A stretch of 64,000 nt of DNA from the NCBI GenBank assembly GCA_965262915.1, contig OZ253564.1, positions 896,001 through 960,000 of the forward strand. Direction: 5' to 3'. Made by a program: the position numbers and the translations under genes. The stretch is from Candidatus Spongiisociaceae bacterium. GTDB taxonomy: Bacteria > Actinomycetota > Acidimicrobiia > Spongiisociales > Spongiisociaceae. Below the pieces are notes generated by a model, which was not told the DNA's origin, made no database searches, and saw only the letters and a list, made by a program, of their open reading frames with translations. This document shows, one piece after another, positions 1 through 64,000 of the stretch. Numbering within the stretch: position 1 is the first letter of the stretch; each line of letters opens with the position of its first letter.

Positions 1-2
1 CC

Positions 3-266
3 TTCTACGACGGGCCTGTGCCGCCCGTCTCGACCGACATGGGGAACGTCTCGCTCCGGTTGCCGACCATCCATCCGTTCATCGGCATCGACTCGCTTCC
101 AGCCGTGAACCACCAGCCGGGTTTCACCGACGCGGCCGCCCGGCCTCCGGCCGACCAAGCGGTCATCGACGGTGCGGTCGCACTCGCCTGGACCGCCATC
201 GACGCGGCGACCGACCCGGACCTGACCGAGGAACTGACAAACGCGACGAGGGCGCGGTTTCCTTGA
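3..266 (+). CDS. C-terminal part of M20 family metallopeptidase/amidohydrolase (5'-truncated by window edge)
   Basis: Frame open from window start; STDMGNVS..P.IHP.I...NH.P.F..AA motif typical of the C-terminus of ACY1L2-like M20 proteins. Confidence 0.8.
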   Translation, partial: FYDGPVPPVSTDMGNVSLRLPTIHPFIGIDSLPAVNHQPGFTDAAARPPADQAVIDGAVALAWTAIDAATDPDLTEELTNATRARFP

Positions 267-354
267 GAAGCCTCAGATCGGTATAGCCACACCCCCGCTG
301 GGGAACGGCGCGATCTACAGATCAACCAGAGGCTTCGGCGCTGGCGGAACCGGT

Positions 355-1209
355 CTACCGCTCGACGGGTAGCCCGACCGCCGACCCCCACTCGGTCCAC
401 GATCCGTCATACACCCGGACGTGGTCCCAGCCCAGTATCCGGGTGGCGGTGAACCAGAGCGAGGATGCCCGATGACTAAGCCGGCAATAGGCGACCACCT
501 CGTCGGTCTGGTCAGGCGCCGCCCCCACCGACCGGAACACCACCTCGAGCTCCTCTGGCGTCTTGAGAGTGTTGTCATCGTTGAACAGTCGTCGCCACAT
601 GAGGTGCCTCGCTCCGGGAATGCGGCCGTGGCGTTCAGCCCCGTAATCGAATCCGGTACCCGGTTTGACCCGCTCGCCCAGATATTCCGATTCGTACCGC
701 CCGTCGAGTATCACCAGTCCCGGTTTCCCCAGATCCTCTTTCAGCTCATGGCAGTAGACCCGCGTCGAATCGTCACGTTCGGCCTGCTGCGGTTCGTAGG
801 GCACGGCGGCGAACGTCGGTGTTTCCTTGGTCAATACCCTTCCGTCGAGCTGCCAGCGCTTCTGGGACCCGTCGAGAATCCGAGCGTCGGGATGGCCGTT
901 CATTACCGCGGTCACCCAGTAGGCGAACATGGCGTACTGGTTGCGCCCGCTGTAGAAGACGACGGTCGTCTCGGGTGAGACCCCCCACGCGCCGAAACGT
1001 TCCGCCATGAGCCGGGGGGTCGGGAACTGGCGCTCCGTGGGGTGCCAGAGCACGTCCTTCCAGTACCAGTTGACCGCGCCCGGGATGTGGCCGTCGCGGT
1101 ACTCGCTGATGTCCGCCTCGTACTGGATCTCGATGATCCGCACCGTGGGATCGTCGAGGCGTGCTTCGAGCCAATCGCCCGAGACGAGGGGGGTGGTGGG
1201 GTCAACCAT
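355..1209 (-). CDS. Two-domain rhodanese/sulfurtransferase
   Basis: Y..GHIPGA, GRIPGA, active-site loop YCRLSHRAS, C-terminal YDGSWTEW signature. Confidence 0.93.
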   Translation of the reverse strand: MVDPTTPLVSGDWLEARLDDPTVRIIEIQYEADISEYRDGHIPGAVNWYWKDVLWHPTERQFPTPRLMAERFGAWGVSPETTVVFYSGRNQYAMFAYWVTAVMNGHPDARILDGSQKRWQLDGRVLTKETPTFAAVPYEPQQAERDDSTRVYCHELKEDLGKPGLVILDGRYESEYLGERVKPGTGFDYGAERHGRIPGARHLMWRRLFNDDNTLKTPEELEVVFRSVGAAPDQTDEVVAYCRLSHRASSLWFTATRILGWDHVRVYDGSWTEWGSAVGLPVER

Positions 1210-1252
1210 CGGGTGAGACCTCCGATCTAGTGGACGTATACATGGTCCGCCT

Positions 1253-1714
1253 TCAAAAGGGTTTGAAGATCATCAAGACCAGGATCACGGTCGCAGTGGC
1301 GCGGAGGTAGATGCCTCCTCGACGTATCCGGGTACGTAGCCGCACGATCTCTGCTGCCTTCTCTCGGGTCGGCTCGCCTGCCTGGGCGGACTCGATTATC
1401 CGTGCCAGGGTCGGGTTCTGGACTGTCACCGAATAGGTGAAGCTCCCGGCGAAGAGGATTATCGACACGAGCAGCCACATCCTGTCGAACAGGGCGTAGC
1501 CCCGTACCACCATGAGCCCGATCCCCGACAGCAGCACCAGTGCCGACAGCGGGATGGCCGTGGTGCTGGTGAGCAGGCGGACCACCCGAGTCGCGAAGAG
1601 GCTGTGTTCGGTGCCGGCGCCCCGCTTGCTGATCCTCCCGAACACGAAGGTGGGGCCGATCCCGGCCATCGCGCCGAACAGGTGCAGGAACAGGAGGATA
1701 CCGAAGAGATCCAC
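1253..1714 (-). CDS. DUF2269-like integral membrane protein
   Basis: About 4 hydrophobic helices, LFLHL.GA...IG near N-terminus, terminal LMIFKPF motif. Confidence 0.75.
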   Translation of the reverse strand: MDLFGILLFLHLFGAMAGIGPTFVFGRISKRGAGTEHSLFATRVVRLLTSTTAIPLSALVLLSGIGLMVVRGYALFDRMWLLVSIILFAGSFTYSVTVQNPTLARIIESAQAGEPTREKAAEIVRLRTRIRRGGIYLRATATVILVLMIFKPF

Positions 1715-1717
1715 GCT

Positions 1718-2572
1718 TCAGCTTCCGTTCCCTCCGGTTACCCGGGGTTGCCACGCCCTCCGTCCGCCCCGGCGTTCGAACCTCCCGAAGGTCGGGTGGT
1801 TCAGATGACCGGCTGCGACGAGGGTGCAGTCCTCTTCCAGCTGCCTGAGTTCCCGTTCTCGCGTCATGACCGCCTCCTCGGGGTCGGCGTCGAACCGGTG
1901 TACCCAACCTGTCTCGGTCGCTATGACCGGATGGTGGATGAGGTCACCGAGGATGAACAGCCGCTCGCCGGCCGAGTGGACTATGAAGCTCGTATGGCCG
2001 GGGGTGTGCCCCGGCGTGGCGACTGCCGTCATAGAACCGGTGAGGCGGTGGCCGTCCGAGAAGGTGTCGAGCACCCCTAAGCGGTCCAAGGGCAGGGCCT
2101 GGCGGGCGATGTTCGGATGGTTTTGGTCCCGGGACGTGAAGAACGCCCAGTCAACCTCGGAGACGAGATAGCGGGCGTTCTCGAAGCGGGGGGAGATCGT
2201 GTCCCCGTCGTAGACCAGATTCCAGCCTACGTGATCGGCGTGTAGATGGGTGAAAGCCACCATATCGATATCTCTCGGGAGCAAGTCCATCTCCCCGAGC
2301 CGATCCAGCAGGGCACCGCGAGCCTTGGGTGCGCCGGGAGGGCCTAGTTCGGGGCCCCAACCGGTGTCGATCAACACGACCCGGTCGTTGCCACGCACCA
2401 CGAAGCAGTGGAAGTTGACCATGGCGTTTCCCGGATCGGTCTCGATCAGATCCAGGTACGGCGCCCATGCCTCTTCGGGAACTCCCGGGTAGTGCCAACT
2501 CCGGTCAAAGCCGTGGGCCTTGTCCTGTATAGCGGTCACCTCGACGTTGCCGACCCGGACAGTCGTTCTCAT
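1718..2572 (-). CDS. MBL-fold metallo-hydrolase
   Basis: LIDTG, THLHADHVGW, PGHTPGH, GD and AGH motifs; ATG at 2572 overlaps the upstream stop (ATGA). Confidence 0.92.
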   Translation of the reverse strand: MRTTVRVGNVEVTAIQDKAHGFDRSWHYPGVPEEAWAPYLDLIETDPGNAMVNFHCFVVRGNDRVVLIDTGWGPELGPPGAPKARGALLDRLGEMDLLPRDIDMVAFTHLHADHVGWNLVYDGDTISPRFENARYLVSEVDWAFFTSRDQNHPNIARQALPLDRLGVLDTFSDGHRLTGSMTAVATPGHTPGHTSFIVHSAGERLFILGDLIHHPVIATETGWVHRFDADPEEAVMTRERELRQLEEDCTLVAAGHLNHPTFGRFERRGGRRAWQPRVTGGNGS

Positions 2573-3975
2573 TGCGAGTTCCGGTGGCCGCCGGCGGGAG
2601 GATGGAAGTCGGCCCGCTTGCACAGATCGGCGAGCCGTGTGTTCGCGTCATCGACGACCGCGGGCGTGTCGACGGTGGTCAGCCGCCCGTGACGCTTCAG
2701 GATCCTTCCGTCGACCATCACGGTGTCGACGTTCGACGGTTGGGCCGAATGCACGATGGCCACCGCGGGATCCCGGACCGGCGCCATGTTCAGAGTGTCG
2801 GTTCTGACCATCATCAGGTCGGCACGTTTCCCGACGGTCAGGGATCCGACCAGATGATCCAGCCCCAGGGCTCGTGCTCCTTCTATCGTCGCCAACTCCA
2901 AGGCTCGGCGAGGACTCAGCGCTTCGGCATCCAGGTTGGCGATGGCCTCCAACCCGACCGCGACCCGCATCGCCGAGAAGACATCCGCGCAGGCCGAGAT
3001 GGCGGTGGTGTCGAGTGACAGGCTGACGGAGATGCCCGCTGCTAGGTGTCCGTTTATCGGCGGGGCGCCCATGCCCAACCGGAGGGAGGACAGGGGGCTC
3101 ATGGTCACCGGGATCCGGTTGGCAGCGAGGTGCTCACGCTCGCGCGGGGAGATGTAGAGGCAGTGGGCCAGGAGCATGTCAGGTCCGAGGAGCCCCTCTT
3201 CGTGAAGTATGTGGACTTGGTGGATCCGTTTCACCTCCGCCTGCGTCCCGGCGCAATGCATAGAGATCGTCAAACCCTGCTCCCGCGCCAACGCCCACTC
3301 CCTGCGATAGACATCGGGAGTCGACCGCGCCGGCCCCCGAACTCCCACGCCGAGCGTCAGAAGGTCTTTCGAGTTCGGCAACCACTCGTCGGCGATCCTA
3401 CGGATGTTTCCGAAGTCCATCACCTCGTCGGGCAGGACACCGCCTTTCTCCAGGATGGCCCGCATCTTTTGCATCGGCATCGAAGGATGCGCCGAAGGTG
3501 CGGAATAGGAGAAATGCACACGGGTGCCCAGTCGACGGTGGACATCGAGGTTGGCCTCGGCGTCGCTGTATCGCATGATGTTGTGTGACCAGTCGTGGAC
3601 GGTCGTGACGCCGGCCGCTATGCCCTCGGCCATTCCGAGAAGCACTCCCGCCGCGAGGTCTCCCGACGTTAAGAAGCTTCCGAGCCTGCCCTTGGTGGCG
3701 AACCACCCATGTTTCTTCCCGTCGCCAACCACACCTCTGAGTAGGGTGGCCCACACGTGCCAATGCGAATCGACGAAACCGGGCAGGGTGATGGTGTTCC
3801 TTCCGTCGATGGTCTCGGCGCCGCCGGCAGCTAGCCGCGACCCGATCGTCACCAGCTTCCCGTTGTCGATTTCGATGTCCGTTCCGGCCAGTTCCCCTGA
3901 AGCCGGATCCATAGTCAGCGCCGTGGTGTCGCGTATGACATAGTGACCGCGCCGGGGAAGGTTCTGAACAGCCAT
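2569..3975 (-). CDS. Amidohydrolase family protein (SsnA/MtaD/AtzA-like deaminase fold)
   Basis: PGFVDSHWH, AGVTT, MHCAG, AHC, SLSLD, AT..GA.ALG, GSL.VGKRAD; start set at 3975 after an AAGGA RBS rather than ORF-track 4239. Confidence 0.9.
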   Translation of the reverse strand: MAVQNLPRRGHYVIRDTTALTMDPASGELAGTDIEIDNGKLVTIGSRLAAGGAETIDGRNTITLPGFVDSHWHVWATLLRGVVGDGKKHGWFATKGRLGSFLTSGDLAAGVLLGMAEGIAAGVTTVHDWSHNIMRYSDAEANLDVHRRLGTRVHFSYSAPSAHPSMPMQKMRAILEKGGVLPDEVMDFGNIRRIADEWLPNSKDLLTLGVGVRGPARSTPDVYRREWALAREQGLTISMHCAGTQAEVKRIHQVHILHEEGLLGPDMLLAHCLYISPREREHLAANRIPVTMSPLSSLRLGMGAPPINGHLAAGISVSLSLDTTAISACADVFSAMRVAVGLEAIANLDAEALSPRRALELATIEGARALGLDHLVGSLTVGKRADLMMVRTDTLNMAPVRDPAVAIVHSAQPSNVDTVMVDGRILKRHGRLTTVDTPAVVDDANTRLADLCKRADFHPPAGGHRNSQ

Positions 3976-4015
3976 GTACGGGATCCTTGTCAGAGCATGG
4001 AGGGCTTGGCCAGCG

Positions 4016-4030
4016 AGCATACCGTATACA
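4016..4030. promoter_or_regulatory. Candidate GntR operator AGCATACCGTATACA
   Basis: Imperfect palindrome 40 bp upstream of the amidohydrolase start; recurs at 4367, 5245 and 47871. Confidence 0.65.
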
Positions 4031-4366
4031 GTCGGACCCGACGGACGGAGCGGGTGCGAGGGGCGGTCCGATTCCGGCATCCTTGCCTGGTCGTCGTTTC
4101 GCATGTGGGCGCGTACTCCCGCAGCCCGATTCCACCGGCAGGGGTGAAACGCCGGGGAGGTGGATACAATCGGTAAGACCTTCTGATCTGCGACAGCAGC
4201 CATAGGTAAGGGTGGCTTGGGGGCGGGGATGAGAAGCAACTGCCTGTGAGTGGAATATCAGGCGGATTGACCGGGCTAGGGCTGGTTTTCGATAGCGAGT
4301 CGGTGGATTCGGGCTGGGACCAGGCCCAGGTTTGTGGGGTTCCTCCCTCCTAACGGAACCCGATCC

Positions 4367-4381
4367 TGCATACAATATGCC
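4367..4381. promoter_or_regulatory. Candidate GntR autoregulatory operator TGCATACAATATGCC overlapping a TACAAT -10-like hexamer
   Basis: Directly upstream of the GntR ATG at 4385; same motif family as 4016, 5245 and 47871. Confidence 0.6.
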
Positions 4382-4384
4382 GCC

Positions 4385-5113
4385 ATGCAAACGGCTGAGG
4401 AGCACTCCGACAACCCGCGTACCGGGGTAAGCGGGTCTCCCCTCCTCGCGGCCGTCGAACCGCTAAGCGCCGAGGAGGCTGTGACGGTTGCTCTGCGGGA
4501 CGCGATCCTCAGCGGACGGTTGGCGCCCGGTGCGCGTCTGGCCCAGGCCGAATTGGCCAGACAACTCGGTGTCAGCCGAATCCCACTACGCGACGCGCTG
4601 CGTCGGCTGGGCGAAGAGGCCCTCGTGAAGATCGACGGGCGGCGGGGCGCCTGGGTGACCGCTCTGTCCAAACGCGACATAGCGGAGATATACGAGCTCA
4701 GGATCATGCTGGAAGGTCGATGCATCCGGTATGCGGTGCGGAACCTGGCCGACGAGGACGAGCGGGAGGCGCTGGTCGAACTGTCCGAGCACATGGACAG
4801 CTCCGACCGGGACGTGATGGAGGGAAGAGCTGCCCGGCGCAAGTTCTACGACGTTCTCTATTCGCATGCCGGCCGACCCCGGATGCACCGCCTCATCATG
4901 CAACTGCGGGACAACGTCGGTCGCTATCACCTGCTCCAGGACACCGACCTGTCCCACGCCGCCCACTCGGAGGTGCGCCACTGTATCAACAGCGGAGATG
5001 TGCCCGGCGCCGCCCTCGCGGTGACCGCCCACCTCGAGGAAGCACGAGACGACCTTCTGGCAACGATGACGGACGAGTCTCCACCTAACACCCCGGCCGC
5101 TTCTCGTAGGTAG
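4385..5113 (+). CDS. GntR family transcriptional regulator (FCD domain)
   Basis: LRDAILSGRLAPGARL..ELA.QLGVSRIPLRDALRRL wHTH; IYELR.MLE and H..V...I..GD FCD motifs. Confidence 0.95.
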   Translation: MQTAEEHSDNPRTGVSGSPLLAAVEPLSAEEAVTVALRDAILSGRLAPGARLAQAELARQLGVSRIPLRDALRRLGEEALVKIDGRRGAWVTALSKRDIAEIYELRIMLEGRCIRYAVRNLADEDEREALVELSEHMDSSDRDVMEGRAARRKFYDVLYSHAGRPRMHRLIMQLRDNVGRYHLLQDTDLSHAAHSEVRHCINSGDVPGAALAVTAHLEEARDDLLATMTDESPPNTPAASRR

Positions 5114-5244
5114 CTCCTCCATTGCCAACCGGAACACCCACACCCGCCTCAGCGGTCTCCATGCCGGACCGCTTGGGTGCCGCTTGGCACTGGCGGCTGC
5201 TCCCGGCGACTGTCGTGCCGGGATCCGCTCGGAATTCGGTTGCT

Positions 5245-5259
5245 TGCATAACGTATACA
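5245..5259. promoter_or_regulatory. Candidate GntR operator TGCATAACGTATACA
   Basis: 56 bp upstream of hydantoinase A start; overlaps a TACAAT hexamer. Confidence 0.65.
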
Positions 5260-5315
5260 ATCTCGGCATGGACCTTACGAACCCCCTTTCAGTATCGCGT
5301 CCGGCGGGAGGTGAC

Positions 5316-7487
5316 ATGTACCGGGTAGCCATCGATGTAGGCGGCACGTTCACCGACTGTCTGGTGCTCGACGAGCGGAGCGGCGACCTGCGCCAGTTCA
5401 AGGCCCCCACAACTCCCGCGGATCCTTCGATCGGCTGTATCAACGGCCTTTCGAAAGCCGCGGCGGCCTACGGACTTTCGCTGCCCGCCTTCCTGGGTCG
5501 GGTGGAACTTCTCATTCACGGCACGACTCTGGCGACCAACACCCTCATCAACGAGGACGGCGCTAAGACCGGGATGATCACGACCAAGCACTTTCGGGAC
5601 ATGCTGGAGATACGGCGCGGCTACAAGAACGTGCGAGTGTCGATGTACAACGTGTTCATCCCGCCTTACAAGCCTTTGATCCCGAGACGTCTGCGGCTCG
5701 AGGCGGAGGAGCGCGTCCTGTACACGGGCGAGGTTCTCACCCCTCTGAACGAGGATGACGTTCGAGAGGCGGCCCGACGGCTCGGCCGCGAGGGGATCGA
5801 GTCGGTCGCGATCGGTTTCCTGCACTCCTATGCCAACCCCGGTCACGAGCTACTCGCGGCCGAGATCGTGCGGGAGGAACTAGGTGACGAGGTCTACGTC
5901 ACGACATCGTCCCAGATCCTCCCGGTCTGGAGAGAGTGGGAGCGCTTCTCGACGATGGCGGTGTCGGCTTACACGGGCCCGGCGGTGAAGCGCTACCTGC
6001 TGGCTCTCGAGAGCCGTCTTGCCGAGAACGGCTTCGCGGGCAGCCTGATGATGATGCTCTCGGATGGTCTCGTGGAGACGGTCGAGAACTGCATTCCTCG
6101 GGCTGTCTACCTGATCGGATCCGGACCGGCGGCCGCACCTGCCGGGGCCGTACACCTAGGGGACGAAACCGGCCACCGGAACCTTCTCAGCTTCGACATG
6201 GGGGGAACGTCTATCGACATCGGGGTGGTGATGGGAGGCGAGATTCCCACCACCTCGGAGGGGTGGGTCCAGGACGAGCGCGTAGCCATCAAGATGGTGG
6301 ACATAGTCTCGGCCGGCGCCGGCGGAGGCTCGATAGCGTGGGTCGATTCGCTGGGCCTGCCGCGGGTCGGTCCGAACTCGGCCGGGAGCGATCCGGGACC
6401 GGCCTGCTACGCCAAGGGCGGTGAGAACCCGACGGTCACCGACGCGGACCTGGTGCTCGGCTACATAGACCCCGGATACTTCCTGGGGGGCGAGATAGAG
6501 CTCGACGTCGAACTGGCCGAGCGCGCTATCAGGCGAAAGGTGGCGGAGCCGCTCGGGATGACCTCAGAGGAGGCTGCCCAGGCGATAATGACCGCGGTCA
6601 GCTCCTTCACAGCCGACGAGATCAACGAAGTATCCACTCGCCGCGGCATAGATATCCGTGATCTCACCCTCGTGGCAGGGGGCGGGGCCGGGCCGGCGCA
6701 CGCGGCGTTCATCGCCGACATTCTGGGCCTCCCGCATGTGATCATTCCCTCGGTGGCCTCGACCTACTCGGCGTTCGGGATGTTCGCCATGGACGTGGGC
6801 CGTAACTACGCCCGTTCCTACATCACCCGCTACGCAGATCTCGATTCTGATCGGGTACAGGTGCTGTACGAGGAGATGGAGCAGGAGGCCATCGCAGGTT
6901 TCGAGGAAATGGGATACGAGGCGAGCGACGTGAGCTTCTTCCGGACCGCCGATCTCCGCTACATAGGCCAGTTTCACGAGGTGGAGGTCGAGATGCCGAT
7001 GGACCCCGGTCAGGATCCGGCCGCGACCGCCGAGAAGACCTTCAGGGCGAGTGTGTTCCGGGACGCCGGCGGAATGAGAATGCTCGACGCAGTCGAGGAA
7101 GCCATCGAGAACTTCCACGCCAAGCACTTCGACCTGTACACCTTCAACATGCCCTGGCAGGGCGTGGAACTGTTGACGTTCCGGTTGCGGGCGACCGTCC
7201 CGAGGGCGCCCTTCGAGCTCCAGCGGATCGCCGAGGGCGGGCCCGATCCGTCGGCCGCGCTCAAGGCGCATCGGAAGTGCTGGTTCGACGGGAAGGCGGT
7301 TCGTACCCCGATCTTCGACGGTGGTCGCCTGCTGGCGGGTAACCGGATCTCCGGTCCGGCGATCATCGAGGAGCCGACGACGACGGTGGTCATTCCCAAG
7401 TCGTACGTCGCTACGGTCGACGCACAACGGAGCTACCACCTAGCCCGCAGTGCAACGGCTGCCAACGTGACAGGAGGCGCGGTATGA
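5316..7487 (+). CDS. Hydantoinase/oxoprolinase subunit A (ATP-binding)
   Basis: IDVGGTFTD, HGTT.ATN, SGPAA, DMGGTS, GAGGGSIA, PGPACY, PTVTDA; GGAGGTG RBS before ATG 5316. Confidence 0.95.
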   Translation: MYRVAIDVGGTFTDCLVLDERSGDLRQFKAPTTPADPSIGCINGLSKAAAAYGLSLPAFLGRVELLIHGTTLATNTLINEDGAKTGMITTKHFRDMLEIRRGYKNVRVSMYNVFIPPYKPLIPRRLRLEAEERVLYTGEVLTPLNEDDVREAARRLGREGIESVAIGFLHSYANPGHELLAAEIVREELGDEVYVTTSSQILPVWREWERFSTMAVSAYTGPAVKRYLLALESRLAENGFAGSLMMMLSDGLVETVENCIPRAVYLIGSGPAAAPAGAVHLGDETGHRNLLSFDMGGTSIDIGVVMGGEIPTTSEGWVQDERVAIKMVDIVSAGAGGGSIAWVDSLGLPRVGPNSAGSDPGPACYAKGGENPTVTDADLVLGYIDPGYFLGGEIELDVELAERAIRRKVAEPLGMTSEEAAQAIMTAVSSFTADEINEVSTRRGIDIRDLTLVAGGGAGPAHAAFIADILGLPHVIIPSVASTYSAFGMFAMDVGRNYARSYITRYADLDSDRVQVLYEEMEQEAIAGFEEMGYEASDVSFFRTADLRYIGQFHEVEVEMPMDPGQDPAATAEKTFRASVFRDAGGMRMLDAVEEAIENFHAKHFDLYTFNMPWQGVELLTFRLRATVPRAPFELQRIAEGGPDPSAALKAHRKCWFDGKAVRTPIFDGGRLLAGNRISGPAIIEEPTTTVVIPKSYVATVDAQRSYHLARSATAANVTGGAV

Positions 7488-9259
7488 AAGCCGACACCAT
7501 CGACCCGATCACCCTGTCGACCATCTGGAACTCCTTCCAGAGCATGGGTCGCGAGATGCGACACGTGATCGACCGCACCGCGCAGAACTACCTGATCGCC
7601 CAACTCCACGACATGGCGGCGGGTATCTGGGATGCGCAGGCCCGTACCATCGCGGTGCCCGAGGGGCCGACCTCCATGTTCCTGTCGCAGCAGTTCTCGG
7701 TCGAGTACATCCTCGACAAGTTCGGCGACGACCTCCACCCGGGGGATGTCATCATCTGCAACGACCCTTATAAGGGGTACTGCAACCACCTTCCGGACTG
7801 GGGCTTCTTCCGGCCCATCTTCTACGAGGACGAGCTGGTCTTCGTAGCCCTCACCCGCGGGCACCAGCTCGACACAGGGGGTGCCTTCCCCGGCGGCTAC
7901 TTCCCCAACGGCTACGACATCCACGCCGAAGGGTTGATGATCCCTCCGACCAAGATCTACGACCGGGGCCGGGAGCGCACCGATGTGCTCGAGCTCATCT
8001 GGAACAACGTCCGCTGGCCCGACGGCGTGAAGATCGACAACTACGCGCTGATGGCCGCGCTGCAGGTCTGCGACAACCGGGTCGTCGCCCTGCTCGACAA
8101 GTACAGCCTCCCGACGGTCAAAGAAGCCGTGGAGGAGATGCTCGACCGTATGGAGACCAACGTTCGTGCCCAGCTGGCCGAGGTTCCCGACGGCACCTAT
8201 TACGGCGAATCGGCAACCGACGACGACGGCACCGTTCTCGACGAGCAAGTGTGGGTCCGGTGCGCGGCGACCATCAAAGGCGACGAGCTCATCCTGGACT
8301 TCTCCGAAAGCGACGCGCAGCGGCGCGGCTTCGTCAACTGTGTATATTCGTCGACCTACAGCCGGGCGGTGGCAGGGAGCTTCCTGTACTTCGATCCCAC
8401 CTACTCGGAGTTCCACAACGAGGGCAGCATGCGCCCCATCACAGTGGTCGCTCCCGAAGGTTCGGTCTGCAATGCCCAGTACCCGGCGACGGTCGGCGGC
8501 TCTCCGGTGAACGTGGGGACGCAGGTGCTCGAGGCGACGGTGAGCGCTCTGTCGAAGGCCATGCCGGACAAGGCGATCGCCGGATGGGGGCGGCGTCGAG
8601 GCCACTACATCGCCGGTGTCGACCCCCGCACGGGGGAGCGGTACGTACAGACCACCACCGACGCGGACGGCGGATCGGGTGCCGTTTGGGGATACGACGG
8701 ATTCGAAGGGGCGATGGGAATGTCCGGCCTTGGTTCGATCCGGAGGGGCAGCGTCGAAGAGATCGAGATCAGGTTCCCGTGGCGGGCCGTGCGCTACCAC
8801 TACGTCCCGGACATGTCCGGCGCCGGTCGCTGGCGGGGAGGATCGGGAATGCTGTGGGAGGTGGAGAACGTCGGCGGGGATGTCGGCGTGGCCACCGGTA
8901 GCTCGGACGGGGATCTCACCCAGCCTCCGGGAGCGGGCGGTGGCGAAGACGGTCCGCTATCGAGGATGTACCTCCGCCGGGGTGATGAGACGATCCCGGC
9001 CCGAACCCACCGGATGGTGCAGGTCAGGACAGGCGAGATCCTCGGAAAGGTCAGCGGCGGCGGTGGTGGGGTAGGGGATCCCACCGAGCGTGAGCCCGAG
9101 AAGGTACTCGATGACGTAATGAACGAGTGGGTGACGCTCGAGCATGCCCGGAACGTCTACAAGGTGGTGATCGACCCTGAATCGATGACCATCGACAGAG
9201 AGCAGACCAGGCTGCTCCGGAGCTCCACCGGCGCTTCCCCAGAGAAGACCGAGACCTAG
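7484..9259 (+). CDS. Hydantoinase B/oxoprolinase family subunit
   Basis: DP.TL, NDPY...NHLPD, H..D.GG..PG, EGL.IPP, G.GR.RGG.G, GGGGG.GDP..R; ATGA-coupled to subunit A. Confidence 0.95.
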   Translation: MKADTIDPITLSTIWNSFQSMGREMRHVIDRTAQNYLIAQLHDMAAGIWDAQARTIAVPEGPTSMFLSQQFSVEYILDKFGDDLHPGDVIICNDPYKGYCNHLPDWGFFRPIFYEDELVFVALTRGHQLDTGGAFPGGYFPNGYDIHAEGLMIPPTKIYDRGRERTDVLELIWNNVRWPDGVKIDNYALMAALQVCDNRVVALLDKYSLPTVKEAVEEMLDRMETNVRAQLAEVPDGTYYGESATDDDGTVLDEQVWVRCAATIKGDELILDFSESDAQRRGFVNCVYSSTYSRAVAGSFLYFDPTYSEFHNEGSMRPITVVAPEGSVCNAQYPATVGGSPVNVGTQVLEATVSALSKAMPDKAIAGWGRRRGHYIAGVDPRTGERYVQTTTDADGGSGAVWGYDGFEGAMGMSGLGSIRRGSVEEIEIRFPWRAVRYHYVPDMSGAGRWRGGSGMLWEVENVGGDVGVATGSSDGDLTQPPGAGGGEDGPLSRMYLRRGDETIPARTHRMVQVRTGEILGKVSGGGGGVGDPTEREPEKVLDDVMNEWVTLEHARNVYKVVIDPESMTIDREQTRLLRSSTGASPEKTET

Positions 9260-9368
9260 GAGAATGCTGAAACACGGTGGTAGCGGTTAGCCCTCCGTCC
9301 GCTGACCAGGTAGTTTGCCATCGGCCGTCGGGCCAACGGGGCGTTTCTCAGCACTCTCCTAGGCCCGT

Positions 9369-10328
9369 ATGAACGAACCGATCCCGCCGACGGATCTGGA
9401 GATCCTGAGGCGAATGTGGCTCATCAGGGTATTCGAAGAGAAGGCCTCGGAGCTCTATGCCAGCGGTCAAGTTGCAGGGTTGCTCCACCTCGGCATCGGT
9501 CAGGAGGGCTCGGCGGTCGGGACCTGTGCCGCCCTCCGGTCCGGCGACTACGTATTCGGTAACCACCGGTCCCACGCGCATGCGATTGCCAAGGGAGCGG
9601 ACCTCCGACGGTTGATGGCCGAGATCGCGGGCCGCTCGACCGGCTACTGCAAGGGCAAGGGCGGATCGATGCACATCTCCGCTCCCGAGGTGGGGTTCAT
9701 CACCGCCACCGGTGTGGTGGCCGGGAACATCCCGCTGGCGTTGGGGGCCGCCCTGACGAGCGCCACGAGGAACGAGGATCGGGTGTCCGTGGCCTTCTTC
9801 GGCGACGGCGCCGGACAGAGCGGTGCCTTCCACGAGAGCCTCAACCTGGCGGCGCTCTGGAAGCTTCCGGTGATCCTCGTCTGCGAGAACAACGGTTACG
9901 TCGAGTTCTCGCCTCTCTCCGCCCATACGGTCGTGGAACGCTTGGCGGACTACGCCTCCGTGTACTCGATTCCGTCCGTCACCGTCGACGGCGGTGATGT
10001 GCTGGCGGTCAGAGGCGCTGTCCAGGATGCGGTAGGCCTTGCCAGAGAGGGTGGCGGACCGTCCTTCGTGGAGGTGCTCACCCACCGCTTGCGCGGTCAT
10101 TACGAAGGCGATCCCGCCACTTACCGGAAGCTGTCGGAACGGGACGAATGGAAACGGAAGGACCCCGTCGCGCGCTTCGCGAGATACCTGCTGGACGGCG
10201 GGGTGACACCGGAGTTCCTGGCGGAGATCGAGATGGAGGCCCGTGCTGCGGTCGCCACGGCCGCCGACCAGGCTCTACGGGATCCGGTTGCCGACCCGCG
10301 GGAGTTGATCAGCGACGTGTACGTCTGA
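9369..10328 (+). CDS. ThDP-dependent dehydrogenase E1 alpha subunit (AcoA/PdhA-like), copy 1
   Basis: HL..GQE, HRSH, GKGGSMH, GDGA...ENN ThDP motif, HRLRGHYEGD. Confidence 0.93.
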   Translation: MNEPIPPTDLEILRRMWLIRVFEEKASELYASGQVAGLLHLGIGQEGSAVGTCAALRSGDYVFGNHRSHAHAIAKGADLRRLMAEIAGRSTGYCKGKGGSMHISAPEVGFITATGVVAGNIPLALGAALTSATRNEDRVSVAFFGDGAGQSGAFHESLNLAALWKLPVILVCENNGYVEFSPLSAHTVVERLADYASVYSIPSVTVDGGDVLAVRGAVQDAVGLAREGGGPSFVEVLTHRLRGHYEGDPATYRKLSERDEWKRKDPVARFARYLLDGGVTPEFLAEIEMEARAAVATAADQALRDPVADPRELISDVYV

Positions 10329-11341
10329 TGACCGCCCGGGTTCGATACATCGAGGCTATCCGGCAGGGGTTGCGGTTCTCCCTGGAGTCCGACCCTTCGG
10401 TTGTCGTGTTGGGCGAGGATGTGCGATACGGAGGACCCTTCGGCGCTACCCGGGGGTTGGCCGACGATTTCGGTAAGGCCCGCATCCTCGACACCCCGAT
10501 CAGCGAGGCCACCGTGATGGGTATGGCAACCGGAGCAGCGACCACCGGTCTGCGACCCGTGGTCGAGATCATGTTCGTCGACTTCGTAACCCTGGCGATG
10601 GACCAGTTGGTCAACCATGCCGCCAAGCTGGGCTTCATGACCGGTGGTGGCCTCCGGGTACCGCTGACTGTCCGGGTCCAGGGTGGTGTCACCGGTCGGT
10701 TCGGTGCCCACCACTCCCAGAGCCTCGAGTCGTGGTTCGTCCATACACCGGGTCTCAAGGTGGTGGCGCCCGCCTTTCCCGGTGACGCCAAGAAACTCCT
10801 CGAGGTAGCGATCGCCGACGACAACCCGGTGGTGTACGTGGAGCACCGGGGTCTGTACTGGAGGAAGGGTGACGTTTCGGGTGATGAGCCCGCATCGGGA
10901 GCGATCGTCCGGCGCTCCGGTGACGATGTGACCCTCATCTCCTACTCGAGGATGGTCCACCAAGCTCTGGAGGCGGCGGATACTCTCTCCGCAGAGGGGA
11001 TCGAGTGCGAGGTGATCGACCTCCGCTGGCTAGCTCCTTTGGATCTGGGACCGGGGCTCGAATCTCTGCACCGCACGGGTCGGGTAGTCGTAGCCCACGA
11101 AGCCGTTACTACGAGCGGGGTGGGGGCTGAGGTGGTCGCCCGTCTGCAGGATGCAGCCTACGGTGAACTGGTCGCCCCGATCGCGCGGGTCGGTGCACCG
11201 TTCGCTCCGGTGGGCGCCGCTCCGGAACTGGAGGACGCGTACCTTCCCGGTAGCGAAGATATCGTAGGGGCGGTTCGTGGGCTACTCGGTCTGGCCGTTC
11301 CCCGAACGGATCGACGAAGGGAGGAAACTCATGATCCCTGA
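10328..11341 (+). CDS. E1 beta subunit (AcoB/PdhB-like), copy 1
   Basis: LGEDV, DTPISE, EIMF.DF, AHHSQS, EVIDLR.L.PLD; TGATG coupling to alpha. Confidence 0.93.
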   Translation: MTARVRYIEAIRQGLRFSLESDPSVVVLGEDVRYGGPFGATRGLADDFGKARILDTPISEATVMGMATGAATTGLRPVVEIMFVDFVTLAMDQLVNHAAKLGFMTGGGLRVPLTVRVQGGVTGRFGAHHSQSLESWFVHTPGLKVVAPAFPGDAKKLLEVAIADDNPVVYVEHRGLYWRKGDVSGDEPASGAIVRRSGDDVTLISYSRMVHQALEAADTLSAEGIECEVIDLRWLAPLDLGPGLESLHRTGRVVVAHEAVTTSGVGAEVVARLQDAAYGELVAPIARVGAPFAPVGAAPELEDAYLPGSEDIVGAVRGLLGLAVPRTDRRREETHDP

Positions 11342-12350
11342 CCTACCCGTTGATCGGCTCGCCGACTACCTGCGCCGGATGCTGGTGATCCGGCGTTTCG
11401 AGGAGGCGCTGATAATGCTGGCCGGCGATTACGACGTCGGTCACTTCCACGTATACATCGGGCAGGAAACCACCGGCGTGGCCGCGTTGGCCCAGCTCGA
11501 GCCGGGAGACCTGGCTTTCACCACCCACAGGAACCACGGCCACCTCCTGGCGAGGGGCACCGATCCGGGGGCCATGTTCGCTGAGATCCTGGGCAAGGGA
11601 ACCGGCACCAACCGTGGCAAGGGAGGCACCCTCCACATCGCCTCGGTCGAGAACGGATTCCCCACCACGTCGGCGGCTACCGGAGGCTGCACGCCGCTGG
11701 CGACCGGCGCCGCTTTCGCATTCTCCCGGCTGGGTAAGGACCGGGTGTCGGTCTGTTTGTTCGGTGACGGGGCTCTCGAGGAGGGCACCTTCCACGAGTC
11801 GATCAACATCGCCGCTCTCGAGTCCCTCCCCGTCATCTACCTGTGCGAGAACAACAGCTTGGAGGCACTCGGTCAGAAGGCCAACGAGTACCCGTCCTCG
11901 ACCATGGCTGCGGCGCCGCTGACCGATCTGGCCGCCGCCTTCAAGGTGCCGACCATCACGGTGGACGGTACCGATGCCGGGGCGGTCCACGATGCGATGG
12001 CCACGGCCATCAGCCGGGCACGCGGCGGCGGGGGACCCACTTTCATAGAAGCCCTCACGGTTCGCTGGCCGGGAAGCCGTCCCCTCTGGCCGCAGCTCCT
12101 GACCGGTCCGACCGACCTCTCCTACGCCTGGGAGGCCTCGGCGGTCCCGGCCGACTACGCGGTCTGGCACACCGAGCAGGACGGCCTGCTCCGGTACGTT
12201 CGGGAACTGGTTGCCGCCGGGGCGCTGACCAGGGACGAGGCCTTGGCGATGGACGAGGAGATCACGGATCAGATGAGGAACGCCGTGCAGTTCGCGCTGG
12301 ACAGCCCGTACCCACCCGCCGCCAGCGCCCTCGAGTCCGTCTACGCATAG
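11331..12350 (+). CDS. Divergent E1 alpha subunit, copy 2
   Basis: GQE, THRNHGH, GKGGTLH, GDGA...ENN; RxxGH loop replaced by RWPGS; GGAGG RBS. Confidence 0.88.
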   Translation: MIPDLPVDRLADYLRRMLVIRRFEEALIMLAGDYDVGHFHVYIGQETTGVAALAQLEPGDLAFTTHRNHGHLLARGTDPGAMFAEILGKGTGTNRGKGGTLHIASVENGFPTTSAATGGCTPLATGAAFAFSRLGKDRVSVCLFGDGALEEGTFHESINIAALESLPVIYLCENNSLEALGQKANEYPSSTMAAAPLTDLAAAFKVPTITVDGTDAGAVHDAMATAISRARGGGGPTFIEALTVRWPGSRPLWPQLLTGPTDLSYAWEASAVPADYAVWHTEQDGLLRYVRELVAAGALTRDEALAMDEEITDQMRNAVQFALDSPYPPAASALESVYA

Positions 12351-12430
12351 TGGTGTGTCTGTGAAATGGCGATGTGGCATGCAGGACACGGCGAATCACT
12401 CTTGCGGACGTACCACTAGGGAGGATGGGA

Positions 12431-13417
12431 ATGCGTGAAATGCTCTACGCCGAGGCGCTGGTCGAGTCGTTGCGTCACCAGCTGGCAACCGACGAGCGGG
12501 TCCACCTGATGGGCCTCTACTTCCTTGGTCTCACCAAGCACCGGGAGATCATGGCGCGCCTGCATGCGGACTATCCGGGCCGGGTATACCACCCACCCAT
12601 CGCTGAGGTGGGGTACGTGGGTGTGGCGATAGGCGCCGCGGTAGCCGGGTTGAGACCGATCGTCGACATCGCCACCGCCAGCTTCATCTTCCAGGCCTTC
12701 CCCCAGATCGTGAACGAGGCGGCCAACATCCACTACATGTCCGGCGGGGCCACGAAGGTGCCGATGATCTTCCACTTCAACCACGGGATCCGGGGCGGGG
12801 GGGCAGCCCAGCACTCGCACAGCCCGCAGGCGATGCTGTGGAACACGCCGGGGTTGGAGATAATGGCCCCCTCCACTCCCCGGGACGTCAAGGGCTTGGT
12901 CAACACCGCTGCCGCATCCGGCAATCCGACCGCCTGGGTGGATCATGTGCGCCTGTTCGACACCCGGGGACCCGTTCCCGACGACGAGGACTTCTCGATC
13001 CCCTTCGGGGTGGCGGATGTCAAGCGCACGGGCGGGGACGTGACCCTGTTCGCGTCGTCCTGGATGGTGCAGCGCGCCCTTGAGGCGGCGGAGACCCTGA
13101 GCGCGGAAGGTATCGAAGCGGAGGTGATCGACCCCCGGACACTTTCCCCGCTGGACGAGCAGGCGATCCTCGAATCGGTCGCCAAGACCGGACGCCTGGT
13201 GGTGGTGGACGAATGCCACCGCCGGTGTGGCGTGGCCGCCGAGATCATGGCGGTGGTCACGGAAAACGCCTTCGGAGATCTGGTGGCGCCTCCGGTGAGG
13301 GTGACGACGGCGGATGTGCCCGTACCGTTCAGCCCCCCGCTGGAGCAGCACATAGAACCGACCACCGACAAGATCGTCGCCGCCGTGCAGGTGGTAGTCG
13401 GCGCCACTGCGGGGTAG
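12431..13417 (+). CDS. Divergent E1 beta subunit, copy 2
   Basis: PPIAE, AQHSHS, EVIDPRTL.PLD, KTGRLVVVDE; GED motif replaced by GLY; GGAGG RBS. Confidence 0.88.
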   Translation: MREMLYAEALVESLRHQLATDERVHLMGLYFLGLTKHREIMARLHADYPGRVYHPPIAEVGYVGVAIGAAVAGLRPIVDIATASFIFQAFPQIVNEAANIHYMSGGATKVPMIFHFNHGIRGGGAAQHSHSPQAMLWNTPGLEIMAPSTPRDVKGLVNTAAASGNPTAWVDHVRLFDTRGPVPDDEDFSIPFGVADVKRTGGDVTLFASSWMVQRALEAAETLSAEGIEAEVIDPRTLSPLDEQAILESVAKTGRLVVVDECHRRCGVAAEIMAVVTENAFGDLVAPPVRVTTADVPVPFSPPLEQHIEPTTDKIVAAVQVVVGATAG

Positions 13418-13647
13418 GCGAGCCTGGAACCCGAGCGGATAGGCAGTCTTAACCCCGGCCAAGGGTCGTCGAAGAGTGGTGTCTGTGCTGTGGTCGAGGA
13501 TTTCGGCCGGTTCGGAGGAGCTGTCAAGCCTCCATGTAGCCTCTGGTCAGCGTTCCCTCGGGTGAAGAGGAGTTGGACGACCGGCGTGACGCCTGATGGA
13601 TACCTGCACCAACGCATGGAGCGTCCTTCCGGAAGAGCTTGCTCGTG

Positions 13648-15900
13648 ATGGACTTGGGCCACGTCTCGGTGCGGCTGGAGGACCGACCGCTGATCACCGG
13701 CGCCGGTCGATATGTGGGCGATCTGGTGGACGCCGATACGCTCCACTGTGCATTCGTCCGTAGCCCGGTCGCCCATGGCAATCCGGCGCCACCGGATCTC
13801 GCCGATGTCCGGGACCTTCCGGGTGTCGTCGCCGTCTTCGGCGCCGACGATCTCGACTTGCCGGATATGCCGTCGTCGCCCGGCCCCGGAGCGCCGGAGG
13901 CCGCCGGTATGGGTCAGCCGCCACTGGCCCGCGACCGTGTGCGTCACGTAGGAGATCCGATCGCGGTCGTGGTCGCCGAGTCGGCTGTGCAGGCAGTGGA
14001 CGCCGCAGACATGGTGTGGGTCGACGTTGAAGAGCTTCCGGCCACCGATGTCGTATCCGCACGGGCCGACGAAGTGTTGCTGTTTCCCGAGAGCGGCACG
14101 AACGTGGTGCATCGCTCAACCATCAGGACCGAAGGGCCTCGTCCCGCCGTCGAGATCGAAGTATTCGTCGAGATAGACATCCCGAGGCTCTCGCCTGTGA
14201 CCATCGAGCCCCTAGCCATCCTCGTGCGTCCGGTGGGCCAAGGACTCGAGGTGTGGTGTGGCCATCAGACGCCTGCCGGTTTTCCGGACCAACTCGGAGC
14301 GATGCTGGGCATCGACCCGTCGACGATCAGGGCCAGGGTGCCGGACGTCGGTGGTGGCTTCGGTGCGAAGGGCCAGTTCTACCCGGAGTATCCGGTCGTC
14401 GCGGCCATCGCTCATGGCCTGGGCAGACCGACGGTCTGGCTGCAGAGCCGGACCGAGCAGCTCATGTGCGGCACGCACGGTCGAGCCCAGCACATCACGA
14501 TGCGGATCGGTGGCGACCGTGACGGGCGAATCCGTTACCTCTTGGCTGATGTGGTGGGCGATGCGGGGGCCTACCCGAGCGCCGGAGCGCGTGTCCCGCT
14601 CTTCACCCGGTCCGTGATCCAGGGCCCCTACGACATCGAGCATCTCGAAGCCACCGCAACAGCGGTGGTCACCAACCGGGCGCCGACCGGTCCGTACCGT
14701 GGCGCCGGCAGGCCGGAGGCAGCCATCGCTATCGAACGCGCCGTGGACGCGTTCGCGGTGGCCGTCGGGCTGCTGCCCGAGCACGTTCGGAAGCGTAACT
14801 TCGTCGATCCGGCCGATTTTCCGTATACGAGTCACACCGGGTCGATCTACGACTCCGGCGACTACGTGGCCGCTCTGGAATTGGCCCTCGAGACGGCCGA
14901 TGTCGGCCGGTGGCGGCGCCTCAAGGAGAAGCGGCGAGCCGATGGCGGGGATCCGATCGGCATCGGTATCGGCTCGTTCATCGAACGCGCCGGGGGTGCG
15001 GTCGGTTCCGGCGAGTACGGGAAGGTCGAGCTCCTGCCCGACGGCGGCGTTGTCGTCCGAACCGGATCCACCGCAGCCGGCCAGGGACATCGGACGGTCT
15101 GGTCCCAGATCGCCGCCGGCGTCTTGTCCGTTCCTGTCCAGCGTGTGACCTTCTACGCGGGCGATACCGGTGAAGTGGCAGGCGGCGTCGGCAGCTTCGC
15201 TAGCCGTTCCGCCCAGTTGGGAGGAACGGCGATCCTACGAACCGCCCGCGAGGTACGGGCCCGGGCCGCCGCGGTGGCCGCCGGCATGCTCGAGGCGTCA
15301 GAGGCGGACCTTGTTCTGGTGGACGGGAGCTTCGGCGTCGTCGGCTCGCCGGGCGCGGGGGTCACGCTCGCCGAGGTGGCGGCCGAGGCAAGAGCCGCCG
15401 GTGTCGAGCTTGCCGCCGAGGAGATGTACGTAGGCAAGGCGCAAACCTTTCCCTTCGGCAGTTACGTGGCGGTGGTCGAGGTCGAGCGTGAGACGGGCCA
15501 AGTCGGGCTTCTGTTGCTCGTCGCGGTCGATGACTGCGGCAACGTGCTCAACCCGATGATCGTTGAGGGTCAGGTGCATGGCTCGATCATGCAGGGGATC
15601 GGCGAGGCGCTGCTGGAGGAGATCGTCTACGACGCCGACGGTCAGCCGATGAACAGCAACATGACGGGATATCTGGTACCCACGGCTACCCAGCCTTTCC
15701 CGCTGACGATCCTGCGGACGACCACTCCGGCGCCCGGCAATCCTCTCGGGGTCAAGGGAACAGGCGAGGCCGGCTGTATCGGCACTCCGGCAGCAATCCT
15801 CAACGCGGTGCACGACGCGTTGCGTGAAGACGGGGTAATGGCCTTGAGCCTCCCTCTCACTCCGGCCCGGGTGTGGGCGGCGATCCGATCAGTCGGATAG
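13648..15900 (+). CDS. Xanthine dehydrogenase-family molybdopterin-binding large subunit (CoxL form II-like)
   Basis: R.ED..L.TG.G.Y..D, VGGGFG.K, PYRGAGRPE, GQGH.T, GSFASRS, NP.IVEGQ.HG, KG.GE.G; start could be 13639-13648. Confidence 0.92.
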   Translation: MDLGHVSVRLEDRPLITGAGRYVGDLVDADTLHCAFVRSPVAHGNPAPPDLADVRDLPGVVAVFGADDLDLPDMPSSPGPGAPEAAGMGQPPLARDRVRHVGDPIAVVVAESAVQAVDAADMVWVDVEELPATDVVSARADEVLLFPESGTNVVHRSTIRTEGPRPAVEIEVFVEIDIPRLSPVTIEPLAILVRPVGQGLEVWCGHQTPAGFPDQLGAMLGIDPSTIRARVPDVGGGFGAKGQFYPEYPVVAAIAHGLGRPTVWLQSRTEQLMCGTHGRAQHITMRIGGDRDGRIRYLLADVVGDAGAYPSAGARVPLFTRSVIQGPYDIEHLEATATAVVTNRAPTGPYRGAGRPEAAIAIERAVDAFAVAVGLLPEHVRKRNFVDPADFPYTSHTGSIYDSGDYVAALELALETADVGRWRRLKEKRRADGGDPIGIGIGSFIERAGGAVGSGEYGKVELLPDGGVVVRTGSTAAGQGHRTVWSQIAAGVLSVPVQRVTFYAGDTGEVAGGVGSFASRSAQLGGTAILRTAREVRARAAAVAAGMLEASEADLVLVDGSFGVVGSPGAGVTLAEVAAEARAAGVELAAEEMYVGKAQTFPFGSYVAVVEVERETGQVGLLLLVAVDDCGNVLNPMIVEGQVHGSIMQGIGEALLEEIVYDADGQPMNSNMTGYLVPTATQPFPLTILRTTTPAPGNPLGVKGTGEAGCIGTPAAILNAVHDALREDGVMALSLPLTPARVWAAIRSVG

Positions 15901-15980
15901 TCGAGGCGAGTGCCGTGCCCAACAGTGGGACGGCTCTCACGATCGCCCCAAGGCGGGTGGGCGGCTCGTTCAGTGGCCCT

Positions 15981-16030
15981 TTACCTGTCCTCGTCCAAGA
16001 CGCGCAGCACGATCTTGCCGACGTTGGGTC
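15981..16030 (-). pseudogene. Orphan 3' tail of an MDR dehydrogenase (PNVGKIVLRVLDEDR*)
   Basis: Homologous to the end of 37275..38339 (RNVGKIVLRVSGKGG*); 21 bp identical and stop codon at the same spacing. Confidence 0.8.
16006..16026 (+). repeat. 21-bp direct repeat AGCACGATCTTGCCGACGTTG (left copy)
   Basis: Identical to 37300-37320. Confidence 0.9.
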
Positions 16031-16031
16031 G

Positions 16032-16151
16032 GGTATCGAGGCGGAGGTGATCGATCCCCGCACCTTGTCCCCGCTGGAGCAGCACATAGAGCCGAGGACC
16101 GACAAGATTATCGCAGCCGCGCGAGCGGCTGCGCGCGTGACCTCCGGTTGA
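16032..16151 (+). pseudogene. Internally deleted remnant of an E1 beta copy 2 homolog
   Basis: GIEAEVIDPRTLSPL fused to EQHIEPRTDKIIAAA; matches 13109-13155 joined to 13335-13417. Confidence 0.85.
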
Positions 16152-16535
16152 CGGGACTGCAAGACGAGCGGACTCGGTCTCGTAACTCCTCCGCAGACCA
16201 GTTCATCGCGAGAGTATCGACGGAGCCGCATGGAATGTAGTACCATATACCCGCCCGGTCTAGAACCGGACATCGTACGGCAGTCCGAGGCATCATGATT
16301 CGGAACTGAGCGAGCCTGCCGGAGCGCCACACCGAACAGCGTGACGCAGCTGCTCACCTCAAGATCACGAACCCTTTCTCGGGCGATGGTCCCACACGCG
16401 CCGGCATCTTGAAATCACAACGGCCGCACCCGGACGACTCCCCGGGTGATTCCAGCCAGGCCTCAAGCTTTCTTCAAGGAGCTCAAAGCCACCCGGCCTT
16501 GGCTATTTCGCGCGCCGCTAGGTCTTACAACATGA

Positions 16536-16578
16536 TGTGTCAAAACGGTTGACACAGTTCTGTGGCTGTGGGTAAGCT
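16536..16578 (+). promoter_or_regulatory. Putative promoter (TTGACA-18-TAAGCT) overlapped by palindrome TGTGTCAA-N5-TTGACACA
   Basis: Perfect 8-bp inverted repeat 16536-16556 containing a consensus -35, upstream of the SBP start at 16615. Confidence 0.55.
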
Positions 16579-16614
16579 GCGATATGAGGGCGTTCGGCAC
16601 CAAGGGAGGGCAGC

Positions 16615-18000
16615 ATGGCCAAAGAGCTTAACTCTGGCAAAATCGGTAAAAGGACGGTGGGGGACTTCGTCCGGCTTCCACTGCGACGACGATGGCTGGC
16701 GGCAGTTGTCGTTATCGCTGGCCTCGCGGCGGTAATTACCGCATGTGGTGACGACGAGGAAGTCGAACCCACGCCTACGACGGCCGCGCCGGCCGCGACA
16801 ACGGCCGCGCCGCCCGCTACGACCGCGGGGCTTTCGGGAACTGTCACGATGATGCGGGGGCCATTTAGTGCGGACGATACGGTTTGGGAGGATCCGCTTG
16901 TCGCCGCATTCAATGCGAACCACCCCGGTGTAGAGATAATCAATACCACCTATGATTGGGCTGCCGCAGACGCGGAAATCGCAGCTGCCTTTGCCAGTGG
17001 TTCACCCCCAGATATCATTTACCTTCCTGACCAATGGTATGGCCAGTACGCGGTGGCCGGTCAACTGGAACCGATCACAGCCCTCGTTAACGACCCCGCA
17101 TTTGCCGACGACTACGCTGCGATTCCTCAGGCTTTCTGGGACGTAGCGACTATCGATGGTGAGGTTTACGGTGTTCCGGCCCTCGGAGTTGTCTTCCCGA
17201 TCTTTGTCAACCTTGACCTGTTGGAGGAGGCTGGCGTGGCAGATACTTGGGATGACTCCTATGAAGCACTCGCTGATGCTGCACGCAAACTGACTACGGA
17301 TGAGGTTTGGGGATTCTCATTCAGGTCTGAATTTATTGACGCTGGATACTGGGATTGGTTTCCCTACATCCAGAATGCAGGCGGCAACGTGCTAAACGAC
17401 GATTGGAGCGCTTGTGGCTTTAACAATCCTGAAGTGGTCACAGGTGTCCAATTCCTGATCGACACCATTGAGGAGGGAATAGCGCTCCCACCCGGCGAAT
17501 ACGACTGGGCTGGTCAAAAGGCTCTGTTCTCGGCAGGTAAGATTGCCATCAACCATAACGAGGGGTCGTTCATCAACGAGCTCCTCACAAACGACCCGGG
17601 CTTCCGATGGGATGTTCGTCCCGCACCGCCCGGACCAGTGACACAAACAATGATGGGTAATTTCGGCTTCTTGTTCATCTCCTCGGCGAGTGAAAACAAG
17701 GAGGCTGCCTGGGAATACATCAAACACTGGACATCTGCGGAAGAGGCTGCGGCATACACTGAGGCGAACAGTCTCTTCTCTATACGATCTGATCTCGTCA
17801 ATCCGTATGCCGATAACCCGTTGATGGCACGAGTGCTACATGACTACGTCCCGATGGTTAAGGGGATTCAGGCTCACCCGAGGATGCGTGAGATCCTGAA
17901 TACCATCTGGCCCACGTTCAGCGCTGCATATCGTGGCCAATACACGGCTCAGGAGGCGGTCGACAAGGCGTGTGCAGATATGGCGAGCCTTTTGGGTTAG
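16615..18000 (+). CDS. Carbohydrate-type ABC substrate-binding lipoprotein
   Basis: Signal peptide with ITAC lipobox, TTAAP linker, PDI, YGVP, N.DLL..AG, F.AGK.A motifs; GGGAGG RBS. Confidence 0.92.
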   Translation: MAKELNSGKIGKRTVGDFVRLPLRRRWLAAVVVIAGLAAVITACGDDEEVEPTPTTAAPAATTAAPPATTAGLSGTVTMMRGPFSADDTVWEDPLVAAFNANHPGVEIINTTYDWAAADAEIAAAFASGSPPDIIYLPDQWYGQYAVAGQLEPITALVNDPAFADDYAAIPQAFWDVATIDGEVYGVPALGVVFPIFVNLDLLEEAGVADTWDDSYEALADAARKLTTDEVWGFSFRSEFIDAGYWDWFPYIQNAGGNVLNDDWSACGFNNPEVVTGVQFLIDTIEEGIALPPGEYDWAGQKALFSAGKIAINHNEGSFINELLTNDPGFRWDVRPAPPGPVTQTMMGNFGFLFISSASENKEAAWEYIKHWTSAEEAAAYTEANSLFSIRSDLVNPYADNPLMARVLHDYVPMVKGIQAHPRMREILNTIWPTFSAAYRGQYTAQEAVDKACADMASLLG

Positions 18001-18984
18001 ATGGATTCAATCTCCGACAGCGTTGTACAGTCAAATACAAGAGCAACCCCGCCGGTTGACCCCGGCGGGGTCGCTCTTCGGTTGACCCCGCAGCAACATG
18101 AACGCCTTGCACGGAAGTACCGGGTACGACGCTGGATTGTAGGCTACGCCTTCATCGCGCCGATTCTGTTCTTCTTCGCACTATTCATGATCGTACCGAT
18201 CGGATGGGTTGTGTACGGAAGCTTCCAACAGGGTGGTATCATCACTCCGAGTGAGTTCGTTGGTCTTGAAAACTGGCAATCGGTTTTTGGCGACGAGCTT
18301 GTCAGGACGACGGTCAGGAACACCGGGTTCTTTGCGTTGCTTGCGATTCCGGGAGTGATCGTCGTCGGCCTCGTTCTGGCCCTCGCTCTCTTGAGAATTC
18401 AAAGGGGAGAATCCGTCTTCCGAGCAGGAATCTTCTTTCCTGTATTGGCTCCTCCTGTAATCGGAGCGCTGATGTTCTTGTTCGTGCTGCATCCGGACTT
18501 TGGTGCTGTTACATTGGCGATGCGTACGGTTGGTCTTTCCTCGCCTTCCTGGCTAGGGGATCCGGCGTACGCTTTGCCGAGTGTCGCCGCGTTTGAGATT
18601 TGGCGGGGCGCTGGGTTCTATGCTCTCGTCTTCCTTGCGGGATTGTTGGCCCTGCCGAAAGAGCTTTATCACGCTGCGGCGCTTGACGGTGCCAATACCA
18701 TTCGTCGTTTCTGGCACGTTACTTTGCCGCTCCTCAAACCGACCGCTCAATTCGTGCTGGTAATGGCGACTATTTGGAACCTGCAGCTGTTCGATTCTGT
18801 CTTCGTGTTGACTGATGGTGGTCCGGTGAACAGGACTGTCACGGTTGTCATGTATGTATATCGGAGTCTCTTTGCCTTTGGGAATGTCGGCTTTGGCTAC
18901 GCTCTCTCCATGGTGCTTCTCATCGTGATCCTTGGAGTATCGCTTGTTCAGTTCCGCCTTCTACGGTCGCGAAGATCATCATGA
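18001..18984 (+). CDS. Carbohydrate ABC permease (MalF-like); true start may be further downstream
   Basis: FVGL.N, LY.AAALDGA....FW.VTLPLL EAA loop, GGP...T; a GC hairpin at about 18046-18070 lies in the 5' part. Confidence 0.92.
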   Translation: MDSISDSVVQSNTRATPPVDPGGVALRLTPQQHERLARKYRVRRWIVGYAFIAPILFFFALFMIVPIGWVVYGSFQQGGIITPSEFVGLENWQSVFGDELVRTTVRNTGFFALLAIPGVIVVGLVLALALLRIQRGESVFRAGIFFPVLAPPVIGALMFLFVLHPDFGAVTLAMRTVGLSSPSWLGDPAYALPSVAAFEIWRGAGFYALVFLAGLLALPKELYHAAALDGANTIRRFWHVTLPLLKPTAQFVLVMATIWNLQLFDSVFVLTDGGPVNRTVTVVMYVYRSLFAFGNVGFGYALSMVLLIVILGVSLVQFRLLRSRRSS

Positions 18985-19895
18985 GGCAGACACAAACTCG
19001 GGCTTCAAGCAATGACACCGATCGCACTCGATGGCCGATTATGACCCCCCCGGGACTCGCTTTCAGGAAGGGCCGCGTAGCGTCGCGTATGACGGCCTAC
19101 TCTATATTGATAATAGCGTCCATTGTTATGGTCGGACCGCTCTTCTATATAGTGTCGACTTCGATTAAGAAGACAACACAGTTGTTTGCGTATCCTCCCG
19201 ACTGGCTTCCCGAGGTTCTATTCTGGGGGAACTACTCGACTCTCCTCGGATCAGATAGTCTTTTCCTAAGGTGGACCCTAAACACACTCCTCGTGGCTGG
19301 AGTTGTTACTGTCCTCAAAGTTATTATTGACTCGATGGCCGGTTACGCCTTCGCCAAGATAGAGTTTCCGGGGAGGAGGATTCTGTTTATCCTCATCCTC
19401 GCAGTCGTCATGGTACCTACTTCGGCAGTCATTATACCGTTGTTCCTTCTCGTTCGGGGAATGGGACTCCTTGACACCTACTGGGCGTTGATACTTCCAC
19501 CTCTAGCTAATCCGGTAGGTGTGTTCTTGATGAGAAACTACATCCAATCTTTGCCACGTGATCTTGAGAACTCGGCTCGACTCGATGGGTGTTCGGAGTT
19601 CAGTGTCTACTTCAGGATCATACTACCCTTGGTTAAGCCGGGCCTAGTCGTACTAGGAATTCTCACCTTTCTTGCTCAGTACACAGCATTCCTATGGCCG
19701 CTGCTGGCTGTTCAAGATGAAAAGCTCCAGGTATTGACTACAGGTGTGGCGGAGATGAAAGCAAGTATCTTTACCATTGATTGGGGGCTCGTCTCCGCCG
19801 CGAGTGTCCTCTCTATGGTTCCGATCACCATTATGTTTTTCATGTTCCAACGGTACTTCAGTGGTGGATCGATAGCAGGAGCGTTGAAGCAATGA
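18981..19895 (+). CDS. Carbohydrate ABC permease (MalG-like)
   Basis: AGYAFAK..FPG, LP.DLE.SARLDG EAA loop, QRYF..G...GA.K. Confidence 0.93.
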   Translation: MRQTQTRASSNDTDRTRWPIMTPPGLAFRKGRVASRMTAYSILIIASIVMVGPLFYIVSTSIKKTTQLFAYPPDWLPEVLFWGNYSTLLGSDSLFLRWTLNTLLVAGVVTVLKVIIDSMAGYAFAKIEFPGRRILFILILAVVMVPTSAVIIPLFLLVRGMGLLDTYWALILPPLANPVGVFLMRNYIQSLPRDLENSARLDGCSEFSVYFRIILPLVKPGLVVLGILTFLAQYTAFLWPLLAVQDEKLQVLTTGVAEMKASIFTIDWGLVSAASVLSMVPITIMFFMFQRYFSGGSIAGALKQ

Positions 19896-21025
19896 CAGAG
19901 TACACAGCATTAGAGAGCGCTATCAACCTGGTGCACGTATCTAAGAGATATGGTGACAATCTTGCGGTGGACGGGTTCACTGCTGCCATGGCCCCGGGGG
20001 ACTTTGTTGTTCTCTTGGGACCGTCTGGTTGTGGGAAGTCAACCATACTCAAGATGATTGCCGGTCTCGAAGATGTGACCGAGGGCGAGATATATATTGC
20101 CGGAGAATTGGCAAACTATATTCCGCCAAAGAACCGTGACGTCGCGATGGTGTTCCAGAACTACGCTCTGTATCCGCATATGATGGTGTCGCGGAATCTG
20201 GCGTTCCCGCTGAAAATGCGAGGGGTAGACCAGGCCAGAATCCGAAAGAGAGTGGACGAGGTGTCTTCGCTACTTGAGTTGTCCTCTTTGCTCGATCGCT
20301 TTCCGGATGAACTCTCTGGCGGCGAGAGGCAGAGGGTCGCTCTAGGCCGGGCGATTATTCGGGATCCGGTCGCCTTCTTGATGGACGAGCCGCTATCAAA
20401 CCTTGACGCGCTACTGCGATTCCAGATGCGGGACGAACTGCTGAAACTTCATAAGCGGGTGGGGCGGACGACAATCTACGTCACTCACGATCAGATCGAG
20501 GCTATGGCCATGGCGGATTCCGTGATCGTGCTGAAGGACGGTCGGATTCAGCAAATCGGTAATCCCCAAGACGTGTACGACAGGCCGGCCAACACGTTCG
20601 TTGCAACCTTCATAGGCAGCCCACCGATGAATCTGCTGCGCGGCCGCACAGAGGTTGGTAGACACGGGTTGATGTTCACTTGGAGGGATCATCGCATTCC
20701 ACTGGACAATGGATCGATACCCGTTGCGCCCGAGTCCATCGTCGGCGTGCGTGCGGAGGATGCAGAGCTAACCCAGGACTCGGGCGATGGCGTGTTGAGG
20801 GGTGTCGTAGGCTTGGTAGAGCCCGTGGGCGCCGATAAATTCATACGTGTTGAGATAGATGTCGATGTGTACTGGTATGTTCGAGTTTCGTCTGTGACCG
20901 ATGTCAGGGAGGGTGAGGCTATAGGGGTGAGAATCTCAGCGGACAGGTACCACCTCTACGACCGTGAGGGTAACCTCTATAGCCGTGAGAGTGGTGCCGG
21001 AGTAACTACGCCGAGTGATAGTTGA
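19892..21025 (+). CDS. ABC ATP-binding protein (MalK/UgpC-like)
   Basis: GPSGCGKS, VFQNYALYPH, LSGGERQRVALGR, DEPLSNLD, HDQ.EAM; ATGA coupling. Confidence 0.95.
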   Translation: MTEYTALESAINLVHVSKRYGDNLAVDGFTAAMAPGDFVVLLGPSGCGKSTILKMIAGLEDVTEGEIYIAGELANYIPPKNRDVAMVFQNYALYPHMMVSRNLAFPLKMRGVDQARIRKRVDEVSSLLELSSLLDRFPDELSGGERQRVALGRAIIRDPVAFLMDEPLSNLDALLRFQMRDELLKLHKRVGRTTIYVTHDQIEAMAMADSVIVLKDGRIQQIGNPQDVYDRPANTFVATFIGSPPMNLLRGRTEVGRHGLMFTWRDHRIPLDNGSIPVAPESIVGVRAEDAELTQDSGDGVLRGVVGLVEPVGADKFIRVEIDVDVYWYVRVSSVTDVREGEAIGVRISADRYHLYDREGNLYSRESGAGVTTPSDS

Positions 21026-21055
21026 TGGGTCGGAGAGCCAGTCGGGAGGACGCGT

Positions 21056-22840
21056 TTGGTCAGTGCGCTAGGTGGAGGGTCGCTAATCCGTCGTAGCGAG
21101 TGGACCGCATCCGCCGGGATCAACGTGGACTATGACGCTGAAATGGTAACGCGAGACGGAACTATCTTGCTGGCCGACGTTTATCGGTCCAAGGAAAGCG
21201 ATCAGCCACGACCGGTCCTGCTGGTACGCACCCCTTACGACAAGACTCATGTACACATGGCAACCTACCTTCATCCCGCTTGGTATGCGAGAGAGGGGTT
21301 CATTGTCGTCATTCAGGATGTTCGAGGCCGCTTTGCATCGGAGGGAAGATTCGATCCCTTCCTGAACGAGGGTGAAGATGGATTCGATGCAGTTGAGTGG
21401 GCCGGGGCACTCGAGGGGTCAAATGGGCGTGTTGGGATGTATGGTGCCTCCTACGCTGGGGCTGTACAATTACTGGCGGCGGCCAAGCACCCTCCTCACC
21501 TCCACGCAATAGCTCCTGCGGTTACAAACGTCGATTTCCACAGTTGGATGTACGAATCGGGTGCCCTTAACCTAGGGTTTGCAGCCACTTGGAGCCTGTT
21601 CCTGGCGCACAACGGTGCAAACCGCCAGGGCGATTCAGAGGAGGCTAGGCGCCTCATCCGGCTCGCTGGAGGCTCTCCGGACTGGTTAATGCATGGTCCG
21701 CCCTCGGAATTAGCTGATATTCTCGGGCCCTACACCCCATTCTTCAAAGAGTGGATCAATCAATCTAGCCAGGGTCCAATTTGGGACCGACTAAGTGGTG
21801 ACGCTGTCCCCGAAACGACGCGAATCCCGACGCTCCACATCACCGGATGGTACGACATTTTCTTGTCCGGCGCACTACGCGCCTACCAAGGCCGTAGTGA
21901 CGCTGTCGATACAAGCCAGCGCCTGGTAATCGGACCTTGGGCACACTATCCGTGGGGTGATCAGTTTGGTACCGATTCGAATGGAACGAGACGAATCGAC
22001 TTGTTGCAGGTCGAGTTCTTCCGTCGGCATTTGTCGGACGGTGTTACGGAGCACGATTCGCCCGTGAACTACTACGTCCTCTTTGAAGGATGGCGTAGAA
22101 GCGATGATTGGCCACCAAGACCGTCGAGAGTCGGTCGGCTGTTCCTGCGAAGTCAAGGTTCAGCGAATACACGCTGGGGAGACGGACGCCTAGATCCAAT
22201 TTCACCGAGTGATCCCGAACCATGTGACATATATCAGTACTATTCTCCAACGCCTGTGCCGGCCGTTGGAGGGCATTCGTGTTGTGACCCGGGGATGGTA
22301 CCCATGGGCTGCGTTAACCAGTTGTCGGTGGAGCAGCTTCCGGACGTTCTCGTATATACGACGGCACCTTTTGCGCGTGACCTGATTGTGGCGGGACCGA
22401 TTGATCTCCAGCTCTACGTTGCAACCGACGCGGACTCAGCTGATTACTTCGCAAGGCTATGTTTGGTTAACGAGAAGGGCTCTTGGAATGTTGCAGAGGG
22501 CATCCGACGGCTTGATACCGAGGAACTTCAGGAGTCGCGCGCTGGTGATGGTGTTACGCCAGTGCTCATCTCCCTCCGTGATACTGCTGTGCAGGTAAGG
22601 AAAGGTGAGCAGCTACGGCTCCACATCACAGGGGGATCCTTTCCGATGTTTGATGTTAATCCACAGACAGGCGAGTCCCCGCTCACAACCCCACGATGGG
22701 AAGGTCGCGGTGCTCTACACGCTATTCTGCACGAACCACGTCACCCTTCCGTCCTGCAATTCCGTGAAGTTTGTGAAACGGATACGAGTCTTATCGAGGA
22801 AGGGCCATCCTCCGAAATATCGAACGCTATAGCCAACTAA
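21056..22840 (+). CDS. CocE/NonD family serine hydrolase
   Basis: RDG..L..D.Y, RTPY, QDVRGR..SEG, GASY nucleophile, GWYD, GPW.H; start uncertain. Confidence 0.92.
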   Translation: MVSALGGGSLIRRSEWTASAGINVDYDAEMVTRDGTILLADVYRSKESDQPRPVLLVRTPYDKTHVHMATYLHPAWYAREGFIVVIQDVRGRFASEGRFDPFLNEGEDGFDAVEWAGALEGSNGRVGMYGASYAGAVQLLAAAKHPPHLHAIAPAVTNVDFHSWMYESGALNLGFAATWSLFLAHNGANRQGDSEEARRLIRLAGGSPDWLMHGPPSELADILGPYTPFFKEWINQSSQGPIWDRLSGDAVPETTRIPTLHITGWYDIFLSGALRAYQGRSDAVDTSQRLVIGPWAHYPWGDQFGTDSNGTRRIDLLQVEFFRRHLSDGVTEHDSPVNYYVLFEGWRRSDDWPPRPSRVGRLFLRSQGSANTRWGDGRLDPISPSDPEPCDIYQYYSPTPVPAVGGHSCCDPGMVPMGCVNQLSVEQLPDVLVYTTAPFARDLIVAGPIDLQLYVATDADSADYFARLCLVNEKGSWNVAEGIRRLDTEELQESRAGDGVTPVLISLRDTAVQVRKGEQLRLHITGGSFPMFDVNPQTGESPLTTPRWEGRGALHAILHEPRHPSVLQFREVCETDTSLIEEGPSSEISNAIAN

Positions 22841-22843
22841 AGA

Positions 22844-24277
22844 GGCTCTTCGGAAATGAGTGGGGAGTCGGGGATCTGCCAGGGGGAGTGGTAATCCACC
22901 AGAAGTGATGGGGGGTCCTCCATAATCGGGTGCTGAGAAAAGACATCCGAGGCAGGAGGACCCCTGTGGAAGCTGATCCTACGCGCATGTGCGAGTTGTT
23001 GGTAGGCCTGGGCGACGTTGATCTGGTAGGGATCAACGACTCGGGCGAGGGTGCACCGCTTGGGGTGGTGATCCGTTCCCGCAAGCCCCGCCCGTTGTGT
23101 GAGTCCTGTGGCGGCCCGGTGTGGTCCAAGGGTCACAGAACGGTTGTGTTGGTGGATCTACCGGCGTTCGGCCGTCCGGTTCGGCTGCGGTGGCGGAAAC
23201 GCCGCTGGACGTGCCCGAACCCCGACTGTGAGATCAGATCGTTCATCGAACAAGACCCCACGATTGGTCCCCAACGGGCGTTGTTGACATCCCGAGCGGC
23301 CCGGTGGGTGACCATCCAGGTGGGTGGGCGGGGCCGTTCGGTCGACGAGGTCGCCGCAGAGCTGGGTTGTGATTGGCATACGGTTAACAACGAGGTCGTC
23401 CGCTGGGGCGAAGCCCTCCTGGGGGCCGACACCGATCGGATAGGCGAGGTCCAAGCTGTGGGCATCGACGAGACGCTGTTCTGGCGGAAAGGCCGGTGGC
23501 GCACCAAGGTTTGGTGCACCTCTGTCGTCGACGTGGGAGGCCACCAGCTGATCGACATAGTCCCTGGTAGAACGGCTGATAGCGCAGCTTCGTGGTTCCG
23601 ATCCCAACCCCCCGAGTGGCTCGACGGGATCCGCTGGGCGGTGTTGGACATGTCCGGTCCTTACCGGAAGGCGTATAACCGGGTGCTCCCGAACGCTCTC
23701 CAGGTAGCAGACCCCTTCCACGTCATCCGCCTCGCCAACCAGCGACTCGACGAAGTACGACGCCGCACCCAGAACGAAACCCTCGGGCATCGAGGCCGCA
23801 AGGATGACCCGCTGTATCGGATACGCCGCCTCCTCACCGCCGCCCACGAGAGGATCAGCGACCGCGGTCAAACACGGCTGCGTGGTCTTTTGGATGCCGG
23901 TGACCCCTACGGGGAGGTACGCACAGCCTGGCACGCGAAGGAAACGGTACGAGGCATCTACGGGATCGAAAGTCCGGTCCTTGCTCTCCGATACACCCTC
24001 CAGCTCGCAGACGACCTCCAACACGAATCCTGCCCACCCGAGATCAACAAGCTCGGTCGCACCATCGCCCGCTGGACCCCCCAGATCACCAACTGGCACA
24101 TCTCGAAGGTAACCAACGGACCCACCGAAGCCCTCAACAACCTCATAAAGCGGATCAAACGCATCGCGTTCGGGTTCCGCAACTTCGCGAACTACCGAAT
24201 CCGCGCCCTTCTCTACGCCGGGAAACCCAACTGGGACCTACTCGCCACCGTCACTCCCCACTGAAATCCGATGAGCC
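22844..24277 (+). mobile_element. Intact ISL3-family insertion sequence (1434 bp)
   Basis: Terminal IRs GGCTCTTCGGAAATGAGTGGGGAGT / GGCTCATCGGATTTCAGTGGGGAGT (21 of 25 match); 8-bp target duplication ACTAAAGA at 22836-22843 and 24278-24285. Confidence 0.95.
22966..24264 (+). CDS. ISL3 family transposase
   Basis: CxxCG zinc finger, GIDE, DMS..Y, D.FHV, TNG.TE.LN..IK.IKR..FGFRN; AGGAGG RBS before GTG. Confidence 0.96.
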   Translation: MEADPTRMCELLVGLGDVDLVGINDSGEGAPLGVVIRSRKPRPLCESCGGPVWSKGHRTVVLVDLPAFGRPVRLRWRKRRWTCPNPDCEIRSFIEQDPTIGPQRALLTSRAARWVTIQVGGRGRSVDEVAAELGCDWHTVNNEVVRWGEALLGADTDRIGEVQAVGIDETLFWRKGRWRTKVWCTSVVDVGGHQLIDIVPGRTADSAASWFRSQPPEWLDGIRWAVLDMSGPYRKAYNRVLPNALQVADPFHVIRLANQRLDEVRRRTQNETLGHRGRKDDPLYRIRRLLTAAHERISDRGQTRLRGLLDAGDPYGEVRTAWHAKETVRGIYGIESPVLALRYTLQLADDLQHESCPPEINKLGRTIARWTPQITNWHISKVTNGPTEALNNLIKRIKRIAFGFRNFANYRIRALLYAGKPNWDLLATVTPH

Positions 24278-24481
24278 ACTAAAGAAGATTGCCCTGCTGA
24301 TTCCGACCGCCGCTTGAGAGTCCAAGACGTGATCGTTTCTTAGCTCTGGCGTACCGGTACCGGCAACGATGCCACCGCTTCGAAGTATGTGTAGATCCAG
24401 CCGTCGGCATGACAAGTCCGTCGGTGTGGATGCCACGCCGGTTGCCGTCCAAATGGGTACAACCACCATTACTTGGAGGAG

Positions 24482-26707
24482 TCAGGAATCAGATGACGCA
24501 CTGATCGAGAATCTGTGGAGTACGTTCTCTGTGATTCGTGACACCGGTCCCTCGTAGTTCTCGACCTCCAAAGCCCCAAGCCAGCACATGGAACTTACAC
24601 TGAAGACAGCACCGCCATTCGGGTATTCCAGATAGACGATGTCTGCACGGATGGGTGGGCGTGTGTGACTCGATTGTGCCCAGTCAGAAGCCTGCAGGTC
24701 TTCAAGCGTCGTATGATACAGACCCGAAAAGCCGTCTGCCGTAGCGAGTATGACCGTATGTGAGGGTGTTCCCTTACGAAGATCCGCATGGTCGATCTCC
24801 CAACCGGCGGCTCCCCCCAAGAACCGTCCTGAGTCACCGAAGGTTGGTGACTCGACTCCGTCGCATATCCAAGCAACCCTAGGGTGATAGCTTGCCGCAG
24901 TCCGTCTGTAGGGTCGAGCAGGACCAGCTCCAAAGGCAGTAAAACCAGTGCCGACAATGCTAGCTGGGTTGTTTCCGTGGTATCTCCAAATGCCCCCAGG
25001 TTCTCCCGTTGTACTGTGTCCTGATTCTCCGGGATCTGCTTCCCACGGGCTGGATCCGTATTGACTTCGACGTACCTCCGATAGGCTTGGGTCGAACTCA
25101 GGGATAGAGGTGACCCAATAGAAGCCATTACCACCGAGGTAGATGAGGCGTCCTCCGTCCAGTAGGTATTCTTGAAGGGCCACCATCATCCGCCGCGTCC
25201 AGTATTCTGGATGGCTTCCTGTCACTATGGTGCGGAAGGGAGCCAGCGCACTAACACCTCGACCGTGCAGAATCTCGTCCGTGATGACCTCGTAGGAGTA
25301 TCCCTTCTCATCCAGCCACCGTAACCCACAGAGGTCTGAGCTGAATCCGTGGTAAGACTGCGTTAGGGGAAATACGTAACCGGGGCGCATGCTAAGGAGT
25401 GGCCGTCGTCGAGACGCATAACATACGCCGCTCCCGTCACTGTGTACCTCGTACTGACTCAGTAGCCCGAGTTTGAGCATCGTATGGTCTGCATCAGTTA
25501 GCAATGGTCGAATATCATCCCATCCACCAAACGTTTTGGCGAGCGATGGATTCTTAACCGCCTCGTGCGAATTGCCATAGGCGATATCGGTAAGCGTACT
25601 CGCCAGAAAGGCGACGTCGGCTCGTTCCTGCCCCGGGATCGGGCAAACCCAAAACGGGATGAAGTCTTCCTCCGATTCGCTGCGGAGATGCGCGGCATAG
25701 GCACCACTCTCCAAGTCTTTAGGGACCTTGAATGTGAAAGAGGGTGACCACCTGGCATCAGCAAGGTCATCGTCGTGAAAGTGGATCGCTCCATATTCCT
25801 CGGGTCTAGACGGCCAATGGGTAACTTCGCCTGACCAATCTCGACCTGTCATAGCTCGGGTCGGCATGTTCACCACCACGCCCGTATTACCATTTCCCGA
25901 AAGATCAACAACATCCCGGGACGATATGGCCTGTGAGAAGTCCCACGCTCCCACAGTGTTGTTTCTCCACCGGCGCCAGCCCTCTCGGTCACCTAAACCG
26001 ACAAGATCGATTTCTCGGAGCGCCAGATTGAGCAGTCGGGGATCCTCGATCTTCCCGTTGAACGACCAGCGCGTATGCCCTCTCCTATCTTGCGCTCCCC
26101 CGATAGTAAAGAAACCAGAGCCGACCGAATGATCGCCTATTCCGATGTTACATCTGTGACCTTCTGGGTAGTCGGGCCACGGACGCGGACGCATAGGGAG
26201 GCTCACAACCTCGGCATCGCCAGTGGTGTGGTCATAGGAACCAGCGATGAAAGTCCATTCTCGCTCACGAAGTCCAGCAGATGGAGTTGTGCTAGCGATT
26301 TCTCCCGTGCGTCCAACACGAAGTGTAGTTCCCGTGGAACTCACAAAGAGGCCAAATCCGGGCTCGTCTCCCCAGCATCCGAGAACCAGTTGCAGGTCCT
26401 TGCCGAGCCTGGTTGGATAGACCCACGCAGAGATAGAGAATGATCGCGGGCATAACGATCCGTGTTGCTGAGGGATGTGGATCCTTGAACCGAGACTCAG
26501 GGTTTGTTCCTCCGGCGGATATGACCCGAGGTTCGCTACGGCTTCTGCCGAGAATCCTTGTGATTCACTATCACTAGGTTCATGTTGAAGACGAACGATC
26601 GAGGCATCGAATGGATCCTGCGAGCTCACCATGAAGTCAAGAGCAGCACCTGGTACAGTTGAGAGTTCACTAGTATAACCAATAAGGCTCTTATACGCTA
26701 TTGTCAT
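24482..26707 (-). CDS. N,N-dimethylformamidase large (beta) subunit-like protein with LamG-like domain
   Basis: FNGKIE.P, P.RA.TG, YGAIHFHDDDL.DA.W, AYGN, S.Y..H.DG, HPEYW, YLGGNGFYW, G.E.D motifs. Confidence 0.88.
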   Translation of the reverse strand: MTIAYKSLIGYTSELSTVPGAALDFMVSSQDPFDASIVRLQHEPSDSESQGFSAEAVANLGSYPPEEQTLSLGSRIHIPQQHGSLCPRSFSISAWVYPTRLGKDLQLVLGCWGDEPGFGLFVSSTGTTLRVGRTGEIASTTPSAGLREREWTFIAGSYDHTTGDAEVVSLPMRPRPWPDYPEGHRCNIGIGDHSVGSGFFTIGGAQDRRGHTRWSFNGKIEDPRLLNLALREIDLVGLGDREGWRRWRNNTVGAWDFSQAISSRDVVDLSGNGNTGVVVNMPTRAMTGRDWSGEVTHWPSRPEEYGAIHFHDDDLADARWSPSFTFKVPKDLESGAYAAHLRSESEEDFIPFWVCPIPGQERADVAFLASTLTDIAYGNSHEAVKNPSLAKTFGGWDDIRPLLTDADHTMLKLGLLSQYEVHSDGSGVCYASRRRPLLSMRPGYVFPLTQSYHGFSSDLCGLRWLDEKGYSYEVITDEILHGRGVSALAPFRTIVTGSHPEYWTRRMMVALQEYLLDGGRLIYLGGNGFYWVTSIPEFDPSLSEVRRSQYGSSPWEADPGESGHSTTGEPGGIWRYHGNNPASIVGTGFTAFGAGPARPYRRTAASYHPRVAWICDGVESPTFGDSGRFLGGAAGWEIDHADLRKGTPSHTVILATADGFSGLYHTTLEDLQASDWAQSSHTRPPIRADIVYLEYPNGGAVFSVSSMCWLGALEVENYEGPVSRITENVLHRFSISASSDS

Positions 26708-26740
26708 TACTGGACCTGCCTCCGTGTGGTGACGCCATAC

Positions 26741-27799
26741 CTATTCCACCGCTCCTCGTGCGGCTATTGGCAGAATCGCCTGTATCAGCCCCGAACGATG
26801 GAGCGCAACAGTGTTGAATAGATTCACCACCGCATTCGCGTTGTTTGGAATGATTGTTATCGTCTCACCGAGTGAGGGCTTCGAAGCGCACATCGACACA
26901 TCTAGGTGTCCGTGCTCTTCTTCAAGCAGGAAGACGTGCGCGTTCGGATACTCAACGACGTAGCCAAACCGGTCATCAGAAAAGCCCTCCGGTGGCTCGG
27001 TTGTCAGTACCTTCGTTCCGGCATCTACGATTACACGATTCTTGGTCGGTGAACTAACAACCGTCGTTCTCACCCGAAGCGCGCAGGAATCAAGCTGACT
27101 TGTGTCTTTAATGATCGCTGATCGATCCCCATAGACGTAGGTACCGGCGCGGATCTCGCCGATCTCAGAGACATCATGAGTCTCATAAACGCCCGGTGTT
27201 CCCCCTCCGCAGGCGATGCCCCTTGACAATCCGATGCGGTCCAAGCCTTCGAACACCTCTCTGAACCACGGCCCGACGTGTGGACTCGTAGGGTATGTCA
27301 GCAACCCGGCAAACGAAAGGGCCGGTAGGCGGTGAACTGCATCTGCGAGCATAATCGCGGCTGCCGGTGTCTGTACTCCGGTTCGCTTCCAACCCGTATC
27401 GCAATCGACATAGAAATCGATCTGTGCACCATGTGTTTCTGCTGATTGAGAGATCGCACTCGCTACTTGGAACGAGTCCGCCGCTATCGAGAGGTTCACG
27501 AGCCTTGCCAAAGAAGCCACCCGCCTCGCTTTTCGAGTGCCGATCACAGGAAAGACGATCTGGATATCTTGAATGCCGGCCGCGCCCATGATCTCAGCCT
27601 CAGAGAGTTTCTGGCACGCGATGCCAACCGCACCGGCTCGGACCTGCATATGTGCAAGAAACGGAAGTTTGTGTGTCTTGATGTGAGGACGATTTCGGAG
27701 TCCATGTCGGTCGGCATATGACTGCAAGCGGCTGATGTTCGTCTCGACGGCATCCAAATCAACTGTCAACAGTGGTGTGTCGAGGTCGTCGATGGTCAA
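26741..27799 (-). CDS. D-threonine aldolase/D-serine dehydratase-like PLP enzyme (alanine racemase fold)
   Basis: LDTP.L..DLD, RPHIKTHK (PLP Lys), RTGV, GGGTP, E.RAGTY, DAG.K, EEHG; TTG start at 27799 after AGGAAGGA. Confidence 0.88.
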   Translation of the reverse strand: MTIDDLDTPLLTVDLDAVETNISRLQSYADRHGLRNRPHIKTHKLPFLAHMQVRAGAVGIACQKLSEAEIMGAAGIQDIQIVFPVIGTRKARRVASLARLVNLSIAADSFQVASAISQSAETHGAQIDFYVDCDTGWKRTGVQTPAAAIMLADAVHRLPALSFAGLLTYPTSPHVGPWFREVFEGLDRIGLSRGIACGGGTPGVYETHDVSEIGEIRAGTYVYGDRSAIIKDTSQLDSCALRVRTTVVSSPTKNRVIVDAGTKVLTTEPPEGFSDDRFGYVVEYPNAHVFLLEEEHGHLDVSMCASKPSLGETITIIPNNANAVVNLFNTVALHRSGLIQAILPIAARGAVE

Positions 27800-27813
27800 G
27801 TGGATGTCCTTCC

Positions 27814-28400
27814 TGAACCGCGCCTTGGGTTTAGCGGAGACCGGTTTGTTTGTGTACAGTTCGCCGAACTGGGTTCTGTTGACTGTAGCATTTGGCTTCT
27901 CTTTCGGTGTGTGGGATGTTCCCGATCGATTCGAGGGAGTCTTCGGTTGTTGAGCCAGTGGACAAATCCGAGGGTGGAGTAGTCGAGATGATGGAGATCC
28001 CCCACGGCGGGCCTTTCTCTCGGACGAGCTTGATCTTGTACGCTCCGATGATCGCTTCGGTGAGGGGGTTATCGTAAGAATCGCCGACTGGTCTGACCGT
28101 ACGTTCGATGCGGGCCTGGGTGGCTGTACTCTGCCTGGGCTACATACGCAGACGCTCCGCAGGATCTCTTTGGCCCGGCGGAACTCACGAACGTCCCGGT
28201 GCAACTTTGTGAGTTCCACCACCTGCTCTTACGGCAATCCCGACCGCAGACCCTGATCGCGTCTCCGACTTCCGCACCCATTTGGGTAACGTCGCTGACG
28301 AACACTCCACGATTGTCGCCGTTGGTCGAACAGATGGTCGCCCACTCCGAGCAGTGCTCGCCCCGCTGCACGGATACCAGACGCACGGCTCGCTCCCGAA
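27814..28400 (-). mobile_element. Degenerate, internally deleted IS3-family element
   Basis: IR TGAACCGCGCCTTGGGTTTAGCGGAGAC at 27814; frameshifted OrfB pieces (GDSYDNPLTEAIIGAYK, FVHWLNNRRL) and an OrfA piece (ELTKLHRDVREFRRAKEILR); distal end approximate. Confidence 0.8.
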
Positions 28401-28506
28401 CCTCCCGTGTGGCCTTACGTTCTCAGTGGCACCAGCCTTGTTTGCGTATCATTCCTCCCCATGTTCGAGTATCATTCGATACACGCTGTTCGAGAGCCGT
28501 ATTGAA

Positions 28507-28896
28507 GTGAAACCCGAGTACTTGAACCCCGACACTCTGGCACCGCCGGCGGCACCCTTCACCTATGTGGTCAAGTGTGGAAGCGTGGTCTATCTATCCG
28601 GTCATGTTGCCTTCGACGAGAACAACAAAGTGGTCGGTCCTGGAGATCCTCGACGCCAGGCGGAACAATGCTGGGACAATATCGAACTTGCCGTAGAAGG
28701 CGCTGGTGGCACACTCGCGAACGTCGTGAAGATTCAGGTGTTTCTCAAAGATATTCGATTTGCGGAGGCCGAACAAGCAGTAAGAGTTGAGAGGTTCCAG
28801 GGAATGCGGCTCCCGGCGTGCACTCTTGTGGAAGTGTCGAATCTCGGGATGCCTGAGCTGCTCATGGAGATCGATACTGTTGCCGTCCTCGACTGA
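28507..28896 (+). CDS. Rid (YjgF/YER057c/UK114) family protein
   Basis: YLSG, Q..Q...NI...VE.AG..L..VVK, EID..A; PAC instead of PAR at the catalytic Arg position. Confidence 0.88.
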   Translation: MKPEYLNPDTLAPPAAPFTYVVKCGSVVYLSGHVAFDENNKVVGPGDPRRQAEQCWDNIELAVEGAGGTLANVVKIQVFLKDIRFAEAEQAVRVERFQGMRLPACTLVEVSNLGMPELLMEIDTVAVLD

Positions 28897-30943
28897 ATCC
28901 GCGAGAGGCCGCTGGTTCACCGGCATCGATTCGGGCGGGACGTTCACCGACACGGTTGCAATCGACACGGAGTCCAGGGCGATTCAGGTGGCGAAGGTCC
29001 CCTCGACTCCATTGAGGCCGGTCGTCGCTGTCGTCGAGTCCCTGGAACAGCTCAACTCTCGTCGAATCGCCCGCCTTGTTCATGGCACCACGGTCGCGAC
29101 AAACGCTGTTCTACAGCGCAATGGCGCACGCTTGGCTCTCCTGGTCACCAAGGGGTTCGAAGATGTGGCGTACATACAACGTATCAACAGACCTCGCGCA
29201 TACGATTTGCTCTGGCAGAAACCAGATCCGCTTGTCGCGAAGCGCCACTGTTACGGAATCAGCGAACGTATCGGATCTGAGGGTGAGATCCTGTTGCCCC
29301 TCACTGAGGATGCCGTGTCGGCGGTCGTCGCGCATCTGAAAGACATAGTCTCAGCGGGCGAGATTGATGCGATAGCCGTCTGTCTCCTCTTCAGCTACGC
29401 GAACGACGCTCACGAGCAGCTTTTAGGCCGGCGCCTCCGTGAAGCCCTTCCCGACACGCCGGTGTCGGTCTCGAGTGAGGTGAGCCCGATCTGGAGAGAA
29501 TACGAGCGAACGAGTACGGTTCTCGCTGACGCCTACATCAAGCCGCTGATGTCCCGCTACTTCGGCGATCTTGCTGTCGAGACAGGTCCATTTCTCAAAG
29601 GCTCACCGCTCACTATCCTCAAGTCGAACGGTGGGACCGGCAACGTCTCCACAATTGCGCCGAAGCCGGTGACATCGATTCTGTCGGGTCTCGCCGGTGG
29701 CGTTGTCGGGGGAGCGTTCTTTGCCGCAGCTGAGAATGAGCCCCTCGCGATCACCTTCGACATGGGTGGGACGAGTACAGATATCGGGCTGGTACGCGAT
29801 GGCCAAGTGGGACACGTCAACGAGTACGAAGTCGAGTGGGGTCTACCGGTGGTCACCCCGGTCGTCGATGTGCACACAATTGGTGCGGGTGGTGGATCGA
29901 TAGCGGCAATTGACAGCGGTAGCCTTCTCCAGGTCGGCCCCCGTAGCGCCGGAGCACGGCCCGGTCCCTCGTGCTATGGGCTTGGCGGATCAAAGCCCAC
30001 GGTAACGGATGCGAACCTGGTCCTAGGCCGGCTGAATCCGCACTACTTTCTCGGCGGCAAGGTGAAGCTTGAACCGCAAGCGTCCTTCGATGCGTTGTCA
30101 GAGCTTGCTTCGCAATTGCAGCTCTCGACCGTCGACGCTGCGACCGCTGTAGTGGCTGTTGCCGACGAGAACATGGCGAACGCCATTCGGCTGGTTACGA
30201 TCGAGCGCGGTGTCGACCCACGGGGCTTCGCTCTGATAGCGTTCGGTGGTGCCGGGCCCCTTCACGCGTGCGGAGTCGCTGATGCGGTCGGGATCCGGCG
30301 GATAGTGGTTCCGCCCAATCCAGGTCTATGCTCCGCGTTCGGTGCAGCGATCGCGCGCTTACGCACCGATCGGGTCTGGAGCATCGGCAAGCGAATCGAC
30401 GACATCAACGAAGAGGTGCTGCAGGCCGAATTCCAGGCGTCAGTGGGTGCTGTCAGCAATCAGTTGTACAGAGATGGCGCAACGGGCTCCGAACGGTTAT
30501 CACTGTTCGCATCATGCCGCTACTACCTCCAGAACCATGAGCATGAGATACACCTTGGAGCGGATCTGGTGCCCGGCTTCCTAGCGCGGCTGCGCGACGC
30601 ATTCGACCGGGCACACGAAGCAGCCTACGGCTACTCGTTTCCATCCGATCCGGTCGAAGTGGTTCATTGTCGGGTTACTGCTCTGGAACCCTACGATGCA
30701 TCCCTGGATATCGATTTCGCCCATCAAGATGGCCTCAGTGCTCGGGGTCCAAGGTCTGATCGAGTCCTCACTTTTGCCGGCGGCGAGGAATCGCTGGTTC
30801 CGGTCTACGAGCGTGCGAGTCTCACCGAACTGGTGGGGCCGGCTGTCATCGACGAGCCGGACTCGACAACCCTTGTTAGTCCGGGCTGGCTGGCACGTTT
30901 GACAGAGCGAGGCAGCATCCTTATGGAAAAGGAGCAGCTATGA
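28880..30943 (+). CDS. Hydantoinase/oxoprolinase subunit A, copy 2
   Basis: GIDSGGTFTD, HGTT.ATNA, EYERTST, DMGGTSTD, GAGGGSIA, FGGAGPLH; TTG start inferred after GGAGA. Confidence 0.93.
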   Translation: MPSSTESARGRWFTGIDSGGTFTDTVAIDTESRAIQVAKVPSTPLRPVVAVVESLEQLNSRRIARLVHGTTVATNAVLQRNGARLALLVTKGFEDVAYIQRINRPRAYDLLWQKPDPLVAKRHCYGISERIGSEGEILLPLTEDAVSAVVAHLKDIVSAGEIDAIAVCLLFSYANDAHEQLLGRRLREALPDTPVSVSSEVSPIWREYERTSTVLADAYIKPLMSRYFGDLAVETGPFLKGSPLTILKSNGGTGNVSTIAPKPVTSILSGLAGGVVGGAFFAAAENEPLAITFDMGGTSTDIGLVRDGQVGHVNEYEVEWGLPVVTPVVDVHTIGAGGGSIAAIDSGSLLQVGPRSAGARPGPSCYGLGGSKPTVTDANLVLGRLNPHYFLGGKVKLEPQASFDALSELASQLQLSTVDAATAVVAVADENMANAIRLVTIERGVDPRGFALIAFGGAGPLHACGVADAVGIRRIVVPPNPGLCSAFGAAIARLRTDRVWSIGKRIDDINEEVLQAEFQASVGAVSNQLYRDGATGSERLSLFASCRYYLQNHEHEIHLGADLVPGFLARLRDAFDRAHEAAYGYSFPSDPVEVVHCRVTALEPYDASLDIDFAHQDGLSARGPRSDRVLTFAGGEESLVPVYERASLTELVGPAVIDEPDSTTLVSPGWLARLTERGSILMEKEQL

Positions 30944-32676
30944 CCGACCACGTGGACACTGTAACCATGACGGTCGTAAGCAACTATCTCCGTAACGTCT
31001 GTCAAGAGATGGGCGTTGCCATGATGAGAACCTCGTTCTCCACCATCTTCAATGAAGGCCTCGACTTCTCCTGCGTGGTCTTCGATGCAGCGGGGCGAGC
31101 CATAGGAACCGGTGAATTCTGCCCGGCGCAGATCGGCGCCATCAACTTCGTGGTGGCCTGGTGCATCGAAGAACTCGGCGTCGAAGCTTTCAACGAGGGA
31201 GACGTCGTGATCCACAACGACCCCTATCGCGGAAACTGCCACATGCCAGAGCACATGGTGATGAAGCCGGTCTTCTTTGACGGCGAGCTCGTTGCCTTTG
31301 CAGCGACCATCGCCCATATGGCTGAAATCGGCGGAAAGGCTCCTGGAGGATTTGCGGCCGATGCCGTGGACGTGTACCAGGAAGGGCTGCGGCTACCGCC
31401 CATCAAGCTGATGGAGCGTGGAGAGCGAAACGAAGACGTCTGGAAGCTGGTTCTCATGAACCATAGGACGCCGCGGAGCACATGGGGCGATCTGCATGCG
31501 ATGGTTGGTGCGTTGAATGTTGGTGAGCAACGACTCAAGTCGCTTTTCGGGCGCTACGGAACAGATCGTGTCGCCTCGATCAACGATGCTCTATTCGACT
31601 ATTCGGAGCGCCGGATGCGCGAGGAGATTGCGGCGATTCCCGACGGCGAGTATCTGTGGGAAGACGTTGTTGAGGACGACGGCGTGGTGGCGGACAAGTC
31701 TTATTGGATCCGAGCCAGAATATTCGTCGACGGTAGCGACATCATCCTCGATTTTCGAGAGAGTGACGATCAGGCCCAAGGACCGTGCAACATGACCTTC
31801 GGTTCTACCATGTCAGCGGCTTATAACGCGATGCTCCAGGTGACCGATCCCACGATTCCCAAGAACGCCGGATGTTACCGACCTATCCACGTCATCACTC
31901 GTCACGGCAGCATCGTGAACGTCCAGCCTCCGGGGCCGTCTGTCGGCGGTAACTCCGAGATCCATCCCCGCGTGGTCGATCTGATCCTCGCTGCTTTGGC
32001 GCCCGCGATACCTGACCGTGTTGCGGCGAGTTCTGGGGGCAATAGCTGTAGCTTCTTGTTCGGAGGTTGGCATCCGAAGACAGGCGAGTACTTCACCAAC
32101 TACCACATCGAAGGCATCGGCTGGGGTGGAACCGTAGCGGGAAACGGTAACAACTCGCAGAACGTCATCAACGGCAATTGTCGCAACACACCAATCGAGG
32201 TTTTCGAAACCCGGTTTCCCGTCCGCGTGGGATGGCTCCGGCTCGTCCCTGACTCCGGAGGTGCCGGCCAGACGCGTGGCGGCCTCGCGTGTGAGCGTAT
32301 GCTCGAGGTTCTGTCCCCTGAACTCACCGTCGCCGAATTCACCGATCGGATGACAACACAGGCATGGGGCCTTTTCGGAGGATCACCCGGCTCGAGCACA
32401 GCGACATTTATGAGACTGCGTGGAACTGATGAGTGGGCAACGGTGGGAAACATGTTCGGTACAGTCTCGAACAGCAAGTATTCCGGCATCAAGCTGAAGG
32501 AAGGTGATTGCGTATTGCTACGGACTGCCGGCGGGGGAGGATACGGCCCGCCGACGAATCGCGATCAGGCCCTTGTGGCAGCGGACGTTGCCGACGGATT
32601 TATTACTCCCGAGGCGGCCCTCCGCTATTACGGCGTTCGGATTGCCACTGATCACCAATCGAGACAAGCACCGTGA
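30940..32676 (+). CDS. Hydantoinase B/oxoprolinase subunit, copy 2
   Basis: EMG....RTSFS...E..DFSC, NDPY...H.P, EGLRLPP, NTPIE..E, DSGGAG..RGG, GGGGYG.P. Confidence 0.95.
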   Translation: MTDHVDTVTMTVVSNYLRNVCQEMGVAMMRTSFSTIFNEGLDFSCVVFDAAGRAIGTGEFCPAQIGAINFVVAWCIEELGVEAFNEGDVVIHNDPYRGNCHMPEHMVMKPVFFDGELVAFAATIAHMAEIGGKAPGGFAADAVDVYQEGLRLPPIKLMERGERNEDVWKLVLMNHRTPRSTWGDLHAMVGALNVGEQRLKSLFGRYGTDRVASINDALFDYSERRMREEIAAIPDGEYLWEDVVEDDGVVADKSYWIRARIFVDGSDIILDFRESDDQAQGPCNMTFGSTMSAAYNAMLQVTDPTIPKNAGCYRPIHVITRHGSIVNVQPPGPSVGGNSEIHPRVVDLILAALAPAIPDRVAASSGGNSCSFLFGGWHPKTGEYFTNYHIEGIGWGGTVAGNGNNSQNVINGNCRNTPIEVFETRFPVRVGWLRLVPDSGGAGQTRGGLACERMLEVLSPELTVAEFTDRMTTQAWGLFGGSPGSSTATFMRLRGTDEWATVGNMFGTVSNSKYSGIKLKEGDCVLLRTAGGGGYGPPTNRDQALVAADVADGFITPEAALRYYGVRIATDHQSRQAP

Positions 32677-32900
32677 GTGGAGACTGGGTCACCCTTGATC
32701 GCCCGCTCTATGAGACGGAGATACAGGCTTGCTCTGCGTGCGGTGCGATGATTGCCGGACGCGGTTGGTGGACTGCCTCACCTGAGGGGCGCCTTTTATG
32801 CGGACCGGAATGCGAGCAACTCGAGGTTCGTGTGTCCGAGTTGCGAGAGCGCTATCGAAGCGACGGAAGGCAGTTTGCTTCGTTGAGTATGGAGCCGTGA
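32673..32900 (+). CDS. Small Cys-rich protein, possible Zn-binding accessory subunit
   Basis: 75 aa, CxxC...CxxxC, overlaps both neighbours by GTGA coupling. Confidence 0.7.
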   Translation: MSGDWVTLDRPLYETEIQACSACGAMIAGRGWWTASPEGRLLCGPECEQLEVRVSELRERYRSDGRQFASLSMEP

Positions 32901-33796
32901 GCGTGGCTGAGCACGTCATAAGCCTGGGCCCACTCCTATACGAGATTAGCCGGCTCCGCGAGCCGATGATAACGATCGACCCTGGGGATAGCGTCGTGGT
33001 TGAGACGGAAGACGCGTTCTCCGGACAGGTTCGGTTGCCCGGGGATGTCCGAGATCGCACGGCCCTACCGCTCAGTGATCCCGTCGCCGGGCCCATCGTC
33101 GTAAGCGGGGCTGAACCAGGGGATTCGCTACGCGTGTACATCGTTGACATCGAGCCACTTCTCGGCCAATGCGCGACCTACGTACTGCCTGCCCCGCCTG
33201 TTGTAGCCGCGCTCGCATCGCCAGTGCCGGATATGACGCGAATTTGCCAGATTGTGGATGGTCAGATCCTCTGGAGCGAGGACTTCACAATCCCGTATCG
33301 CCCTATGATCGGAACAATCGCTTGTGCTCCGGCCATGGGGGCCGCAACGACAGTATCCGCTGGCGACTATGGGGGCAACATGGACCTCCGCGAGGTTGCT
33401 CCTGGGTCTACTGTGATGCTTCCGGTGTTCGTTCCCGGTGGATTCCTGTACCTGGGGGATTGCCACGCCGCGCAAGGTGCGGGCGAGGTAAGCGGTATCG
33501 GGTTGGAGATGCCTGCACGAAGCCGGATCGTCGTTGATCTGGAGAAGAGCATCGAGTTGCGGTGGCCACGGATCGAGACGGAGAGCGATCTAATGGCTGT
33601 AGCGTGTGGGAGACCGCTCGATGAGGCAGTTGGCGTAGCGTTCAGTCGGCTCGCAGTGTGGATGGAGAGAAGCTATGGCTGGGCCTGCTGGGAGGCATTG
33701 AGCCTGCTCTCACAGGTGGGCGAGGTCAGCGTTGGCTACTACTGGGGTGGCGGCGTTGCTGCGAAGGTATCCAAGTCGTATGTCCAACGAACCTAG
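32897..33796 (+). CDS. Acetamidase/formamidase (FmdA/AmdA) family protein
   Basis: GPI.V.GAEPGD.L.V, PMIG.I, GGNMD, GDCHA.QG.GE; start 32897 or 32903. Confidence 0.9.
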   Translation: MSVAEHVISLGPLLYEISRLREPMITIDPGDSVVVETEDAFSGQVRLPGDVRDRTALPLSDPVAGPIVVSGAEPGDSLRVYIVDIEPLLGQCATYVLPAPPVVAALASPVPDMTRICQIVDGQILWSEDFTIPYRPMIGTIACAPAMGAATTVSAGDYGGNMDLREVAPGSTVMLPVFVPGGFLYLGDCHAAQGAGEVSGIGLEMPARSRIVVDLEKSIELRWPRIETESDLMAVACGRPLDEAVGVAFSRLAVWMERSYGWACWEALSLLSQVGEVSVGYYWGGGVAAKVSKSYVQRT

Positions 33797-33830
33797 GCAG
33801 TGAGTCGAAATGAGGAAGTGAGTTCGCAAT

Positions 33831-34682
33831 ATGAACACACCTCGACCGAAGATTGGTAGCATGAACGATTCACGCGACGTTTCATTCGAGTTCCCATCGA
33901 TAGAACATCCGGCGTTGCTTCAAGTACTTCTCGAAGAGGCCAAGCGACGCAGTGTTCCTATCCACCGTATATCTATGGGTGGTGGAACCCGCATGCTGAC
34001 GAATGGCGAACGCGAGGACATGCTCAGTCAAGCGCACGAGCACGGTATCGACGTCTACTCATTCATATCGTCCCGCAACTCGTTCGAGCCTCTCGTTGAC
34101 AAAGGAGCAGGCGACCAGTTGCGAGGTGAAGTCGCGTTCCAAGATGCTATTGAAGAACTCCATCGATGCTCTGAATGGGGAATCGATGGAGTTCTCGTCG
34201 CAGACCTGGGGCTTCTCGATGCCGCGAACAAACTACGTATGAGCGGTGATCTGCTCGGACTCGCCTTCAAGACATCCGTAGTAATAGCTCCAACGAACGC
34301 CGCTACCGCCCAGCTGTATGAGAGGCTTGGGGCTACAAGTATCAATGTATCCGGTTCGTCGACGATCGATGATCTGGCTGCGATGCGCTCCCGGCTCTCA
34401 AGTTCCACCAGTCTCGATATCTACATCGAGATCTCTGCCGATTTGGCCGGAGGACTCCGCTACCGAGATGCTGCTGCTCTCGTGGAAGAGGCTGCTCCCG
34501 TGCATCTCAAGTTCGGGTTGCTAAACGCACCGACGCTATATCCGTATGGAGCGCATCTCGAGGCTATCGCACAGCAAACCGCCCGCGAGAAGGTCCGACG
34601 CGCCCAGCTCGTATGCGAAGACCTCGCCAGAGCAGGAGTCAATATACAAGCCGCAGTAGGCGCGAAGGCTAACAGCGTTTGA
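33831..34682 (+). CDS. U32-peptidase-like TIM-barrel protein of unknown function
   Basis: E.PS.E.P, HRIS.G.G..ML, G....LVAD.G, K.SV, LGA.S.NV, D.Y.E, P..LKFGL.NAP.LYP.G.H pattern of the actinobacterial U32-like family. Confidence 0.7.
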   Translation: MNTPRPKIGSMNDSRDVSFEFPSIEHPALLQVLLEEAKRRSVPIHRISMGGGTRMLTNGEREDMLSQAHEHGIDVYSFISSRNSFEPLVDKGAGDQLRGEVAFQDAIEELHRCSEWGIDGVLVADLGLLDAANKLRMSGDLLGLAFKTSVVIAPTNAATAQLYERLGATSINVSGSSTIDDLAAMRSRLSSSTSLDIYIEISADLAGGLRYRDAAALVEEAAPVHLKFGLLNAPTLYPYGAHLEAIAQQTAREKVRRAQLVCEDLARAGVNIQAAVGAKANSV

Positions 34683-35121
34683 ATGTCAGTGACCTTGTAA
34701 CATCCGTGCCTACCATCGATCTTGGCCAAGTAGAGGTGAACATTTCCCAGCCCCAAATGTCCGCTGATGAACGTAGGCTCAGAAACAGACCTGACTCCAA
34801 GGCCCACAAACTGCCGTGCAGAGCCCATATGCAAGTCCAGGCCAGCACAGTAGTAATCGCCTCCCGGAGTAGTGTGAAACGCCTTCCGACACTGTCGGAA
34901 GCTGAGTTTATGGCTGCCGCGGCTATTCGTAACTTTCAGATCCTCTTGTCCGTGATCGGGTGCCGGATTGTCGAACGCTGTGCGGCTGTGGTTGATCGCG
35001 TGGGTTACAAACCACGATTCGAGAAGAACCCTACGAGGAAGAGGGCATTCCCAGAGTTCGATTTGCTGGCTGCCCAAGGCAGCCATCTACAGAATTCAGA
35101 AGCGACGGGAGGCCGTTTTCG

Positions 35122-36174
35122 ATGACACACGGCCGACGACTGTCCCCATCGGTATTGCACGGCTGGGCGACCGAGATCGTACGTTCGGCGGGAGCCTCCG
35201 TACCAGCAGCAGAGGCAACAGCGACAGCGCTGATTGACGCCAACCTACGCGGCCTGGACACACACGGCCTCGTCCTGCTCAGGTTGTATCTGCCTCGACT
35301 GAGAAGCGGGACAATCGATGGGCAGGCGAAACCCGAGGTTATCAACGACCTTCCGGGTGCGGTAGTAGTCGATGCTCGAAACGCACTTGGTCCATACGCA
35401 GCGACAATCGCAACCGAACTCTGCTGTGACAAGGCCGAGAGCAGCGGTGCTGCTGTCGCGCTCGTTCGGAGATCGAACCACTTCGGAGCGGCGTCGGTGT
35501 ACTCGGAGCAAGCGGTTCGGCGAGGCTGCGCGGCCATTGTTTTTTCGAATAGCGACCCGGGTTTAGCTCCACGGGGAGCTCTCGGTCCGATTCTTGGAAC
35601 CAATCCTCTGGCAATCGCCGTGCCCGCGCACGCCGAAGAGATCGCCCCTTCCCTCGATATCGCCACCAGCGTCGTCGCTCTCGGTCGAGTCCGAGCCGCG
35701 GCGCGAGCCGGAGACCGTCTCCCACCAGGATGGGCGATAGGGCCCGATGGAGCGCCGACCGAGGAGCCCGAACTCGCTCTTGCCGGCAGTCTGCTCCCTT
35801 TCGGAGAGCACAAGGGATTCGCGCTTGCCTTCATGATTGACACGTTGGCCGGATGTCTGGCAGGGGCACGAACAAGCCCGTCGATAAGTGCCGATCCGGT
35901 TGGGCTCAAGCCCCAACATCTAGGTCACTTCATCCTGGCCATCAGCCTTGGAGCCGTGGGCAACATGGCGGGTATTCTATCCTGTGTCGAAGCACTGACA
36001 GACACAGTGCATACGGCGGGGAGAGCTAAGGAGGTTCGACCATTCCTGATCCCCGGAGAACGTGAAGCACGGTTGGCCGCCGAGCGTCGCACGAGGATCC
36101 CAATCGGATCTGGAGATCTCGCCTTGCTCGAGGGTCTCGGCCGTGATTTCAACGTGACCTTCCCGAGTCGCTAG
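35122..36174 (+). CDS. Ldh_2 family NAD(P)-dependent oxidoreductase (AllD/ComC/DpkA-like)
   Basis: RG.DTHG, SNHFG, GTNP.A, LDIATS, LLPFG.HKG, PGERE. Confidence 0.93.
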   Translation: MTHGRRLSPSVLHGWATEIVRSAGASVPAAEATATALIDANLRGLDTHGLVLLRLYLPRLRSGTIDGQAKPEVINDLPGAVVVDARNALGPYAATIATELCCDKAESSGAAVALVRRSNHFGAASVYSEQAVRRGCAAIVFSNSDPGLAPRGALGPILGTNPLAIAVPAHAEEIAPSLDIATSVVALGRVRAAARAGDRLPPGWAIGPDGAPTEEPELALAGSLLPFGEHKGFALAFMIDTLAGCLAGARTSPSISADPVGLKPQHLGHFILAISLGAVGNMAGILSCVEALTDTVHTAGRAKEVRPFLIPGEREARLAAERRTRIPIGSGDLALLEGLGRDFNVTFPSR

Positions 36175-36176
36175 CC

Positions 36177-36983
36177 GTGGAAACACGAGCCTTCGGTTCC
36201 ACCGGCCTGAACCTCCCTGTCGTAGGTCTGGGCACATGGTCAACGTTTGATCTCCCGGCGTCTCGCGAGGCCACCGCCTCCGGAGTTGTAGCGGAAGCAT
36301 TGGGCGCAGGCACTCGCCTCTTTGACACCTCTCCGATGTATGGGCGCTCGGAAGCCGTCTTATCGAGAGCGCTTGCCGATCGCCGGGCTGACAGCATCGT
36401 CGCCACCAAGATATGGGCACAATCCGAGACCGAGGGACATCACCAGTTCGCCCGGCAAGTCGAACTATTCGGTGGTTGGATCGACCTGGAGCAGGTGCAC
36501 AACCTTGTCGCCTGGAGAGCACACCTCTCATTCCTTGAGAAGGAACGAGACCGGGGTCGAATCGGGCTCATCGGTGCCACCCATCTCGATTCTGGCGCAT
36601 TCGACGAACTCGAAGTGGTGATGAATACCGGCCGGATCGACGCTATCCAGATCCCGTACAATCCATGGGAGCGGGTTGTTGAACAGAGGATCCTCCCACT
36701 CGCAGAAGAACTCGGCCTCGGTGTCATCGTCATGCGACCCTTCGCAGAAGGCGCGCTTTTCCACCAACCCGACTCATCCGAGATCGAAAGGCTGGGAGTC
36801 CGTTCGTGGTCGGAGGCGTTACTCAAGTGGGTGTTGTCGGACAGCCGCGTGCATGTTGTCATACCCGCCACAAGCAAGCGAGACCACGCGCGACTCAACG
36901 CGATTGCGGGGAGCGCTCCGTACCTACATGCCGACCAGCGTGCCGCTGTCGAGCGCCTCGCAGGCGATTGGGAGACCGCGTGA
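36177..36983 (+). CDS. Aldo/keto reductase
   Basis: GLGTW, FDTSPMYG.SE, ATKI, DL.QVHN, Q.PYN, IPATS. Confidence 0.92.
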   Translation: METRAFGSTGLNLPVVGLGTWSTFDLPASREATASGVVAEALGAGTRLFDTSPMYGRSEAVLSRALADRRADSIVATKIWAQSETEGHHQFARQVELFGGWIDLEQVHNLVAWRAHLSFLEKERDRGRIGLIGATHLDSGAFDELEVVMNTGRIDAIQIPYNPWERVVEQRILPLAEELGLGVIVMRPFAEGALFHQPDSSEIERLGVRSWSEALLKWVLSDSRVHVVIPATSKRDHARLNAIAGSAPYLHADQRAAVERLAGDWETA

Positions 36984-37108
36984 CGGAGGGGGCTCTCGCG
37001 ATTCTCGTGGATTGCCGACGGTCGTGGACTCCGATCCTGGAGCCCGGAGCTTGCCACAAACCCAGACGTGCCGGCGTCGGCCCGGCACACCACCAGTCAA
37101 AACATCCC

Positions 37109-37162
37109 GACTCCACGAAACCAGGGCATCACCCCACTCTCCGATAGACCCGAGGCGGTTCA
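37109..37162 (+). mobile_element. Isolated IS3-like terminal inverted repeats
   Basis: Reverse complements TGAACCGCCTCGGGTCTATCGGAG (ending at 37162) and TGATGCCCTGGTTTCGTGGAG (ending at 37131) resemble the IR at 27814. Confidence 0.55.
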
Positions 37163-37274
37163 TACTCCAAGATCGGGTAATTGTTGACCCCCAAGGTTTC
37201 TGGATACCTCAACCGCTCAGCGGTGGATTACCACCCGTACCCCTCGGAATTACTCCTCTAGGCCGGCTCTCCCC

Positions 37275-38339
37275 TTATCCGCCCTTGCCCGAGACCCGTA
37301 GCACGATCTTGCCGACGTTGCGTCTCGACCGGAGGTCGGCATAGGCCTCCCGGATGCGGCGTAGGGGCCGGACGGAGTCGATTCCGGGATGGATCCTGCT
37401 TGCTGCCGCCAGGTCGAGACACCGCCGCATACCTCGGCTGGTGGATCCCGAACTGCCGTAGATCGCCACCCGCGATCTGAACAGCCAGTTGTTGTTGAGC
37501 TGAACGAGGGGTCCCGCATGCGATCCGCATACGACGACCCTCGCCCGGTTGCGCAAGGTCTTGAGGGCCTCATTCCACACCGTCGGGTTACTGGCCGGTT
37601 CCAGGTACACGGTGACCCCTTCCGGGGCGATCTCGCGGACCGAATCCGAGAATTCGGGCTCCGCCGTGTAGTCGATGGTCGCATCGGCGCCCGCCGCGGC
37701 TGCCTGCGATGCCCGGTCGGGTGACCCGGCGGCTCCGATCACGATGGCACCTGCGAGTTTGGCGAGTTGCACCGCGGCGAAGCCGATAGCGCCCGACGCT
37801 CCGGTCACGAGCACGACATCCTCTCCGGTAAGGCTCACACGCGTGAACATCTGCTCCGCCACGGGAAAGGAGTGGGCGAGCGCGGTGGCCTGCGCATGGC
37901 CGAGGCTGTCTGCGATGGGAAATACGCTGCGTTCGGGGACGGTCACGTACTCGGCATGTCCGCCCCATCGGTGAACCCCCACGTTGTGCAGGGACGGGCA
38001 GGAGTCGTCCTCACCGCGTTCGCAGGATTCACAGATGCCGCACGCTATCGGCGGTTTCACGACCACGCGCCGGCCGACATCGAGAGAGGAGACCTCCGAA
38101 CCGCGGCCCGCGACCACTCCCGACGGGTCGATACCCATCACATGGGGGAAGGACAGGTTGGCCTTGTGAGCCCGTCCGGACATGGTGAAGAGGTCCTGGT
38201 GGTTGACCGCAACCGTCCGAACCCGGATCAACACCTCGTCCGCGGCCGGTGCCGGCACCGGCAAGCGGGTTTCGACGATGTGCTGGGGGCCTCCCACCTC
38301 CACCAGCGCCATCACGTGCATGGTGTCCGGTACGTTCAC
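37275..38339 (-). CDS. MDR superfamily (Zn-ADH-like) oxidoreductase
   Basis: Structural-Zn CGICESC..G....C, GASGAIG nucleotide-binding motif, GKIVL; catalytic-Zn positions read VNHQD and GID. Confidence 0.92.
   Translation of the reverse strand: MNVPDTMHVMALVEVGGPQHIVETRLPVPAPAADEVLIRVRTVAVNHQDLFTMSGRAHKANLSFPHVMGIDPSGVVAGRGSEVSSLDVGRRVVVKPPIACGICESCERGEDDSCPSLHNVGVHRWGGHAEYVTVPERSVFPIADSLGHAQATALAHSFPVAEQMFTRVSLTGEDVVLVTGASGAIGFAAVQLAKLAGAIVIGAAGSPDRASQAAAAGADATIDYTAEPEFSDSVREIAPEGVTVYLEPASNPTVWNEALKTLRNRARVVVCGSHAGPLVQLNNNWLFRSRVAIYGSSGSTSRGMRRCLDLAAASRIHPGIDSVRPLRRIREAYADLRSRRNVGKIVLRVSGKGG
37300..37320 (+). repeat. 21-bp direct repeat (right copy), inside the 3' end of the MDR gene
   Basis: Identical to 16006-16026. 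Confidence 0.9.
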
Positions 38340-38364
38340 GGCGTCCTACCCGAAAGGCGGCTCA

Positions 38365-39867
38365 TCAGCTCGGCATCTCGTCCTTGCCGGAGGGGTCTTG
38401 GGCTTTCGAGGATACCGGGCGCCTTCCGGAAATCGGTGCGGGTCGATTCCGGGAGCCTGGCCACACTCCATCCGGGCCAGGATTTCTGATGAGGTACCGG
38501 GCAATGATGGCGGCCCCGGCCAGAGCCAGGAGGGAGAGCCCGGTTTCGCCCACCGGGAATCCGGAACCGATCATCGGAAGGGAAAGGTCACGCTGGATGA
38601 TTCCTGTCGTCACCGCGCCCCCTGCAGACCCGCCTAGGAAGAATCCAAGGTAGAAGAGGCCGATGGCTATCGACTGGGAGGGCCCCTCGAAGCGCTGCGT
38701 CACGGCATCCACCAGTGGCGGTGTCAGAAGCCCGAACCCGATTCCCAGAGGTATCACGATCACGGCCACCGAAGCGAGGCTGCGGTCTATACCGAGCACA
38801 GCTAGCAAACCGGTTCCCGCGAATAGGAACAGTAAGGACACCAATGTGGTGGCGCTATGACCCAACCGTCGTACCAAGACGCCGTTGACGGTGGATGCGA
38901 TGGCAACCGACGCGGCCGTCGGCACGATGACAAGCCCGATCCCCACCGCGTCGATCGTATGAACCCTCGACAGTGCGGAAGGCAGTGCCACGATCGTTCC
39001 CAGATAGGCAGCGCTCCCCACCAGACCTGCGGCCGCCAATGGGAGAAACGCCGGATCACGCACAACCGACAGCGGAATGAACGGGGCCGGATGCCGTCTC
39101 GCCCGGGTGGCGGAGAGCAGAGCGCCCAGCATGGCCATCACAACGGCACCCCCCGTCACGAGGGTGGCGCCCTCGACGGGGAACCGGTTCATCGCGAATA
39201 CAAAGCTGCCGATCATCAGGATTGCAGATCCGGCTCCGGCGTAGTCGAGTTGACGGGTCCGGTCCCCACGCTGCGGCTGGTCGTACCAGACGAAGACCGC
39301 GACCGGGGAGATCAGCATTCCAATCGCTACGGCGGCTCGCCAGCTGACGAGGTCTACGAGCAGGCCTCCGATAATAGGGCCGAGTGCCTGGGCGATGCCC
39401 ACCACCGCGGTGATGATCCCGTAGGCGAACTGGCGCCGTTCGGGCGGGAATCTCGTGGCGAGGATGGCCACCGAGAGCGTTGGTATCGCGCCCGAGCCTG
39501 CGCCCTGGATCACCCGGGCCCCGATCAGAACAGGCAGCGTCGGGGCAACGACCGCTACCAGAGACCCGAACGCCAGGAGCAGGATCCCGAACGAGAGGGT
39601 CCTTCCCAGCCCGAAGCGGGCGGCGAGCCTCCCGTAGAGAGCGGTGGCCACCGCGAACGTCCCGGAGTATCCGAAGACGACCCACCCGACATCCGCCGGG
39701 CCGGCGCCGAAGGCCTGCCCGATGGCGGGTTGGGAGACTGCCGACGCCGACGTGTTGGCCACGGTCAGGAACACGGCCGCGGCCACCATCGCCAGGATGG
39801 CGGCGGGGGACAGGCGACCTTTAGCGGCGGTCACGAAGCGGATCCGTTGTACGCGTCCGGAAGACAT
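38365..39867 (-). CDS. MFS transporter (14-TM DHA2/TetK-like)
   Basis: W....Y, YGRLA.RFG, ARVIQGAG, GP.IGG.L....WR, D..G motifs; many TM helices. Confidence 0.92.
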   Translation of the reverse strand: MSSGRVQRIRFVTAAKGRLSPAAILAMVAAAVFLTVANTSASAVSQPAIGQAFGAGPADVGWVVFGYSGTFAVATALYGRLAARFGLGRTLSFGILLLAFGSLVAVVAPTLPVLIGARVIQGAGSGAIPTLSVAILATRFPPERRQFAYGIITAVVGIAQALGPIIGGLLVDLVSWRAAVAIGMLISPVAVFVWYDQPQRGDRTRQLDYAGAGSAILMIGSFVFAMNRFPVEGATLVTGGAVVMAMLGALLSATRARRHPAPFIPLSVVRDPAFLPLAAAGLVGSAAYLGTIVALPSALSRVHTIDAVGIGLVIVPTAASVAIASTVNGVLVRRLGHSATTLVSLLFLFAGTGLLAVLGIDRSLASVAVIVIPLGIGFGLLTPPLVDAVTQRFEGPSQSIAIGLFYLGFFLGGSAGGAVTTGIIQRDLSLPMIGSGFPVGETGLSLLALAGAAIIARYLIRNPGPDGVWPGSRNRPAPISGRRPVSSKAQDPSGKDEMPS

Positions 39868-39972
39868 ACGATGGCTGTCGAAGTGGATCCGGGTCGTGTA
39901 CGGTGAAGTGGGCGGGCCGGATGCGCCAGTCGGAGGGAGAATTGCCCGTGAGCTCTATGTGTGCCTCCGCTA

Positions 39973-40000
39973 ACGTGTATACAGAGCACTGTATACACGT
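39973..40000. promoter_or_regulatory. Perfect inverted repeat ACGTGTATACAG-N4-CTGTATACACGT, candidate GntR operator
   Basis: In the divergent MFS / ABC-ATPase intergenic region; contains two TGTATACA cores. Confidence 0.7.
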
Positions 40001-40061
40001 GAACCCGGGGATATGACGATGCAAGCCGTATCCCTCCTCGGGTTCGAAGGGGAGCGCGGCG

Positions 40062-40880
40062 TTGGCTAACCCGAAGATCGAGATCGAGCACGTCGACAAG
40101 TATTACCGGTCGACCGGCACATCATCGAAGCGCCTCGGCAGGCGGGGGAGGATGCATACGGCGGTCCAGGCGCTGCGCGACGCCAACCTGACTGTGGCCG
40201 AGGGAGAATTCGTCAGCTTGATCGGACCGAGCGGATGTGGCAAGACCACTCTCTTGAAGGTGCTGGACGGCTTGGTGCCCTACGACACAGGATCCGTGAG
40301 GGTATCGGGAAGGCCGGTAACAGGACCCGGTCGCGACCGGGCGTTCGTGTTCCAACACTTCGGCTTGTTCCCTTGGCGGACCGTGATGGGGAACGTGACG
40401 CTTCCTCTGGAGGCCGCCGGGAAGTCAAGGGCCGAGCGTGAGGAGACTGCCTGGAATTACATACGCATGGTGGGCCTCGAGAGCTTCGCCAACCATCACC
40501 CCCACGAGTTGTCGGGTGGTATGCAGCAGCGGGTCGGGATTGCCAGAGCCTTGGCGGTGGATCCGGAGATCCTGCTCATGGACGAGCCGTTCGGCGCGCT
40601 GGACGCCCAGACCCGCGAGTTGATGCAGATCGAGCTCCTCAGGATCTGGGAGAAGACTCGCAAGACGGTCGTGTTCGTCACCCACAGCGTGGACGAGGCT
40701 ATCTTCCTGTCCAGGCGGGTAGCGATCATGTCGGCCCATCCGGGGACGATCAGCGAAGTCATCGAAGTCCCCTTCGGATATCCGAGGACCGAAGGGGACC
40801 TGAAGCGGGATCCGGTTTTCGCCGACATGCGGTACGACATCTGGAATAAACTGCTGCCGGGCAAGTCCGCCACCGTCTGA
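40062..40880 (+). CDS. ABC ATP-binding protein (NitT/TauT/SsuB type)
   Basis: GPSGCGKT, FQ...L.PW, LSGGMQQRV, DEPFGALD, THSVDEA. Confidence 0.95.
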   Translation: MANPKIEIEHVDKYYRSTGTSSKRLGRRGRMHTAVQALRDANLTVAEGEFVSLIGPSGCGKTTLLKVLDGLVPYDTGSVRVSGRPVTGPGRDRAFVFQHFGLFPWRTVMGNVTLPLEAAGKSRAEREETAWNYIRMVGLESFANHHPHELSGGMQQRVGIARALAVDPEILLMDEPFGALDAQTRELMQIELLRIWEKTRKTVVFVTHSVDEAIFLSRRVAIMSAHPGTISEVIEVPFGYPRTEGDLKRDPVFADMRYDIWNKLLPGKSATV

Positions 40881-41369
40881 TACGCTCTTCCGATCCAGAC
40901 GACAAGCGGTGCCGGTCAGCGAGTATCCCCGGCGCTCGGGGGTTTCCGGATTTCGAGAACTGATCGACCCCTTTGGGGGCTTTCAGCCGCGGTTAGCCGG
41001 AACGCGAAAATCCATGGTCGTCGGGATTCACCCATTCGGGCCCTCCCCCGCTGCCACCTCCTCGATCTCGGAGCGTGTTCATGTACGCCTCTAGTTAGGG
41101 CTCGCTCCGGCAACATGATCCCTGCCACGGCCCGATCGACGCCGAAGAACCTGACCGTTGGTGAATATGGCTACCTAACAATATACAACGGACCACTGAC
41201 AGGAATACCCCCTTGCACCCGGCTCGGATGGGTCAATACACGCCTCCGGTTCGAAACCCCATGAGATCAAATGCTGATCGGGAGATTCCGGCTCAGGTCA
41301 GATCCGGCTGCGAAACTCGGAAGACCGGAGAACCGGCGAACACCGAAGAGCAAGAGAGGTGGACATTCA

Positions 41370-41660
41370 ATGCCAAGATTGAGATTGGAACTGAGTTGGG
41401 AGCCTCGACCCGCAACGAAGAGAGAGGCTGCTGTCAACACCCTAATATGGACGGGGCGGGTCCTGATTCTCCTTTCCCTCGTCGTAGGGTTCTTTGGAAT
41501 CCCCATGGTGTGGTTGGCAGTAGCGATGCTGATGATCTACCCGCTCTACGTTGCGATCTACTGGCGGGCTATCAGCGTCAGGCGGCCGGAGGTTGTCACC
41601 TTGGTGGTAATCGCCGTGGCGCTCGCGGCCTTGTTCATCATTGCAATCGGTCTTCGGTGA
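41370..41660 (+). CDS. Small hypothetical membrane protein (about 3 TM)
   Basis: GAGGTGG RBS before ATG; 96 aa with hydrophobic segments; no recognised family. Confidence 0.6.
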   Translation: MPRLRLELSWEPRPATKREAAVNTLIWTGRVLILLSLVVGFFGIPMVWLAVAMLMIYPLYVAIYWRAISVRRPEVVTLVVIAVALAALFIIAIGLR

Positions 41661-41819
41661 ATTGTCCGATGTAACCAGGCCTTTCAACAGCCTTTCCGTT
41701 CATCGAACGTGGGTAAGCAGGATCGTCGCGCGTCCGGTGAGGTACGCGGAGCATTCGATCGTCGTTCCGGGTCTCCCGGGACGACGATCGACCGGGGTTC
41801 CCCTTGACCTACGATCCGG

Positions 41820-42383
41820 TTATTCCACTCCGCGGGGAACCGTGTCTCGGATAACGGCACCATTGTGGTTGACGACTGTGTACACCGGAACCGCCCGGCG
41901 CGAGAATGCTCCGAGAGGGCAACGAGCATCGCCCCATTCGATCATGGCGAGGACGGCGCTGGCTGATGAGGGACTATCCACGTGTACGTCGAACACCAAC
42001 CACTGGATATGGACCGGCTTGTCGTCGAAACCATGCTCCCCACGCAGATCAAGGTGGGTGGTGATGTTCATTCGCATCCCTTGGACATCACAACCTGCGA
42101 AGGCGGCCCCCTTGGCGTACCAGCCGAGCATGCAGAAGGCGATCCCGCTGAGAAAATACCTGATCGGGCTCGGACCCCGCTCGTGCCCTCCCCGGTCGAA
42201 GGCTTCATCCCCGAAGAAGGTGAACTCCCGGTCGTACTGGATGAAGGAGGACTGGACGCTCACATTCTCGATAACCTCGGCAGACACGTAGGGATGAACC
42301 AGACCGGCCGCGTGGTTGCCTCCGAGCTTCTCCACCACGCCCAAGTAGTTGGACTTCAGCTTTCCGTGATCAACGATTCCCAT
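41820..42383 (-). CDS. OsmC/Ohr-like protein
   Basis: DE....GG...GPSP..YFLSG.AFC and RCP (two Cys); AGGAG RBS. Confidence 0.85.
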   Translation of the reverse strand: MGIVDHGKLKSNYLGVVEKLGGNHAAGLVHPYVSAEVIENVSVQSSFIQYDREFTFFGDEAFDRGGHERGPSPIRYFLSGIAFCMLGWYAKGAAFAGCDVQGMRMNITTHLDLRGEHGFDDKPVHIQWLVFDVHVDSPSSASAVLAMIEWGDARCPLGAFSRRAVPVYTVVNHNGAVIRDTVPRGVE

Positions 42384-42386
42384 CGT

Positions 42387-43436
42387 CTAGCTCCTCCTAT
42401 CGGCTTGCGGCACGTTCGACCGGGCGATCTCGGCCCGCACGATCGGTAGAACGGACCGGCTGATCTCCTCGATGGTCTCCTCGAACCGGTCGAACTGGTT
42501 ACGCACGTCGAACGTGAAATGGTCGAACCCTCGGTTGTAGTACTCCAGGACGCCGGTCGCTACGTCGGCGGCGTCACCGACTAGCACCACGCCCCGGATG
42601 TCCTCGATGGTGCGGAAGCCGCCCCCGGGTGGGGTAACCCAGTTGCGCTTGCCATCTCTCGACATCCGGTCCACGTCTACCCCGCTCCGAGCCCGTTCCC
42701 GGTCGTCGTCGAGGATCGTGCGGGGGGTGGCCGAGAGGAAGAGCCGGTCGATGCCGCCGAGGAGTTCGCGCATGTAGGCGAGCCGGGCATCGACGGTCGT
42801 CAGCGGAACCGTGCCGGCCAGCCACCCGTCCGCATGGCAGGCCGCGATCCGGGCCGCCCGCCGGGACGGTCCCCCGTACAGGATGGGTAACGGGGATTGG
42901 AGCTTGGGTTCGAGGGATGCCTTGTGGACTCGGAATATCTCCCCCTCGAAGGTCACCCCGTTCTCGGTCCACAACCGGCGGACGATGTCGATCATCTCGA
43001 CGACCGCCTGGTGTTTCCGGCGAGGGTCGATGCCAGCGGCGCGCAGCTCGCCGCCGTGGCCGGCCCCGAAGCCTGCGATGACCCGTCCCCCGGTGAGGTA
43101 GGAGAGCGTCATGTACTGCTGGGCGACCCGGATCGGGTGGCGCACCGGGATCATCACCCCGGTTCCGATGACCACCCGTTCCACGAGGGTTCCCAACCCG
43201 ACCAGGGTGGTGAACGGTTCGAGGAAGGTCATATCGGAATGGTCCTCATGGCTGTGCGGGTGCCAGAGGAGGTGATCCCGGGCCCACACCGCATCGAACC
43301 CCAGACGTTCGATGAGCTTGATGCCATCGATCAGGCGGGTACGGGAGGCGTGGGGACCGAAGTGCGGGAGCAGAATCCCGAATGTCATCCCCGTTTCGGG
43401 TCTCCGGAGGGGATGGCTGTCCAGATGCCGGCTCAC
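42387..43436 (-). CDS. LLM class flavin-dependent oxidoreductase
   Basis: GFD.VW..DH, EP...L, R.P, GR...G.G.G, P...GG.S, A...DGW; start may be 43388 (MTFG). Confidence 0.9.
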   Translation of the reverse strand: MSRHLDSHPLRRPETGMTFGILLPHFGPHASRTRLIDGIKLIERLGFDAVWARDHLLWHPHSHEDHSDMTFLEPFTTLVGLGTLVERVVIGTGVMIPVRHPIRVAQQYMTLSYLTGGRVIAGFGAGHGGELRAAGIDPRRKHQAVVEMIDIVRRLWTENGVTFEGEIFRVHKASLEPKLQSPLPILYGGPSRRAARIAACHADGWLAGTVPLTTVDARLAYMRELLGGIDRLFLSATPRTILDDDRERARSGVDVDRMSRDGKRNWVTPPGGGFRTIEDIRGVVLVGDAADVATGVLEYYNRGFDHFTFDVRNQFDRFEETIEEISRSVLPIVRAEIARSNVPQADRRS

Positions 43437-43548
43437 GTCGGCCCCGGAGTCGGCGGGTGGGATGGCATCCCGGCACCGGGCCGCTCTCGGGCGATAGGCA
43501 TGCTTCCGTGTCTGCTGGATCGCACCGCGTCTCGTCGGCCCCGGTCTC

Positions 43549-44565
43549 TCAGAATGCTTTGGGCCGCCAGGAGGACAACCGGGCTTCCACCGCCTTGGTG
43601 ATAGCGATCATGATCGCTCCCAGCACCATCAGCAGAAAGGCCATGGCAAAGAGCCGGTCGGTGTGGTAGGCGGCCCTCGCGTCCCGGATCACGAATCCCA
43701 ACCCCGGTACACCGATCAGGAACTCCGCCACTATCACCGCAATGAGGGCCCGCTGCACCGCAATGCGAAGACCGGAGGCGAGAAAAGGGACGGCCCCGGG
43801 CAGGAGGATCTTCCAGAACATGTGCCGGTCCCTGATGACGAGCAGCACCACGGTGGCGAACAGCAGCACCACGCCCTGTACCACGGTGAGCCATCCCGCC
43901 GCGGTGGCCAGGAATGCAACGATGAGCACGATCGCTCCCGTCCATTCGTCGACTGCGCCCTTGCCTGCCCGGAGGTTGAAGGCGTAGGAGACCTCGTTGT
44001 ATTCCTTCATCAACTCGTGCACACCCGCCGCTGTGGAGAAAGCGATCAGGACCGAGCAGGCCACCACGACGCTGGCGATCACGAATTTGGACAGGGGAAC
44101 CTGGACCCCCGCCGCTACGAAGCGGGTCCCGATACCGAACCAGATCACCATGATCGGCACGAAAGCCACCCGGGGCACCGAATAGATAGCTGCGAGGTAG
44201 GGATCGAGTGCCACCCGGAAGACCCGGTACCGGCCGATCAGGAAGCCGATCGTCACCCCGACGATGAACGAGAGAACGATGCCCACCACCAGCGCCCCCA
44301 ACGACTTGCCGAGCAGTTCCCAGAAGCTCCCCTCGATGTACGGGAGCACCTCTTCGGCTCCCAGCAGCCTCCAGAGTTCGCTGACCGTCCTGGTGGGCTG
44401 CGAATACCACTCGGGTTTGCGACCTCCGAACACCTGCCAGAAGGCCAGGAACAGCACCACGCCGATAACCTGAAAAACCCTTATCCGGTTGATCGGGAAT
44501 GAGAACCGGGTAGGTCCGCCCGGTGGTGAGGTGTCCACCAGGTCCGGCGAGCGGGCGCCGGTCAT
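43549..44565 (-). CDS. ABC permease (TauC/SsuC type) with extra hydrophobic insert
   Basis: P..A..P....WFG.G, LPGA.P....GLR, AEF, GLG; AGGAG RBS. Confidence 0.9.
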   Translation of the reverse strand: MTGARSPDLVDTSPPGGPTRFSFPINRIRVFQVIGVVLFLAFWQVFGGRKPEWYSQPTRTVSELWRLLGAEEVLPYIEGSFWELLGKSLGALVVGIVLSFIVGVTIGFLIGRYRVFRVALDPYLAAIYSVPRVAFVPIMVIWFGIGTRFVAAGVQVPLSKFVIASVVVACSVLIAFSTAAGVHELMKEYNEVSYAFNLRAGKGAVDEWTGAIVLIVAFLATAAGWLTVVQGVVLLFATVVLLVIRDRHMFWKILLPGAVPFLASGLRIAVQRALIAVIVAEFLIGVPGLGFVIRDARAAYHTDRLFAMAFLLMVLGAIMIAITKAVEARLSSWRPKAF

Positions 44566-45407
44566 ATCGACTCCTTGATGCTCCACGGGGTGACCCAGCG
44601 CTCGAGCAGCCGCAGACCGATGTTGATGGAGACTCCCACCGCCATGACGGTCAGCATCGCGGCGAAGGTCGTGTCCATCCGGAACTCGTTGGTCGCGTTG
44701 CCTATCAGGCCGCCGATGCCCTTCGCCTCCAGGAAGAACCCGGCCAGCACCACTCCGACCATACCGTGGAGGAGGCCCAGCCGTAGACCGGTGATGATGT
44801 AGGGAGCGGTTGCCGGTGCCACGATCTTGGTGAGCATCATGGCTTCGGGGATGGAATAGGACCTTGCCACGTCCACGTATTCGGCGTTGGTCACCTTTAT
44901 GCCGTCCCTAACGGTGAAGAAGACCTCGAAGAAGCTGAAGAGGATCACGACCAGCACCTTGGCGTTGAACTGGTAGCCGAGCCAGAGGGCGATGATCGGA
45001 AGCAGGGCAATCTTGGGCGTCATGAAGACCCCCACGAAGACCGGCTCGACGGTGTTGTCGATCGACCGGTAGCGTCCGAGGAGAAACCCCAGCAGGATAC
45101 CGGCCACGGCCGAAATGGCCAGGGCGGTGAACATGATCGCCAGGTCGGCTCGCCAGGCTTTCCACAACTCGCCGTTGACGGTCATCTCCCGGAGGGCTTC
45201 CCATGTCCTGGTCGCCGATGCGAAAGTGGCGGTGTGGGTGCGCCTTCCGAAGACCTCCCAGCCGGTGAGGATGACCGCCAGGGTGAGTACCCGTATCGTC
45301 CAACTCGACTGGAAGAGGTCCAGTGCACGCCCGAGAGGACCAGCGACTCCGGAAGCCAGGTAAGTAGAACCCCGCTCCCGGGCGGTCAGTGTCTTGACTG
45401 CGGCCAT
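44562..45407 (-). CDS. ABC permease (TauC/SsuC type)
   Basis: PKIALLP....W.G, ARSY, P...PYI.TGLRLG, G.G; GGAG RBS before ATG 45407. Confidence 0.92.
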   Translation of the reverse strand: MAAVKTLTARERGSTYLASGVAGPLGRALDLFQSSWTIRVLTLAVILTGWEVFGRRTHTATFASATRTWEALREMTVNGELWKAWRADLAIMFTALAISAVAGILLGFLLGRYRSIDNTVEPVFVGVFMTPKIALLPIIALWLGYQFNAKVLVVILFSFFEVFFTVRDGIKVTNAEYVDVARSYSIPEAMMLTKIVAPATAPYIITGLRLGLLHGMVGVVLAGFFLEAKGIGGLIGNATNEFRMDTTFAAMLTVMAVGVSINIGLRLLERWVTPWSIKESI

Positions 45408-45552
45408 ATGCGTTTGCTCCCCGTCCGAACAATCCGGCCAGGAGAATGCCGACCATCCGATCGTCGCCCCAGTCTTCCAACCGCGACATCGGGTGTCCAG
45501 CACCCTCCGGGAACCTTAGCGCCAGGTCCTCGCAAACGTTCGGTTACCCGGC

Positions 45553-45604
45553 GGCCTGCAGGCCTGCCAAGCCCCCTGAGGGGAGCTAGCAGGCCCGCAG
45601 GTCC
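45553..45604 (-). terminator. Strong GC hairpin after the SBP gene (attenuator or mRNA-stabilising stem)
   Basis: Long imperfect inverted repeat with a 3-nt loop between SBP stop and first permease; no U-tract. Confidence 0.55.
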
Positions 45605-45628
45605 GTTCCTATGTTCCCTCCGTCCGGC

Positions 45629-47776
45629 CTATGCCGAGCCGAGGATTTCGAGTGCTTTGTCCTGGAACTCGAAGGTGACGAGTTCTTCGACGGTGTACTC
45701 ACGGTCGACCGCTTCGAATGAGAAGGAGGTGTCCAGGGTGGTCTGCATGAGGTCGTAGTCGAGCGATCCGTTTACGGGCCACATGTCGAGCTCATCGATG
45801 AGGTTGTCGTAGTCAAGCGAAGCAGCTTCGGGGGTGAGCCGTTCGTTCACGGACATGGCGTAATCGATCCACCGCTGCTTGTCGTCCTGCGCCCAGCGGG
45901 CCGACTTCAGCGAAGCGATGTTGAACGCCAGCGCGATGTCGGGGTTGGCCTCCACCCAGTCCCGCTCGGCATACCAGATCGAGGAGATCTGGGGGTTGGA
46001 CTCCCAGCCGGCGCAAAGCATGTTGTAGGCGCCTTCGCCTTCGTTGAGGGTGAGCTGGGTAAGACGCCAAGTTGCTGAGATTCCCCCGACGACCTGCCCC
46101 GACGTGATCGCCTGGGTCGCTTCACCGGTGTGCGCCAGGCGCACCAGCTGCACGTCGTCGACGGTCATTCCCACGTCAGCCAAACACTTCTGGAGGGTCT
46201 GGCCGGTGATCTGGTTCAGGCTCTGGGTCGCTGCCACGGGCTGGCCGCGCAACTCCTCCATCGACGATATCGGCGCCTTGGCGGCGATGATGAACGAGTT
46301 CTTCTGGTCGTCACCACCGAACGCTACGAAGTCCGAACCCGCCGACACCGCATTGGCCATACCGGCCAAAGACAGCTGACCGACCGCTACTTCACCGGCG
46401 ATAGTCGCCGCTACCAGCGGATCCGAGTCCAGAAGCCGGAACTCAACATCGAGACCGAAATCATCCCGCAGGAAGTCCATCGTCCGGAACGCCCCTGTCA
46501 ACGAAGCGTTCGGGAACCCCGAACTACCGACCACCACCGACTGGCCCTCGATACGAGACCGGATATCGGCGATCGTCGCTTCCGCATCCATCATCTCATC
46601 CTCAGGCATTGCGCCCATGGATCCGACATCAGGGTTGCGTTCGGCGACGCCGAGGATTTCGACTGCTTTGTCCTGGAACTCGAAGGTGACGAGTTCTTCG
46701 ACGGTGTACTCACGGTCGACCGCTTCGAATGAGAAGGAGGTGTCCAGGGTGGTCTGCATGAGGTCGTAGTCGAGCGATCCGTTTACGGGCCACATGTCGA
46801 GCTCACCTAGGAGGTTGTCGTAGTCAAGCGAAGCAGCTTCGGGGGTGAGCCGTTCGTTCACGGACATGGCGTAATCGATCCACCGCTGCTTGTCGTCCTG
46901 CGCCCAGCGGGCCGACTTCAGCGAAGCGATGTTGAACGCCAGCGCGATGTCGGGGTTGGCCTCCACCCAGTCCCGCTCGGCATACCAGATCGAGGAGATC
47001 TGGGGGTTGGACTCCCAGCCGGCGCAAAGCATGTTGTAGGCGCCTTCGCCTTCGTTGAGGGTGAGCTGGGTAAGACGCCAAGTTGCTGAGATTCCCCCGA
47101 CGACCTGCCCCGACGTGATCGCCTGGGTCGCTTCACCGGTGTGCGCCAGGCGCACCAGCTGCACGTCGTCGACGGTCATTCCCACGTCAGCCAAACACTT
47201 CTGGAGGGTCTGGCCGGTGATCTGGTTCAGGCTCTGGGTCGCTGCCACGGGCTGGCCGCGCAACTCCTCCATCGACGATATCGGCGCCTTGGCGGCGATG
47301 ATGAACGAGTTCTTCTGGTCGTCACCACCGAACGCTACGAAGTCCGAACCCGCCGACACCGCATTGGCCATACCGGCCAAAGACAGCTGACCGACCGCTA
47401 CTTCACCGGCGATAGTCGCCGCTACCAGCGGATCCGAGTCCAGAAGCCGGAACTCAACATCGAGACCGAAATCATCCCGCAGGAAGTCCATCGTCCGGAA
47501 CGCCCCTGTCAACGAAGCGTTCGGGAACCCCGAACTACCGACCACCACCGACTGGCCCTCGATACGAGACCGGATATCGGCGATCGTCGCTTCCGCATCC
47601 ATCATCTCATCCTCAGGCGGGGCGGTCTCGGTGGGCGTCTCCGTGGGTGCCGTTTCCTGGGTAGCCTGCGTTGTCACGGTTGCTTGGCTGGTCGCGGCGG
47701 GTTCGTCGTCTCCGCCGCAGGCCACGACGAGCAATGCGAACCCGAGTAGCAACGCCAACAGCCTCTTGTGTTTCAT
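45629..47776 (-). CDS. ABC substrate-binding lipoprotein (NMT1/SsuA-like) with two near-identical binding domains
   Basis: VVAC lipobox, Thr/Pro linker, about 323-aa unit repeated twice; GGAGG RBS. Confidence 0.9.
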   Translation of the reverse strand: MKHKRLLALLLGFALLVVACGGDDEPAATSQATVTTQATQETAPTETPTETAPPEDEMMDAEATIADIRSRIEGQSVVVGSSGFPNASLTGAFRTMDFLRDDFGLDVEFRLLDSDPLVAATIAGEVAVGQLSLAGMANAVSAGSDFVAFGGDDQKNSFIIAAKAPISSMEELRGQPVAATQSLNQITGQTLQKCLADVGMTVDDVQLVRLAHTGEATQAITSGQVVGGISATWRLTQLTLNEGEGAYNMLCAGWESNPQISSIWYAERDWVEANPDIALAFNIASLKSARWAQDDKQRWIDYAMSVNERLTPEAASLDYDNLLGELDMWPVNGSLDYDLMQTTLDTSFSFEAVDREYTVEELVTFEFQDKAVEILGVAERNPDVGSMGAMPEDEMMDAEATIADIRSRIEGQSVVVGSSGFPNASLTGAFRTMDFLRDDFGLDVEFRLLDSDPLVAATIAGEVAVGQLSLAGMANAVSAGSDFVAFGGDDQKNSFIIAAKAPISSMEELRGQPVAATQSLNQITGQTLQKCLADVGMTVDDVQLVRLAHTGEATQAITSGQVVGGISATWRLTQLTLNEGEGAYNMLCAGWESNPQISSIWYAERDWVEANPDIALAFNIASLKSARWAQDDKQRWIDYAMSVNERLTPEAASLDYDNLIDELDMWPVNGSLDYDLMQTTLDTSFSFEAVDREYTVEELVTFEFQDKALEILGSA
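45638..47618. repeat. 970-bp direct repeat (45638-46607 and 46649-47618), period 1011 bp
   Basis: Only 4 nucleotide differences found by eye (AVE/ALE, LLGE/LIDE); 41-bp unique spacer. Confidence 0.95.
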
Positions 47777-47870
47777 TTGAACTCCCTCCTGTAGATGCAG
47801 GGTGCGCGAGGAGCCCCGCCACCACTTGTTTCAATGCACTGCACATGTTGCACATGCAGCATCCAAGGTT

Positions 47871-47885
47871 CGCATAATGTATACA
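47871..47885. promoter_or_regulatory. Candidate GntR operator CGCATAATGTATACA
   Basis: 95 bp upstream of the SBP start; matches the sites at 4016, 4367 and 5245. Confidence 0.65.
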
Positions 47886-48030
47886 GAGTCGCCAACCGTC
47901 GCAACTAACGGACAGCCGGCCGGTTCCTTCGATATGACGATTTGGGTGATAGCCATAGTTTCAGATCGGTAGCGGCACGTAGACACCAATATGGCTGAAC
48001 GCCCTACAGATTTGTGATCGCTCTACGTGT

Positions 48031-49011
48031 CTATTGTCGTAGCCGGGTCCTACCAAATGCGGGGATGACCTCTGAGCCGAGTTGCTCGATACCGTCTTCG
48101 AAGGCGTCCATCCTCTCTCGCAGATCGAGAACCACCTCATCCACCCCTCGGCCCTCCAATTCATGGAGGTCTGTGATCACATCGTCGGCATTCCCGGCGA
48201 TCAGCGCCCCGCGCAGGTCATCCGCCGAGTCGAAGGGCCCATCCGGGCGCCAGGCCGGCTTCCGACGCGACTCCTCGAGAATCCCCTCGACGTTGACTTT
48301 GGCCAGGGCGCGCTCCCGGTTCCGGTCGAGGGAGACCAACGGGACGATGGCGACCCGCATCTTCTTGTCGGTGGCTTCGGCCTCTCCCCGGAGGCGTGCG
48401 GACAATCGATCGAAGACCCGCAGAGGGCACCGGCCGGGGAACCATCCGTCGGCGAAACGGACGGCCCGCCGTATTGCCGCCAGGCTGGATCCGCAATAGA
48501 GCAGCTCCAAGTCTCTCGGTGGGGCCGGGTCCAGCGTGAGATCATCGAATCCGATGAGTGACCCTCGATGGGATGCATGGGGCTGGGACGTGGCCCGCAG
48601 AACCGTCACCATCTCCTCGAACAGGGCCAGGCGATCGTCGATCGAGAGTCCGGCCAGCCGGAAGGCGTTGGGCTGACCGCCCAGCCCGACGCCGAGCACC
48701 AGCCTCCCGCGAGCCAGGTAGGCGAGCGACCCGACCATCTGGGAAAGCACCACGGGCGGGCGTATGGGAACGAGGGTCGCCATCCCCACGGTGAGGTCGG
48801 TGGTTGCCGCCACGGCGCTCATGGCTATGAAAGGATCGACGAAGTGGTGGCTGGGGTTCTCGAACGACACGCCGCCGGCGAAACCCAACTGATCCCGGAA
48901 GTAGACGCTCGAGAATCCGAGTTCCTGCAGGCGCGGGCCGATCCCGAACACCCGATCCCAGGTCGAGTGCGGGCCGAAGTGCGGTATCAGGAGACCGAAG
49001 CGGAGGCTCAT
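48031..49011 (-). CDS. LLM class flavin-dependent oxidoreductase, paralog 2
   Basis: FGLLIPHFGPH N-terminus like 42387..43436, DP, GRL.LGVG.G, ADGW; start 49011 or 49041. Confidence 0.9.
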   Translation of the reverse strand: MSLRFGLLIPHFGPHSTWDRVFGIGPRLQELGFSSVYFRDQLGFAGGVSFENPSHHFVDPFIAMSAVAATTDLTVGMATLVPIRPPVVLSQMVGSLAYLARGRLVLGVGLGGQPNAFRLAGLSIDDRLALFEEMVTVLRATSQPHASHRGSLIGFDDLTLDPAPPRDLELLYCGSSLAAIRRAVRFADGWFPGRCPLRVFDRLSARLRGEAEATDKKMRVAIVPLVSLDRNRERALAKVNVEGILEESRRKPAWRPDGPFDSADDLRGALIAGNADDVITDLHELEGRGVDEVVLDLRERMDAFEDGIEQLGSEVIPAFGRTRLRQ

Positions 49012-49052
49012 TGCTGTCGGATGTTCATCGGTACCGGACATCGTATACGATC

Positions 49053-50237
49053 ATGCCCGTGCCTCCCGGATCTGACGGACCCGTCCGGGTAGCCGCGGTT
49101 CAGGCGGCCCCGGTATTTCTCGACCGGGCTGCGTCCTTGCAGAAGGCTTGCAGTCTGATAAGCGAGGCCGCGGCTGCCGGCGCCCGGCTGATCGCCTTCG
49201 GTGAGAACTTCCTCCCGGGACATCCGATCTGGTTCCACGCGCTGCCGCCCACCGCCGGTCGTTCGAGGGAACTCGCCACCGCCATGGTGGAGAACGCTCT
49301 GACCGTCCCGGGCCCGGAGAGCGACCTTCTGTGCGAGGCCGCTCGCAGTGCCGGAGCGATGCTGGTCATCGGATTCGTCGAACGTCCCGACCCTCGGGTG
49401 AGCGTGGTGTTCGACAGCCAGCTGGTCGTGGCGCCGGACGGCGAGCTGCTCGGCGTGAGGAGAAAGCTGGTGCCCGCCGTGGGCGAGCGGGTCTTCTTCC
49501 ATCCGGGGGGAGAGGAGTCGATCCGGATATTCGATTCGCCGTGGGGACCGGTGAGCGTGCTGGCGGGAGGGGAGAACTCCAATCCGCTCCTCACGTATGC
49601 GATGCGCGGTCTGGGCGCCCGGATCCATGTGGCTCTCTGGCCGCCTCATTTCCATGCCCCCGGCGTGATGCACAACGTCGTGTCGATCACGGGACGGGCT
49701 ATCGCGTACCAGAACACGGCCCACGTGCTCTCCGTGGCAGCTTCATCCGACCTAGCAGCCGTGGCTCGCGTGGAGGCCGGAGCCGATCACCGGGGCAACC
49801 TCGAAGCCATGACCGAGGAGCCGGGGTCCATGATCTACGCACCTCGCGGCACCGTTCTGGCCGGCCCGCAGCGCGGCGAAGGCATCCTGTATGCGGACAT
49901 CGACCCGAATGCCGGAACCTGGGCGCAGCTCGTGAACCGTCAATACGATCGTCCCGATCTCCTGCGGCTCGCCTGGGGTCGGGAAGATGAGCCGCAGGCG
50001 GAGAGCCCACGTGTCGGGGCGGGCACGGACCCCGGGGACTCTTGCACCGGGCAGGATTCTTGGTCGGGGCGTGCCCGGCGACTGATACAGGACCGGTTCG
50101 GGGACGCGCTCGAACCTGCTGATACCGAGGCCCTGGTTCCCTACGTGGTCCAGATCCTCCGTAGGACGGAGAAGCTTGCGCAGCTTGTCCCGGCCTCGGT
50201 CGATCCCCGCACTGCCATGTATGCGGGTGGGCGGTGA
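49053..50237 (+). CDS. Nitrilase-superfamily protein lacking the catalytic Cys, with C-terminal extension
   Basis: VAAVQAAP, F.E.FLPG.P.W, RRKL.P...ER, LAGGEN (Cys replaced by Gly), EGILYADID, Y.RPD. Confidence 0.88.
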   Translation: MPVPPGSDGPVRVAAVQAAPVFLDRAASLQKACSLISEAAAAGARLIAFGENFLPGHPIWFHALPPTAGRSRELATAMVENALTVPGPESDLLCEAARSAGAMLVIGFVERPDPRVSVVFDSQLVVAPDGELLGVRRKLVPAVGERVFFHPGGEESIRIFDSPWGPVSVLAGGENSNPLLTYAMRGLGARIHVALWPPHFHAPGVMHNVVSITGRAIAYQNTAHVLSVAASSDLAAVARVEAGADHRGNLEAMTEEPGSMIYAPRGTVLAGPQRGEGILYADIDPNAGTWAQLVNRQYDRPDLLRLAWGREDEPQAESPRVGAGTDPGDSCTGQDSWSGRARRLIQDRFGDALEPADTEALVPYVVQILRRTEKLAQLVPASVDPRTAMYAGGR

Positions 50238-51691
50238 GCGACAACGTAGCCTTTGTCCCGATCAGTGATTTGGCGCCCCGAGTCTCGTCCCGGGAGGTCT
50301 CCCCGGTCGAGTTGGTCTCCGTGGCCCTCGAACGCATCGACACCCTCGACGCCCGGCTGCGCTCCTACATCACTGTGTTCGAAAAGGAGGCCATGGCCGC
50401 GGCCCGAGCGGCCGAAGATGCGATAGCGAGCGGTAACTATCTAGGTCCGCTCCACGGTATTCCGGTCGCGGTCAAGGACAACATCGCCGTTGCGGGATTT
50501 CCCACCACCAACGGGTCGGTTTTCTGGGAAGACCACACGACGGACTTCGATGCCGAGGTCGTGATCCGTCTCCGCCGAGCCGGGGCCATCATCCTCGGGA
50601 AGAACAACATGCACGAATGGGGTATGGGAGGTACTTGCAAAGGTATGTACTTCGGCACTGTGCGTAACCCCTGGGATCCGTCGCGCATCCCCGGCGGTTC
50701 GAGTGGCGGCTCGGCGGCGGCGGTAAGCGCCGGGATGGCCTGGGCTGCCGTCGGTACCGACGGATGGGGGTCGATCCGGACCCCGGCGTCCTACTGCGGG
50801 GTGGTCGGCTTGATGCCCACCCATGGGCTCGCCAGCCGTTTCGGGGAGTTGCCACCGACCAGCTCGTGGCATCACACCATCGGCCCGATCGCCCGCACCG
50901 TTCGGGACGTTGCAACCCTGCTCGACGCGATGGCCGGACATGACCCGAAGGATCCGACATCTATCCACTGCGGATTCGAGGGCTCCTACCGTGACGGTCT
51001 CGAATCCGGGGTCAGCGGTATGAGGGTGGGTGTGCCCACGTCGTTCTTCTTCGACGACGCGCTGCCCGAGGTGGAGGGCGCGGTTCGGAAAGCCGCCCGG
51101 ACCTTCGAGGATCTGGGTGCGGTGCTGGTTGAGGTTGACCTGTCGGCCTCCTACAACACGCCTCTGGCTTTGGCGGCCGCCCAGCACGAGTCGCAGTCCG
51201 TCCTTCTCCCATACGCCCTCGGCCATCCGGATGGTTTTGCCACCCCCGAGATCCGCTACCGCATCCTGGCCGGGGAGTTCGTCTCCGCGGCCGATCACCG
51301 GAGAGGCATGCAGGTGCGCAACGAGATGCGCACCAAGGTTATGAAAGTGTTCGAGACCGCAGATGTCGTGCTGACACCCTGCAATTCGACGGTGGCTTTC
51401 CCCATCGATGCCAGACAGGTGAGGATCGGTGACGGAACCCACGTCGATCTGGGCGATCCCGGCGGACAGAGCAGGCTCACCACCAGACTCACCCTGCCCT
51501 GGAACCTGGTCGGGGTTCCGGCCATCTCCATACCTTCCGGGAGCCACCTCGACGGCCTGCCGGTGGGGCTGCAGCTGGCCGCCGGCCCGCTGCGGGAGCC
51601 CCAGCTGCTGAGGGTCGCGGCGGCCTACGAAGCCGCGGCCGGCGGTTACCAGGTACCGGGTCTAGTGAACGCCGGTGGGCTTCCGGAGTAG
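50234..51691 (+). CDS. Amidase signature family protein (GatA/AtzE-like)
   Basis: GPLHGIP.AVKD, GK.N.HE, GGSSGGSAAAV, GTD..GSIR.PA, GLP.GLQ; GTGA coupling. Confidence 0.95.
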   Translation: MSDNVAFVPISDLAPRVSSREVSPVELVSVALERIDTLDARLRSYITVFEKEAMAAARAAEDAIASGNYLGPLHGIPVAVKDNIAVAGFPTTNGSVFWEDHTTDFDAEVVIRLRRAGAIILGKNNMHEWGMGGTCKGMYFGTVRNPWDPSRIPGGSSGGSAAAVSAGMAWAAVGTDGWGSIRTPASYCGVVGLMPTHGLASRFGELPPTSSWHHTIGPIARTVRDVATLLDAMAGHDPKDPTSIHCGFEGSYRDGLESGVSGMRVGVPTSFFFDDALPEVEGAVRKAARTFEDLGAVLVEVDLSASYNTPLALAAAQHESQSVLLPYALGHPDGFATPEIRYRILAGEFVSAADHRRGMQVRNEMRTKVMKVFETADVVLTPCNSTVAFPIDARQVRIGDGTHVDLGDPGGQSRLTTRLTLPWNLVGVPAISIPSGSHLDGLPVGLQLAAGPLREPQLLRVAAAYEAAAGGYQVPGLVNAGGLPE

Positions 51692-51695
51692 TTGG

Positions 51696-52637
51696 GTGGC
51701 CGCTCCCGTCCCGCTCCGAGTGTGTCTGTTCAATGGCGCCTCCTCGCTGCCGATCCGCATCGCCGACCATCTCGGGTTGCTGTCGGCTGCCGGCTTCGCG
51801 ACCGAACTGCACCTGACAAAGGGCTCGAAGCAGCTGATGGAGGGTCTGCTGGACGGCCGGTATGACGTGGTGCATGCCGCCCCGGACAACTTCATCGAGT
51901 GGCGAGACCGGACCGGAGCGGACATCGTGGCCTGGATCGGAGGTACCAGCGGACCGCTGCAGCTCATCGGCGCGCCCGAACTGTTGAAAGTCGATGACCT
52001 GGCCGGACACGAGATAGCGGTGGACTCGCCGACATCAGGGTTCGTCTCGGTGTTGAGAAAGATCCTCCGTGCCGGCGGTTTGGCAACCGAGGAGGTCACC
52101 TTCGTACAACGGGGAAGCACGCAGATCCGCTACGAGGTGCTGATGTCCGGTGAGACCTCTGCCACGATGCTGGCCCTGCCCTGGTCTGCCCAGGCTCTCG
52201 AGGCCGGTTTCCGCCTTCTGGGGGACAGAGATCAGGTTCTTCCCGGGATGCAGGGATCGTGCGGAGCGTCGCTCGGAACGTGGCTGGACGCGCAGCCCAA
52301 CCTGGCGGATGCTTATCTGAAGGCGTTGTGCGCCGCCATCACCTGGCTCAACCACTCCGACAATCTCGATGAGGCCAACCGATACATCTCCGAGACCTAC
52401 GACACGAGCGACGCACTCGCCGATACGATCCGGCGCTCCATCATGGATCCCCGGACCGGGTGGTCACCTTCGGCGTTCATCGATCCCGCCGGGATCGACA
52501 TCGTGTGCCAACTACGCGCCGAGAACGGTCGACCTCCTGCCGGGCCGCCCACTTCCTACTACACGCTGGACCCGTACCGCCGGGTGTTCGGATTCGGACT
52601 GACGGAGTGCATAGAACGGCGTGTCTCAGCCGTCTAG
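51696..52637 (+). CDS. NMT1/THI5/SsuA-like binding-protein fold, no signal peptide seen
   Basis: A...G.....G, G.YD......DN, DL.G..IAVD...SG, G.T..R...L..G...AT.L..P. Confidence 0.8.
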   Translation: MAAPVPLRVCLFNGASSLPIRIADHLGLLSAAGFATELHLTKGSKQLMEGLLDGRYDVVHAAPDNFIEWRDRTGADIVAWIGGTSGPLQLIGAPELLKVDDLAGHEIAVDSPTSGFVSVLRKILRAGGLATEEVTFVQRGSTQIRYEVLMSGETSATMLALPWSAQALEAGFRLLGDRDQVLPGMQGSCGASLGTWLDAQPNLADAYLKALCAAITWLNHSDNLDEANRYISETYDTSDALADTIRRSIMDPRTGWSPSAFIDPAGIDIVCQLRAENGRPPAGPPTSYYTLDPYRRVFGFGLTECIERRVSAV

Positions 52638-52679
52638 ATGGTTAATTCCAAGAAGTTAGTAGAGGCTCGGTTCGTACTT

Positions 52680-52880
52680 GGTCGTCACCTTGGCCGAGGC
52701 AAGACGCAACGTGCTCGCGGACCGAAGGGCCATCGAATTGGGCTGCGACCCGCGAGGTGGCCGCATACCGACCTCCGACCAGGCCGCGGAGAAGGTGATC
52801 GCGCTTCACGCGGCGGATTGGAAACCGGGAGGCAAAGCCGAGGCCCAATGGCGGTTGTCGCTTACCGTCTACACGATTGG
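52680..52880 (+). pseudogene. Remnant of P4-like tyrosine integrase (arm/core-binding region)
   Basis: VTLAEARR.....R.AI..G.DP....PT...AA...I..H...WK......QW..SL..Y; no catalytic domain follows. Confidence 0.7.
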
Positions 52881-53532
52881 TCTTCCTGTCGCTCCATCCT
52901 CCCCAACAAATCAAGTCGCCGAAGTAACCGGTGCGGTTCAAACCTTCCATTGTTGTTATCGAATTGTGAGCACATCGAGGATGCCTTGCAGTCCTGGTGC
53001 TAGTGTCCTGAATCAGAAAATCGTTACAGATACCCGGAAGCGGGCTGAGCAACCCACCCGCCCGATTCCCAATAACGAGAACGCCGAAAAACGCCCGAAC
53101 GGACCACTTCCGTGGGCCCGCCCCCGCCGCCACCTCCATCGGTCCCCGACCGCGCTCCCCTCATCCCCCGGGAGGGTCGGCGCGAAGCATTGTGATCCCT
53201 GCCCCGGTCCGCTTGACGTCGGAACCGAACCGGTGGTGTATACGGCTATCAAACATTATACAACGTGGGTGTGACAGGATCAACCCTTTCGTGGCAGCCG
53301 GTTACCTGGAGAGGGAGGACCGGGGTCCGGTCGGGGCCGTCGGCAGTCCGATGAAGCTGTATTCACCACAACGAACTTGAGATTCGGGACACTAGAAGCT
53401 CGTACTGCAAAAGGCATGGTCCTCCGTAAACCTGTATAGTGAACCGCCATGGCTTCGTCGGGTTCGCGGACGCATGCCGACACACGGTGCCACACATCCA
53501 CGACGGCGCCGGACTTCAACTTGGAGGAGAGT

Positions 53533-54921
53533 ATGAGAAGCATTGCACGTCAGAACAAGGGGTGGGTTGCACTCACCGTTGTACTCGTCCTGATCGCCGC
53601 TGCGTGCGGAGGCGACGACGCTCCGGCGACGACCGCGGCCACAACTGCGGCGCCCACCACTGCAGCGACGACGGCCGCACCCACGACGGCCGTTGCAGGA
53701 CCAACGGGCGAGATAACGGTGGCTGTCCACCCTGACTGGGACTTCATACGTGACGGCGCCGACCAATACATGGCCGCGAACCCGGGGACCACGATCATTC
53801 TGGAGTCCATAGTCGGCGGAAACGACTATTTCCCGACCTTGCCGCGGATTCTCTCGACTGACGAGGCACCGGACGTGACCGTGCTCCAGGTAGGATTCGC
53901 CGGAACCTGGGAAGACCTCGTGAATACGGGGACTCTGGCGGATCTCAGCGGCGTATACGCTGAGGATGGCCTTGAGGACGCCTTTCTCGGTCCCGTGGTT
54001 GCGACCTACACCGATGCAGATGGAGGGCATTCTGCGATAAACGTCGGGCTCAACTGGATTCCGGTCGTCTATTACAACGAGGACATGTTCACCGACCTTG
54101 GGATTGAGGCTCCCGATGGCGGTCGAGTCGCCTCAATGGAAGACTGGTATGCAATCACGGATGCTCTGAAGGATGCGGGTAAGACACCCCTAGCGCTAGC
54201 CGTCAGCGGATTCAGAGCCACAATGTGGTTTACGGGCCAGTATATGGCGAGCAACTGCGGGACCGAATGGGCTCTGGCGCTGGAGCAAGGGTGGCTGCCC
54301 GGAGCAACTCCAACAGCTAGGTTCACGGATGCCTGCGCCGTAGAAGCATTTGAGGTCATTAATACCGATTGGAATGATCGGGGAGTCTACGGAGATTCTC
54401 CGTCGACCGTGACTCGGGATATCGGCCAGACCCTGTTCTTCACGGAAGAAGCAGGGATGTTCATGAGCGGCAGCTGGGAGGTGGCGGCAATTAACGCCGC
54501 GGACCTGCCCTTCGACGGGAGTTGGCTGCTGTTGCCTTCGTTGGCAGTTGAGCCGACCCATTTCCAGTTGGCAACGATTGACGGCTTGGGAGTTGCAGCC
54601 AATAGCGACAATCCAGAGTTGGCCGCAGACTTCATTTCCTACATTGCCGGCGCGGAATTTCAGACATATATGGCCCAGTACTCCCGGTTCTCGGGCCGGA
54701 AAGATGTTGTCCCGGATCCAGCGACGGTTCCCCCACTTGCCCTGAGTCAACTCGCAGCACTTGATGAGTTCGCGGGTCAGCCGGCACCGAACACGTTGCT
54801 ACACATCCGGCTTCGAGATCGAATTGCGGAAGGCTGGGTGGAGATGCTGGTAGGGACGACAACTGCCACGGAGCTCGCTGCGGATCTAGAGCGCATTGCA
54901 GATGAGCTCAGGGCGGGTTAG
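53533..54921 (+). CDS. Carbohydrate-type ABC substrate-binding lipoprotein
   Basis: IAAAC lipobox, TTAA repeats, PDV, YYN.D.F..LG, F....A.M...GSW; GGAGGAG RBS. Confidence 0.92.
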   Translation: MRSIARQNKGWVALTVVLVLIAAACGGDDAPATTAATTAAPTTAATTAAPTTAVAGPTGEITVAVHPDWDFIRDGADQYMAANPGTTIILESIVGGNDYFPTLPRILSTDEAPDVTVLQVGFAGTWEDLVNTGTLADLSGVYAEDGLEDAFLGPVVATYTDADGGHSAINVGLNWIPVVYYNEDMFTDLGIEAPDGGRVASMEDWYAITDALKDAGKTPLALAVSGFRATMWFTGQYMASNCGTEWALALEQGWLPGATPTARFTDACAVEAFEVINTDWNDRGVYGDSPSTVTRDIGQTLFFTEEAGMFMSGSWEVAAINAADLPFDGSWLLLPSLAVEPTHFQLATIDGLGVAANSDNPELAADFISYIAGAEFQTYMAQYSRFSGRKDVVPDPATVPPLALSQLAALDEFAGQPAPNTLLHIRLRDRIAEGWVEMLVGTTTATELAADLERIADELRAG

Positions 54922-54960
54922 GAGACGGCTAACTACCAGCGTACCGGAACTCAGATGTAA

Positions 54961-55887
54961 TTGGTGATTTCGCCTTCTCGCCAAACTAGTCGGACACCTC
55001 CACCCAGTGGAGGTGTCCGACGTTGGCCGGTGTGGCTCGTGTTTGCCCTACCCGCCGTCTCTCTGTCGGCCTTCCTTCTCTTATATCCATTCCTAGATTC
55101 GGCGCGAATCTCATTGCTCGATTGGACAGGCGCCGGTCAGGGGACCTTTGTCGGACTTGACAATTACTCCGACCTGGCACGTGACCCAATTGCTAGATTG
55201 GCGATTCGGAATACCCTCGTCTATTCAATTGGAATGACGATCGGAACTGTCGGGATAGGCGGTGCCATCGCTTTAGCGATCGACCGGAGAATCCCAGGCT
55301 CGTCCGCATTCAAATTCCTTATCTTCCTGCCTGTATTGCTGCCGATCGTCTTCACCAGTCTTGTGTGGGCCTTCTTCCTTGATGGTAACTTCGGGGGGAT
55401 CAACGACATTCTTGGATGGATACATCCGGCCCTTCCGCGCCCCTGGCTTGGCGATCCTGCCACGGTCAACATCATGATCATTCTTGTTAGTGTTCTCCAG
55501 TTCACCGGCTTTCCGATGGTTATACTGATCGCTGCATTGCGGGATATACCGCGCGCCATCCATGAGGCCGCGACCATTGATGGAGTATCCGCACTGCAGC
55601 GTGTTCGACACATCAGCATTCCGTCTATCCGAGATGTCATTGCAACTATTACCCTCATCCAGTTCATGTTTGGCTTTCGAGTATTCGATCAGGTTTTTGT
55701 CATGACTCGAGGCGGGCCGGGCCGCCTCTCGGAAGTCGCAGCGACGTTTGTCTGGCGCGAGGCGTTCGTCAACAGAAGGTTCGGCTACGCAACAGCCCAG
55801 GCGATTGTTACGAGTTTGGTCATAGCCATAATATCAATGGCTTATCTCACCATTCTTAGGCCAAGACGCCTTGAGCAAGCCGGATAG
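54961..55887 (+). CDS. Carbohydrate ABC permease
   Basis: FVGLDNY, IP..IHEAA.IDG, F.VFD.V..MT.GGP, GYA.A. Confidence 0.92.
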   Translation: MVISPSRQTSRTPPPSGGVRRWPVWLVFALPAVSLSAFLLLYPFLDSARISLLDWTGAGQGTFVGLDNYSDLARDPIARLAIRNTLVYSIGMTIGTVGIGGAIALAIDRRIPGSSAFKFLIFLPVLLPIVFTSLVWAFFLDGNFGGINDILGWIHPALPRPWLGDPATVNIMIILVSVLQFTGFPMVILIAALRDIPRAIHEAATIDGVSALQRVRHISIPSIRDVIATITLIQFMFGFRVFDQVFVMTRGGPGRLSEVAATFVWREAFVNRRFGYATAQAIVTSLVIAIISMAYLTILRPRRLEQAG

Positions 55888-55898
55888 CGCCTACTAAC

Positions 55899-56750
55899 AT
55901 GTCGCAACGATGGAGCATACCAGCAAGTGTCCTCAAGGTTCTCGGCTTCGCTTGCCTAGTTCTATGGACCTTGGCGACGATCGTACCGGTCCTAGGAAGC
56001 TTGCTCTCCTCGGTCAAGTCACAGACTGAGATCATCGCCGAACCACTGAACTCCCCATCGAGACTCCTCTTTGACAACTACGGCAGAGCTTGGGAGGGCA
56101 CCAACCTTGGGGAGCCATTGGTTGTATTTGCACGCAACAGCGTCATCGCAACCAGCGTAGGAGTTGTGCTCGGGGTTGGAGCGGGCGTGCTTGCCGGATA
56201 TGCGATCGCCAGAAGCCGAACAAGGTTCGGTGGGCTCCTGAATCGCTATTTCGTCCTCCTGATCACACTGCCGTTCATAGTGACATGGATACCGCTCTTC
56301 GTACTCTCAGACCGCCTTGGGGTCCTGAGCAACCCGTTAGTACTTGGCGTGATGTACGGTGCCCGGCTCATTCCTTTCGCGGCCGTCATGATGCGCGCCT
56401 ACTTTTCCTCGTTTCCTCTGGACCTTATCGAAGCGGCTCAGATCGATGGAGCGACCGAGTTCTCGGCCTTCCGGCGCATCGTATTGCCGCTATCCTGGGG
56501 AGGTGTGCTCGCAATTGCCCTCGTTCAAGTCATCTTTATTTGGAATGAACTCGGACTCGGACAAGTTCTCTTGTTGAGTCCCGATAGCCGAACACTACCG
56601 GTTGGATTGACACAATTTCGAGGCCAGTATGGTGCTGACTATGGGGCACTCTTCGCTTCGCTCGTGCTCACTATATCTCCGATAATAGTCCTCTATACCT
56701 TCACTGAGAGAAGACTTACGGAGGGCCTCCGAATAGGAGCCATAAAGTGA
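55899..56750 (+). CDS. Carbohydrate ABC permease
   Basis: NY..AW, LIEAA.IDGA, WNE, TLPVGL, G...GA.K. Confidence 0.92.
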   Translation: MSQRWSIPASVLKVLGFACLVLWTLATIVPVLGSLLSSVKSQTEIIAEPLNSPSRLLFDNYGRAWEGTNLGEPLVVFARNSVIATSVGVVLGVGAGVLAGYAIARSRTRFGGLLNRYFVLLITLPFIVTWIPLFVLSDRLGVLSNPLVLGVMYGARLIPFAAVMMRAYFSSFPLDLIEAAQIDGATEFSAFRRIVLPLSWGGVLAIALVQVIFIWNELGLGQVLLLSPDSRTLPVGLTQFRGQYGADYGALFASLVLTISPIIVLYTFTERRLTEGLRIGAIK

Positions 56751-56904
56751 CAAGTCATATAGATCATGGACTCTGTGGCCCTGGGCTAGGGAGAATACCT
56801 GACTCGACCAAAGTTTACCCAGGACCTTCACAAGGGTACTCATCTAGATACGTCTACGTTTTGGCATCCTTATCCGACGCCGCTTGGTCGAGTAAGGAAG
56901 CACC

Positions 56905-57400
56905 GTGAAAACAATTGCAGTCAACAACGCTAGTCGCCTCTTCGGAACCGCTGGTGTCTACTTCGGCGTCGAAGGGCCTTCAAGACCGTTGTTGCCGGTT
57001 CCTTCGGAATCCGTTGGGGTGAGGTTCTTGTCACAACCAAGTTCGGAGAACTCCATCCCGAGGGTGACGAAGGCTCGTGAGGCATCCACCGCGATTGATC
57101 AAACCGCTGTGGAGAACAGTCTTCGGCGGTTCGAAACAGAGTGGATCGATCTCTATCAACTCCGTGTGCCCGATCCATCGCGGCCGTGGAGGAGCCTCTT
57201 TGGTTCGGCTCAAGAACTTGTGGATACCCACAAGTGCGAGAGATCGGGAACGCTGGAGTCAACGTGGAACAGATGAAATACGCAGATCAGGCCGCCAGCG
57301 ACAGTGCCCAGGCAAGAGTCGGTACGAGGCAGTTCGAATGGGACCTGCTCACCTGGAGCGCGATGGCTCCAGAGGACGGTGCGCTGATGACGCGCTGATG
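56905..57400 (+). pseudogene. Aldo/keto reductase pseudogene
   Basis: Pieces in different frames: LFGTAGVY, EVLVTTKFG, ENSLRRFETEWIDLYQL..PD, REIG; boundaries approximate. Confidence 0.75.
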
Positions 57401-57613
57401 ACGAACCGTCCCCTCGACGTGCGCCTCGACAGTGCTGGGGAGGGTCGACATGGTCTTTGCAAGCAGGCCGCCTAGGTCCTGTTCGATGTGAGACGGCGTA
57501 CCACGTGAGGGGTCATCGACCCCCAGCCCGGTGTCAGCGATAGCCACTTTGGCTATAGGTCCGGCGCAGCCTGGTCCGCGTCTGCAACGGTTTTCCTAGA
57601 GGAGGGATTCATC

Positions 57614-58663
57614 GTGGGAACACAGTCAATGGGGGTGGGTATTCTTGGCGCGGGGGAGGTCGCGAGTCAATATGTGCGGAACTTGGTGGCTAGCGATGAG
57701 ATTGAACTGATCGGTGTTGGCGACCTAAACTACCGCGCGGCTGAGCAGTTGGCTCAGAAGTATCACATCCCTAAGGTGTTCTCTGGTGAAGATATCCTTG
57801 GCTGCAAGGAGATCGAGCTTGTCGTCAATCTTACGCCTATTCAATCTCACTTCGAGACAAATCTACGTATCTTAGAATCCGGAAAGCATGTCTATAGCGA
57901 GAAACCTCTTGCGTTAACTACAAGGAGTTCCGCCGCATTGCTGGCGACCGCGGAGCAATCAGGGTTGAGCGTCGGTTGCGCACCGGACACAGTACTCGGT
58001 CCCGGGTTCCAAGCCGGTCGCCGAGCAATAGATCGGGGCTTAATCGGTAAGCCTCTTTTGGGGTTTGCCTCCATGTTGCGGCCTTTACCTGTGCTCGAAC
58101 GAAACCGCACCGGAGCGATTCCGCTCTTTGACATGGCGCCATATTATCTTTCCGCGCTTGTAAATCTCTTTGGTTCTGCCACATGGGTGTCGGGGATCAC
58201 GCGACTTTCTTCTGTCGCACCACGGACGGATCAGTCGGCGATTTTTACTTCCTGCAGTATAAGGTTTATGGACGATGTTCTGTGCACACTAACGCTACGC
58301 TGGGGTGACACGCCTTCAGACGAAGTTCCGATTCTGCAAATATTCGGTACCCAGGGGGTGCTCTGCCTGCCCAATCCCGACACGTTCTCGGCTTTTGCTC
58401 GCTGGCGGAGGCATGGCGAACTCTCTTGGCATCGGGTCGCGGAAGCGCACGGACATGGTAATGATACTCCGAATCTACGCGGGATCGGAGTCGCAGATAT
58501 GGCGCAGGCTATACGTCAGGGGAGGACTCCGCGTTCGGCGCCCGATGTCGCCCTTCATGTAGTCGAAATTCTTGAAACGTTGAGTCTGACTGACCCTAGT
58601 ACCGATGGTGTGGGCGGTCGCCTACAAACGGCTTGCAGCAAGCCAAGCCTGTTGCGGTCCTGA
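57614..58663 (+). CDS. Gfo/Idh/MocA family oxidoreductase
   Basis: GILGAG, NLTP...H, GKHVYSEKPLA, APDT.LG, D.APYY, A.HV.E. Confidence 0.92.
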   Translation: MGTQSMGVGILGAGEVASQYVRNLVASDEIELIGVGDLNYRAAEQLAQKYHIPKVFSGEDILGCKEIELVVNLTPIQSHFETNLRILESGKHVYSEKPLALTTRSSAALLATAEQSGLSVGCAPDTVLGPGFQAGRRAIDRGLIGKPLLGFASMLRPLPVLERNRTGAIPLFDMAPYYLSALVNLFGSATWVSGITRLSSVAPRTDQSAIFTSCSIRFMDDVLCTLTLRWGDTPSDEVPILQIFGTQGVLCLPNPDTFSAFARWRRHGELSWHRVAEAHGHGNDTPNLRGIGVADMAQAIRQGRTPRSAPDVALHVVEILETLSLTDPSTDGVGGRLQTACSKPSLLRS

Positions 58664-58708
58664 ATGCGGGTTGAGGTCGGTGGAAATCGCGACAGAGGAA
58701 CTTCTTCG

Positions 58709-58900
58709 ATGGGAGATTGGTTGAGGGTGGGCTGTGTTCGTGAGGCATGGCGTCGTTTCAATATTTCTGAAGATACAGTGCTGTCAGAGATAGCACTGGC
58801 GGGTTACGAGGGAATTCCGCTCGCGCTCGCGAGGTACGAGCAGGCAGATCAAGAACGTCATCGATCCCTGGGCGAATCAGAGCCGTCGGACACGTTTCTG
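58709..58900 (+). pseudogene. Possible N-terminal relic of a sugar-phosphate isomerase/epimerase (IolE-like)
   Basis: W......VLSEIALAGYEG motif, then similarity is lost. Confidence 0.45.
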
Positions 58901-59046
58901 AACTCGACGATGGGAGGGAGAGGATCGCAAAGACGAGCCAGATGCAAGGGATATATCATATGTGGCCGGAGAGTACGACGGGTTCCGGAGAATCCGCAGC
59001 AGTCGGGCCGCGTGGCGGCGTCGGCCGCTCGGAAGGAGAGAGCACA

Positions 59047-60315
59047 ATGAGCGATCAGATGGGGTTCAGCGAGTTCCCTGTGGCGACCAGCCCCTCTCCG
59101 GGGGTCATGGCCGTCGACTGGGAAGAACGCGTCAACTACGAACGGCTTCGCTCCTACCGGCTCGACCGTGTACGAAAGGCACTCGATGCCTCCGAGCTCG
59201 GGGCCTTACTCGTCTTCGATACCGCCAACATCCGCTATCTGACGGCGACGCACATCGGGTATTGGGCTTTCAACAAGATGGAGCGATGGGGACTCATCAC
59301 CCGCAACGGCGATCCGTGGATCTGGGACTTCGGTTCGGCGGCAAGGGTGCACAAACTGCAGGCGCCGTGGCTCAACCCCGAGCAATCCATCGGTGGCAAC
59401 ACCGGACTTGCCGGGTCCATCGCCCCCACGTCGGGCCTGGTGACGCGGGCCGCTGAGGAGATCAAAGGCGTTCTCGAAGATGAGGGAGTCGCCGAGATGC
59501 CACTCGGCGTTGACATGGCCGAGACCGAGATGTTCCTTGAGTTGACCAGGGCCGGGATCGACGTGCGCAACGGGCAGCAAACCATGCTCAAGGCCCGTGA
59601 GATCAAGTCGGAGGATGAGCTGATGCTGCTGACGCAGGCATCGGCGATGGTCGACGGCGTTTACCAGGACATCTACGAAGCCCTCAAGCCTGGGGTTCGG
59701 GAAAGCGATATCGTCGCATTGGCCATCGCTCGTCTGCACGAGATGGGCTCGGAGCAGGTTGAGGCCGTCAACTCGATCGCTGGAGAGCGCTGCAGCCCTC
59801 ACCCGCACGTATTCTCCGATCGGCTCATCCGCCCTGGGGACACCGCCTACTTCGACATCATCCACTCGTTCAACGGATATCGCACGTGCTACTACCGCAC
59901 CTTTGCGGTCGGCAGGGCAACCCAGGCCCAGCGCGACGCGTACAAACAGGCCCGGGAGTGGATGGACGTTGCTCTCGCCATGGTGAAGCCCGGCGTGACG
60001 ACGGACGAGATTGCCAAGCTGTGGCCCAAGGCCGAGGAGTTCGGCTTTCAGAACGAGATGGAGGCCTTCGGCCTGCAGTTCGGTCACGGAGTCGGCGTAG
60101 CGGTCCACGAGCGACCGGTTATCAGCCGGCTCAACTCGCTCGACGACCCCATCGAGCTGCAGGAGGGCATGTTCTTCGCACTGGAGACATTCTGTCCCGC
60201 GGCCGATGGACGCTCGGCGGCCCGCATCGAGGAGCAGGTGATCTGCACGCCCGAAGGACCCAAGGTCGTAACCCTGTTCCCCGCAGAGGAGTTGATGGTT
60301 GCCAACGCGTACTAG
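59047..60315 (+). CDS. M24 (Xaa-Pro peptidase/creatinase fold) protein
   Basis: NIRYLT, R.IKS..E, YFDI, GYRTCYYRT, GHGVG...HE.P, LET, RIEE. Confidence 0.92.
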   Translation: MSDQMGFSEFPVATSPSPGVMAVDWEERVNYERLRSYRLDRVRKALDASELGALLVFDTANIRYLTATHIGYWAFNKMERWGLITRNGDPWIWDFGSAARVHKLQAPWLNPEQSIGGNTGLAGSIAPTSGLVTRAAEEIKGVLEDEGVAEMPLGVDMAETEMFLELTRAGIDVRNGQQTMLKAREIKSEDELMLLTQASAMVDGVYQDIYEALKPGVRESDIVALAIARLHEMGSEQVEAVNSIAGERCSPHPHVFSDRLIRPGDTAYFDIIHSFNGYRTCYYRTFAVGRATQAQRDAYKQAREWMDVALAMVKPGVTTDEIAKLWPKAEEFGFQNEMEAFGLQFGHGVGVAVHERPVISRLNSLDDPIELQEGMFFALETFCPAADGRSAARIEEQVICTPEGPKVVTLFPAEELMVANAY

Positions 60316-60344
60316 ACAACCCACGTTCCGACCGAAAGGCATGG

Positions 60345-60542
60345 ATGACCACGGGGCCGACCGCCGCCATCGACGAGCAAACCCAGATGAGGCCATACCG
60401 CATGATGGTGGAGGCGCGCGGCCTGGAGCAGCGTGCGTGCGACCTGTTCATGCAGGGGCTCGTCAAGTGGGAGGGGCTCCGGTGTGCGCTCGAAGAGATG
60501 ACGGAGCCCCGCATCTTCATCTTCTCGGACGTCCGACGATGA
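60345..60542 (+). pseudogene. Deletion scar fusing the N-termini of an E1 alpha and an E1 beta gene
   Basis: YRMMVEARGLEQRACDLFMQGLVK (alpha start) joined to WEGLRCALEEMTEPRIFIFSDV (beta start). Confidence 0.7.
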
Positions 60543-60570
60543 TCGGTCTACCGAGTTGGGGTGACTCTGC

Positions 60571-61461
60571 ATGGCAATGAACGTCGCCTTCTTGGGCGTG
60601 GGCACCATGGGCAGTCGCATGGCCGGCAACCTCGTGGACGCCGGTCACCGGTTGGCGGTCTACAACCGCACGGCTGCCAAGGCCGAGGAGTTCGCCGCCG
60701 TCCACGACGCGGCCCACGCGAGTTCGCCTGCGGCAGCAGCAGCACAGGCCGAGGTGCTCATCACTATGGTGTCCGACGCTTCGGCCGTGAACGAGCTCTA
60801 CGACGGGGAGGCTGGCGCATTGGTCGGCTTGCAGCCCGGGGCGCTCTGTATCGACATGAGCACCATCGCTCCCTCGGATGTGGAGGTTCTCGCGACAAAG
60901 GCGGCAAGCCGCGGCGCGGCCTTCGTTGATGCACCCGTCTCGGGCAGCGTCGCGCTGGCGGAGGCCGGCACACTCACCATCATGGCCGGGGGAGATGCTC
61001 CCGAGGTCGAGCGCGCTCGACCTTTGTTCGAGGCGATGGGCTCGAAGCTGTATCACGTCGGGCCGCTAGGTAGTGGCGCCACCATCAAACTGGCGGTCAA
61101 TTCGATCATCTATGGGTTGAGTGAGGCACTGTCGGAGGCCCTGGTCCTTGCCGAGCGCGCAGGAATGACGCGGGAGATGGCGTACGAGGTCTTCGCCAAC
61201 AGCGCCATCGCGGCTCCATTCGTGCAATATCGGCGCGAGGCGTTCGAACATCCAGGGACCGTGCCTGTGGCGTTTCGCCTCGTGCTCGCCCGGAAGGATC
61301 TCCGGCTGGCTCTCGATCTCGCAGAGAGCTTGGGCATGGACATGGCGCAGGCCAGAGTCAACCTCGAGGTCACCGAGGCCGCCATCGCCGGAGGCTACGG
61401 CGACCACGACATGTCCGCGGTGGCGGAGTATCTGCGGCACCACAGCCAGGAGGTCGATTGA
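60571..61461 (+). CDS. Beta-hydroxyacid dehydrogenase (3-hydroxyisobutyrate dehydrogenase family)
   Basis: [32 protein letters not shown]. Confidence 0.95.
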
Positions 61462-62475
61462 ACGCCGTGCGCACGCTCCCACTCAGCGACATCCGCGTTA
61501 TCGACGCTGCCAACGTTATCGACGCTGCCAACGTGATCGGCGGCCCGAGCGCCGCCGCTCGACTGGGGGACTTTGGCGCCGAGGTGGTCAAGATCGAGCA
61601 TCCCAGCCTTGGAGGTCCAACCCGGCGGATGGGCTGGGAGGTGATGGCACCGCAATGTGGTGGCGGTCGCTCTCGAGGAACAAGCGGCCGGTGACCTCAA
61701 CCTCGGCCACCCCGAAGACCCAGATACCTTGTTGAGGCTCGCAGATACAGCGGACGTGGTCGTCGAATCGTTCCGGCCGGGGACGCTGGAGAAATGGTAG
61801 ATTGGTCCTGACCGGCTTCCCGACCGCAACCTGCGTTTGGTAATCTTGCGCATCTCTGGATTTGGCCAGACGGGCCCATATCGCCGCCCCCTCGGCTTCG
61901 GTACCCTTGCCGAGGCCATGTCCCGGTTCGTGCACACGAAAGGCGTTCCCGATGAGCCCCCGCTGTTACCGGCAATAGCGCTCGCGGATGACATGTTTCG
62001 CTGCAGCGACGGACAATGGATCGCCATCTCCGGCATTGCTCAGTCGATCGTGGAGCGTATCTTCAAAGCCATCGGCCAGCCCGAACTTGCTCAGGACCCG
62101 AGGTTCGTCACCAACGAACGTCGATTGGAGAACTCCGAGGAGCTCGATGGTTGCATCCAGGCCTGGATCAGCAACCGCCCCCTCTCCGAGGTGATAGACG
62201 TCTTCGAACGCCACGAGGTTGCGGCGGCTCCCGTGTGCGACATCCGCATGATCCTCGAGGACGAGCAGCATCGGGAGCGCAACACATTGGTCCGGGTGCC
62301 CGACGAAGACCGCGAGAGCATTCTGCTGCCCGATGTCCAGCCTCGTCTTTCCGTCTCGCCCGGAGAGTTGCGCCACTCCGGCGGCAACCGCGGGTCGGCC
62401 AACAAGGACGTATATGGGGAGCTCGGGATCACAGCGGAGCACCACCTCCGCTTGCACGACGCGGGCGTTGTCTGA
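61458..62475 (+). pseudogene. CaiB/BaiF family III CoA-transferase pseudogene
   Basis: PL..IRVID, GP.A...L.D.GAEV.KIE.P, ADVVVESFRPG, SGFGQTGPY; frameshift, TAG at 61798, internal deletion near 61990, 18-bp tandem duplication. Confidence 0.88.
61496..61531 (+). repeat. 18-bp tandem duplication CGTTATCGACGCTGCCAA x2
   Basis: Gives [12 protein letters not shown] in the CoA-transferase pseudogene. Confidence 0.9.
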
Positions 62476-62963
62476 TGGCAACGGTCGGCGCCATCCACGG
62501 TGTCTGGCATTTCAGTTTTACCGTGTCCGACATGGATCGCTCTCTCGAGTTCTACGTGGGATTGCTCTCGTTCGAGCTGGTCCATCGTCAGGTTCAAGAC
62601 AACCCGTACACGCGACGCCTGGTCGGCTATCCGGACGCCCGGCTCGTCGTTGCCCAGTTGGCGGTGCCCGGCCAGCCGCGTCACCTCTCTACGCACGACC
62701 TCGAGCTCGTGCAGTACGTGAGGCCGTTGGGACAGCGAGGGGACTTCAGCATTGCCAATCCTGGCGCCGCCCACCTAGCGGTGACGGTCGACGACATTGA
62801 TGGGTGGTACGAGCGACTGAGCGCCGCGGGTGTCTCCTTCTTCTCAGAGCCGAACCGCATCATGGCGGGCGTCAACGAGGGCGGTTATGCAGTCTACTTC
62901 CACGATCCAGACCAGATCGTCCTGGAGTTGCTGCAACCGCCACCGGGACGGCTCTCGCAATAG
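62475..62963 (+). CDS. VOC (glyoxalase-like) family protein
   Basis: H.SFTVSD..RS..FY, LELVQY, HLA..VDD, YF.DPD...LEL; TGATG coupling. Confidence 0.92.
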   Translation: MATVGAIHGVWHFSFTVSDMDRSLEFYVGLLSFELVHRQVQDNPYTRRLVGYPDARLVVAQLAVPGQPRHLSTHDLELVQYVRPLGQRGDFSIANPGAAHLAVTVDDIDGWYERLSAAGVSFFSEPNRIMAGVNEGGYAVYFHDPDQIVLELLQPPPGRLSQ

Positions 62964-63085
62964 GGGGAATAGGGGGAGGTGTGGTTGAAGCGGGCATCAC
63001 ATTTCCCATAGGATATATCTTTGTGAGGGGAGCCCTCCTTCAGGTCGCCGCCCCTGCACGGAACCAGACTGGTAGGAGGCTCAAC

Positions 63086-63232
63086 ATGCACAAGAGGTGG
63101 GTGACCCTGATCGGGCTGCTCGCTGCGCTGCTTGCCCGCCACCCTGTCGTGGAATTGTTCGTCAATCAAAGTGAGCTGCGAGATCGACTCCGCGAAAGGC
63201 GACGACGACGCGCTCAGGCCACCCTCACCTAA
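63086..63232 (+). pseudogene. Possible orphan signal-peptide remnant of a deleted secreted or binding protein
   Basis: GGAGG RBS plus MHKRWVTLIGLLAALLA, then nothing recognisable. Confidence 0.35.
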
Positions 63233-63241
63233 GGACAGATC

Positions 63242-64000
63242 ATGCGAATCCGCAACTACGAAACCGGTCCGTTCACCGCTCAACGCGTGAGGGGAGGCGC
63301 CGGCGAGGTTGGGATGCTTCACGTGCTGGACCGATCGGACTTCGAGACCTCGTTCGCGTTCATCAAGGCGGGCCGCCTCGGTCCCGGAGTCAGCGTCGGC
63401 CTCCATCGCCACGAACGGTCCGAGGAATGCCTACTAGTGCTCGACGGTCCGTTGACAGTGGCGCACAACGAGCACTTCGGAGTCGTCGAGCCACCCTCGA
63501 TCGCGCTGTGCCGGGCCGGCGACGCCCACGGTATCCTCAATCACACCAACCGCTCGGCCAGCTTCATCGGGATCGGTGTGGCTCCGCAGGATGGACCGTT
63601 CGACGCGGTGCAGCTGGACGATGATCTCACCGGCCGGGAGCCCTACGATGGTGAGCTTGAGCTTGTCCAACGTCTCGATCCGGCTTTGCTCTCGCCTGGG
63701 CGCCCCCATCTCGGCCTGGGGGAGATCCTCTTTCGACGCGTCTTCGACCACGACGTGTTCACGACGAATTGGGGTTTCGTCGACCACGCTTTCATGCCTC
63801 CCGGCACCTCCGTCGGCTATCACCGTCACGACACCATCCAGGAGTGCTACGTGATCATCGGCGGTCGGGGGCGGATGAAAGTCGACGGTGAGGTCGGCGA
63901 CGTGACCAAAGGTGACTGCATCCCAAATCGGATCGGAGGTTCGCACGGGATCATCAACCACACAGACGCCCCTTTGGAGTACCTCAACATCGCCGTGTGC
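63242..64000 (+). CDS. Bicupin protein (3'-truncated; absent from ORF track because there is no stop in the window)
   Basis: Manual translation from ATG 63242: GLHRHERSEE...GDAHGI and GYHRHDTIQE...GGSHGI, two cupin motif pairs; AAGGA RBS. Confidence 0.88.
   Translation, partial: MRIRNYETGPFTAQRVRGGAGEVGMLHVLDRSDFETSFAFIKAGRLGPGVSVGLHRHERSEECLLVLDGPLTVAHNEHFGVVEPPSIALCRAGDAHGILNHTNRSASFIGIGVAPQDGPFDAVQLDDDLTGREPYDGELELVQRLDPALLSPGRPHLGLGEILFRRVFDHDVFTTNWGFVDHAFMPPGTSVGYHRHDTIQECYVIIGGRGRMKVDGEVGDVTKGDCIPNRIGGSHGIINHTDAPLEYLNIAVC

Follow-up and report, generated by a model that had tools for sequence, protein, structure and literature searches.

The systems closest to the locus described here are the GatC-GatA and AtzG-AtzE enzyme pairs and the branch-1 nitrilases. 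AtzG, as described in PMC6219798, is a non-catalytic partner of ~65 aa of the catabolic, GatCA-derived amidase AtzE. According to the same paper, its gene is found immediately 5' of the amidase gene, together with genes for nitrogen-compound ABC transporters and monooxygenases, and AtzE hands its product on to a second enzyme, the non-homologous AtzH, by which dead-end breakdown is avoided (PMC6219798).

The window (the whole stretch of 64,000 nucleotides that was analysed) encodes a nitrilase-fold protein with no Cys at the nucleophile position and with a GatC-like tail, here called NitG-tail, and directly after it an amidase. Together, the two most likely represent a variant of the GatC-GatA / AtzG-AtzE kind of enzyme pair that has not been described before.

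Gene organization

The NitG-tail gene (394 codons for amino acids; 49053..50237, plus strand) was recognized from its open reading frame, the Pfam CN_hydrolase match, the AlphaFold2 model (mean pLDDT 83.4), and Foldseek searches. The protein is composed of a nitrilase domain of the alpha-beta-beta-alpha type (residues 11-290; 49083..49922), modeled with high confidence, a disordered low-complexity linker (residues 291-332; 49923..50048), where pLDDT is below 50 at residues 291-297 and 310-332, and the GatC-like tail (residues 333-394; 50049..50234). The tail folds in the model into two helices (333-352 and 355-377) followed by an extended end with a DPR motif, and the chain terminates ~15 residues past this motif. 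The low-complexity linker and helical tail of the original prediction are thus reproduced by the model.

The amidase-signature enzyme (485 aa; 50234..51691, plus strand; Pfam Amidase, E = 4e-117) begins inside the end of the NitG-tail gene, as had been noted before: the stop codon TGA (50235-50237) overlaps the start codon GTG (50234-50236) in the sequence GTGA (50234..50237). Stop/start overlaps of 4-8 nt are also present in the fused loci L001-L004, L008-L011, and L013. The end of the amidase gene is in turn overlapped by a gene for an NMT1/SsuA-like binding-protein homolog (51675..52637, plus strand; Pfam NMT1_2). On the other side, a luciferase-like (LLM, F420-type) oxidoreductase, assigned by Pfam and NCBIfam, is encoded divergently (48031..49041, minus strand), and beyond it lies an ABC transporter gene block (43549..47776, minus strand) with two permeases (43549-44586 and 44562-45503) and an internally duplicated NMT1-type binding protein (45629-47776).

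The nitrilase domain and its nucleophile position

Pfam CN_hydrolase (PF00795) matches residues 12-290 with E = 6e-34, and the best NCBIfam match, the Nit6803-family nitrilase, scores 127.7 bits versus a cut-off of 502.6. The top Foldseek matches of the domain are the nitrilases 6zby_A and 8uxu_A (E ~4e-26, target-normalised TM 0.84-0.86). In the HMMER alignments to these two structures, Glu51 of FGE (49203..49205), Lys138 of RRKL (49464..49466), and Glu145 of GER (49485..49487) fall on the corresponding residues, the first of them on the Glu of the nitrilase 'PE'. Together with Cys, we take these three residues to be the catalytic set of nitrilases. In alignment A1 (39 sequences, down to 40% identity), Lys138 and Glu145 are invariant in 39/39 sequences, Glu51 is nearly so, and Glu174 is invariant or nearly so.

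The position of the nucleophile is occupied by Gly172 (codon GGA, 49566..49568), which in the motif VLAGGEN falls on the Cys of the CCAEH and NCWEH motifs of the two structures. The corresponding column of A1 holds 30 Gly, 1 Ala, and 8 Cys. The original prediction, that Glu and Lys of the triad are kept and the nucleophile is Gly, is confirmed by these alignments and extended to Glu145. Since GGA is two changes away from TGT or TGC, a single-base error is unlikely, as had been argued from the codon, and Gly or Ala is found at this site in 101 of the 120 best homologs. The CN-hydrolase fold and the Glu-Lys-Glu residues that mark branch-1 nitrilases are therefore present, and the nucleophilic Cys (motif C-[WA]-E) is missing. 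As judged from the sequence, NitG-tail belongs to the nitrilase superfamily by structure and, because of Gly172 and of the Gly or Ala in the homologs, does not function as a nitrilase by the known mechanism. In the literature searched, no paper was found on inactive, pseudo- or Cys-lacking nitrilases, and none on AtzG together with a nitrilase.

Conservation and selection

Among the 120 best homologs, 88 combine Gly with the tail, which answers the earlier question of whether both features are conserved; 4 more tailed proteins have Ala and 2 have an unread motif. The homologs with no tail comprise 8 Gly, 1 Ala, and 14 Cys forms, with 3 unread, so that the tail is found in 0/14 Cys forms. The 101 Gly or Ala sequences come from many independent assemblies, and the change from Gly to Ala is seen in three sublineages. 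In a quick tree, one branch (SH-aLRT 100, length 1.41) separates the Cys forms from 98 Gly/Ala forms. The family extends over Acidimicrobiia (including sponge-associated genomes), Limnocylindrales and other Chloroflexota, Solirubrobacterales, and one Gemmatimonadota MAG.

The dN/dS ratio is 0.117 for the domain, 0.227 for the tail, and 0.81 for the linker (residues 311-339). Gly172 and the tail are under purifying selection, and the missing Cys with retained Glu, Lys, and Glu is no error but a trait conserved in the family.

The fusion is found in 9 of the 13 Gly-type genome loci, from two phyla. In L005, L006, and L007 the tail is a separate open reading frame of 73-79 aa, which starts in a GTGA overlap, the reading frame being broken in the linker region. 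The original prediction had named closest homologs with a Cys and a separate small gene, pointing to a lost stop codon, as evidence against itself; half of this applies: the closest homologs keep Gly, and the separate tail gene does occur in these three related genomes, so both the fused and the split forms are natural. The Cys-less domain of the split forms, with no covalent tether, is still under purifying selection (dN/dS 0.13-0.23), and hence the tether to the tail is not essential for its function.

Relation of the tail to GatC and AtzG

In the hhalign comparison with 28 GatC sequences, the small-protein alignment A4 scores 27.5 (P = 1.6e-4, probability 50%) over 55 columns from the N-terminus, which cover GatC columns 11-65 of 111 and are in register with GatC residues 1-52. 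The controls with reversed sequences give 9.7 and 10.4, and 0/200 column shuffles reach 27.5 (maximum 18.2). With the fused tails alone, the probability is 30%. For comparison, AtzG-like, an accepted GatC derivative, scores 29.6 versus the same GatC alignment. The A4 profile also detects the genuine gatC adjoining gatA in genome G240 (E = 7.5e-5). In the Foldseek search with the 65-aa model, where all E-values are weak (0.5-2.5), GatC chains are found at ranks 1, 2, 3, 5, and 8 and an AtzG chain (6c62_C, TM 0.55) at rank 6. In the ESM Atlas, the nearest named cluster scores 0.86 and has PF13318 in 13% of its members, which is to be taken as a lead only.

Pfam and NCBIfam scans of the tail give no family. 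Pfam GatC (PF02686) has no match in the tail of the window, in 20 tails, or in 23 small homologs at E <= 1-10, and Pfam AtzG-like (PF13318) has none in the window's tail, the other tails or the small homologs; with 17 actinobacterial AtzG-like proteins, hhalign of A4 scores no better than noise (10.8). No GatC or AtzG chain was found by the tail profiles A2 and A4 among the PDB sequences at E <= 10. The matches of these two profiles were chance-level helical proteins only (e.g., 2eo2, E = 0.06, and 6dkm, 0.085). In the genome of the window, PF02686 is found in the real gatC and at one weak unrelated site, and AtzG-like has 0 matches at E <= 1; in the sample of the phylum, AtzG-like occurs in 1/301 genomes.

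The description of the tail as GatC/AtzG-like in the original prediction stands as regards the hhalign register, the Foldseek ranks, and the gene order, but not as membership of either Pfam family or as a profile match to AtzG-like. The tail is GatC/AtzG-like in the loose sense of a two-helix module of ~60 aa, and we assign moderate confidence to its remote homology with the GatA-binding, N-terminal two-helix part of GatC. Besides GatC and AtzG, there would accordingly be a third, independently derived GatC line, for which Pfam has no family.

The tail is an independent module of ~60 aa. Its profile matches 28 proteins among 1.84 billion representatives, most of them 60-108 aa long. Stand-alone homologs of 63-74 aa sit immediately 5' of amidases with no nitrilase-like gene close by; in Chloroflexota, 4 of the 6 strong stand-alone matches directly precede orthologous amidases 49-50% identical to that of the window, and at these 4 loci a nitrilase-like gene is absent within 1.5 kb. 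In P0240, a small tail-like protein is naturally fused to the N-terminus of the amidase. Three arrangements of the module thus occur in nature: alone, joined to the amidase, and joined to the Cys-less nitrilase. The amidase gene lies directly 3' in 12 of the 13 Gly-type genome loci, and the sole locus without it (L012) has a degenerate tail.

The amidase and its predicted complex with the tail

Among the PDB matches of the amidase, GatA is the best (2df4_A, E = 6e-71) and AtzE has E = 3e-53 (6c62_A). All NCBIfam equivalogs score under their cut-offs, the best being of the gatA and AtzE families: TIGR00132 (325.2 versus 481.1 bits), NF006631 (298.4 versus 461), and TIGR02715 (290.3 versus 425.75). 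The enzyme is a distinct subfamily and no GatA or AtzE equivalog. The automatic names 'aliphatic nitrilase' and 'GatA' given to such genes are very likely wrong. Lys81, Ser156, and Ser180, the Ser-cisSer-Lys triad of the amidase signature family, are invariant in 36 orthologs, and on these residues the amidase is intact.

The complex prediction for tail and amidase gives 0.72 versus 0.01 for the best control, with partner pLDDT of at least 79 and with runs that agree in at least 94% of contacts. Of 80 solved complexes, 58 reach the mark used, as do 2 of 110 mismatched pairs. That the tail binds the amidase, as proposed in the original prediction, is supported by this prediction with controls, and the tail most likely clamps the nitrilase-like protein onto the neighbouring amidase. 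As the structures of GatCA and AtzEG have already been solved, the prediction may pass on account of its likeness to them; what it shows is this likeness and no measured binding. The three arrangements of the module suggest that many annotated catabolic 'GatA-like' amidases have small obligate partners that were overlooked, which matters for the expression of such amidases in soluble form.

Gene neighbourhood

An ortholog of the LLM oxidoreductase (50-87% identity) is encoded upstream and on the opposite strand of the nitrilase-like gene in L001-L010 and L013, and the ABC transporter genes are syntenic in the same loci. The NMT1/SsuA-like homolog lies 3' of the amidase in 6 of the 13 Gly-type loci, directly 3' of the nitrilase-like gene in L012, and downstream of Cys-type paralogs in L010, L017, and L021. 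Further genes next to the Cys-type paralogs encode a class II aldolase, an MFS transporter, a Zn-ADH, an SDR, and an isochorismatase-like protein, and there is no amidase match within 5 kb of the Cys-type loci L014-L021. No GatB-like gene is found among the scanned cluster genes; the genome of the window has its own gatC-gatA elsewhere (C1:1564968-1566613).

Since LLM oxidoreductases and an NMT1-type ABC transporter are encoded in the same conserved cluster, the pair probably serves to break down a nitrogen-containing compound that is imported. The neighbouring genes were examined for clues to the substrate and no compound was indicated by them. The LLM oxidoreductase has no PDB match at E <= 1e-10, and the binding-protein homolog has one weak PDB match, a putative exported protein (3qsl). 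The idea that the latter could be a DszB-like desulfinase found no support in the PDB search.

Proposed arrangement and alternative explanations

That the GatC-like tail joins the Cys-less nitrilase-fold domain to the amidase is the best overall explanation, and we regard it as fairly probable. NitG-tail would consist of two modules connected by a floppy linker, of which the C-terminal one (~60 aa) would be a GatC-like small subunit docking on a helical surface of the amidase (residues ~308-364), in the manner of GatC on GatA and AtzG on AtzE. The fusion and the overlapping stop and start codons would provide equal amounts of the proteins and hold the Cys-less domain beside the amidase, which with its Ser-cisSer-Lys triad would be the working hydrolase of the pair. 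With the nucleophile Cys replaced by Gly, the NitG domain would perform no thioimidate or acyl-enzyme nitrilase chemistry, and its Glu-Lys-Glu pocket is still kept under strong selection. The fold, the missing Cys, the conservation, the modular nature of the tail, and the gene order are observed here, and the physical binding is predicted. For this domain, whose role we infer, a non-thiol accessory or ligand-binding function is favoured over catalysis; the strict conservation of Glu-Lys-Glu fits a catalytic and a binding pocket equally. As to the channelling of an unstable intermediate, which the original prediction suggested, the near-neutral linker (0.81) and the viable split forms argue against a rigid channel that depends on the fusion.

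A lesser but real possibility is that the Cys-less domain is still an enzyme, using thiol-free Glu-Lys-Glu chemistry (direct water attack, hydration, or decarboxylation of the N-carboxy product of the amidase) in steps consecutive with the amidase, the tail remaining the amidase adaptor. The four residues invariant or nearly so in the 39 sequences, the low dN/dS of the domain (0.117), the selection on it in the untethered split forms, and the long stem branch to the Gly/Ala clade (1.41), as expected on a change of function, are all consistent with this, and the transfer of the AtzE product to AtzH offers a precedent (PMC6219798). The repeated change of Gly to Ala in three sublineages speaks against it, for it indicates that no functional side chain is needed at the Cys site. 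To our knowledge, no member of the nitrilase superfamily works without the Cys, and the literature search on inactive or pseudo-nitrilases, reported above, supplied no such case either. Rather unlikely, in our judgement, is a transamidosome-like two-part machine, in which the Cys-less domain would take the place of GatB beside a GatC-GatA-type module, the amidase would free ammonia or an unstable N-carboxy or amide product, and the Glu-Lys-Glu pocket would capture and convert it with no thiol. If true, the machine would bring to the nitrilase superfamily a mode of catalysis that is new to it and would form a coupled C-N hydrolase of a new class.

C-terminal extensions of branch-1 nitrilases are involved in oligomerisation, and the best structural matches of the domain are filament-forming nitrilases and cyanide dihydratases, so the tail could be such an extension, serving self-assembly into oligomers or filaments, with the amidase a mere operon partner. 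This is contradicted by the stand-alone tail homologs (63-74 aa) 5' of amidases that have no nitrilase-like neighbour and by the fusion of a tail homolog to the amidase in P0240. The lack of the tail in all 14 Cys-type paralogs, its degeneration in the sole Gly-type locus that lacks the amidase, and the tail-amidase prediction that passes its controls point the same way, and we hold this reading to be highly improbable. Hardly more credit, as a very unlikely alternative, is given to the Cys-less protein being the inactive half of a hetero-oligomer with a Cys-bearing paralog of the CGEN type, in the manner of other pseudoenzyme-enzyme pairs, the link to the amidase being secondary. Both types do occur together, within a single gene row (L010) or on a single contig (L009/L014), and several equal-length metagenome contigs carry one protein of each type (e.g., P0063/P0111, P0078/P0115, and P0095/P0113). 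The 5.05-Mb genome of the window, however, has no Cys-type ortholog, its next best nitrilase being ~30% identical, which speaks against an obligatory heteromer, and the Acidimicrobiia loci L001-L007 and L013 have no second nitrilase-like match within 5 kb. An artefact, be it a Cys codon altered by sequencing error, a pseudogene in decay, or a lost stop codon joining two genes, has a negligible probability. The window does come from a metagenome-type assembly with an estimated contamination of 5.87%, and the parts are separate open reading frames in three related genomes; the artefact reading is contradicted by the two codon changes, the Gly/Ala homologs from independent assemblies, the fused loci of two phyla, and the dN/dS values (0.12 for the domain and 0.23 for the tail).

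Comparison with known systems

With the fused GatC-like adaptor as the preferred reading, the locus resembles GatC-GatA in that a small helical protein is encoded directly 5' of an amidase-signature enzyme, the amidase is nearest to GatA among the solved structures, and the best fold matches of the tail are GatC chains. It differs in that GatC is represented by its N-terminal half only (55 of 111 columns), with no Pfam GatC match, and in that the module is fused to a nitrilase-fold domain. As in AtzG-AtzE, the small gene is found immediately 5' of the amidase in relatives, the binding here being a predicted one (0.72), and the amidase matches AtzE-family models at 290-298 bits, under the cut-offs. 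Unlike AtzG, the tail lies outside Pfam AtzG-like, and the profile comparison of the two is at noise level. We know of no AtzG fused to another domain.

The nearest relatives of the NitG domain are the Cys-type paralogs of Chloroflexota (motif LMCGENSNPLL; 40-45% identity), which share the GEN-NPLL motif context and also adjoin an NMT1-like binding-protein homolog, but keep the Cys and have the conserved tail in 0/14 cases. With the branch-1 nitrilases and cyanide dihydratases (NitA of P. fluorescens EBC191, 6zby; 8uxu; Nit6803, 3wuy), the domain shares ~30% identity, a target-normalised TM of 0.84-0.89, and the conserved Glu, Lys, and second Glu. It is set apart from them by Gly172 in place of the nucleophile Cys, by Gly173 in place of the following Trp or Ala, and by the GatC-like tail. 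A sizeable nitrilase-fold family, of which no description was found, thus lacks the universal nucleophile and has the rest of its active site under strong selection, which makes it a clean test case for the role of a 'dead' nitrilase pocket.

Cys-less nitrilase-fold protein and the overlapping amidase

The open reading frame at 49053..50237 (+) encodes a protein of 394 aa, here called NitG-tail (or NitG), in which Pfam CN_hydrolase covers residues 12-290 (E 6e-34). Among NCBIfam models the Nit6803-type nitrilase fits best, although its 127.7 bits lie far under the cut-off of 502.6. The catalytic set of nitrilases is Glu-Lys-Glu-Cys. In HMMER alignments with the solved nitrilases 6zby_A and 8uxu_A, Glu51 (FGE), Lys138 (RRKL), and Glu145 (GER) align with the corresponding residues, and the nucleophile Cys of CCAEH/NCWEH is found opposite Gly172 of VLAGGEN. 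The Gly172 codon is GGA (49566-49568, +), two changes from a Cys codon. In an AlphaFold2 model calculated from 39 homologs (mean pLDDT 83.4), the nitrilase fold is confident to about residue 290, the pLDDT falls below 50 at residues 291-297 and 310-332, and the tail forms two helices (residues 333-352 and 355-377). The top Foldseek matches of this model in the PDB are nitrilases and cyanide dihydratases (E ~4e-26, target-normalised TM 0.84-0.89). The stop codon TGA (50235-50237) overlaps the GTG start (50234-50236, +) of the following gene. The original prediction had described just these features (the triad Glu and Lys kept with LAGGEN at the nucleophile site, the codon two changes from Cys, a linker followed by a helical tail, and the overlap with the amidase start), and its observation is right in all details.

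The gene starting at 50234 (+) encodes an amidase-signature protein of 485 aa (Pfam Amidase, E 4e-117) that is under all NCBIfam cut-offs; its closest solved structure is GatA (6e-71), with AtzE at 3e-53. Residues Lys81, Ser156, and Ser180 do not vary among 36 orthologs, and thus the amidase should be active. The real gatC-gatA genes are located elsewhere in the genome. The C-N hydrolase set of this genome (C1, 5,055,038 bases) is unusually rich, with 15 CN_hydrolase matches and, in searches with the window amidase, more than 15 amidase-signature paralogs.

Homologs and selection

In 5.8 billion proteins searched by word index, with 8000 candidates scored, 617 matches were obtained at E <= 1e-5, and the best 120 of the 617 were all inspected. 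Among these 120, Gly occupies the Cys site in 88 proteins with the tail and 8 without it, Ala in 4 and 1, respectively, and Cys in 14 proteins, none of which carries the tail; the motif was unread by the search pattern in 2 proteins with and 3 without the tail. The tail-less Gly forms comprise 2 split forms, 1 fragment, 2 with a degenerate tail, and 3 with no tail. The question raised with the original prediction, whether homologs conserve both the Gly and the tail, is thereby answered in the affirmative: the Cys-less nitrilase with a tail is a family and no accident. Across the alignment of 39 sequences, no variation is seen at Lys138, Glu145, and Glu174 and hardly any at Glu51.

A quick maximum-likelihood tree was calculated for 112 domain sequences and one outgroup from the same genome, leaving out the 8 of 120 homologs that were shorter than 300 aa or had the motif unread. 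A branch with SH-aLRT 100 separates the 14 Cys forms from the 98 Gly/Ala forms, whose stem measures 1.41 changes per column, and Ala arises at three places. The mean dN/dS (NG86, window versus five fused Acidimicrobiia loci) amounts to 0.117 in the nitrilase-fold domain, 0.227 in the tail, and 0.81 in the linker (residues 311-339). Judged from their sequence evolution, domain and tail alike are functional and the linker is a free tether.

Gene order

Scanning a single genome for each species turned up 21 loci with a nitrilase-like gene. The 13 Gly-type loci come from Acidimicrobiia (including a sponge-associated 'Spongiisociaceae' MAG), Limnocylindrales, and one Solirubrobacterales genome; the 8 Cys-type loci are all from Chloroflexota. 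In tblastn searches with the window's proteins, the amidase directly follows the nitrilase-like gene in 12/13 Gly-type loci, and 11/13 (L001-L010, L013) have an ortholog of the luciferase-like (LLM) oxidoreductase upstream, on the opposite strand, along with permeases and the NMT1-type binding protein. The same order recurs in two phyla and at identities as low as 50%, and in the nine fused loci the stop codon overlaps the amidase start by 4-8 nt. The one Gly-type locus not followed by an amidase, L012, is a 2-kb contig in which the binding-protein homolog directly follows the nitrilase-like gene and the tail is degenerate beyond its first helix. No amidase match was found by tblastn within 5 kb of the Cys-type genes (L014-L021).

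In the window the cluster comprises an ABC ATPase (40062-40880), two permeases, an NMT1-type binding protein, and, flanking the transporter genes, two LLM-class oxidoreductases on the minus strand (42387-43436 and 48031-49041), the nearer of which (48031-49041) matches best the F420-dependent Rv2161c-type subfamily, under cut-off. The binding-protein gene (45629-47776, -) is one ORF of 715 aa with an internal tandem duplication into two near-identical halves of ~337 aa each; identical side ORFs (45813-46070 and 46824-47081) recur within it with a period of 1011 bp. It is doubled also in L002-L005 and L007 and single in L001, L006, and L013. Downstream, an NMT1/SsuA-like gene (51675-52637, +) starts within the amidase gene. 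Its product shows no obvious signal peptide by eye, and homologs follow nitrilase-like genes of either type, Cys or Gly (L012, L017, L021, L010). This protein may be a cytoplasmic partner or an enzyme rather than a part of the transporter. Comparisons of the binding-protein homolog, the LLM protein, and the neighbors of the Cys-type genes indicated no compound as the substrate of the cluster.

The tail as a separable module

In three loci, L005, L006, and L007 (two complete chromosomes and one short-read assembly), the nitrilase-like ORF stops just past the domain and a different frame carries the tail in an ORF of its own (73-79 aa), which begins with a GTG that overlaps the preceding TGA in the junction sequence [AC]TGTGA. 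Between L005/L007 and L006 dS is ~1, the dN/dS of the domain is 0.13-0.16, and that of the small ORF is 0.32-0.33; the split state is therefore old, with both parts maintained.

When 1.84 billion cluster representatives were searched by HMMER with a profile built from 20 tails, 28 proteins matched at E <= 1e-3 (16/28 at E <= 1e-10). One is a fused form (P0008), 26/28 are proteins of 60-201 aa, and the remaining one is a 461-aa protein with low-complexity-like matches only. Complete stand-alone homologs of 63-74 aa include P0254, P0256, P0258, P0259, and P0262-P0266; no Pfam family was matched by any of the stand-alone small homologs. In the metagenome protein P0240 (560 aa) the small protein forms the N-terminus (residues 1-63 match the profile of 16 stand-alone homologs, A4, at E 2.4e-17) and is naturally fused through a Pro-rich linker to the amidase. 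Taken together, the split forms, the stand-alone genes, and P0240 mean that the module is found free, fused to the amidase, or fused to the Cys-less nitrilase.

Samples of 401 genomes each from Actinomycetota and Chloroflexota were searched with the A4 profile. Matches were found in 3/401 of the former (the window's own genome, one real gatC, and one genome set aside) and 12/401 of the latter. With the NitG-fused loci and the locus of one unpublished genome set aside, 15 loci remain, and in 10 of them an amidase match adjoins the small ORF; the other 5 include the three weakest matches. Four of the six strong matches (E <= 1e-8; L072, L074, L075, and L076) abut or overlap an amidase 49-50% identical to that of the window, with no nitrilase-like match within 1.5 kb. 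The small module is thus almost always beside the amidase subfamily of the window. The two other strong matches, at L073 (1495-1839, -) and L083 (1498-2064, -), have no amidase within 1.5 kb; the L073 small ORF lies between an isochorismatase-like ORF (read by eye) and a binding-protein gene. The module may also serve other hydrolases.

Relation of the tail to GatC and AtzG

Neither Pfam GatC nor AtzG-like matches the tail or its small homologs, and profile searches of PDB sequences with the tail returned no GatC or AtzG chains; the tail is outside both Pfam families. In hhalign, A4 aligned with 28 GatC sequences from Actinomycetota genomes with a score of 27.5 (P 1.6e-4, probability 50%), over 55 columns from both N-termini, pairing the 'L-S/T-x-x-E' turn and the 'D-P / P-T' end. 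The fused tails alone scored 23.8. Reversed alignments gave 9.7 and 10.4, and 100 column shuffles per partner gave a mean of ~10 (SD ~2, maximum 18.2), with 27.5 reached in 0/200. As a yardstick, 17 AtzG-like proteins, considered in PMC6219798 to derive from GatC, scored 29.6 against the same GatC alignment. A direct comparison of the new family with AtzG-like proteins gave only 10.8. The A4 profile also matched a genuine gatC-gatA pair in genome G240 (E 7.5e-5). A model of a 65-aa small protein (pLDDT 82.5, helices 5-16 and 22-44) was compared by Foldseek with 350,542 PDB chains: GatC chains took ranks 1, 2, 3, 5, and 8 and AtzG (6c62_C) rank 6 (TM 0.55), all E-values being weak (0.5-2.5). 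The nearest named ESM Atlas cluster, a lead only, has AtzG-like in 13% of its members (score 0.86). In our reading, the N-terminal half of GatC, which binds GatA, has given rise to the tail as a third and independent offshoot.

Predicted binding of the tail to the amidase

The structure prediction of tail plus amidase that had been proposed as a check was run with a 36-row amidase alignment and a 20-row tail alignment, and came out in favor of binding: the median score was 0.72 (individual values 0.72, 0.73, and 0.67), and the best control reached 0.01. The 0.72 mark is reached by 58/80 solved complexes and 2/110 mismatched pairs, a benchmark that is rough with custom alignments. Contacts agree between runs by at least 94%, and the partner pLDDT is at least 79. 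The predicted interface lies at amidase residues 308-364 and 409 and takes in the nearly invariant Arg343, Leu345, Ala346, Phe349, and Asp354, together with the conserved tail residues Arg9, Leu14, Leu22, Pro24, Val26, and Leu36. Since GatCA and AtzEG complexes are already solved, the result may reflect likeness to them; the prediction supports tail-amidase binding without demonstrating it.

Possible role of the Cys-less domain

The established features are a nitrilase fold lacking the nucleophile, its conserved pocket, a movable tail belonging to this amidase subfamily, and the stop/start overlap. The tail would bind the amidase in the manner of GatC-GatA and AtzG-AtzE, and probably stabilizes it; according to PMC6219798, AtzE is insoluble in the absence of AtzG. 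In the fused form the tail would also keep the Cys-less domain near the amidase. A strict need for such tethering is argued against by the split forms, in which the domain is still under selection, and by the almost neutral evolution of the linker (dN/dS 0.81).

Formation of a thioimidate or acyl-enzyme should be impossible for the Cys-less domain, and an accessory or ligand-binding role is favored, thiol-free catalysis being a less likely possibility. An obligatory heteromer with the Cys paralog has little likelihood, since no such paralog is encoded in the window's own 5.05-Mb genome, although in L010 (Limnocylindrales) both types do occur in one operon. In Limnocylindrales the Cys-bearing paralog (CGEN motif, 45% identical) comes after the amidase in the same gene row (L010, 7761-8627) or lies ~9 kb away on one contig (DASTSC010000008.1, L009/L014), so that 'live' and 'dead' forms are kept together there.

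A literature search, covering papers outside subscription journals, found no paper that describes inactive nitrilases or connects nitrilases with AtzG. The underlying principle, in which a GatA-type amidase is paired with a small subunit of the GatC type, is already known. No earlier description seems to exist of the small proteins as a family, of their fusion to a nitrilase fold, or of the conserved clade of Cys-less nitrilases.
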